Source: a virus. From it: a stretch of 35,960 bases of DNA. Of this stretch, positions 1 through 35,960 are shown piece after piece; the first letter of the stretch is position 1, and every line of letters starts with the position of its first letter. The position numbers and the translations under genes are program-made. Where the stretch lies: positions 1-35,960 of the IMG/VR virus record IMGVR_UViG_3300009648_000002; one strand, 5' to 3'. Under the pieces are notes generated by a model. That model was given only the letters and a program-made list of their open reading frames with translations, did no database searches and was not told where the DNA came from.

Positions 1-123
1 AAAGTATTACAACAAACCATACACAAAAAAGGTGCACATCAAGGCCCTTGTGAAGGAAACTATCAAATCAAAGACCCAAGATGGGGATCCTGTGAAAACA
101 CTCAAACTACTACTCGGCGACGA
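1..123. repeat. Terminal direct repeat, identical to 35838-35960 (circular genome overlap or terminal redundancy)
   Basis: The last 123 nt of the window match the first 123 nt base for base by visual alignment. Confidence 0.85.
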
Positions 124-1822
124 AAGAACAGATAAACTACTCAAATCTATTAAATCCTACAAACTAGACCCTGTCATCTCCATACCCTTCCATGGAGACA
201 GCGAAATCTATCTTGACGACAAGGACAACCGGGTGCTGCTCATTAAGACAATCAACATCAAGGGTAAATCAATCACAGAGGAAAGAATAGTCATAGACGC
301 CTACCCTGAAAGAATATCAATCTATGAATCCCCACTCCCAGGCGAAACACGACAAATCAAGATACAATGGATATCACCAACACAACAAAGATTCACGGAA
401 GGCCCAGCACCATTCGAATATCACATTGAAACACTCAAAGAATCAGGGCGTATATTCTATCACAACGTTTGCAGGGATGTCCTGGCCACCATAATAGGGT
501 GGATGGCCTACAAGGGAAACGCAGTGATTGAAAGGGGAGTTGACACACCCGGATTTTACTACAACGAGAACGAGGGAAAGATATACTCAGTCAAATATGA
601 TATCAAAGACGTCACCGCAGAGGATATCAAGGCATGTGCAGATCTACTCTCAAGTCTCTCAGAATACTTTGATGACCCTGTAAAGCTAGCAACAGTCCTG
701 AAATGGTGTATCATAGCACCATTCAATTATGTGCGTAAACAAGTCGGCGCCCCACTATTCCCCTACCTGTACCTCTATGGGGCTTCAGGTTCAGGGAAAA
801 CGAGCGTCGCGAGGATAGGTCAATACGTTTACACTTACCCCACAAGTGAAAACGATGTCGGAGGATCCAGCTTCGACACAGTAGCAAGGGTAGGTCATAG
901 GATCAGCCAATCAACATTCCCTATAATCATTAATGAACCAAAAGCCTGTTTTGATCGTCCCAGCACTGCTGAGATGATCAAGGTGATGGTCGAATCAACG
1001 ATAGGACGCGGGAGACATGAAGGTAAAGTATTCAAAAACATACCCAGCCTCTCACCAGTCATATTCACTTCAAACCATTACCTGCCACCAGATGACGCAT
1101 TACTGCGACGATTAGAGGTTATTAACTTCGTCCAGTCAGAGCGGAAGAATGATGAGGATTCGAAGGAGTTTAACGAGAAATTCAGGATTAACACGCCACA
1201 TAAGAGTCCGCTCATGGTTCTGAATAATCTTGGGGCATTCGCTGCCAGGGAGTTCATCGAGGACGTGGAGCTCTGCACAGATGATTGGAAGGCCGCTGCG
1301 AACAGTATCATCCTGAGATTCTATGCTGACGCTGGCCTGGAGCCTCCTGAGTGGTTGCTTGGCTGGTCAGAGACAGAGAGTCTTGAGGATGTGGACGATG
1401 ATATCAGGGAACAGGTGAGGATCTTCATTATGGAGCAGATCAACAATGAGGTCAGGAAGGCTAAATGGGTTGACAGTGAAGAATATAATGTTCAAAGGGA
1501 TCTTTCAGGGTCTTTCAGGGTCTCTTTCGCTGAGAAGGCTGAGAATGTCCTGTTGAATGGACTTATACCCTATATGGTCTTACATGAGGGGTATAAGGGG
1601 CGGCGTGTTGTATTTACAGGAGGTTTTAAGGATGCTGTGAACAGGGCGCTTGGTCTGTCGTTGACGTTGAAAGGCCTCTCTGACATCCTGGGTGAGGAAT
1701 GGATGTATGGTTCTGTCAAGGTGTCAGGGAGGGTGATGAAGTGTATGCATATCTGTTTTGATGAGTTTGTTAAGTTTGTTGATTTAAGTGAAATCATGTT
1801 AGAAAAAGAGGAGGATTTTTAG
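32..1822 (+). CDS. Replication protein with SF3-helicase-type NTPase domain; true start is at 35698 across the junction (~653 aa in full)
   Basis: Walker A LYLYGASGSGKTS, Walker B-like FPIIINEP and motif C IFTSNHY at SF3-like spacing; frame is open and continuous with the ORF starting at ATG 35698. Confidence 0.6.
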   Translation: MHIKALVKETIKSKTQDGDPVKTLKLLLGDERTDKLLKSIKSYKLDPVISIPFHGDSEIYLDDKDNRVLLIKTINIKGKSITEERIVIDAYPERISIYESPLPGETRQIKIQWISPTQQRFTEGPAPFEYHIETLKESGRIFYHNVCRDVLATIIGWMAYKGNAVIERGVDTPGFYYNENEGKIYSVKYDIKDVTAEDIKACADLLSSLSEYFDDPVKLATVLKWCIIAPFNYVRKQVGAPLFPYLYLYGASGSGKTSVARIGQYVYTYPTSENDVGGSSFDTVARVGHRISQSTFPIIINEPKACFDRPSTAEMIKVMVESTIGRGRHEGKVFKNIPSLSPVIFTSNHYLPPDDALLRRLEVINFVQSERKNDEDSKEFNEKFRINTPHKSPLMVLNNLGAFAAREFIEDVELCTDDWKAAANSIILRFYADAGLEPPEWLLGWSETESLEDVDDDIREQVRIFIMEQINNEVRKAKWVDSEEYNVQRDLSGSFRVSFAEKAENVLLNGLIPYMVLHEGYKGRRVVFTGGFKDAVNRALGLSLTLKGLSDILGEEWMYGSVKVSGRVMKCMHICFDEFVKFVDLSEIMLEKEEDF

Positions 1823-1834
1823 GTGAACCTAAGA

Positions 1835-2119
1835 GGTAACCTGAAGGTAACCCAAAGTAACCTCAACCATGAGGTTACCTTTAGAGGCCTGGAGAGCCTT
1901 TTTTTCAGTAAAAAGGAGTTCTCTGCGATTTCCGAAAAAGGTAACCTGAACCTGAGGGGTGATACCCTATACTCAGAAAAAACTGGTCAAACCCTTAAGT
2001 TACCTTGGTTACCAAGTTACCTTTTATATATGGGTTACCAAAGTTACTTTGGTTACTTTTCCTCAGAATCCTCAGATAACCCGGAAACCCATCAAAACCC
2101 ATCAAAACCCCGGGTTACC
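1835..2119. repeat. Iteron-like array of at least 11 (G)GTWAC(C) motifs, putative replication origin
   Basis: GGTAACC/GGTTACC copies at 1835, 1846, 1857, 1873, 1940, 1999, 2007, 2016, 2033, 2043, 2051 and 2113; also a tandem acccatcaaa x2 at about 2090-2110 and a T7 run at 1899-1905; sits directly downstream of the Rep gene. Confidence 0.5.
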
Positions 2120-2159
2120 TCAACAAGAACAACCAAAACTGAATATAGAGGTTAGATAG

Positions 2160-2453
2160 ATGAGAAATGATAAAAATGAGAGATTGTGGAACTTTAAGGA
2201 ATTAACCCACTACCTCGGCTACTCCATAAAAGTCAAACCCACCCTAGAAAAACTCGCTAAAAAGAAATACAGAGTCAGCCTAGCCGTCCTCGAAGAATTC
2301 CAGCCACACTTCACACCCACCACAGGTGGAATGAGCCAGACAACCATCGAAATAGGAATATACAGGACAAGGACAGAGTCAATCAAAAAGATCAAAGAGA
2401 TAATCGACACAATAACCATAGAAGACCTCCTCATAGGAGGGATGAAGCAGTGA
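2160..2453 (+). CDS. Hypothetical protein (97 aa)
   Basis: ORF with an RBS-like sequence; its stop overlaps the GTG start of the next gene. Confidence 0.45.
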   Translation: MRNDKNERLWNFKELTHYLGYSIKVKPTLEKLAKKKYRVSLAVLEEFQPHFTPTTGGMSQTTIEIGIYRTRTESIKKIKEIIDTITIEDLLIGGMKQ

Positions 2454-3214
2454 AAACCATAAGACTCACAACCGACAACCCAGCAGGCTTGCACAGCATA
2501 ACACACATGCTGACACAGATAAACGTCGACATTGCCACCATCCACGCCACACCAGAGGCCCTGACACTCGAAGGCATGGACGGGTCACACATCATCTACT
2601 ACAACATCAGGATCACACCAGACTTCTTCACAGACTACAAAGTCCCAGAGAACGAGGAACTATCAGTCCCAGTCGAAGAACTCAACAACATCCTCAAACT
2701 CACAGGGAGAAACAACACAATCACAATCACCAACCATACAGATGACGAGGAGAACACCACGTCCCTCATCGTCACCAGGTCCACAGAGAGAGACGAAACA
2801 AGGTTCACAATACTCTGCCCTGACATAGAATACGCCACCCCAACAGTCGACATGGGCACATTCGAATTAAATGCGACGATCACAGTCAACACAGACATGA
2901 TCACGTCATTCTTCAAAGACGCGGCCCTCACATCCTCTGACGCGATCGAGATCAAAGTCGATGAAGACTACCTGTACCTCATGACACCTGAGGATTACAA
3001 TGGATTCCATGTCATGTCCCGGCAGGGGCATGGTGAGAAAGTCTATGGGGAGTACTTAAGCCAATTCACGATAGAGAAACTCAAACCACTTATCCTCGAC
3101 GGATTTGAGACCGTTACAATCCACGTGGACAACGAGAAACCAATTAAATTAGAGTACTCAGACATTGGGGTTAGAGCGAACCTTCTCCTGGCCCCACGGA
3201 TCATAGGAGAATAA
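2450..3214 (+). CDS. pcn: DNA polymerase sliding clamp (PCNA) homolog
   Basis: 254 aa, typical PCNA length; C-terminal RANLLLAPRIIGE matches the archaeal PCNA C-terminus (compare P. furiosus ...RLTFLLAPRVEE); GTG start preceded by ggaggg. Confidence 0.7.
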   Translation: MKTIRLTTDNPAGLHSITHMLTQINVDIATIHATPEALTLEGMDGSHIIYYNIRITPDFFTDYKVPENEELSVPVEELNNILKLTGRNNTITITNHTDDEENTTSLIVTRSTERDETRFTILCPDIEYATPTVDMGTFELNATITVNTDMITSFFKDAALTSSDAIEIKVDEDYLYLMTPEDYNGFHVMSRQGHGEKVYGEYLSQFTIEKLKPLILDGFETVTIHVDNEKPIKLEYSDIGVRANLLLAPRIIGE

Positions 3215-3230
3215 AGGGAAGGGATTTGTC

Positions 3231-3800
3231 GTGACAACAGTCCACATCAACACAAACGTGAAACTAAGACGCAGAAACCTTAAAAACGCCGTCCTATACA
3301 TCGTCGATAAATACGGGGATGAGATAGGCCTCTCAAGTGATGGTGTCTGTGAAAAAATCATCGAGGAGGGTCTGATGCACAGTAGATCCTCCCCGACCAG
3401 GAAGATGGTAGCATACACGCTCTCACAACTGAAACGTGAGGGTATGGTGAGGGTGGATAACACTACGAGGGGTCCGAGATTCACCCTGGAACCACACGTC
3501 AATGTTCAAGTCCATCAAAGCCCCGCGCCCAGGACTATCTGGGCGGAATTATACATGGAAACCATCCAAGCCCTCAAAGTCTCTGACGAACCTCTCACAA
3601 CCCATGAACTCTTCGAAGTCGTGACAGATAACGGTGAATACAAGGGATATCATCTCACTGAAGAGGAGTATGTGACGAGGGTCATATCACCCCTCTCCTG
3701 TCAGGGTTATCTTATGGAGATAGATGAACCTGAGAGGTGCGCCAGGTGTTGGGGATACCGTGAGAATGGATTCAAAACAAGCAATGAGAGGATGAGTTGA
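3231..3800 (+). CDS. Putative DNA-binding protein with two winged-helix-like segments
   Basis: Segments such as MVAYTLSQLKREGMVRV resemble wHTH recognition helix plus wing; GTG start. Confidence 0.4.
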   Translation: MTTVHINTNVKLRRRNLKNAVLYIVDKYGDEIGLSSDGVCEKIIEEGLMHSRSSPTRKMVAYTLSQLKREGMVRVDNTTRGPRFTLEPHVNVQVHQSPAPRTIWAELYMETIQALKVSDEPLTTHELFEVVTDNGEYKGYHLTEEEYVTRVISPLSCQGYLMEIDEPERCARCWGYRENGFKTSNERMS

Positions 3801-4393
3801 CGGTGATGCTCATGAAATCTGTTGAATTCGCGTCTAAAGAATGGTGGGAGCTGAACAAGAGAGAGTCAAAGAAGATCGAGGACTCAATAATCAGGCTGAG
3901 GAAGGAGGGGTATAAATACGATGAAATCTCTGATGCTCTTAAAGTAAGCAGACAGCGTGTATGGAGAACCCTGTCAAGGCAGGGTTTAGTCCATAATTCA
4001 AGAGATATGGAGGAGATCAGGGCGAATGTTCACAGGCTCTACACGTTGGGGTACACTATACCTGAAATCGCTGCGACTGTTAAGATCAGTAAGAGGTGTG
4101 TGCGTCAACTTGTCAATAAAATTGAATACCCGTACAGGTGGCGTGTAAACCAGGAAGGGAGATTCATGAAGGTGGGATGGGAGCATCCCCGCCCCTTCAC
4201 CATCTTTGAGCTCCATAAAGCCTACAAGCTACACGTTGAGGAGGGGTGGAGTATCCTGAAGCTCATGAAGATCCTCGGTGGCGGATACATGACTGTCAGG
4301 AGGTACATACAAGCATATGGTGCAGGGGAACTCGATGAGGTCTGGGAGGCCTATGATAGGTATCATCGGGGCGGTGACGGTGTTCCTGGATGA
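3797..4393 (+). CDS. HTH-domain protein, putative transcription regulator
   Basis: Two HTH-like segments (YDEISDALKVSRQRVWRTL and YTIPEIAATVKISKRCVRQLV); start overlaps the upstream stop. Confidence 0.45.
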   Translation: MTVMLMKSVEFASKEWWELNKRESKKIEDSIIRLRKEGYKYDEISDALKVSRQRVWRTLSRQGLVHNSRDMEEIRANVHRLYTLGYTIPEIAATVKISKRCVRQLVNKIEYPYRWRVNQEGRFMKVGWEHPRPFTIFELHKAYKLHVEEGWSILKLMKILGGGYMTVRRYIQAYGAGELDEVWEAYDRYHRGGDGVPG

Positions 4394-4412
4394 TTAGATG
4401 ATTTTTCATCGT

Positions 4413-4435
4413 TATAGACATATATAGCGAAGTAT
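4413..4435 (+). promoter_or_regulatory. Putative archaeal promoter (TATA-like element plus conserved 14-mer atatagcgaagtat)
   Basis: tatagacatatatagcgaagtat is 19/23 identical to the motif at 10741-10763; both lie 10-14 nt upstream of an operon start codon. Confidence 0.4.
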
Positions 4436-4448
4436 GGGGAGTGGATAT

Positions 4449-4772
4449 ATGATATACATAGTTACACGGCATCAGAGCACTGTTAACTGGATTAAGGCTA
4501 AACTGAATGGTAAAGGCCTTGACCGGGACGTCTTCGTCGCAGGGCATCTCAGTGATCAGATGATCCTGCAGATGAAGAAGGGTGATGCTGTCTACGGCAT
4601 CCTCCCCATCCACCTCATCAAGAGGTTGCTCCGTAAGGGTGTGGATTATTATCATATGGTCCTACCCGATGTCCCTGAGGAATTCAGGGGTAAGGAGTTG
4701 AGTCTTGAGCAGGTGAAAGCGTTTGGAGGTCAAATATGGAAAATTAGGGATATTGATTGTGTTGAAGTATAA
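4449..4772 (+). CDS. Small protein (107 aa), possible Csx16/VVA1548-like CRISPR-associated (ring-nuclease-like) protein; identity uncertain
   Basis: Start at ATG 4449, in frame with the track ORF from 4434; motifs IVTRH and GILPIHL recall Csx16-family proteins from memory only. Confidence 0.35.
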   Translation: MIYIVTRHQSTVNWIKAKLNGKGLDRDVFVAGHLSDQMILQMKKGDAVYGILPIHLIKRLLRKGVDYYHMVLPDVPEEFRGKELSLEQVKAFGGQIWKIRDIDCVEV

Positions 4773-4799
4773 AAAAAGAAAAAATAGGTTATAGGTGGC

Positions 4800-4985
4800 T
4801 CACCGATCCCGAGGAATAACCCTCCACCGGCCCAAGACGAGGGCCTTCTGGAGGGCCGTGAATTCCTCGGGAGTGATGTCATACTCCCTGAGGAACTCAT
4901 CAAGGGACATCTTGTCCACTATTTCGTGTCTGTTCAAGGTCATCCCAAGAATATGGGATAACCTGAACCTTTTCTCTGTACTCAT
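4800..4985 (-). CDS. Hypothetical small protein (61 aa)
   Basis: Minus-strand ORF preceded by gaggtgagatag-ATG, the RBS pattern used elsewhere in this genome. Confidence 0.45.
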   Translation of the reverse strand: MSTEKRFRLSHILGMTLNRHEIVDKMSLDEFLREYDITPEEFTALQKALVLGRWRVIPRDR

Positions 4986-5004
4986 CTATCTCACCTCAAT
5001 AAAA

Positions 5005-5148
5005 CTACACTATCCTCTTCACCCTGATCTCGAGGAGGACAGCTTCATCATCCTTCATGCCGAGTGCTTCCCTGACGGCTATGGGGATTGATATCCTCCC
5101 CTGCCTGTCAGGTTTGGCGGTGAAGGTGAACTCAGTCACCTTCACCAC
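5005..5148 (-). CDS. AbrB/SpoVT (MazE-like) swapped-hairpin domain protein, 47 aa; sub-threshold gene absent from the ORF track
   Basis: Minus-frame translation VVKVTEFTFTAKPDRQGRISIPIAVREALGMKDDEAVLLEIRVKRIV fits the AbrB/MazE core pattern (GRISIP...RE.LG...D); GTG start preceded by a GAGG-like RBS; overlaps the 3' end of the acidic-protein gene. Confidence 0.45.
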   Translation of the reverse strand: MVKVTEFTFTAKPDRQGRISIPIAVREALGMKDDEAVLLEIRVKRIV

Positions 5149-5389
5149 CCCTCTCGTCGATGTATTTCATGACGCGGTCGAAGAGTTCCTCTGCGGTCTG
5201 ACCATCCTCATAGCTGAGCCAGTGGATGGCTACTGAGTCTTCGTCGAGTTCCTCTGGGTAGTAGAAGTCCTCAACGAGTTTGAGGGCATCCTCAAAGGCC
5301 ATCTCAGCTTCCTCGTATTCTTCCAGGATTTCATCTTTGAGTTCATTGGCGAGCTGGATGATCTCCAGCTCCTCTTTTGTTCTTTTCAT
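5132..5389 (-). CDS. Highly acidic small protein (85 aa)
   Basis: About one third of residues are D/E; intact ORF in the minus-strand operon. Confidence 0.5.
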   Translation of the reverse strand: MKRTKEELEIIQLANELKDEILEEYEEAEMAFEDALKLVEDFYYPEELDEDSVAIHWLSYEDGQTAEELFDRVMKYIDERGGEGD

Positions 5390-5391
5390 GA

Positions 5392-5973
5392 CTATTCCTC
5401 CCTCCTTTCAAGTTCTTCTTCGAGGAGGTTAATCGCCTCCTCAACATATTCAGGGTCAGCCCATTTAAGCTGACCCCGTGCTTCGAGCCATCCGCATAGC
5501 TTCCTATACTTCCCCAGGGTGGTGAGCCCTGGGGCGTGGATTATTCTGTCGATTTCGTACCTGAGAACCCCACGATAAAAGTCCTCGATGAAGGCTATTA
5601 CGCCTTCATCAACCGGGCCCTCCACCCTGTACAGTGGCACAACCCTCCCAGTGGACTCGACGTAAGCGATAACTGTGAGGGTTTCATCCCTCCTGCGGTA
5701 CAGGTAGAGGCCCTCCCGGATCCATGTCCCGGTCCAGTGCCACCGTTCTACCTCCGCAGCCACAAGTATCCTACCCAGCCCCATGTAGGGCTGGTAAAAA
5801 TCAACATCATCCTCGGCGGCTATGCCTCCGACCCTTACGATCTCCCACCCCTTGGCGTTGGGGTGGGACTCCCCTGTTATGGCCTGGGCGAGTTTCCCGG
5901 GCCGTACGAGGAACTCGTCCCCATTTCTTTTGAGGAGGGCTCTGCGCACACCCTCCATGACGTCAGTTTTCAC
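5392..5973 (-). CDS. Hypothetical protein (193 aa)
   Basis: Minus-strand ORF in the GC-rich cassette, immediately upstream of the acidic-protein gene on the same strand. Confidence 0.5.
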   Translation of the reverse strand: MKTDVMEGVRRALLKRNGDEFLVRPGKLAQAITGESHPNAKGWEIVRVGGIAAEDDVDFYQPYMGLGRILVAAEVERWHWTGTWIREGLYLYRRRDETLTVIAYVESTGRVVPLYRVEGPVDEGVIAFIEDFYRGVLRYEIDRIIHAPGLTTLGKYRKLCGWLEARGQLKWADPEYVEEAINLLEEELERREE

Positions 5974-6438
5974 TTATTCCACCTCCTTGAGGTCTACGTT
6001 GTAGACCTCTCCAGCCCTGACCCTGTCGGCCAGGGCCTCTACCTGGGTCGCTGGGGCGGCGACCCAGAAGTGTTCCTCGTCGCAGAGCCCACAGGACCCT
6101 GCGACGAGGACGACCTGGACCCCTGCCTGGGCCAGGTCGAATGCTATGCGGTAGAGGTCTACCGCATGCTCCTCGAGGAGGTCTTCGTCCTCCTCCTGGA
6201 AGTCTGAGAGGTCCCAGAGGACCTCCCAGAACTCCTCCCCCTGTGGGTGGAGTATTTCTTCCCCACCCACAATGGAGATCTCTTCGAGGATGGGGAAGGG
6301 GTTCTCCCCATCCTGGTTGTATTCGCTGATGGCCCTTAGGGCCTCCACGGTGTCTCCCATGGAGGCCCTGAGAAGGGCCCCATGCGCGATCTCTACTTCC
6401 GCGCATATTTCCACAATTTCTTTTCGCATATTCACCAT
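5974..6438 (-). CDS. Hypothetical protein (154 aa), first gene of the minus-strand operon
   Basis: Minus-strand ORF directly upstream of the 193-aa gene; a TATA-like sequence lies upstream on the minus strand around 6516-6530. Confidence 0.5.
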   Translation of the reverse strand: MVNMRKEIVEICAEVEIAHGALLRASMGDTVEALRAISEYNQDGENPFPILEEISIVGGEEILHPQGEEFWEVLWDLSDFQEEDEDLLEEHAVDLYRIAFDLAQAGVQVVLVAGSCGLCDEEHFWVAAPATQVEALADRVRAGEVYNVDLKEVE

Positions 6439-6702
6439 CTACCTCACCTCATTTTCTTGTGGGGTTCAGGTGTTTTCACCTGTACCCCGTTGAGTGTATT
6501 CTGTTGGAGGGAGTATATAAATGTTTTCCTCCCTCCACCTATACACTCCATGATATACCTTATTCTGGATACTAATATATATACTTTTCTATTCCTCGTT
6601 TACTTTTAATAGCAGAACAAAAAGAGACTAAAACATGAAACTCAGCACAATGTACGCTAAAGCAACAAAAAAAGAACTAAGACCAGGAAAAGAACAAGGA
6701 AC
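6439..6702. promoter_or_regulatory. Divergent AT-rich intergenic region with TATA-like boxes for the leftward and rightward operons
   Basis: AT-rich with tatataaa and aatatatatac elements between oppositely oriented gene blocks. Confidence 0.4.
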
Positions 6703-7257
6703 GTGCTGCATATGCCACGAACAGACAAGGAAGGACACAAAAAAAGATTAGGTCAAACCTTCACAACAACCGACCAGACAAGCAGGGGAGACGTCATCTG
6801 CCCCTACTGCATGACACTCAAAAAAGACAGCAACAAACTCCGCAGGACAATGTGGATCCTCACAGAAGACAAATTCCACCCATTCAAACGCCCAGAACTC
6901 CCACAGATCCTCAAAGAACCACCAGACAAACCATACTACCTCTACCTGACAAGGACGTACAAGAAGATAGGCTGGATAATCATGGACGGCCTCCTGAACC
7001 AACCCAACCAGAAGATCATCAGATTAGCCTGTGACATGGAAACACATACACTAAGCCGTGAATTAGCAGTCCAGACCATAGAATGGATTAACGAGCTCAG
7101 AGAAAAATACAGAATCAGTAAGACGGAGATGAAGACTGGTGATGTGAACCCAGGGAAACTACAGGACATGACCGTCAGGGAAGCCAGGAACCTGAACATC
7201 ACCCTAAACAAATTGAAGGGTAACCCCACATGGGAGTTACTCATAGACATGGCATAA
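6703..7257 (+). CDS. Hypothetical protein (184 aa)
   Basis: ORF following the divergent promoter region. Confidence 0.45.
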   Translation: MLHMPRTDKEGHKKRLGQTFTTTDQTSRGDVICPYCMTLKKDSNKLRRTMWILTEDKFHPFKRPELPQILKEPPDKPYYLYLTRTYKKIGWIIMDGLLNQPNQKIIRLACDMETHTLSRELAVQTIEWINELREKYRISKTEMKTGDVNPGKLQDMTVREARNLNITLNKLKGNPTWELLIDMA

Positions 7258-7278
7258 TATTAGAGAGGTGAAAAAGGG

Positions 7279-7410
7279 ATGACCCAAAAGAAGAACCCGG
7301 CACCCATCCTCGTCAGGATAGGGGTATGGGTGACCATGATCTGCCTGGGAATAGTACTATTCTTCGTAGTCCTGGGCCTAATATCCGCAATACTTGGAGG
7401 AGGCGTATAG
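7279..7410 (+). CDS. Small hydrophobic (single transmembrane) protein, 43 aa; absent from the ORF track
   Basis: ATG preceded by gaggtgaaaaaggg; translation MTQKKNPAPILVRIGVWVTMICLGIVLFFVVLGLISAILGGGV; fills the gap between flanking genes exactly. Confidence 0.4.
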   Translation: MTQKKNPAPILVRIGVWVTMICLGIVLFFVVLGLISAILGGGV

Positions 7411-7411
7411 G

Positions 7412-7759
7412 ATGACTGATGAGAAGACTGAAAACGCCCTCGCAAAGTGCCTTGCGATGACGTATAGGAACATTGAATGGAAGAAAGTTGGTGTGAAATC
7501 AGCGTACACATACTTCACAGACCGTGTGCGCGCAGCAAGCCGCATGAGCACCATCACATCCTTCCTAGAAGAACTAAACAGGATGTGCGGTGTCAGCTTC
7601 ACCCAGCACAGCCTCAAAGACATAAACACACTCAAAGAGAACGAAGACGAAGCCCTGAACCTACTCAGACATGAGACAAACTACGCAGTCCTACTCGCCC
7701 TGGAAGTTGTTGAGAAACTCAAAATGAAGAAAGCAGAGGATGAAGGTGATGAAGTATGA
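7412..7759 (+). CDS. Small alpha-helical protein (115 aa) immediately upstream of the RAMP gene
   Basis: ATG 7412 preceded by ggaggagg; stop overlaps the RAMP start (ATGA). Confidence 0.45.
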   Translation: MTDEKTENALAKCLAMTYRNIEWKKVGVKSAYTYFTDRVRAASRMSTITSFLEELNRMCGVSFTQHSLKDINTLKENEDEALNLLRHETNYAVLLALEVVEKLKMKKAEDEGDEV

Positions 7760-8601
7760 GGACTGTTAAGTACCCTGGAGTGTTAACTGCCCGGACACCT
7801 ATCCATCACGGCGGCCCTGAAGTCTATGGGACGATAAAACCCATACTCACACTCCCCACACTCATAGAGGATGAGAAGGGGATGAGGGTTGAGGACGTCC
7901 CCTACATCCATGGGAATGCGATCAGGGGGTACCTCCGCCGCCTGGTCATGCAGGACTTCCTGGATCAACTCGATTATGACCTCAAATCAGCGAAGATCTA
8001 CCATTTTCTCTTCACAGGGGGCCTCCTGGAGGCTAACACAAAATCCTCTGGTATGATTGACGTGAAACTCAAATCAGGGATCCGCAAGTACATCCCACCA
8101 GCAAGTCTCTGGGGTTCTGCCCTGGGCAATCAGATGATCCAGGGCAAATTGAAGGTGGACCTTGCAGAACCGATCTGCAAGGAACTTTACTGGCAGCAGA
8201 AACAGTACTGTGACATCGATGGCCCTTCAAGTTATTCCCTGAAGGCGAGGGACTTCGGGACCCGCCTTGATAGTCTCAGGGAGTACAAGGAGGACAGAGA
8301 GGATGGAGAGCAGGCGACGCAGATGAAGTACGAGTTCGAAGTCATCGTGAAGGGTGCGAAGTTCTATCATGAATTCACACTCACAGACACTGACCCTGTT
8401 GAGGAATCATGTTTCATCCGGGCATTGAACCTGTGGAGCGAACGCCCCTACCTCGGGGGGAAGAGCGGTTCAGGGTACGGGAAACTGGATATCCGCTATG
8501 ACTATGACCCTGATGCTGAGGCAACATACCTCTCGTATGTCGAGGAGAAGGCTGACCTGATCAGAGAGTTTCTTGATGAATTACAGGCAAACTGGCGATG
8601 A
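7756..8601 (+). CDS. RAMP-superfamily protein, Cas7-like (type III Csm3/Cmr4/Cmr6-like)
   Basis: Three RAMP hallmarks in canonical order: N-terminal TPIHHGG, central VPYIHGNAIRGYLRR (compare PYIPGSSLKG.LR) and a C-terminal glycine-rich loop YLGGKSGSGYGKL; 281 aa. Confidence 0.55.
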   Translation: MRTVKYPGVLTARTPIHHGGPEVYGTIKPILTLPTLIEDEKGMRVEDVPYIHGNAIRGYLRRLVMQDFLDQLDYDLKSAKIYHFLFTGGLLEANTKSSGMIDVKLKSGIRKYIPPASLWGSALGNQMIQGKLKVDLAEPICKELYWQQKQYCDIDGPSSYSLKARDFGTRLDSLREYKEDREDGEQATQMKYEFEVIVKGAKFYHEFTLTDTDPVEESCFIRALNLWSERPYLGGKSGSGYGKLDIRYDYDPDAEATYLSYVEEKADLIREFLDELQANWR

Positions 8602-9251
8602 TCATGTCTCTTGCTGCCAGGATCCAGGATAAAATCAGCGCCTACCTGAGACGATCTAAACACAGAGTAAAAAAACCACTCCACAAGGCCGACTCGAAGA
8701 CAATACAGGAAGTCTTTGACAGAATCCCTTTCTACACCCTTGCAAGGCACTGGGATGCCTATCACAACCCAGACAGATACACTACAAAAACCCTCTCCCG
8801 GCAGGTGAAGGTACCATACCACACACTCTATAATTGGATCACACGCAAATGCTCCACGAGGGTGGGCTGGTTCTGGAAGGGCTGGATCGTCATAGGGAAC
8901 ACAAAGGACCCCAGGAAACCAGCAATATTCAAGACAAAGACAACAGAAGAGATACTTGAAGATCTGCACACCAACTACATTGAATTACAACCACTCACAA
9001 GCAGGAAGGACTTTGAGGGATGCATAAGGAATTACCTGGAATGTAATGGGCCATCCACAGCCTTAGAACTCTACGAGGAGGTCGTGCTAAACAATTATAA
9101 CGCTAAATTCTCAAAGTCAAGGTACATGAAACGCAACGCATTCACCGCAATCATACGTGGCGTGGATGGCGTGGTGAAGGTAGGGACCAAAAAGGCGAAG
9201 GGCTATAACATGCCAGTCTATGCAGTTGATGAAGGATGTGTAGCAAAATGA
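8598..9251 (+). CDS. Hypothetical protein (217 aa), translationally coupled to the RAMP gene
   Basis: Start overlaps the RAMP stop; weak glycine-containing C-terminal segment; otherwise unrecognised. Confidence 0.45.
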   Translation: MIMSLAARIQDKISAYLRRSKHRVKKPLHKADSKTIQEVFDRIPFYTLARHWDAYHNPDRYTTKTLSRQVKVPYHTLYNWITRKCSTRVGWFWKGWIVIGNTKDPRKPAIFKTKTTEEILEDLHTNYIELQPLTSRKDFEGCIRNYLECNGPSTALELYEEVVLNNYNAKFSKSRYMKRNAFTAIIRGVDGVVKVGTKKAKGYNMPVYAVDEGCVAK

Positions 9252-9658
9252 AGGAAGATAGAGCGAACTCAAAGAACTCAAAGCTAACTGTAGAGTGGAA
9301 CTCAAAGAACTCCGCTAAGGAAGGTGTTAGGTCCTGGAGACTATCACAGTACCGCCGATTCCTTGAATCCGATGCCAAGACAAGCCTCCCTGTCACGAGT
9401 CATGACATCGAGGAAGTGATGTGGATCGTGGAGAGGCTGAAACTCTCAGACCTCCACCGGAGGGCTTCATGGGAGCAGGTGCTCCTTGCACTCACAGTCT
9501 TCATCCTGGAGTCCCGGCTCCCCTACACCATCCGCTTTGAGGATTATCGTATCCTCAAAGAGTATGGGGTGGATGTGGGTCTATACGCGGCGGTCCTGAG
9601 GAACCTCCTCAAGATTTACCGTATGAATATGCCTATACAGGCCTCCTTATCCCGGTAG
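9236..9658 (+). CDS. Hypothetical protein (140 aa)
   Basis: ORF overlapping the end of the previous gene; contains an internal short repeat gaactcaaagaactc x2 at 9265-9312. Confidence 0.4.
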   Translation: MCSKMKEDRANSKNSKLTVEWNSKNSAKEGVRSWRLSQYRRFLESDAKTSLPVTSHDIEEVMWIVERLKLSDLHRRASWEQVLLALTVFILESRLPYTIRFEDYRILKEYGVDVGLYAAVLRNLLKIYRMNMPIQASLSR

Positions 9659-9727
9659 TGGGTGTGTCCCTTGACTGTGTTACGTTATATAGTGAGAGGG
9701 GACTATTCAAGTCCCCTGGTGAAGGTT

Positions 9728-9877
9728 ATGTCTCCTTGTCCACAATGCGGGTCCCAGAGGAGGGATTATGTCCCTGAGGATGGGTACATGGTCTGCAAGG
9801 ACTGTGGCCTTGTCCTCGCCGCTGTGTATCCATACACTGCTGGGTTGAGAATGGATCTACCTGAGGGCCTCCTCTGA
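9728..9877 (+). CDS. Stand-alone TFIIB/TFB-type zinc-ribbon mini-protein (49 aa)
   Basis: MSPCPQCGSQRRDYVPEDGYMVCKDCGLVL matches the TFB N-terminal zinc-ribbon pattern CPxCG-x15-VCxxCGLV; ATG 9728 is in frame within track ORF 9662-9877. Confidence 0.5.
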   Translation: MSPCPQCGSQRRDYVPEDGYMVCKDCGLVLAAVYPYTAGLRMDLPEGLL

Positions 9878-9894
9878 TTCTGTTGGGGTGAGAT

Positions 9895-10173
9895 ATGGTG
9901 AGTGATGATATCCTGGAACATTTAGATGCCTTCAACTCCGCACTCATCGATTTTATGGATCGTTTTGAGTGGGTTGAGCGTGACGCTGTGGAGGTCTGCG
10001 ACATACTCAACTTTGGGGCCCTCATTGTCGGAGTGGCCGTCTGTTTCATCCCTGATGAGTGGGGTGGTGTCTGCATCTACATTGATGAGGATGCTGTTGA
10101 GTACCTCCCACTGATACTCGAGGTCTTCATGAAGAACTATGTGAACTGGGGTCTCAGGGAGCCGCTGATCTAA
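9895..10173 (+). CDS. Hypothetical protein (92 aa)
   Basis: ORF preceded by ggggtgagatatg RBS/start context. Confidence 0.4.
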   Translation: MVSDDILEHLDAFNSALIDFMDRFEWVERDAVEVCDILNFGALIVGVAVCFIPDEWGGVCIYIDEDAVEYLPLILEVFMKNYVNWGLREPLI

Positions 10174-10189
10174 TATTGGGGTGAGATAT

Positions 10190-10408
10190 ATGGGTGTTGA
10201 TCATGGAAAGCTGAGTACATACGTTGTTGGTGTTGTGGTCCTTGTCTATGGGTATCTTCTGAGTAATCCGGCCCTGATTGAGGCCTTCATGGCTAAAATG
10301 GGCCTTGCAGGATATAGTCCGCTTGTGCTCTCGATACTTGCATTCACATATGACTATTTCTTCCCCAGAGAGGAATCCTCAGACATTGGGGGCCAGGATG
10401 AGGCCTGA
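10190..10408 (+). CDS. Small membrane protein with two predicted transmembrane helices
   Basis: ATG 10190 after ggggtgagatat; two hydrophobic stretches (VVGVVVLVYGYLL and SPLVLSILAF). Confidence 0.4.
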   Translation: MGVDHGKLSTYVVGVVVLVYGYLLSNPALIEAFMAKMGLAGYSPLVLSILAFTYDYFFPREESSDIGGQDEA

Positions 10409-10424
10409 TTAAGGGTGGTGATGA

Positions 10425-10733
10425 GTGGGAGCGCATCAAATCCAATGCGATGACATTAAGAACCTTACCAGGGACCTTGCTGAGATTAGGGCAGTCCTCA
10501 GGGAGAAGAATGTTATGAATGGCTTCACAAGGGAGCGTATTGAGGATCTTGAGAAGACTGATGATGAGATCTATGATCGTCTCGATGGACTCCATGATGC
10601 CATTGTCAGTCTCCGTGAGGAGGTCTATGGCCTTAATGTGACTCTTAAATTGTTCTATCGGATAAACGTCGCTGTTATAATCTCTGTTTTCACTACTCTC
10701 GCGGTTTATGGGTTTGAGGTTATCCTGCTTTGA
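10425..10733 (+). CDS. Coiled-coil protein with C-terminal transmembrane anchor
   Basis: Charged helical N-terminus and hydrophobic C-terminus (VAVIISVFTTLAVYGFEVILL); GTG start. Confidence 0.4.
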   Translation: MGAHQIQCDDIKNLTRDLAEIRAVLREKNVMNGFTRERIEDLEKTDDEIYDRLDGLHDAIVSLREEVYGLNVTLKLFYRINVAVIISVFTTLAVYGFEVILL

Positions 10734-10740
10734 ACTTCAT

Positions 10741-10763
10741 TATAGTGTAATATAGCGAAGTAT
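10741..10763 (+). promoter_or_regulatory. Putative promoter, second copy of the conserved motif, upstream of the packaging/morphogenesis operon
   Basis: tatagtgtaatatagcgaagtat, 10 nt upstream of the terminase small subunit start. Confidence 0.4.
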
Positions 10764-10769
10764 ACTGGT

Positions 10770-11294
10770 GTGATGATGAAGGGTGAGGAAGAGAAGCACA
10801 GGGAAGCATACGACCATTACCTCGCCCACATTGAGGCAGGATACACAAAGACGGCGAGCGTCAAAGAAACAGCCAGAAGGATAGGGGTCTCCGAGGCAAC
10901 AGTCTGGAACTGGAAGAGACGCTTCCACTGGGATGAGAAACAGGCGATAGACAGCTACGAGATCAAAGAGACGTTCAAGGAAAGGAATCATGAGATCATC
11001 ATAGACTTCAAGACCAAATACCTCGCATTCCTCAATGACCTCATCGACCAGGCGATAGAGGAATTCCGTGAGGGCCGGGGCGTCGTCATGATACGTGATG
11101 TTGGGGACCTGGAACGAGTGATTAAAGTTGCCCTCCTCCTCCAGGGCGAGGCAACAAGCAGGACTGAGAGCAGCGTCCTGCAAGTGAACCGTGAAAAGAT
11201 AGAAGATTATGAGGAATACTTCAGAGAATTAGAGGAGGAATTTGGGGCGGGGGACGCTGAGGATGAGAATCAAGGTGCGGAGGGGATTTACTGA
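10770..11294 (+). CDS. terS: Putative terminase small subunit (HTH DNA-binding)
   Basis: HTH-like RIGVSEATVWNWKRR; position immediately upstream of and overlapping the large terminase gene. Confidence 0.5.
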   Translation: MMMKGEEEKHREAYDHYLAHIEAGYTKTASVKETARRIGVSEATVWNWKRRFHWDEKQAIDSYEIKETFKERNHEIIIDFKTKYLAFLNDLIDQAIEEFREGRGVVMIRDVGDLERVIKVALLLQGEATSRTESSVLQVNREKIEDYEEYFRELEEEFGAGDAEDENQGAEGIY

Positions 11295-12618
11295 TGCGGA
11301 GAAAGACTTCCTCACTGAGACAGTCCTTAAAAACCCTTACATTCCACATAAACCATTCCTTAAGCAGGCGATATTCCTCACCAGACTCGACAGGGAACTG
11401 CTCTATGGTGGTCAGGCGGGGGGTGGGAAATCTGACGCTCTCCTCATGGCAGCCCTCCAATATGTCATGTACCCGGATTATCATGCACTCTTACTTAGGA
11501 GGACTTACAAGGAATTAGCCCTTCCAGGTGCCCTTATGGATCGTGCGGATGAATGGTTAACACCTACAGATGCTGAGTGGGTCGCGGAGAACAAGACATG
11601 GGAATTCCCATCAGGAGCAACCCTCACCTTCGGTTACCTTGAGCATGAGCGGGATAAACACCGATACCAGTCCTCAGAGTTCCAGTTCATAGGCTTTGAT
11701 GAGCTCACAGAGTTCCAAGAGTCACAGTACACATTCCTATTCAGTAGGAACAGGAAGACAGAGGACAACCCCGTCCCCTTGAGGACAAGGGCTGCGACGA
11801 ACCCTGGAGGCGTGGGCCATGAATGGGTGAAAAGACGATTCATTGAAGGCCCAGCACCATTCCTTCCATCCAGTTACACTGAAAACCCTTACCTTGACGC
11901 ATCATATGAGGAAAGCCTTGATCTCCTCGACCCGATCACCCGACGCCAACTTAAATATGGTGATTGGTCCGCGACGATAGAGGGGAGGATCTTCACTGAG
12001 GATATCCTTGATTACTATGATGAGCCGCCGACACCAGAACAGACACGTCTTGCAGTCAGGTACTGGGACCTTGCAGCCACACCTGACAGGAATGATGACT
12101 CAATAAGTGGCGGTGCGGATTGGACGGTCGGGGCCCTCCTACTCCTTGACGACTCCGGAGGCCTCTACCTTGAGGATATCATCCGATTCAGGCTTTCACC
12201 CGCGGAGGCTGAGGATATGATCATTCAAACGATCCGTAACGACTTTCAAGTTTATAGGGAGAAATACATGGCGCGGGCTGAACTGGAGGGAGGAGCCTCT
12301 GCAAGGTATGTGATGGAATCCCTCCGCAGACGCCTGGCTGGGGTGAACTTTGACGGATCCCCTGTCCAGGGTAAAAGTAAACTAGATAGGGCCAGAGCGT
12401 TGATCCCAGCATTCAGGACATCCCAGTTAAGGCTTAAGAGGGATGCTCCATGGCTCTACACATTCACGAGGGAACTCCTCGCATTCCCATCAACTGGTGT
12501 TCATGATGACCAGGTCGACGCCCTCAGCGGGGCCTACCTCCAGGTCGCTGACTTAACATCAGGGGATCCGTATGGGGCTTCAGGTAGGCGGTATAAAGGT
12601 TATGGGGTGACATATTGA
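11242..12618 (+). CDS. terL: Terminase large subunit
   Basis: Walker A-like LYGGQAGGGKSDALL near the N-terminus; C-terminal nuclease-type motif HDDQVDAL; followed by portal; start may be ATG 11263. Confidence 0.7.
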   Translation: MGRGTLRMRIKVRRGFTDAEKDFLTETVLKNPYIPHKPFLKQAIFLTRLDRELLYGGQAGGGKSDALLMAALQYVMYPDYHALLLRRTYKELALPGALMDRADEWLTPTDAEWVAENKTWEFPSGATLTFGYLEHERDKHRYQSSEFQFIGFDELTEFQESQYTFLFSRNRKTEDNPVPLRTRAATNPGGVGHEWVKRRFIEGPAPFLPSSYTENPYLDASYEESLDLLDPITRRQLKYGDWSATIEGRIFTEDILDYYDEPPTPEQTRLAVRYWDLAATPDRNDDSISGGADWTVGALLLLDDSGGLYLEDIIRFRLSPAEAEDMIIQTIRNDFQVYREKYMARAELEGGASARYVMESLRRRLAGVNFDGSPVQGKSKLDRARALIPAFRTSQLRLKRDAPWLYTFTRELLAFPSTGVHDDQVDALSGAYLQVADLTSGDPYGASGRRYKGYGVTY

Positions 12619-13979
12619 GTTTCATTGAGAGGATAAAATCTATTATCGGGTCTGTGACCAGCAGGGGCTCAAGGGACGCCCCATTACGTGTTAGAGGGTA
12701 CCGTAGGGAGAGGCCCCGACAGGTAGGCTCGGATCTGACTCTTGAACAGATAAAGTATGTGATGAGGGACACCCAGGTAGAGACAGCATACCACCTCTTC
12801 GAGAGCTTCCTCCTATCCAGGCAGATGACCCTCAAAAAGAATCGTCGTGAAGATCGTGGGGATATGGGAGGGGATGTTGAGTCATTCGTTTCAGACATCT
12901 ATGAGAGACTCATCGGATTTGAGAGAAGATTACGCCGTGACATCTACACCGCCATCCTCTACGGCTTCAGCGCCCATGAAATCATCTACACGACGAAGGA
13001 GATAAATGGGAGGATCCTCCTCACCATCGATGACCTGATACCCATCCACCCAGAGACGGTCTACTATGATGATTCATTCATCTTCGATGAGGATACAGGG
13101 GAGTTCCTGGGGTTAAAACAGAACATCCCATACCATCGTCAGGATGAAGAGGATGTCCCTGAGTACATCCCACGGGAGAAACTCCTCTTCTTCAGCTTCA
13201 AATCACATTTCAATGATCCTCGTGGGCGGAGCATCCTTGCAGGGATCTATGACAACGTCCAATTCAAAGAGGACGCGATGCGATGGCTCCTCATATTCTT
13301 GCAGAAACATGAGAACCCCACCCTCGTTGGGAAGGTCTCCAACCCCGCGAATAAGGAAGGCCTCCTGAGGAGTTTGGAGATGATTGATGAGGGCCTCACG
13401 AAGATTACTGTGGGTAAGGATGACAGTGTCGAGCTTGTTGAATCATCAAAGAATGGTGACGCCTTCTTTGAGTTTATCAAGTACAATGATAACGTTATAC
13501 TCCGCCAGTTCCTTATAGGCACCCTCCTGCTCGGTCAATCCGACAAGGCGAGCGGCAGTTATGCGCAGGCCATGACCCAAGAGTCTGTTCTCAGGACAGC
13601 CCTGGAGGGTATACATAAGGACATCGCCGGATCCATTAATGAAGTTATCCTCCGCCTTGTTGAGTACAATTTCGGTGAGGATGCTGTTAAATCTGCTCCG
13701 CTTATAGAGTTTGAGACGTTCACTGATAGACACACGATTGAATTGCTGCAAGCCCTTCAGGGCTATGCGACCGGCCTCCTGATTGACACTGATTCAGAGT
13801 GGTTCAAGAAGCTCATCGAGTACAGTATACAGGACGCTACCGGTGAATCAATCCCATTATCCCCTGAGACCCGCGTAGCACCGGTGAATGACCTGGAGGA
13901 CCTCCCACCTGGCGAGTTACCGGAGATGGAATCACGTCTTGACGATCTACTGAGGCACGTGCAAGGCTCTGGCAGGTGA
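12615..13979 (+). CDS. Portal protein
   Basis: 454-aa protein directly after terL with overlapping start/stop; size and position typical of portal. Confidence 0.6.
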   Translation: MSFIERIKSIIGSVTSRGSRDAPLRVRGYRRERPRQVGSDLTLEQIKYVMRDTQVETAYHLFESFLLSRQMTLKKNRREDRGDMGGDVESFVSDIYERLIGFERRLRRDIYTAILYGFSAHEIIYTTKEINGRILLTIDDLIPIHPETVYYDDSFIFDEDTGEFLGLKQNIPYHRQDEEDVPEYIPREKLLFFSFKSHFNDPRGRSILAGIYDNVQFKEDAMRWLLIFLQKHENPTLVGKVSNPANKEGLLRSLEMIDEGLTKITVGKDDSVELVESSKNGDAFFEFIKYNDNVILRQFLIGTLLLGQSDKASGSYAQAMTQESVLRTALEGIHKDIAGSINEVILRLVEYNFGEDAVKSAPLIEFETFTDRHTIELLQALQGYATGLLIDTDSEWFKKLIEYSIQDATGESIPLSPETRVAPVNDLEDLPPGELPEMESRLDDLLRHVQGSGR

Positions 13980-14710
13980 AAAGCAGGATGGTGAGACGAG
14001 AACTGCTGCATGTCCGTGCAGTGACCGGAGACATGGAGAAAAAACTTAAAAAGGCCTTCAAGGCTGCTGCTGAACGATGGGAGAAAGAATTGAGGAGCTG
14101 CGAAACCGAGGATGAATTCATAGAGAAAGTGTTCAACAAGGCCGTTAACCCAATCTACTCAGTTAAAGGCATTGAAGAAGTTATCAGCGGCGTTGGGAGG
14201 GCCTTCACAGCATATGACATGCCACTCGGTCTGAGGAAGGAGCTCTTCAATGAAGTCCTCAAATCTGATATTTCAGGGTACATGGCGAAGGTGAACCGGG
14301 AGGTTGGCGATGACATCCTCAAGCATATGTCAAGGATGGTCTCTGAGAAGAAACCTTACACTGAGATGATGACAGAACTGCCACGCCGCTACGAATCCCT
14401 CTCCACCTTCAGATCAAGGACTATCGTGAGGACAGAGATGCTCCGAGGAGGGAACATGGTCGAATACCAGCGAGGCCTTGCAGACCCCGCGAACCAGTAC
14501 TACCGCGTCATAAGCCATCCTAACTGCTGCCCAGACTGCGCAGAACTCTACGGGTACGGTGAATCATTCTTCAGAGCCGATGAAGTGGATAAACTCCCAC
14601 CACTCCACCCTAACTGCAGGTGCGTAGTGGACTGGCCAAGTGTCTTCGACCTGCCACCAGAACTCCAGGCGGAGGTCCTTGGCACTGTAAGAGGTGATAC
14701 TATTGTCTGA
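13976..14710 (+). CDS. Head morphogenesis protein, Mu F / SPP1 gp7-like
   Basis: Conserved C-terminal HPNCRC motif (LPPLHPNCRCVVDW) characteristic of the Phage_Mu_F family; follows portal. Confidence 0.65.
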   Translation: MKSRMVRRELLHVRAVTGDMEKKLKKAFKAAAERWEKELRSCETEDEFIEKVFNKAVNPIYSVKGIEEVISGVGRAFTAYDMPLGLRKELFNEVLKSDISGYMAKVNREVGDDILKHMSRMVSEKKPYTEMMTELPRRYESLSTFRSRTIVRTEMLRGGNMVEYQRGLADPANQYYRVISHPNCCPDCAELYGYGESFFRADEVDKLPPLHPNCRCVVDWPSVFDLPPELQAEVLGTVRGDTIV

Positions 14711-15746
14711 AGACGTTAAAGACGAAGAAAGAGTCGAGGAAGAGACACGGGAGCCACAGAGGATGAAAGTTGATGCTGTGATGTGGTCCCCCGGGGTCAT
14801 ATACCCATTCCTGGATGGAACACCAGGGAAAGTCTACGCTGACAAGGAACTCGCAGATGAAGTGTACGAGAAGATACTTGCAAGGGTCCAGGACGGAGGC
14901 CTCCCCATCACCATAGACCACCTGGACCAGGACGACCTGGAGATACTCAAGGAACTCGGGTACGGCGTGGTTGGAAGGGTTACAGGGGTTGAACTCCGCA
15001 ATGGACGAGTACACGCAACAGAGATAACATTTGACGGAGAGGCCATCCCACAACTCCTCAAAGATGGCCTCATGAGGGCCTTCAGTATAGAAGCAGAGGT
15101 TGAAACCGAACCCGTAGAGGATGGGTACCGCATCATAGGCTTCAGGGACGTGACAGGTGTGAGCATAGTGAAAAAACCAGCCTGCCCATCCTGCCTCGTC
15201 TACCGCATCAATGCGTACACATCAAATGATAAGCTGAGAATCCAGATGAAGTTCACACCAGGAGGTGAAACCATGAAGAAAGAGGAGGAATTAACCGGAT
15301 CCACGGTAAAGGCTCAGGAAGAAGTTCCTGAGGAAGATGAAGGAGTTGGGGGCGCTGTAGATGTGCTCCCGGAGCTGATAGATCGCCTCAATGAGGTTAT
15401 AAATGGACTCAGAGGATTGATTGAGGAAATCCAGAACCTTCAACCAATCGATGAAGGGGAAGAAGGAGAGCAACTCACTGAGGGCCTTGCAGATGAGCTT
15501 AAAGAGAAAGCAGCGACGATCAACGCTAAGAAACTCGTTGAGAAATACATTGAGGAAGGTAAAGTGAAACCCGCGGAGACAGAGGCCCACATCAAACTTG
15601 CGATGAAAGCCCCAGCTGAGTACTCTAAGATCATGGATGAAGCACCCCAGGTCATTGAGATGTCAAGGATGTCCAGGAACCCGGCTGATATGAAGGAGAA
15701 AGAGTTCTACACGTATGAAGAATACCGTAAAAGATTCCACAGGTGA
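14694..15746 (+). CDS. Putative capsid scaffolding protein (possibly with prohead protease domain); start may be ATG 14763
   Basis: Position between MuF-like and capsid genes; acidic coiled-coil C-terminal half. Confidence 0.4.
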   Translation: MILLSEDVKDEERVEEETREPQRMKVDAVMWSPGVIYPFLDGTPGKVYADKELADEVYEKILARVQDGGLPITIDHLDQDDLEILKELGYGVVGRVTGVELRNGRVHATEITFDGEAIPQLLKDGLMRAFSIEAEVETEPVEDGYRIIGFRDVTGVSIVKKPACPSCLVYRINAYTSNDKLRIQMKFTPGGETMKKEEELTGSTVKAQEEVPEEDEGVGGAVDVLPELIDRLNEVINGLRGLIEEIQNLQPIDEGEEGEQLTEGLADELKEKAATINAKKLVEKYIEEGKVKPAETEAHIKLAMKAPAEYSKIMDEAPQVIEMSRMSRNPADMKEKEFYTYEEYRKRFHR

Positions 15747-16252
15747 TAAGGATGGTTGTGAAATACAATTATGGTGAAATAGGCCCCGGGGTTGCCATGG
15801 AGCTCAAAGAGGGGAACCTAACAGTCTCAGAGATCAGCACGCCACATGGTACGCAGGTAGGCGCCACATTCCAGTACCCTGCTAAGAAAGGGGATATAGT
15901 GGCCCTTGCAGGAGACCTCCTCGTTGAAAAACTAAGGAGTGGAGTGACAGGGAAACCTATAGGCGTCATTGAGGACGAACCACAATTCCAGGGCCAACCA
16001 CCATCATCCAACGCTACCTACGGGAACTACCCGAACAGGATCGCAGCGGTCAAACTATTCGGTGTTGCTGTGAGGGAAATGGAACTCACGTCATCAAACG
16101 CGGCGATCACTGCAGGGGACTACATCAAAGTCGCCTCTGATGGGCAGACTATAGACAAGTCAACTGACCCTACTGATAAGATAGCCCTTAAATCAGCATC
16201 CGCCAATAGTGGCGCTGAGATACCAGTCCTCGTAGGCTACTACTACAAATAA
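15743..16252 (+). CDS. Hypothetical head protein (169 aa)
   Basis: Position in the head module; overlapping start. Confidence 0.4.
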   Translation: MIRMVVKYNYGEIGPGVAMELKEGNLTVSEISTPHGTQVGATFQYPAKKGDIVALAGDLLVEKLRSGVTGKPIGVIEDEPQFQGQPPSSNATYGNYPNRIAAVKLFGVAVREMELTSSNAAITAGDYIKVASDGQTIDKSTDPTDKIALKSASANSGAEIPVLVGYYYK

Positions 16253-16261
16253 GGTGATAAT

Positions 16262-17179
16262 ATGCCCGCTATAACAACCACAATGCCACCTGAGGCCCTC
16301 CTCAGGAAACATAACCTGGAGTACTATATAACTGAGAAACTCATACCTGAGGTCCCATTCCTCAACATACTCCCAACAGCTGATAACACGACAGGGGAGT
16401 TCACCAGTGTCGTGGAATCTATGAACCCGGTCGCTGATATCAAGGATGGGAAGCAGGGACTTCCTGGCCTTGCTAGTGAGGCCTCAGACCTCACCACGAT
16501 CCAGTTGCAGGCAGGGAAGGTCGTCTCTGGGAACACAGTCTCATATGGTTACAGCCTCGCATACACTGACAAGGACGCTGAGAGAGGCCAGTTCACAGCT
16601 GATATACAGTTAGCGACTCAGAGGATGATCGCAGGCTTCGCATACTTCCTGAACGAGTACATCGCATCAGAACTCGTTAGGACAGCAGGCCTATCCGCCC
16701 CAGATGACCTCAGTGACTGGGCCCTCGATGAATATGATCCCCGCGGAGACCTCCTCAAGATACGTAAGAAATTCAGGGAAGAAACAGGCCTATTCCAGGC
16801 TGATATGGTCCTCCTATCACTTGATCCATACTATAAGATCCAGGAGTACCTCCTAAGCTTCGATAAGGAGGTGGATGAGGAGAACATGTCAGTCGATGGT
16901 ATGATGATCAAGAACGTTGGTGACTCCTTCGATGACACGAAGGACATGATCGTCATGGACTCTAAGGCCCCTCCAGGCATCATAGAGAAGTATGTTAGCC
17001 CAGAATACTCAGCACTATCATCACAGGCCGCCCCAGGAGTCCCACCAGCACTTATCAACATCAACGAGGTTAAAGAGGACACCTACCCACACAGGAACAT
17101 ACTAGAACTCTGGGTTGACATCGGATACAACAGTAGGGAGCCTGGAAGCCTGATGACAGGACAACTCATAAGGTCATAG
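16262..17179 (+). CDS. Putative major capsid protein
   Basis: 305 aa, follows the scaffold candidate; assigned by gene order only. Confidence 0.45.
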   Translation: MPAITTTMPPEALLRKHNLEYYITEKLIPEVPFLNILPTADNTTGEFTSVVESMNPVADIKDGKQGLPGLASEASDLTTIQLQAGKVVSGNTVSYGYSLAYTDKDAERGQFTADIQLATQRMIAGFAYFLNEYIASELVRTAGLSAPDDLSDWALDEYDPRGDLLKIRKKFREETGLFQADMVLLSLDPYYKIQEYLLSFDKEVDEENMSVDGMMIKNVGDSFDDTKDMIVMDSKAPPGIIEKYVSPEYSALSSQAAPGVPPALININEVKEDTYPHRNILELWVDIGYNSREPGSLMTGQLIRS

Positions 17180-17481
17180 TGGTGACGCTAATGGGGTTCA
17201 CAGAACTGATCAGAGGGAAAGGAGGCCCTATCAGGGGCCTCTATGACCTCGTACTCGTCGTGAAGGACAAATCCGTTGAGATAATCGGGCCAAGGACGGG
17301 TACGGGTGAGGAAGAGACAGTGAGCCACACCCTCGGCGCAACTCCTAGTAAGGTTGTTGTTGCCCTGGCATCAGTCCCTGCTGAAGGCGGAGCCTCAGCG
17401 ACGGTAGGAAACAAAACAGCTACTACAGTGAAAGTCACAGTGACTGCATCCGCCAAATACTACGTGATACTGCAGAAATAA
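17179..17481 (+). CDS. Hypothetical head-tail joining region protein (100 aa)
   Basis: Position between capsid and tail genes. Confidence 0.4.
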   Translation: MVTLMGFTELIRGKGGPIRGLYDLVLVVKDKSVEIIGPRTGTGEEETVSHTLGATPSKVVVALASVPAEGGASATVGNKTATTVKVTVTASAKYYVILQK

Positions 17482-17489
17482 CGGTTAAC

Positions 17490-17894
17490 TTGGAGGGTGT
17501 GTGGATGGTTTCAGTTGACACTGAGAAGATCATTGAAATGGTGAGCGTCTACGTGGACACACCATCAGATACCCTTGTTGATGGTGCGGTGGAGAATGCT
17601 ACTCAGACAGCGCTCCAATCACTGCGCACAGCAGGCTACGATGAGACTTCACTCGATGGGTACACTGAGGACACATACAGAGTGGCTATAGAGTTCTATG
17701 CTATAGCTGATCTGATCAGGGCACTCTATAATGCTAATGACTCCTCTGGGGAGGACCAGGTCAGGTATTACATGGAGCGTGGGGATCGTTTGATGCAGGA
17801 ACTGGTCATGGAACTTGACAGGAACTCCTTGGACAGTGAATCCAGTCCAGTGTCAGCCGTTAAGACTGATTACGTCTACAATACAAGGTATTGA
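17490..17894 (+). CDS. Putative head-tail connector/adaptor protein
   Basis: Position only. Confidence 0.35.
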   Translation: MEGVWMVSVDTEKIIEMVSVYVDTPSDTLVDGAVENATQTALQSLRTAGYDETSLDGYTEDTYRVAIEFYAIADLIRALYNANDSSGEDQVRYYMERGDRLMQELVMELDRNSLDSESSPVSAVKTDYVYNTRY

Positions 17895-18346
17895 GTGTGG
17901 GGGTGGATTGTGGGATGGTCTTTGAGATCGAGATAGATCGCAGCGTACTTGATGCCCTTGCAGGGGCCGCGGATAAGGTGAAGGACTACATAATCGCCGG
18001 CCTCGATGATTTCATGAGGAGCCTTGAGTCAGATGCTAAATTCAGCGCTCCGATCAGGACTGGGAATCTCAGGGCGAGTCATGTGATCTATGCTCCTGAT
18101 GAGTTCACCCGTGTCCTGACTGTTGACACGAATCAGGCCCCATACGCGGTGTTTGTACATGAGGGCACAAGTCCTCATGTTATTGAACCTGTCCATGCGA
18201 AGGCCCTGTTCTTTGATGGTCGCTTTGCGAAGAGGGTGCATCATCCTGGGACTCCACCCAACCCCTGGATGAGGGATGTGATTGAGGACGCTGACCCCAC
18301 AAGTCACATAGAGAACTACCTCTCACTCCTCCTAGGAGGTTTATAG
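17891..18346 (+). CDS. Putative head-tail joining protein
   Basis: Position; overlapping start. Confidence 0.35.
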   Translation: MSVGVDCGMVFEIEIDRSVLDALAGAADKVKDYIIAGLDDFMRSLESDAKFSAPIRTGNLRASHVIYAPDEFTRVLTVDTNQAPYAVFVHEGTSPHVIEPVHAKALFFDGRFAKRVHHPGTPPNPWMRDVIEDADPTSHIENYLSLLLGGL

Positions 18347-18347
18347 T

Positions 18348-18779
18348 ATGCCTGATTACTCCTACATCAAGGATATAGGTTCAAACCTTGTTGATCTTCT
18401 TGAATCAACAGGCCTGTTTGATGATGTACGGTTAGGGGTCCCAGAGAAGACTCCGCAGTTTAAGAGAGCTGTTGCAACTGTATACACGACTGAGGGCTCA
18501 TTTGAGAACACTATGGGGTCATATAACATACCAGTAGAGGCTAAGTCAGTTGTATTCGCAGTGTATCGCGGTACAAAGCCAGAGAGTTATGATAGGGCCA
18601 TGGATGACCTTACAACGATCATAGGGAAATTTAACAGTGACAAGGACTGGTATACAGTGAAGGGCGCGACACGCATGACAAGCATAGAATCATATCAGTA
18701 CATACCCCGAGCCGTTGGCCAAGCATTCTACACAACAATAATCTACACCCTCAAACATGACGTTAGACAACCCTACTAA
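18348..18779 (+). CDS. Putative tail completion protein
   Basis: Position only. Confidence 0.35.
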   Translation: MPDYSYIKDIGSNLVDLLESTGLFDDVRLGVPEKTPQFKRAVATVYTTEGSFENTMGSYNIPVEAKSVVFAVYRGTKPESYDRAMDDLTTIIGKFNSDKDWYTVKGATRMTSIESYQYIPRAVGQAFYTTIIYTLKHDVRQPY

Positions 18780-18808
18780 GATTATAAAACATTTTTTGAG
18801 GTGAATAC

Positions 18809-19792
18809 ATGCCACCAGTACGATATTTTGGTTTTAAGAAGGAAACAAGCTTCGGGACTGAGGCAACAGACTCCAAGTATGATATCACGATAGCAGAGTC
18901 AGTCAGCCTTGATGTCCCTGATGACCCTGTGATACCTTTACCCACATTATCCGCGTTCCCGCGCGGACAAATCGCAGGGTACTACGCGAACAAGGGCTCA
19001 TTCGAGTACCCAATAGATATCAAGACGATAGGATACCTCCTCTACTTTGGTATGGGAGGTTATACCTTCACTTCAGGGACACCAAACAACACACACGAAT
19101 TCTATGCCTCCCAATCCAAGACGCTACCATCATTCACGACACGTGTGGGTAAGGACACCTTTGAGCACGTGTTCCTGGGGACTGTTGTGAACAAGATGAA
19201 CGTCTCAGTAGAGGATGAAGTCGCGGTGATGAAGACGGATCTCCTCGCTAAGAAGGATAAGAAGGATAATATAAGGACAACCCTGAATGAGCCGAGCGGG
19301 ATATTCCCAATAGCGTTCTACAAGGTGAACGTATCGATTGGAGGCACTGATGAATCCCCTAAGATCAAGTCCTGGGAGCTTGAATATGATAATGGTATCA
19401 AGGAGGATTCTGGTCGCGGATTCGGATCCAGGTTCCCCTACGCATTCTATACAGGGGATAAGTCCTGTAGCCTCACCCTGAAGATGAAGGACGATGACAG
19501 TTCTATTCTTGAAGCCTTCTGGGGTGACAGTTCAGGTGCTAGTGAAAGCTCACCCGCCACATTCCAGGTTGTCACCACATTCGACGCCGGCTCAGCAGGC
19601 ACTATGACCGTAACATTCCCTAAATGTTACTACAAGAAGATTGACACATCAATTAAGGGTGCTGAGCCCAGGGAACCACAAGTAGAACTCGGATGCCTTG
19701 AAGATGAAGTAACACTCAATGATGGCACCACAAAAGTAACCACACCTTGCTATGTCAAGATAGTGAACTCCGAGACAAGCGTATCAACCTAA
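18809..19792 (+). CDS. Putative major tail protein
   Basis: 327 aa, upstream of the chaperone and tape-measure genes; RBS gaggtga. Confidence 0.45.
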   Translation: MPPVRYFGFKKETSFGTEATDSKYDITIAESVSLDVPDDPVIPLPTLSAFPRGQIAGYYANKGSFEYPIDIKTIGYLLYFGMGGYTFTSGTPNNTHEFYASQSKTLPSFTTRVGKDTFEHVFLGTVVNKMNVSVEDEVAVMKTDLLAKKDKKDNIRTTLNEPSGIFPIAFYKVNVSIGGTDESPKIKSWELEYDNGIKEDSGRGFGSRFPYAFYTGDKSCSLTLKMKDDDSSILEAFWGDSSGASESSPATFQVVTTFDAGSAGTMTVTFPKCYYKKIDTSIKGAEPREPQVELGCLEDEVTLNDGTTKVTTPCYVKIVNSETSVST

Positions 19793-19814
19793 AATGATAT
19801 AGGAGGAATTAGTT

Positions 19815-20258
19815 TTGAGTAAAAACAAGGAGAACATCCAATTATTTGAGGAACTCCTGAAAGGGAGGGAAGGATACGTTGAACACAAGGTTGAGGGTCT
19901 TGAAAGACCAGTGAAACTAAGACCACTTACATGCTCTGAGATACTGGAACTGCAGAAGATAGAGAAAGAGGGGATGAAGGCCACAATCGATATAGAGGGC
20001 CTCATGAATATGTCCCCAGGTGAGCGCAGAGCAGCTGTGAAGGACCAGACACAGAAACTGAAACAAGAACTTGACTTCGCGAAGACACAGGAGGCCAGGG
20101 CCAAGGTGAAAATGACCGCGGTGGCCTACTCCTCAGAGACCCCGATGGAGATAATCCAGAGGCTCCCTCACCGTGTCCTGAATGACCTGTTCATGAAGGT
20201 CATGGAGATCAGTAGCGTTTCAGAGGAAGAACTGGACACACTCAACCAATTTCGCTGA
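19815..20258 (+). CDS. Putative tail assembly chaperone
   Basis: Small acidic helical protein directly upstream of the tape-measure gene. Confidence 0.45.
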   Translation: MSKNKENIQLFEELLKGREGYVEHKVEGLERPVKLRPLTCSEILELQKIEKEGMKATIDIEGLMNMSPGERRAAVKDQTQKLKQELDFAKTQEARAKVKMTAVAYSSETPMEIIQRLPHRVLNDLFMKVMEISSVSEEELDTLNQFR

Positions 20259-20493
20259 AGAAGATGAAGGACGTATCCTTTGGGCTGTACACAACTCAGG
20301 GGCGCGTATATGTGACAGAGCATCAGACCTAACCGAGAAACAAAGAGTCTTCCTAGCCCACGCATACTACCTCGAATTGAGGGAGGAGCGCGAATTCCTC
20401 GCTAAGGCCCTCGGCGCGGAGGTTAGTGATGGGGGTGGAGGAGTCTCAGAGTCTATGAAACGGAAGGCGAGGAGGATGGCCCAACGGGTCTAA
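20194..20493 (+). other. Start-codon-less open frame overlapping the chaperone 3' end in the +1 frame; possible programmed-frameshift extension
   Basis: About 99 sense codons open in the frame at +1 relative to 19815-20258, with no ATG/GTG/TTG start until near its end. Confidence 0.3.
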
Positions 20494-20504
20494 ACCACTC
20501 CTCA

Positions 20505-20513
20505 TTTTTTTTT
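20505..20513 (+). terminator. Oligo-T tract (T9), possible archaeal intrinsic terminator or attenuator
   Basis: ctcatttttttttaggg just before the tape-measure start. Confidence 0.3.
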
Positions 20514-20524
20514 AGGGTGCATGT

Positions 20525-23500
20525 ATGGATGAGATAAGTGTAATTGTAAGACTATTAGACGAGTTCAGTGGGAACCTGTCCTCAATGGTAACAACTGCAG
20601 AGTCAGCCCTTTCAAGCCTCGAGGCCACAGCAAACTCATCATCTTCATCATTATCTAAGATGGGTTCTGCAGCGACAGAGTCAGGTCAGGCGCTGAGTGA
20701 AGCTGCGAAGGGTGCTGAGGAACTTGGGAGCTCCACATCGGCTATAAATTCAGCGCCATTATCTGATGTCTCAGGCGCTGCGAATGAAGCGAGCAATGCG
20801 TTGAATGACACGAGCCAAAGCGCTGAGAATCTCTCCACGAGTCTGACGAATGTGAATGCGAAGGATCTTATCTCAGCATCATCCAGCACCCGTGAACTTG
20901 GCACAGAACTTGATAAAAGTGCTGAAGCGGCTGATAAATTAGCTGATAAAACAAAGGAGGCTAATGAGGAGGTTGAGAAGACCGGTAAGGATACTGTGGG
21001 CCTTGCAGCCATCACGGCGGCCCTGAGCACACTGACTGCTGGGATGGAGATGGCTGCAAGGGAAGCAACTAACCTGAACGCAACATTCCAGAAGATGGGA
21101 TCAGCCAAGATGCCAGAGCCAGAGGTAAGGAGCTTCGTAGCATCTCTCATCAGCGCTAGACTACCACTTGAGGATGTCCTCGCCTACCTGAAGGTTTTGA
21201 AACAGAGCGGACTTCAGAGTGCTGACTCGTTACGTCGTGGTGTGTATGCTCTGAATGACCTCAGCCTTGCTACAGGCGTGAATAGAGATGAAGTTATCAG
21301 GTTTACGAATTCATTGATTGTTATGGGTGTCCGCCTCGATGAGATCCCTAAACATTATAATGCTATCGCATATGCTCAGGCGAACATCGTGGGCGGTTTT
21401 GGTACGTATATCAAGTGGATGGAGAAGTTTGACGCGTCATTTAAGGAGTTAGGGCTCACAGTGGATCAGACTGTTGTCCTCATCGCTGCAGCGACGAAGA
21501 AGTTTGGTGGTGGTCGTGCAGCGTACACTGGTATGAGCCGGGCGCTCAAGGAGTGTAATGGAGATCTCTCAGTCCTCGAACAAAAGTTAGGCTTGCAGCC
21601 AGGGCTCCTCAGCCGAGCATCCGCGATGACATCAAAGTACTCTGGGAGTATCGAAAAGAAATCAAAGATAATGAAAGAGAATGTCACGATATATGAGCGC
21701 CTCCAGGAGGGTGTGGAGAAGCTCCGTATTCAGTTCAGCTGGCTAATCGCCCCGATCCTAAGTGTAGGGGGCCTGATTGGGGGTCTTGTGAGTACATATA
21801 TGGCCTATCAGACGTACCAGTCAGCTGTTGCTACTGCAGCGAACACTCAGACACTCGCAGAGATTGCGAAGGCAAAGGCACTCTTCACATCCACCGTGGC
21901 GACAGAGGCCCAGGCTGGTGCTGAGACAACAAAGACAGCAGCAACTGTAACATCCACTCTTGCGACTGTGAGGAACACTGTCGCGAACCAGGCCCTCATA
22001 TTATCTACGTATGGTTCAGCCGCGGCCTTGCAGACTGCGGTGGGGGCTGCGATGGCCCACGCGGGTGCTGTGGCGGTCGACACGGAGGCCCAGAATATGG
22101 GTATCCTTGCATCCCTCAGGTACACTGCGGCGCTGGCCTGGCAGCGGATCGTCACGGCTGCGACGACCGCCTACACGTATGCCCTCGCGGCGGCTCAGTG
22201 GGTCTGGAACGCGGCCCTCGCAGCCTCCCCGATCACATGGATCGTCTTAGCTGTGGCTGCTCTTGCAGCAGCCCTTGTGTATCTCTACTATAATTATCAG
22301 CCAGTTACGGATGCTGTGAACAAGTTTGCAGAAGGTCTTAAGTGGGTTGGTAGTGTTATCTATGGGTACCTCCTTGGAGCGTTTAATGCGCTGAAGGGTG
22401 CTCTCTCTGGGGTTGGTTCAGCGATTCAGGGGGCTCTTGGCGGTGCGTTGAACTGGATTATGGGTGGTCTCAAGCAATTAGCTGGTTTCATCTATTACGT
22501 CTTCTTCTCGTTCAAGTTCGTGGATGATATGGCCTCCAGGTTCGGTTTCCTGGGCCTGGCGATATCATTCGCCATCAATCCAATCAGGACAGTCATTGAA
22601 TACGTGAAACAACTGAAGATAGCCTGGGATTCATGGAGCAAGACCAGTGAGGCCCAGAGGGTCTTCGCCGAGCTGGGAGCGGCGTTCAATGAGCTGAAGG
22701 CTGCGTTCGGTGAGGTCTGGGCCGCCTTGCAACCGGTCTTCAAGGCACTCGGGGAAGCGTTCAATGAACTCAAGAACGCGTTGTTCCCGGTCCAGGAGAC
22801 CAGCAGGGCTGTGCAGTCCACTGGTAAGAGCGCCTCCTCCGCGTCCGGCCCGATACAGGTCTTCGTGGAGATCATCCGGGCCTTCGCATGGATCCTCACG
22901 AACGTGGTGGTCCCAGCCATCAGGATACTGGCGGAGTGGATCCATTACCTCGTCCCTGTCTTCCAGGCCATTGGATTCGCCATATCCGCAGTGATACAGG
23001 TGATGGTGTTCATCGGGCAGGTGGTCTGGAACGTGATCACATTCCTCACGAAATTCGGTCAGGCCCTCCAGATGCTGATTAGTGGCCATATCACCTTCTC
23101 CCAGTTCATGAGCGTAGTCTGGAACCTGTTCAAGGCCACGGTTGGCCGGATACTCCTCGAGGTGGTCCTCGCAGTGGGCAGGTTCGGGGCACAGTTGATC
23201 GGGAAAGCTGTGGCAGCGGCTTTAGGATTCGTTAACTCATTCCTATCATTCATAAGGAGCCTACCTGGACGTCTCTGGATTATGCTCCTCATCGTAGTGC
23301 AGAGGATCATCGCATGGGCAAACAAGCTCAGGGAGATGGCCCGTCAGGCTGCCTCTAACTTTGTCTCAAAATTTATTGGAGGAATCACTGGACTCCCTGG
23401 ACGTGTGGGTAAGGTGATGTGGGATGTGGTGAACGCGATTAAGAACAAAGTGAATGACGCCTATAACGCGGCGAAACAGTTCGGTCAGAACGTGTGGAAC

Positions 23501-24937
23501 GGTATCAAGAGTGCGCTGCACATTAAGAGTCCGAGTATCATCTATAAACAGATAGAAGCCGACACAGCCCTCGTGAATCAGCGTTTCAGGAGCATGGCCA
23601 GCTCTGCAAGGGCTGCTGCAAGCACGTACGCGAAAGGGATACGTGAGGGTATGGATATTGCAGGGACAAATGTGCCTATAGACTCCACCCTGAAATCTTC
23701 ACCTGTTGCGGGTGCTGTGGATGAAACAAGGAAGGCAATCACTGACATGCATGGTGTCACAAGGACAGGACTCACTAACATCGTGAATACATGGAGTGGC
23801 ATCGAGGAAACAACACAGAAGACGCGTGACTCCTATAATGCTTCAGTGGATATCACACGAAACGCTATGACCACAATGAGCACCACGACAAAGACCACAA
23901 TGACCCACATCAAGACAGGGTTCAACTCAATGAAAACTGAAGTAATCTCCGCCGCCAGCCGCACAAAGACAGGAGTCACCGGGCACCTGAACACACTCTC
24001 AACCAACATCCGCAGATTCTACAACCTCGTCATGAACCCAGGGGCCGGTGGCCCCGCAGGAGGGCCCTCAAGAAGGGTGTTCACAACTCCCAGCATCCCC
24101 AAGCTTGGATGGGGAGGCCCGCCACGAGCCATGACACCCACACCACCCCTAACAGGCCCCGAAGCCTATACTGCAAGGGGAGCGCGCCGCCTCCAAAAAA
24201 TCGCTGAGGAATACTACAAGATGCTATCCTGCCCATCATGCTATGGGGCTGGCTGGGATTACTCAACGAGGATGACAGGATGGGTGAACCGGACAGTTGA
24301 CAGGTACCGTGTAGGTTGGCTCCCAGGGATCACCCTGAAAGCCGGGGATTTCTCAACGTATCCTCCACGAGGACTTGCAGGGAACCTTGCAAGGTTCATC
24401 CCATTCATTTCAAGCGTGATAGGGCGAACACATTACAGGTTCTATTATGGTGATAGTGGCCTGTCACCGGCCGAACTCCTCAGGGTAGGCTCATTTAACT
24501 GTTATGATGGGGCCCGCCTTGTTGTCGCCTTCGCCAGGGCCTTCGGGCTCCCTGCAAGTATCCGTTGCGGCTTGAGCTGGGGAGGTATACCCCATTGCGC
24601 AGCAAATGTCGCGGGGATGTGGTTTGACACAACCGCCTTCCAGCAAGGATATGGCTGGACAAGTCCCCGGGTAACAGGGTATGGCGGCCCAACAAGCCCA
24701 GATATAGGTGTGGGCCCTGCAAGGATTGAGCACCATGCAGGGGACGTCCACATCAACGTCGAAGTCAATGGGGCCGCGGGATTGGATGAGAAGGAACTCG
24801 CGAAGAGGATAATGGAGGCGGTCACGGATAACAGGACAATCAAACGCCTCACAAGCCACCCCGTCTTCCTCCGCAGATTCGATGAGGAGTACGGGAGGTA
24901 CGCTGTGAATGATGCGAGGAGGACTGGTAGCAGATGA
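20525..24937 (+). CDS. Tail tape measure protein with C-terminal Pei-like cysteine peptidase domain
   Basis: 1470 aa; serine/alanine-rich helical N-terminus, central hydrophobic segments, position after the chaperone. Confidence 0.8.
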   Translation: MDEISVIVRLLDEFSGNLSSMVTTAESALSSLEATANSSSSSLSKMGSAATESGQALSEAAKGAEELGSSTSAINSAPLSDVSGAANEASNALNDTSQSAENLSTSLTNVNAKDLISASSSTRELGTELDKSAEAADKLADKTKEANEEVEKTGKDTVGLAAITAALSTLTAGMEMAAREATNLNATFQKMGSAKMPEPEVRSFVASLISARLPLEDVLAYLKVLKQSGLQSADSLRRGVYALNDLSLATGVNRDEVIRFTNSLIVMGVRLDEIPKHYNAIAYAQANIVGGFGTYIKWMEKFDASFKELGLTVDQTVVLIAAATKKFGGGRAAYTGMSRALKECNGDLSVLEQKLGLQPGLLSRASAMTSKYSGSIEKKSKIMKENVTIYERLQEGVEKLRIQFSWLIAPILSVGGLIGGLVSTYMAYQTYQSAVATAANTQTLAEIAKAKALFTSTVATEAQAGAETTKTAATVTSTLATVRNTVANQALILSTYGSAAALQTAVGAAMAHAGAVAVDTEAQNMGILASLRYTAALAWQRIVTAATTAYTYALAAAQWVWNAALAASPITWIVLAVAALAAALVYLYYNYQPVTDAVNKFAEGLKWVGSVIYGYLLGAFNALKGALSGVGSAIQGALGGALNWIMGGLKQLAGFIYYVFFSFKFVDDMASRFGFLGLAISFAINPIRTVIEYVKQLKIAWDSWSKTSEAQRVFAELGAAFNELKAAFGEVWAALQPVFKALGEAFNELKNALFPVQETSRAVQSTGKSASSASGPIQVFVEIIRAFAWILTNVVVPAIRILAEWIHYLVPVFQAIGFAISAVIQVMVFIGQVVWNVITFLTKFGQALQMLISGHITFSQFMSVVWNLFKATVGRILLEVVLAVGRFGAQLIGKAVAAALGFVNSFLSFIRSLPGRLWIMLLIVVQRIIAWANKLREMARQAASNFVSKFIGGITGLPGRVGKVMWDVVNAIKNKVNDAYNAAKQFGQNVWNGIKSALHIKSPSIIYKQIEADTALVNQRFRSMASSARAAASTYAKGIREGMDIAGTNVPIDSTLKSSPVAGAVDETRKAITDMHGVTRTGLTNIVNTWSGIEETTQKTRDSYNASVDITRNAMTTMSTTTKTTMTHIKTGFNSMKTEVISAASRTKTGVTGHLNTLSTNIRRFYNLVMNPGAGGPAGGPSRRVFTTPSIPKLGWGGPPRAMTPTPPLTGPEAYTARGARRLQKIAEEYYKMLSCPSCYGAGWDYSTRMTGWVNRTVDRYRVGWLPGITLKAGDFSTYPPRGLAGNLARFIPFISSVIGRTHYRFYYGDSGLSPAELLRVGSFNCYDGARLVVAFARAFGLPASIRCGLSWGGIPHCAANVAGMWFDTTAFQQGYGWTSPRVTGYGGPTSPDIGVGPARIEHHAGDVHINVEVNGAAGLDEKELAKRIMEAVTDNRTIKRLTSHPVFLRRFDEEYGRYAVNDARRTGSR
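24431..24730 (+). other. Transglutaminase-fold Cys-His-Asp peptidase domain, pseudomurein endoisopeptidase (Pei)-like, within the tape measure
   Basis: SFNCYDGARLVVAFARAFGLPASIRCG...GGIPHCAANVAGMWFDTT shows ordered Cys/His/Asp in a G.CyD.A...A.GiPaR context. Confidence 0.55.
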
Positions 24938-25134
24938 CGGATAAGATAGTGCTCGGATTCGAGGCCTTCAGGGCGAATGGGAGCAGAGTAGTCTCAAGGA
25001 TCGAAACAAGCCTCTATAACCCTTACACTGAGGGAGTAACCTACGGTGTCAGCGTCCCAGCGATGAAGGTCTCAGGGGAGGATGATCTCTGGGTGCAGGA
25101 CGTCGGAGGATTCAGGGTTAGGGTGGTGATCTGA
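24934..25134 (+). CDS. Small tail-associated protein (66 aa)
   Basis: Coupled ORF between the tape-measure and large tail protein genes. Confidence 0.4.
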   Translation: MTDKIVLGFEAFRANGSRVVSRIETSLYNPYTEGVTYGVSVPAMKVSGEDDLWVQDVGGFRVRVVI

Positions 25135-27902
25135 TGCCAACAGCTCGACTTTATGGTTCCTCGTTCACGTATCAGAGGGTGGAGAAGAACCAGTACGGGA
25201 CCTATACGGAGACAGTCTGGAATAATACGGGGAACCTGAAGTATGATGATGGGAAGTACGCTAAGACATCCCTCATAGCCTCAAAGTCAGGGACGGCCTC
25301 CAAGCCGGGCCGTTTAATAGCTAAGGGATTTTCAGGGTCAATCCCTGACAATTCTAAGATTAATAGTGTCACTGTGGAGTGGGAGGAGTACATACGTAAC
25401 CCTAATGGCGGGACAACGGGCGTCCCGAACATCCCAGCAAGGTACGTCTGCCTCTATTATGGTTCTTCCTGTTATTCATCCACTAAGACTGTATCATCAG
25501 CAGTCCCCACCTCAGCGACGAAGAGGACCCTGACATGGTCCTCTGGTGAGTTGCCCTCAGGATTCTCCAAGTCTACTCTGACATCATCATCATTCGGGGC
25601 CTACCTGAACCCTGCGAGGAATACGACGTACAATCCTGGGTACATGTACGTTGATCACATCCAGTTGATCGCTGATTACACCACACCCACTTATTCTGTG
25701 AGTATCACGCGTACGGGTGGGGATAAGCCCAGGGACACTGTAACGTACACTTTCACGCTCACTAATACGAACAACACGCCTCACACTGTCCCGGTTGCCT
25801 GCACCATCACTCTCCCATCTGATTTCACCGTAACTGAGGCCAGCGGGGATGGGACATACACTGCAGGGTCATGGTCTGCCCAGGTCAAATCCACGTACAC
25901 AGCTGTCCTCACAGTGAAAGGGTACTACACGGGCCCCGGATCCAAGCAGGTCTCCTTCCAGGAGTCTGTGACGGGCCAGTCCACGACGAACACATTCACA
26001 GTCACTAATCCGGCCTGCGGGATTGTCCAGGTCGACTACTCCCACATACCCAAGGGAGTCCAGACCCAGCTCACCTACACCGCCACAGACCTCGGAACAT
26101 CCTCAACGACGGTATCGATACCATTCCCGGCCTGGATCACCGTCAACGGGTACAGTGGGGATGGGTCATATTCGAATGGGGTCTGGACCATCCCCAGCGG
26201 AGGCTCCGCACCCCGGACAGCCACCATCACCCTCACAGTCACCGCATCACAGGATGGCGTCTATATGCAGCAGATCAAGGACGCCACCCAGACCCTCCAC
26301 AGCCTCAGGTGCCTCATCACCCGCACAGACCTCCCAGATCCGCCGATCTATCAGGTCAGATTCCCATCTGATCGCCTCAGGGATCTGCCATGGGGTCAAC
26401 GCCCACTGTACCTCCTCTTCCCCGTCCAAGTGGTGAAGAAGAAGACAGAATGGCTCTACAGTAGCCATCAGCTCGAATACAGTGTCGTCGCTGATGGCCA
26501 AGTGATCTCCAGGTTCACCCCCCCGACGGGGCAGCCATCCCTGATCACCGCGAGACTCCCTGACACCCAGGTCACGGACCTCCGGGTCTACCTCCACATG
26601 GCCAATGGCATGGAGCAGGACTTCCAGTACCTCATCGCAGATCCTGTTATCTCAGAATCCCCGGTCTACAGTGGAGGGGGTGGGGAATGGCGGAGCCTGG
26701 TCCTGGATGACTACGTAGCGGTCCTGGAGCCACATGGATCCATCGGGCCCCTGGAACTCCTACCAGTGGAGCCGGACCTCCCGGACGGGGCGATCATAAC
26801 AGGGTTCAGGGTTTCATACACCCTCAACACCACGACCCTTGCAGGTGACGGGTCACAGGGCGACGCGGATGTAGCCTTGACGCTACGTATACACGCAGAG
26901 GATGCTGTCTATGGTGAGAAACGACTCATACAGTCAACTGGCTGCTATGAGGAGGGCTGGCGCTATGATAAGTGGGGCCTCGTGGAGGCGGCCACAGGGA
27001 AGCTCCCTGAGACTGAGGATCCCTCCACTGGGGCGGCCCTATTCACGTCTGGGTGGCTCGATGAGGTGTACGTCTCCTTCATCTTCGAGAACCCCACAGA
27101 CAGTGAGGTGGTCGTTGAGGTCAGGGATGTGGCCCTGGAGATCTATTACAGCCTTGATGATGACCTGGGACATGCAGTGTACTTTAATGGTGTCCCCTCA
27201 ACGAGTTTCGGGGCCGTGCTCCTGAATGAATCGGAGTTGCAGTTCGGTGGGAAGCTTAAACTGGACCTGGTGGATTTAACGGGCTGGAATGAGAATTATA
27301 TTAAATCCGTGAAGATTGAGCCCATCTCCTTCAAACTCAAATTCTACATTGGCGGTGAGAATATAGAGGAGGCGACGAGGATGGTCCGCGAATTCCTATC
27401 CCTTATCACCCCAGATATCAACATGTACGGCCTGCCCGAGCCGATGGCCCTCACCATGAGTTGGGATGACACAACATACTACTATGTCCTCCAGGATGAA
27501 ATCGATGTGAAGAACCACGTCTCCGGATATGAGGTCACAGTACCCGTCACAGTCCCCTCTGGGCATGGGTATGGCCCCATGGTGAAGATGCCGGCCTCAG
27601 GGACCCATAAGAGCCTTATACCGCCCCGCCCAATCGTCTACGTCGATGTGAATGAGGATGTGGAGAGCGTCACAGTCTCTGAGAGGGTCACCCGGGCCAC
27701 CCTAACCCTGAACACCCCTATAACCGCCCCTAAGACCCTGATAATTGACTCAGAGGATCGGAGGGTGACGGATACTGATGGGGAGGAATACACTGGAAGA
27801 CTATCACTGAACTCCGAATTCTTCACCCTCCAACGCAGATACGACTTCACAGCCTCAGAGGGTGCGACGGTACGGATGATTATACTGAGGGAGGCGAGGT
27901 AA
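25134..27902 (+). CDS. Large tail/baseplate protein (922 aa)
   Basis: Position after the tape measure; Thr/Ser-rich beta-type sequence. Confidence 0.5.
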   Translation: MPTARLYGSSFTYQRVEKNQYGTYTETVWNNTGNLKYDDGKYAKTSLIASKSGTASKPGRLIAKGFSGSIPDNSKINSVTVEWEEYIRNPNGGTTGVPNIPARYVCLYYGSSCYSSTKTVSSAVPTSATKRTLTWSSGELPSGFSKSTLTSSSFGAYLNPARNTTYNPGYMYVDHIQLIADYTTPTYSVSITRTGGDKPRDTVTYTFTLTNTNNTPHTVPVACTITLPSDFTVTEASGDGTYTAGSWSAQVKSTYTAVLTVKGYYTGPGSKQVSFQESVTGQSTTNTFTVTNPACGIVQVDYSHIPKGVQTQLTYTATDLGTSSTTVSIPFPAWITVNGYSGDGSYSNGVWTIPSGGSAPRTATITLTVTASQDGVYMQQIKDATQTLHSLRCLITRTDLPDPPIYQVRFPSDRLRDLPWGQRPLYLLFPVQVVKKKTEWLYSSHQLEYSVVADGQVISRFTPPTGQPSLITARLPDTQVTDLRVYLHMANGMEQDFQYLIADPVISESPVYSGGGGEWRSLVLDDYVAVLEPHGSIGPLELLPVEPDLPDGAIITGFRVSYTLNTTTLAGDGSQGDADVALTLRIHAEDAVYGEKRLIQSTGCYEEGWRYDKWGLVEAATGKLPETEDPSTGAALFTSGWLDEVYVSFIFENPTDSEVVVEVRDVALEIYYSLDDDLGHAVYFNGVPSTSFGAVLLNESELQFGGKLKLDLVDLTGWNENYIKSVKIEPISFKLKFYIGGENIEEATRMVREFLSLITPDINMYGLPEPMALTMSWDDTTYYYVLQDEIDVKNHVSGYEVTVPVTVPSGHGYGPMVKMPASGTHKSLIPPRPIVYVDVNEDVESVTVSERVTRATLTLNTPITAPKTLIIDSEDRRVTDTDGEEYTGRLSLNSEFFTLQRRYDFTASEGATVRMIILREAR

Positions 27903-27903
27903 T

Positions 27904-29721
27904 ATGCGGTTCAAGGTCGGCCCGCTCCTCATACTGAACCCTGATGAAACCCCTCTCGTCTACCTTGACAGTGACGCCGTCCAGGTCACAGAGAAAGTCA
28001 CATTCAACTCTTTCAGGGAGCTACGGGTCAACCATCCTCTCATCCACGATGATGGGAGGGATTACAGCAGGTACATCCGCCCCGGGATGAAGATGTTCTG
28101 GTATACCACCACTGAGGGCGACTCCTGCCTCTACGTCATCGACGGGGCTGTTAAGTACGAGTATGACGCTAACACCGTGGATTTCACGGCCCATGAGGCC
28201 GCCGCCGAGTTGCAGGACCTCCCACCAGTCTGGGTGGATCCTGTGGTCGCTGACAACTTCCAGGACGCCCGGATAGGCCAGCAGTGGACGACCACGACGA
28301 ACGGGGGGCAGATCACTGAGGGCAAGGGGTACCTGCAGCTCTACGCCTCGAAGGGTACACAGATCGTCTGGGGCGGCGCCTCCACGTATAGGTCGCCCTG
28401 CATCGCCCACACACCCCTACTTGAGGGGAATAGCTTCACATTGATCACCAGGATCATCCCCATGCCCCCCTTGAAGAATGAAGCTCCATTCGGCCTCGCC
28501 ATCACCAACAACAACTTCGAGGCATTCTATAGGATCGGCAGGCATTGGAGCAGTGACGGGAAGCACTATGTGAGGACAGACTACCGTAACCCCGGCGGTA
28601 CCGAGACCCAAGTCCAGTCTGATGAGTATAAGGACCTCTCTGTGATGGCGGCGACATGGTTCATGCTCGAAGTGGACGCTGATGGGAAAGCCACAACCTC
28701 ATGGAGCCCTGATGGTGTCTCATGGACAAGTCACACGACAACACAGTTAACCTGGACTCCTACCCGGGCGGGGGTCTTCATCAGGAACTGGAGCCCTAAC
28801 TACAACCCCGTGAAGGCCAGGGCAACGACTTTCAAGTACATCCCCTGGAGGGGGCGACTCGTCGATGTGACTGACGAGTACCTCACCAACCTGACCGGGG
28901 GCAGGTTCACCGCCACAGGGACGCCCAGCGGCCTCCAGGCACGTCTCGGCGGCCTCCAGGACCCCTACAGTATCATCATGAAGGTCTGCGAGGATAACGG
29001 CCTCCAGGCCTCTTTCAGGTACAGGTATGACGCGGATGATGGTGGGATAAAGCGTGAACTCCTCCTCACCTCGGTGGATGATACTGTGAGGGGTGTGCTC
29101 CGCCTCGGTGAGGACATCGCCGGCCTGGAGGTGACCATCGATGAGTCCAGTGTTGCATCCGCCGCCGCGCCCAGGTTAACGGCCCTGAATGATGCCGAGA
29201 AACTGATCCCTGTCCTGCAGGAGTACCGTGAACTCCAGGTCACCAGGGGTGCGGGTATACCCTCGCAGGTCTACACGGACTCCCAGAACCGGCAGGTCTA
29301 CGGGCCTAATGTCTCCGCGCCCTATGGGAAGACAGGGGGTGTGTACGTTGTCGTTGCAGAGGACTCTGACGCCGAATACAGGAGGATAATAACCCCTGGG
29401 GTCCCAGATGAGGGCCGGGTCGTCTACGTGGACGTGTCCCAGGCAGATCACCCTTTGAACCTGTACTGGGACTTGGCAGGGAAGCTGGACGAGGCAAGGA
29501 CACGGAAGATCACTCTCACCTTTGATTACATGGAGAAAAGCCCTGATGCGGCGGAGTTCAGGTACAGGGTAGGGGACCTCCTCAGGATCATCCTCCCAGG
29601 TGAGGATGAGGCGGCGGAGTTCAGGGTCCAAACGACGGAGAAGAACCCCTACGAGCCCGCTGCCTTGAAGATGGAGCTCGGCGAGGAACCCATCAAATTC
29701 ACAAGGATAGGAGGTAGATAA
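27904..29721 (+). CDS. Tail/baseplate protein (605 aa)
   Basis: Position in the tail module. Confidence 0.5.
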   Translation: MRFKVGPLLILNPDETPLVYLDSDAVQVTEKVTFNSFRELRVNHPLIHDDGRDYSRYIRPGMKMFWYTTTEGDSCLYVIDGAVKYEYDANTVDFTAHEAAAELQDLPPVWVDPVVADNFQDARIGQQWTTTTNGGQITEGKGYLQLYASKGTQIVWGGASTYRSPCIAHTPLLEGNSFTLITRIIPMPPLKNEAPFGLAITNNNFEAFYRIGRHWSSDGKHYVRTDYRNPGGTETQVQSDEYKDLSVMAATWFMLEVDADGKATTSWSPDGVSWTSHTTTQLTWTPTRAGVFIRNWSPNYNPVKARATTFKYIPWRGRLVDVTDEYLTNLTGGRFTATGTPSGLQARLGGLQDPYSIIMKVCEDNGLQASFRYRYDADDGGIKRELLLTSVDDTVRGVLRLGEDIAGLEVTIDESSVASAAAPRLTALNDAEKLIPVLQEYRELQVTRGAGIPSQVYTDSQNRQVYGPNVSAPYGKTGGVYVVVAEDSDAEYRRIITPGVPDEGRVVYVDVSQADHPLNLYWDLAGKLDEARTRKITLTFDYMEKSPDAAEFRYRVGDLLRIILPGEDEAAEFRVQTTEKNPYEPAALKMELGEEPIKFTRIGGR

Positions 29722-29723
29722 CC

Positions 29724-29909
29724 ATGAACATTGAACCCTTAAGGGTTGAGGAATCCGAATACAATGGCGTGAAAACACGCATATACATATACAGGGACAC
29801 CATCATCGAAATATCAGGCGTCGAGGACCTCTCAGATGAGGAGATACAGGGGAGGCTTGAGGAGGCCTTCAACCAGTTAAAGGCCGCTGAGGCGCCCCCT
29901 GAAGGTTAA
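29724..29909 (+). CDS. Small hypothetical protein (61 aa)
   Basis: Tightly spaced ORF in the tail module. Confidence 0.35.
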   Translation: MNIEPLRVEESEYNGVKTRIYIYRDTIIEISGVEDLSDEEIQGRLEEAFNQLKAAEAPPEG

Positions 29910-29929
29910 TATGTGTGAGGTGATAGGGT

Positions 29930-31654
29930 ATGGCATCATACACCGCGACACAGGACGGGCTATGGAGCCAGGCCAGCACATGGGGTGGGTCCGGTGTCCC
30001 GGGGAACGGTGACACCGTAACCATCCCAGCTGGGCGGACGGTGACCTTCGACGTCGACCAGTCCAGCTTCGCATCAGGACTGGCCGGTTTAACAGTGGAT
30101 GGGGTCTTATCATGGAAGACTGACACCGTAACGTACCTCAAGATGGCCACTGATATCAATATTGGTGGTACGGGCACCCTACAGGTTGGCAGACCAGATA
30201 ATCGGATCCAGAGGCCCGCGCAGGGGTCACAGGTCAGGGCAACGATAAAACTGCAAGGATCCAACAGCAAAATCACAACCCCGAACATCTATGCCTATGG
30301 ATGGGATGAACGCCTGAACAGGACCACGCTCGCAGCCAACGCCTCAGCCGGGGCCACACAGGTCGTACTCTCCGAGGATATGAACCTGCAGGCCGGGGAC
30401 CAGATCCTCATCGGGGCAGGGACTGTGAACGACTATATGACGGAGTCTGCGAAGGGAGTGTACACCGTGTCCAGCTATGACCAGTCTACGAGGACTGTGA
30501 CCCTCACCGGGGCCCTGGGCCATGGACGGCTGGCAGGAGACTACGTAGGAGTATATAACAGGACAATATTCTTCGATACAGTAAGAAATTCGTCCTTTGA
30601 ATCGTATAATCCTGGTTATTATCGTTTTGAAGGCGTGACAATCAGGAGCAGTATCGGGTGGACATCCACACTTAATATGCCTTTGGCTGACGGAGTCCTT
30701 GCAGATAAATGCACATTCATCCCTTCAGGAACCTTCACAGGGACGTATGGGGGGCAATATGGTTCTCCTTATATTGTCCAGAACAGCACATTTTATAACA
30801 CGAGCGTGTCTTGGTCGCAGAATACAACGTTCAAGGACTGTGTCTTCATTCAAAGAGAATTAAAGGACTATGGGTTCATAACTTATCCTGCTGGGGCTCT
30901 ATTTGATGGCTGTTGGTTCCAGAACGCCCATGCAGTCGTATATAGATACCCTGATTTGGGTTGGGGGTTCAGTCAGCACAAGGGCTGCAAGGCCCGTAAC
31001 CTTCAAAGTGGAGCATACGGATCCTTCTCGCATCCTGTAACATGTTATAATATGGACTTCGGCGGATACACGCCAGTTAATAGGCTGTATTATCATCATA
31101 GGCTCTATGATTGCCTTGCACCCACCATCAGCATCGATTATGGGGCGGCTACACTGGAGGGTGCCCTGGAGTCCTTCAACCACAACCAGGTCCCCGGAGA
31201 CTACCGCCTCTACCAGTACGGAGGCGTCACACTCAAAGTCACAGACATCCCCGCACCAGGACGCACGTACAGCCATAAAACAAACCTCACATCCACTTAC
31301 AGCCCCGCGGTGGTGGGCCGGCCCCTCGGTGTCCTGGATCCCGGCGAGACCCTGGTCCTGACGGCGTGGATACGGAAGGATAAGACGTCAGCAGAGATGC
31401 CATACACCCCCCGCGTCCAAGTCCTACAGGGTGACAACTGGATCCATAAGCGGGACACCGATGTCCTGAAGGAGACCCTCATGGACCCCTCCAAAGTGAA
31501 TGAGTGGGACAAGGTCGTGTTGAAGTACCGTAACAAGGAGTCATACCCTGTACGGGTTTCGGGGCGTGTGAAGATGATGGGGTCCTCGGGGAATGTGTGG
31601 CATGTCCTCGGTGATGATGTCTCCGAGCGCGGTAAACTCGTATTCATCAAATAG
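29930..31654 (+). CDS. Putative tail fibre / receptor-binding protein
   Basis: 574 aa, glycine/threonine-rich beta-type sequence; last large gene of the tail module. Confidence 0.45.
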   Translation: MASYTATQDGLWSQASTWGGSGVPGNGDTVTIPAGRTVTFDVDQSSFASGLAGLTVDGVLSWKTDTVTYLKMATDINIGGTGTLQVGRPDNRIQRPAQGSQVRATIKLQGSNSKITTPNIYAYGWDERLNRTTLAANASAGATQVVLSEDMNLQAGDQILIGAGTVNDYMTESAKGVYTVSSYDQSTRTVTLTGALGHGRLAGDYVGVYNRTIFFDTVRNSSFESYNPGYYRFEGVTIRSSIGWTSTLNMPLADGVLADKCTFIPSGTFTGTYGGQYGSPYIVQNSTFYNTSVSWSQNTTFKDCVFIQRELKDYGFITYPAGALFDGCWFQNAHAVVYRYPDLGWGFSQHKGCKARNLQSGAYGSFSHPVTCYNMDFGGYTPVNRLYYHHRLYDCLAPTISIDYGAATLEGALESFNHNQVPGDYRLYQYGGVTLKVTDIPAPGRTYSHKTNLTSTYSPAVVGRPLGVLDPGETLVLTAWIRKDKTSAEMPYTPRVQVLQGDNWIHKRDTDVLKETLMDPSKVNEWDKVVLKYRNKESYPVRVSGRVKMMGSSGNVWHVLGDDVSERGKLVFIK

Positions 31655-31668
31655 GAGGCTGAATAGAG

Positions 31669-32052
31669 TTGATTGACGAAAAATATGATAGGATAAACAA
31701 GATAGCTGAATTCATCGATGGGTTGCAGGAGCAACTCGTTAAAGATGAAACATCATGGATATGGGTTGATATTGAGAAGGCAGTTCTCTACCAACTTGAT
31801 TACATGGAAATCGATAATATCCTCCGGCGTCTTGAAGAAGAAGCTCCATTGTTCTGGGATGGGACTATCCACCGATTGTGGTTCATCCACGCCGCGAACA
31901 GGGTCATAGATTATGCATACTTCCACGCAGACCTTGATGACATCGACATGATCCTCACATCATTGACTAACACGACGATGGAGATCCTGACAAGGAGCCT
32001 CAGGGAGGCCCCAGAGGATGTACTCTCTGAGTATGAAGTATGCATTGAATGA
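31669..32052 (+). CDS. Hypothetical protein (127 aa)
   Basis: ORF downstream of the tail fibre gene. Confidence 0.4.
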   Translation: MIDEKYDRINKIAEFIDGLQEQLVKDETSWIWVDIEKAVLYQLDYMEIDNILRRLEEEAPLFWDGTIHRLWFIHAANRVIDYAYFHADLDDIDMILTSLTNTTMEILTRSLREAPEDVLSEYEVCIE

Positions 32053-32070
32053 AGAATTTTGGGGTGAGAT

Positions 32071-32805
32071 ATGATGAAGAAGGAGTACAGGTTAGATGAA
32101 TTCCTGGATATGAAGCGTCGCTGGGAGGCCTTCAGAATCCAGAAGGGCAGAAAACCTAACTACGTGACTGATAAGGCGGGTGAAAAGATCCCAAGAGACG
32201 TGTTTAATGATATGCTACTAAGATATGAACGCTTCGTTGCACTCAACCATAGAGATCCAGCCCTCATCAAAGTGAAGGGTAATACTGCTGATGACGGGTG
32301 GGTTACCACTGGGTATTTCCAGCAGGACTATCAGGACACGGATCACACCTGCGGCCCCAGCAGCCTCCAGATGGCTCTCTCTGCCCTTGAGTGCAAGATA
32401 TCGGAGTCGGAGTTAACAAAGGCGGCTGGGACAACATTGAAGGGAACAGACCATAAAGGTATGTTGAAGGCTATCACTTATGCAGCGAATAAGTGTAAAA
32501 AGAAACTTAAAGCCGAATTTAAAAAATTCAAGGCAATAGGATGGGATTCGATCATTAAACACGTTGAGGGTGGCGGGGAAGTCATAATACACCTTGTCAC
32601 CCGGCCAGGCCTTGACACGGATGTGAATGGTCGAGTGGTCTGGCGTGGAGCATTCGGTCACTATGTCTACCTCGTCGGCGTGAACAGGAAGAAGGGAGTG
32701 GTGAGGATAGCTGACCCAACGAAGGGGATTCGAGAGTTCACTCAAGGACAAGTAGTTCAGGCGATAAATAACCTGTCACAACCCAGCATACTCCTAATAA
32801 AGTAG
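32071..32805 (+). CDS. Papain-like (C39-like) cysteine peptidase, candidate cell-wall peptidase/lysin
   Basis: Q...DHTCGPSSLQMALSAL (Gln, then Cys in a CG.xSL context) with downstream GHYVYLVG...RIADPTKG (His, Asp), as in the peptidase C39 arrangement. Confidence 0.5.
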   Translation: MMKKEYRLDEFLDMKRRWEAFRIQKGRKPNYVTDKAGEKIPRDVFNDMLLRYERFVALNHRDPALIKVKGNTADDGWVTTGYFQQDYQDTDHTCGPSSLQMALSALECKISESELTKAAGTTLKGTDHKGMLKAITYAANKCKKKLKAEFKKFKAIGWDSIIKHVEGGGEVIIHLVTRPGLDTDVNGRVVWRGAFGHYVYLVGVNRKKGVVRIADPTKGIREFTQGQVVQAINNLSQPSILLIK

Positions 32806-32820
32806 TGGAGGCGGGTCTTA

Positions 32821-33594
32821 TTGGTAGATCAGTATGAACTCCACCATAAACGACGCCTTCATATCATACCACTCGGGGATCTTCATGTAGGGGCGAGGAA
32901 TTGCAATTATGACTATATTGAGTACGCGATTAGGACGATTAATCAATTGAAGGGCCCTAAACGTGTGTATATGATGGGCGACCTCCTGGAGACTGCTGAT
33001 AAACGTGTTGGTGGCAGTGTCTTTGAGCAGGACATGAGCCTCGATGATCAGGTATGCTTTATCAGGGATCTTTTGAAGCCAATAAGTGATGATATTGTTT
33101 TCTTCTGCAGGGGAAACCATGAGGAGCGCCTTATTAGGATGTATGACCTTGACCTGACCCGGCTGCTTGCTGAGGACTTTGGGGTGGGGTATGGGTATCA
33201 GTGCCATGACGAATTCCTTGTAAATGGTCGTCAGTTTAAGGTGATGGCGTATCATGGAAAGGGGAGTAGCAGGTCACCCTACCTCGCGTATGGGAAGGTG
33301 GTGAGGGAGCTTGGGAATTTTAAGGCTGACCTGTATCTTTACGGGCACCTCCATATGGCTGGGGCGTACAGGGAGTTCTATTGGAGTCCTGAGGGTGTCT
33401 CTCAGAGGGTTTATGTCCTGTCAGGTCATTTCATGAAGTACTGGTCAGGTTATGCTGAGGCTGGTGCCCTCACATATAGTCCAGAAGGGTTTGGTGTGTG
33501 TAACCTGAACAAGGACTGCTTTATCTCATATAACCCGTTCCATATACATGAAAGGAGGCCTGATCTATTAGTTTGTGGTGATGGTGTAGGATAA
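32821..33594 (+). CDS. Calcineurin-like metallophosphatase
   Basis: Ordered motifs GDLHVG, MMGDLLE, GNHEE and GHLH match the metallophosphoesterase signature; probable TTG start. Confidence 0.6.
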   Translation: MVDQYELHHKRRLHIIPLGDLHVGARNCNYDYIEYAIRTINQLKGPKRVYMMGDLLETADKRVGGSVFEQDMSLDDQVCFIRDLLKPISDDIVFFCRGNHEERLIRMYDLDLTRLLAEDFGVGYGYQCHDEFLVNGRQFKVMAYHGKGSSRSPYLAYGKVVRELGNFKADLYLYGHLHMAGAYREFYWSPEGVSQRVYVLSGHFMKYWSGYAEAGALTYSPEGFGVCNLNKDCFISYNPFHIHERRPDLLVCGDGVG

Positions 33595-33908
33595 TGATGA
33601 ATCGCTTCATGCAATTGAGAGGTAAACTGGACATCCCCTCATTAGATGAGATCACTGTAAGGTTTGAGAGAAAAAGATGCTTCCTCCCCACCGCCTACTG
33701 TTACCCTGAGATGAAGGTGATAGTCATCGAAGGGAACCCTGCAAGCCTGGAGAGGTATGGGCTCGCTGAACTCATCTGTCATGAATTGTCAGAATACGAA
33801 TACTATCATCAAAACAATAGCGAAAGCATGCATAATGACGATTTCAGATTGATAGAGTCAAAGTACAGGGAGATCATAGAGGAAATAATCAGAGAAGAAC
33901 ATGAATGA
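33594..33908 (+). CDS. Hypothetical protein (104 aa)
   Basis: ORF overlapping the phosphatase stop. Confidence 0.4.
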   Translation: MMNRFMQLRGKLDIPSLDEITVRFERKRCFLPTAYCYPEMKVIVIEGNPASLERYGLAELICHELSEYEYYHQNNSESMHNDDFRLIESKYREIIEEIIREEHE

Positions 33909-33972
33909 ACGTACATGACAATCAGATAGGTAATATTAAATATCTAAAAAATGTAATGATGATGTATGACCC

Positions 33973-34014
33973 GGGGGCCACTCTATTTTTCCTACCCCCC
34001 TCAAAGAGGCCCCC
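33973..34014. terminator. GC-stem inverted repeat with T-run between convergent genes, possible bidirectional terminator
   Basis: gggggcc at 33973-33979 pairs with ggccccc at 34008-34014; internal T5 run. Confidence 0.3.
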
Positions 34015-34023
34015 AGATCATTC

Positions 34024-34797
34024 TCATTCTATCATATTCAAGAGTTTCTCACGGTATTCAGCACTCAGATTTCTCTTCATGATCACCTCCCTTATATTCT
34101 CACGAGTGATGGGAAGATCTTGCTTCTCAAGTATCTCGATCACTCCAAGAAGGGCGGGAGTCTTCTTCAACTCCTCTATCTCCTCATCAGAGAGTTCATC
34201 CTCAACGATCTCTGGAACGACCTGTGCGTCTACAGCGTCAGGCTCTCTCTTTGTCTTCGCGTTACGCTTCGTCTCAGAGTTACGCGTATTCCTCAGGATG
34301 TCAGTCTCCTCTGCAGGTGTAGGTGCATACCCTGCAAGGCTAACGATCCACCCTAGAGGCATCCTGAGGGCCTTGCTCACAGCCCTCGTCTCAGCCATTG
34401 ATTGAATAGCATATTCATCCCGCCCATACCAGTTCTTTTCGTAGCTACTGCAGATCATCTCCGCAGCACCTATCACTGTCCCATCAGAGCGTCTTGCAGT
34501 GGCCCTGGCCCTGTATATTATTTCGGGCTTTTTACGGCCACTATGAGGCTCCCTCTCAAGCCTCTCGGTCTCCTCAATGACTGAATAGACCCCGACAAGG
34601 AATCCAAGGGTTGTCCATCCCTCTACAGTGACATATTTTTTCCCTTTTATGTCCACGTAGAGGTTCGCGCCCTCTATTATATCTGTGAGTGTCCTGGATA
34701 TCTTCGTCGCGGTGTTAACCATCATCTCAGGTGATTCGAAGGCGAACAGGTTGGTGGTTCTTGGTTTCTCTGGCAGGTTGGGTTGGTTTGTCATCAT
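34024..34797 (-). CDS. Hypothetical protein (257 aa)
   Basis: Minus-strand ORF with RBS ggagggaataa-ATG; no catalytic motif recognised. Confidence 0.5.
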   Translation of the reverse strand: MMTNQPNLPEKPRTTNLFAFESPEMMVNTATKISRTLTDIIEGANLYVDIKGKKYVTVEGWTTLGFLVGVYSVIEETERLEREPHSGRKKPEIIYRARATARRSDGTVIGAAEMICSSYEKNWYGRDEYAIQSMAETRAVSKALRMPLGWIVSLAGYAPTPAEETDILRNTRNSETKRNAKTKREPDAVDAQVVPEIVEDELSDEEIEELKKTPALLGVIEILEKQDLPITRENIREVIMKRNLSAEYREKLLNMIE

Positions 34798-35013
34798 TTA
34801 TTCCTCCCTTATCATTGAAGGAGTCTTAGCATTTTTATCCTGCAGTCGGAGGATGTGAGAGATGATCCTGTGCGGGTCCATTTCAACCCACTCAACCCAT
34901 TCTCTTTCACCATCATAAATCCCTTCATGGAATTTGGCTACAATCCGGCCATCCTGAACTTTGAGTGAGACCTTGTCTCCCCATTCTAAACCGAATTTGA
35001 TAGTTGCCATCAT
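34798..35013 (-). CDS. Hypothetical small protein (71 aa)
   Basis: Minus-strand ORF whose start overlaps the upstream small gene stop (ATGA). Confidence 0.45.
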   Translation of the reverse strand: MMATIKFGLEWGDKVSLKVQDGRIVAKFHEGIYDGEREWVEWVEMDPHRIISHILRLQDKNAKTPSMIREE

Positions 35014-35150
35014 GGGACCACCCCTGATGTGCCCTCAATCTGGATGATGAAGAGGGCTGCCATCATCATCACAACTAGTAGTATTGTGATGATGTTAGTT
35101 GCTTGGACGTCACATTTGCACATGTAGGCTGTGTTTTTCTCCAATCTCAT
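35010..35150 (-). CDS. Small membrane protein (46 aa); absent from the ORF track
   Basis: ATG at 35150 preceded by gtgaggtgagatag; translation MRLEKNTAYMCKCDVQATNIITILLVVMMMAALFIIQIEGTSGVVP has a hydrophobic core. Confidence 0.35.
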   Translation of the reverse strand: MRLEKNTAYMCKCDVQATNIITILLVVMMMAALFIIQIEGTSGVVP

Positions 35151-35297
35151 CTATCTCACCTCACATATAGCCCATCTCTTCGTTTTGGGCTCTGTTAATA
35201 AGATTGGGGTAAACATATATAAACATAGGGAATATTGCACACATTTATATGCATCACTGTCATAGTCGATACTAGAACTGTTCAGGAGGTGAATTTA
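35151..35297. promoter_or_regulatory. Divergent promoter region with TATA-like boxes
   Basis: catatataaac and catttatatgc elements between the minus-strand operon start and the plus-strand RHH gene. Confidence 0.35.
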
Positions 35298-35501
35298 GTG
35301 AGAAAAGGGAATATGATCCGAATAACGTCGAGTGTCAGTGTCCTGCCAAGCCAATACTCAAAACTAAAAGCAGTTTTAGAGTCGGCGCAGAATGACTATG
35401 GCGTCACGATATCTATCCAGGAACTCCTCAGGGATGGCCTGGATAGCATCCTCAACGACATGGATGTAGAGAAATATCTAAAGAATAAGGGATTGATATG
35501 A
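35298..35501 (+). CDS. Putative ribbon-helix-helix (CopG/Arc-like) DNA-binding protein
   Basis: GTG 35298 six nt after aggaggtga; N-terminal beta-strand-like RITSSVSVLP followed by helices; the track start at 35235 would lie inside the promoter. Confidence 0.4.
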   Translation: MRKGNMIRITSSVSVLPSQYSKLKAVLESAQNDYGVTISIQELLRDGLDSILNDMDVEKYLKNKGLI

Positions 35502-35697
35502 CGGAGGAACATGAAATATGAATGAAGAAGAATTAGTATGGGGTGAGATAGATGAGTAGGATTACAGAAAAAACTGAGTTCCCACCCACCCTCAGTACTA
35601 CATTAGTTTTACGTCGTATAAATGTTTTCATCACCCCAACAAGTCATGTAAACAAAAAACAATGTAATGTACATGATAAAAGTTGGGGTGTAAATAT

Positions 35698-35960
35698 ATG
35701 AACTTCAAAGAAGCCCTGAAGGACAACTACTTCTCATCAGGACTAGACACAGAGGACTTCATCATCGCAGTCACACAACTCGCGCGCGACCATAACATCC
35801 CAGAAACAGACATAACCAATGCCTTAATACCCATAAAAAAGTATTACAACAAACCATACACAAAAAAGGTGCACATCAAGGCCCTTGTGAAGGAAACTAT
35901 CAAATCAAAGACCCAAGATGGGGATCCTGTGAAAACACTCAAACTACTACTCGGCGACGA
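35698..35960 (+). CDS. 5' part of the Rep gene, continuing in frame across the repeat into 1-1822
   Basis: ATG 35698 preceded by ggggtg; open frame reads MNFKEALKDNYF... through the terminal repeat with no stop. Confidence 0.5.
   Translation, partial: MNFKEALKDNYFSSGLDTEDFIIAVTQLARDHNIPETDITNALIPIKKYYNKPYTKKVHIKALVKETIKSKTQDGDPVKTLKLLLGD

Follow-up and report, generated by a model that had tools for sequence, protein, structure and literature searches.

The 35,960-nt sequence analysed here (the window) is, with a probability of roughly 80%, a complete circular-mapping genome in which the 123-bp repeat at the two ends is an overlap left by the assembler, and in which the linear record was cut by chance inside the gene for a putative initiator helicase. 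It most likely represents a complete ~35.8-kb tailed virus (Caudoviricetes, near the Methanobavirales) of a pseudomurein-walled methanogen. The coordinates of the features discussed below are given in Table 1.

A conserved gene for a 653-aa protein spans the joined ends

Bases 1-123 of the window are identical to bases 35838-35960 at all 123 positions, which is the longest exact match between prefix and suffix, and removal of one 123-nt copy leaves a unit of 35,837 bp. Identity across 123 nt has a chance expectation of ~4^-123. The terminal repeat is the only direct repeat of at least 25 nt with >92% identity in the window (the next best are imperfect and 26-37 nt long), and a 40-nt probe taken from it matched the two terminal copies only, with 0 matches expected in shuffled sequences. 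No long inverted repeats were found in the window by the repeat scan. When the ends are joined, the open reading frame that begins with the ATG at 35698, 21 nt past a stop codon of the same frame at 35677, keeps its frame across the junction up to the stop codon at 1820-1822 and encodes a protein of 653 aa, of which the listed ORF 32-1822 is the last 596 aa. The GTG at position 32 is a valine codon within the junction gene, and its counterpart in both of the closest relatives is GAA, not a start codon; the start at 32 is thus an artefact of linearisation.

Homologues of the joined protein are full length on other contigs (P0001, 98% identity, 657 aa; P0002, 90% identity, 653 aa), and, judged from this conservation, the junction ORF is a real gene. 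An earlier note made from the letters of the window had stated that the last 123 nt repeat the first 123 nt exactly, that the ORF from 35698 runs in frame into ORF 32-1822, that the start at 32 is artefactual and that the ends join to form one complete replicon of about 35,837 bp. The first three statements are borne out by the exact match, by the full-length homologues and by the relatives' codons, and the last is confirmed by the four contigs described below and by a full set of virus genes. In practical terms, one 123-bp copy should be trimmed so that the genome is handled as a circle of 35,837 bp, and the annotated product of the first gene should have 653 aa, not 596 aa.

Table 1. Positions of features in the 35,960-nt window, with the observations on which each description is based
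Feature	Position	Strand	Observations
5′ copy of terminal overlap	1-123	+	Inside helicase gene, codon 47 position 3 to codon 88; present once in L001, L082, L083 and L093
Helicase/initiator gene (putative), remainder to stop	1-1822	+	Walker A GASGSGKTS; Walker B-like IIINEP; sensor-1/motif C VIFTSN, then RR; C-terminal winged-helix-like domain
Putative replication origin	1823-2140		12 RGTWACY iterons at 1835-2119; AT tract TTTTATATAT at 2022-2031
PCNA sliding clamp, replication module	2450-3214	+	Pfam PCNA_N 2.9e-9; NCBIfam DNA polymerase sliding clamp 3.6e-20
Csx16 (Cas_VVA1548)	4434-4772	+	Pfam 4e-29; PADLOC 5e-34; 43% identical to PhiF3 ORF30
Csf1/Cas8	6703-7257	+	PADLOC 3e-22
Type IV Cas11	7394-7759	+	PADLOC 1e-23
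Csf2/Cas7	7756-8601	+	PADLOC 8e-69; Pfam RAMPs 4e-8
217-aa ORF in the Cas5 position	8598-9251	+	Unassigned; described by position
Terminase small subunit	10770-11294	+	Pfam Phage_terminase 1e-6
Terminase large subunit	11242-12618	+	Terminase_6N and Terminase_6C; 49-50% identical to psiM100/psiM2, 45% to PhiF3
Tape measure, 1470 aa	20525-24937	+	Transglutaminase-like core domain near C-terminus (Pfam 1e-3, below curated cutoff)
Tail-region protein, 574 aa	29930-31654	+	G8 domain 1.6e-12
Lysin	32071-32805	+	Pseudomurein-binding repeat and C39-type cysteine peptidase domain (Pfam 2e-11)
Non-coding leader 5′ of helicase gene	35502-35697	+	Differs among relatives; no promoter established
Helicase/initiator gene (putative), 5′ end, codons 1-47	35698-35837	+	Preceded by ribosome-binding-like motif GGGGTG; ATG shared with L001 and L083
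3′ copy of terminal overlap, redundant	35838-35960	+	Identity with 1-123; length equals largest k of the MEGAHIT list

Independent assemblies run uninterrupted across the join

The DNA of the contigs encoding P0001 and P0002, together with that of two further contigs, was aligned to the rotated 35,837-bp unit. The join was crossed in a single alignment block by four independent assemblies, each containing the 123 nt once: L001 (IMG/VR UViG 3300031260_000108; window 34960 through the join to 4432, 89.9% identity), L082 (a k127 contig from an ENA wastewater metagenome; 35710 to 1883, 98.7% identity), L083 (a SPAdes NODE contig from ENA; 35682 to 1900, 88.7% identity with 0 gaps) and L093 (AMZC01004860.1; 35794 to 4432, 86.4% identity). 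The multiple alignment showed that the bases flanking the join (ATACCCATAA followed directly by AAAGTATTAC) are contiguous and that the 123 nt are single. A 35,442-bp IMG/VR relative, rebuilt whole from three loci, is without a terminal repeat and aligns collinearly over window positions 30061 to 25034, the join included. Its contig thus ends at other positions, and the ends of the window are not the ends of the lineage as a whole. From the four uninterrupted assemblies and this relative with its ends elsewhere, it follows that the ends of the window are arbitrary cuts in a circular 35,837-bp map. An exact 44-nt junction probe gave no match in JGI metagenome contigs, and the window's own contig was absent from the collections searched.

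Two regions of the window vary among the relatives. Alignments to all relatives break or diverge within 34884-35697, a stretch of non-coding DNA and small ORFs 5′ of the helicase gene: the alignment of L001 breaks at 34883/34960, upstream of the non-coding leader (35502-35697), and L083 has no match over 35581-35681, inside the leader. This stretch is a variable early or regulatory region. The segment 25035-30060, which carries the genes for a Dit-like protein of 922 aa and a fibre protein of 605 aa in the tail-fibre region, is the sole part of the window absent from the 35.4-kb relative, whose contig ends at both of its borders. The segment is probably a host-recognition region so variable that assemblies break there. 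A query with the tail fibre retrieved no relative.

The 123-bp repeat as a probable assembler overlap

The identity of the two ends is most likely an assembler overlap on a circular map, not a physical terminal repeat. De Bruijn assemblers such as MEGAHIT emit circular paths with a duplicated end of length k. The last and largest value in the MEGAHIT k list used for JGI metagenomes (23, 43, 63, 83, 103, 123) is 123, and the samples processed with this recipe include Methanothermobacter-dominated thermophilic methanogenic digesters (PMC6126044); literature searches found no paper stating MEGAHIT's k-length overlap on circular paths. The assembler origin is proposed because the repeat starts with the last base of codon 47 and ends, by coordinate arithmetic, mid-codon in codon 88 of a gene that would be needed early, because the same bases are single-copy and internal in every other assembly, and because their number equals the largest k of the JGI list. 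A short-read de Bruijn assembler would have walked once round a circular graph and left a k-length overlap (k = 123) at both ends, the linearisation cut falling by chance within the 653-aa replication gene.

The window shares with the complete genomes classed as having a 'direct terminal repeat' by CheckV and IMG/VR the identical ends of probable k-mer length, the complete gene set and a gene split by the ends, and differs in that closure is here additionally verified by four independent contigs. An overlap of this kind is what complete virus genomes assembled from metagenomes ordinarily show, and the repeat should not be quoted as evidence on virion ends. Short-read assembly closes into a circle alike for circular, circularly permuted, cos and short-direct-terminal-repeat genomes, so the window establishes that the map is circular and complete, not the form in which the DNA is packaged. 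The earlier note had offered a choice between a circular episome or provirus and a terminally redundant virion genome; the closed circular map stands, whereas the 123 bp are probably not a biological redundancy and the provirus is unsupported, the former on account of the mid-codon boundaries, the single copy in the relatives and the match to the top k of the JGI list, and the latter for the reasons given at the end of the next section.

Packaging and the form of the virion ends

SPP1 is a headful packager, and the genome record of psiM2, a deletion mutant, likens the psiM2 terminase to that of SPP1. The large terminase subunit of the window is closest to those of psiM2 and psiM100, and the psiM1/psiM2 virion contains ~30.4 kb of packaged DNA with ~3 kb of circular or terminal redundancy (PMC3820453), for a genome of at least 26.1 kb according to the psiM2 record. 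Taken together, these likenesses make headful packaging somewhat the more probable mode for the virus described here, by homology: its large terminase is 49-50% identical to those of psiM100/psiM2 and the small-subunit gene is adjacent. Virion DNA would then probably be linear, cut by a psiM2-like terminase under the headful rule and circularly permuted, with a real terminal redundancy on the scale of kilobases in place of 123 bp. What bears on the topology of the packaged DNA is the 49% identity of the terminase to that of psiM2.

The alternative that survives best, although we regard it as unlikely, agrees that the map is circular and complete and that the 123-bp overlap is an assembler product, and places fixed virion ends elsewhere, at a cos site or a real terminal repeat that was collapsed by assembly. 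Assembly cannot tell these cases apart, the terminase is only 49% identical to that of psiM2, and among its relatives in bacterial phages (25-39% identity) the packaging types are mixed or not known; against fixed ends are the ~3 kb of redundancy packaged by the nearest characterised relative, the likening of its terminase to that of a headful phage, and the finding of no other long repeat, direct or inverted, in the window. The bacterial terminase relatives were also considered as a guide to packaging type and were rejected as too distant.

A linear, T7-like virion genome with the 123 bp as its real short direct terminal repeat, in which the helicase gene would be whole only after recombination of the ends or in concatemers, is very improbable. 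The ends are indeed exact direct repeats, T7-like phages do have terminal repeats of 100-250 bp, and L093 starts at ~35785, inside the helicase gene and only ~50 nt upstream of the repeat. However, such repeats normally lie outside genes, whereas both borders of this one fall within codons of an essential early gene. Four contigs continue across it with one copy each, and the ends of the long relative are at other positions. The terminase belongs to the psiM2 and not the T7 type, and the length is that of a standard k. The start of L093 also lies just past the hypervariable stretch 34884-35697, which explains the break of that assembly at this point. An integrated provirus cut out at attachment sites, with the 123 bp as the duplicated att core, can be rejected as having next to no probability. 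In its favour, an integrase-like gene is present in the related viruses psiM2 and psiM100, the latter of which is a provirus. In the window, however, Pfam and PHROGs searches of the ORFs >180 aa revealed no integrase, the integrase-like ORF29 of psiM2 gave no tblastn match, and there is neither a tRNA gene nor a single base of flanking host sequence. No close integrated copy was found in 185,579 species genomes (one genome per species), and the supposed att site would fall within the viral helicase gene, a gene that relatives carry uninterrupted. The scan of genome contigs returned only two small contigs of 37% identity, probably mis-binned.

The junction gene encodes a putative initiator helicase

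No sequence match to the junction protein was found in Pfam, PHROGs or the PDB (phmmer), and a profile of 49 sequences built on it matched P-loop fragments only in the PDB. A homology search returned 89 matches, the closest being unannotated proteins of 650-690 aa on methanogen-associated contigs and the distant ones proteins of 860-1050 aa with an N-terminally fused PrimPol domain (PF09250); PF19263 was detected in 1 of the 89. The homologues in annotated viruses are those of Methanobacterium virus Drs3 (ORF11, 33% identity) and Methanobacteriales virus vir080 (37%), both recorded as 'hypothetical protein', and of Hyperthermophilic Archaeal Virus 2 (HAV2), annotated "primase/DNA polymerase". 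Across the 49 sequences, the AAA+ motor columns G307, G312 and K313 (Walker A), E359 (Walker B-like, IIINEP), N405 (VIFTSN) and R417 are invariant.

An AlphaFold model of the 98%-identical P0001 (mean pLDDT 83.9) was used as the structure of the junction protein. From the N-terminus, which is helical, it runs through a beta-rich domain, the ATPase core and a lid of helices to a C-terminal helix-hairpin-helix-helix-hairpin unit resembling a winged helix. Foldseek searches with this model returned Cch (1e-9), followed by PriRep1, MPXV E5/D5 and SaPI5, and the model has the N-terminal domain, AAA+ core and C-terminal winged-helix-like unit expected of the Cch/SaPI Rep class by fold. The superfamily signals differ, the motifs being SF3-like and the best folds being the MCM-like Cch and SaPIbov1 Rep. 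The invariant motor columns and the fold matches of the model point to a replicative initiator-type helicase. Given that there is no family-level sequence match, the protein is described as working like the Cch/SaPI Rep class and is not called a member of it. The name Rep given to the gene by the earlier note is reasonable, being supported by the fold and by the iteron cluster directly downstream, not by a sequence family.

The likeness to the staphylococcal proteins SCCmec Cch, SaPIbov1 Rep and SaPI5 PriRep lies in the fold and in a downstream iteron origin, with a sequence identity of only 9-13%; in contrast to those initiator helicases, the protein described here belongs to an archaeal virus and its function is predicted from the fold. 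It also differs from primase-helicases such as D5, pRN1 ORF904 and that of NrS-1, which combine a PrimPol domain with an SF3 helicase, in that it has neither a PrimPol domain nor a Pfam hit; none of the other genes in the window was recognised as encoding a primase. On the modelled structure, it would act as a self-loading initiator helicase whose AAA+ core lies between a beta-rich N-terminal domain and a winged-helix-like C-terminal one.

A candidate replication origin follows the helicase gene

The region between the helicase stop codon (1822) and ~2140 contains 12 of the 19 RGTWACY sites of the genome (Poisson P ~1e-23) and, for the stricter form GGTWACC, 7 of 10. The copies of the left set have A at the centre (1835, 1846, 1856, 1940) and those of the right set have T, and three copies on each side flank the AT tract. 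All iteron sites are conserved in L001, L093 and L094. The ORF listed at 1823-2155 stays open in all relatives; its variable columns are distributed over the three codon positions as 17/15/12, compared with 43/17/177 in the helicase gene, and, lacking the codon-position bias, it is probably not coding.

The same arrangement was found next to the homologues in two annotated viruses. Of the 12 GGGTTGA sites in 7.7 kb of Drs3, 11 lie within 231 nt beginning 6 nt past the stop codon of the homologue, a minus-strand set first and a plus-strand set next, and in vir080 11 of 12 RGTAACY sites lie within 237 nt beginning 14 nt past the stop, again as two opposed sets. In staphylococcal pathogenicity islands the origin lies immediately downstream of rep and consists of six to twelve penta- or hexanucleotide iterons in opposed sets with an AT-rich centre, and the iterons are read by the C-terminal winged helix of the self-loading helicase (PMC9371898). 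The helicase gene of the window with its downstream iterons and AT-rich centre matches the layout of this SaPI rep-ori; unlike in the SaPIs, however, the copies on either side of the AT tract, three on each, share one polarity, and those of opposite polarity are found 60-190 nt further left.

By this analogy, 1823-2140 is a probable replication origin. The initiator helicase would bind the iteron array immediately past its own stop codon and melt the AT-rich centre, and replication of the circular intracellular form would start at the iterons, helped by the virus-encoded PCNA. That the junction gene and the iterons constitute a hitherto undescribed equivalent, in archaeal viruses, of the SaPI/SCCmec 'Rep plus downstream ori', conserved in this virus, Drs3 and vir080, with an iteron sequence that changes along with the protein and with a PrimPol-fused form in other archaeal elements, is a proposal to which we give even odds. 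The helicase-iteron unit offers a concrete, testable candidate origin for viruses of the Methanobacteriales. GC skew mainly tracks gene direction in the window and locates no origin.

Gene content, relatives and host

The gene set is that of a complete virus and comprises the helicase, PCNA, HTH proteins, both terminase subunits, a Mu-type portal, MuF, a protease/scaffold, tape measure, Dit, fibres and a pseudomurein-binding lysin. With the putative pseudomurein endoisopeptidase of Methanobacterium virus PhiF3 the lysin shares 49% identity, but its match to PeiP of psiM2 covers the N-terminal binding repeat only. The G+C content of the window is 50%, which, taken with the likeness of its lysin, tail and terminase to those of the PhiF3 and psiM viruses, makes a Methanothermobacter-like member of the Methanobacteriales the most likely host. 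No Rfam family was found in the window, and a scan for sigma-70 promoters and terminators gave nothing above shuffled sequences, such bacterial models not being applicable to archaea.

Comparison with known viruses of the order Methanobavirales, namely psiM1, psiM2 and psiM100 (Leisingerviridae) and PhiF3 and Drs3 (Anaerodiviridae), links the window to both families. Its large terminase is 45-50% identical to those of psiM100/psiM2 and PhiF3, the tail module, lysin and Csx16 are common to the window and PhiF3, and the helicase has its homologue in Drs3. In contrast to these viruses, the window has a Mu-like head module (portal PF06074, MuF, protease I), no integrase and a type IV CRISPR-Cas module. 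The virus appears to be a mosaic of Leisingerviridae and Anaerodiviridae. A megablast search with 25 kb of the window against phage records found no match at the DNA level. The complete genome is usable as a reference for the poorly sampled viruses of thermophilic and digester Methanobacteriales.

A type IV-B-like CRISPR-Cas module and a Csx16 homologue

An array-less, type IV-B-like CRISPR-Cas effector module is encoded on the plus strand at 6703-9251. It is the most interesting content of the window and may deserve a finding of its own. No CRISPR array or mini-array, cysH, DinG or Cas6 was seen in the window. Type IV-B systems were reported in 2024 in viruses of Bathyarchaeia, as not previously observed in archaeal viruses (PMC10848311).

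Upstream of the module lies the gene for Csx16, an accessory protein of type I and type III CRISPR systems; the homologue encoded here may be a counter-defence gene. The segment 4819-8646, which contains CRISPR-Cas genes, is 97-98.6% identical to the relatives L001 and L093, compared with only 83-90% for the replication and lysis neighbours, and these relatives carry insertions of ~1.7 kb and 2.5 kb at window positions 4767/4819 and 8646. The excess of identity over that of the neighbouring genes, together with the insertions at the borders, suggests a recent exchange of the CRISPR-Cas cassette 4819-8646.
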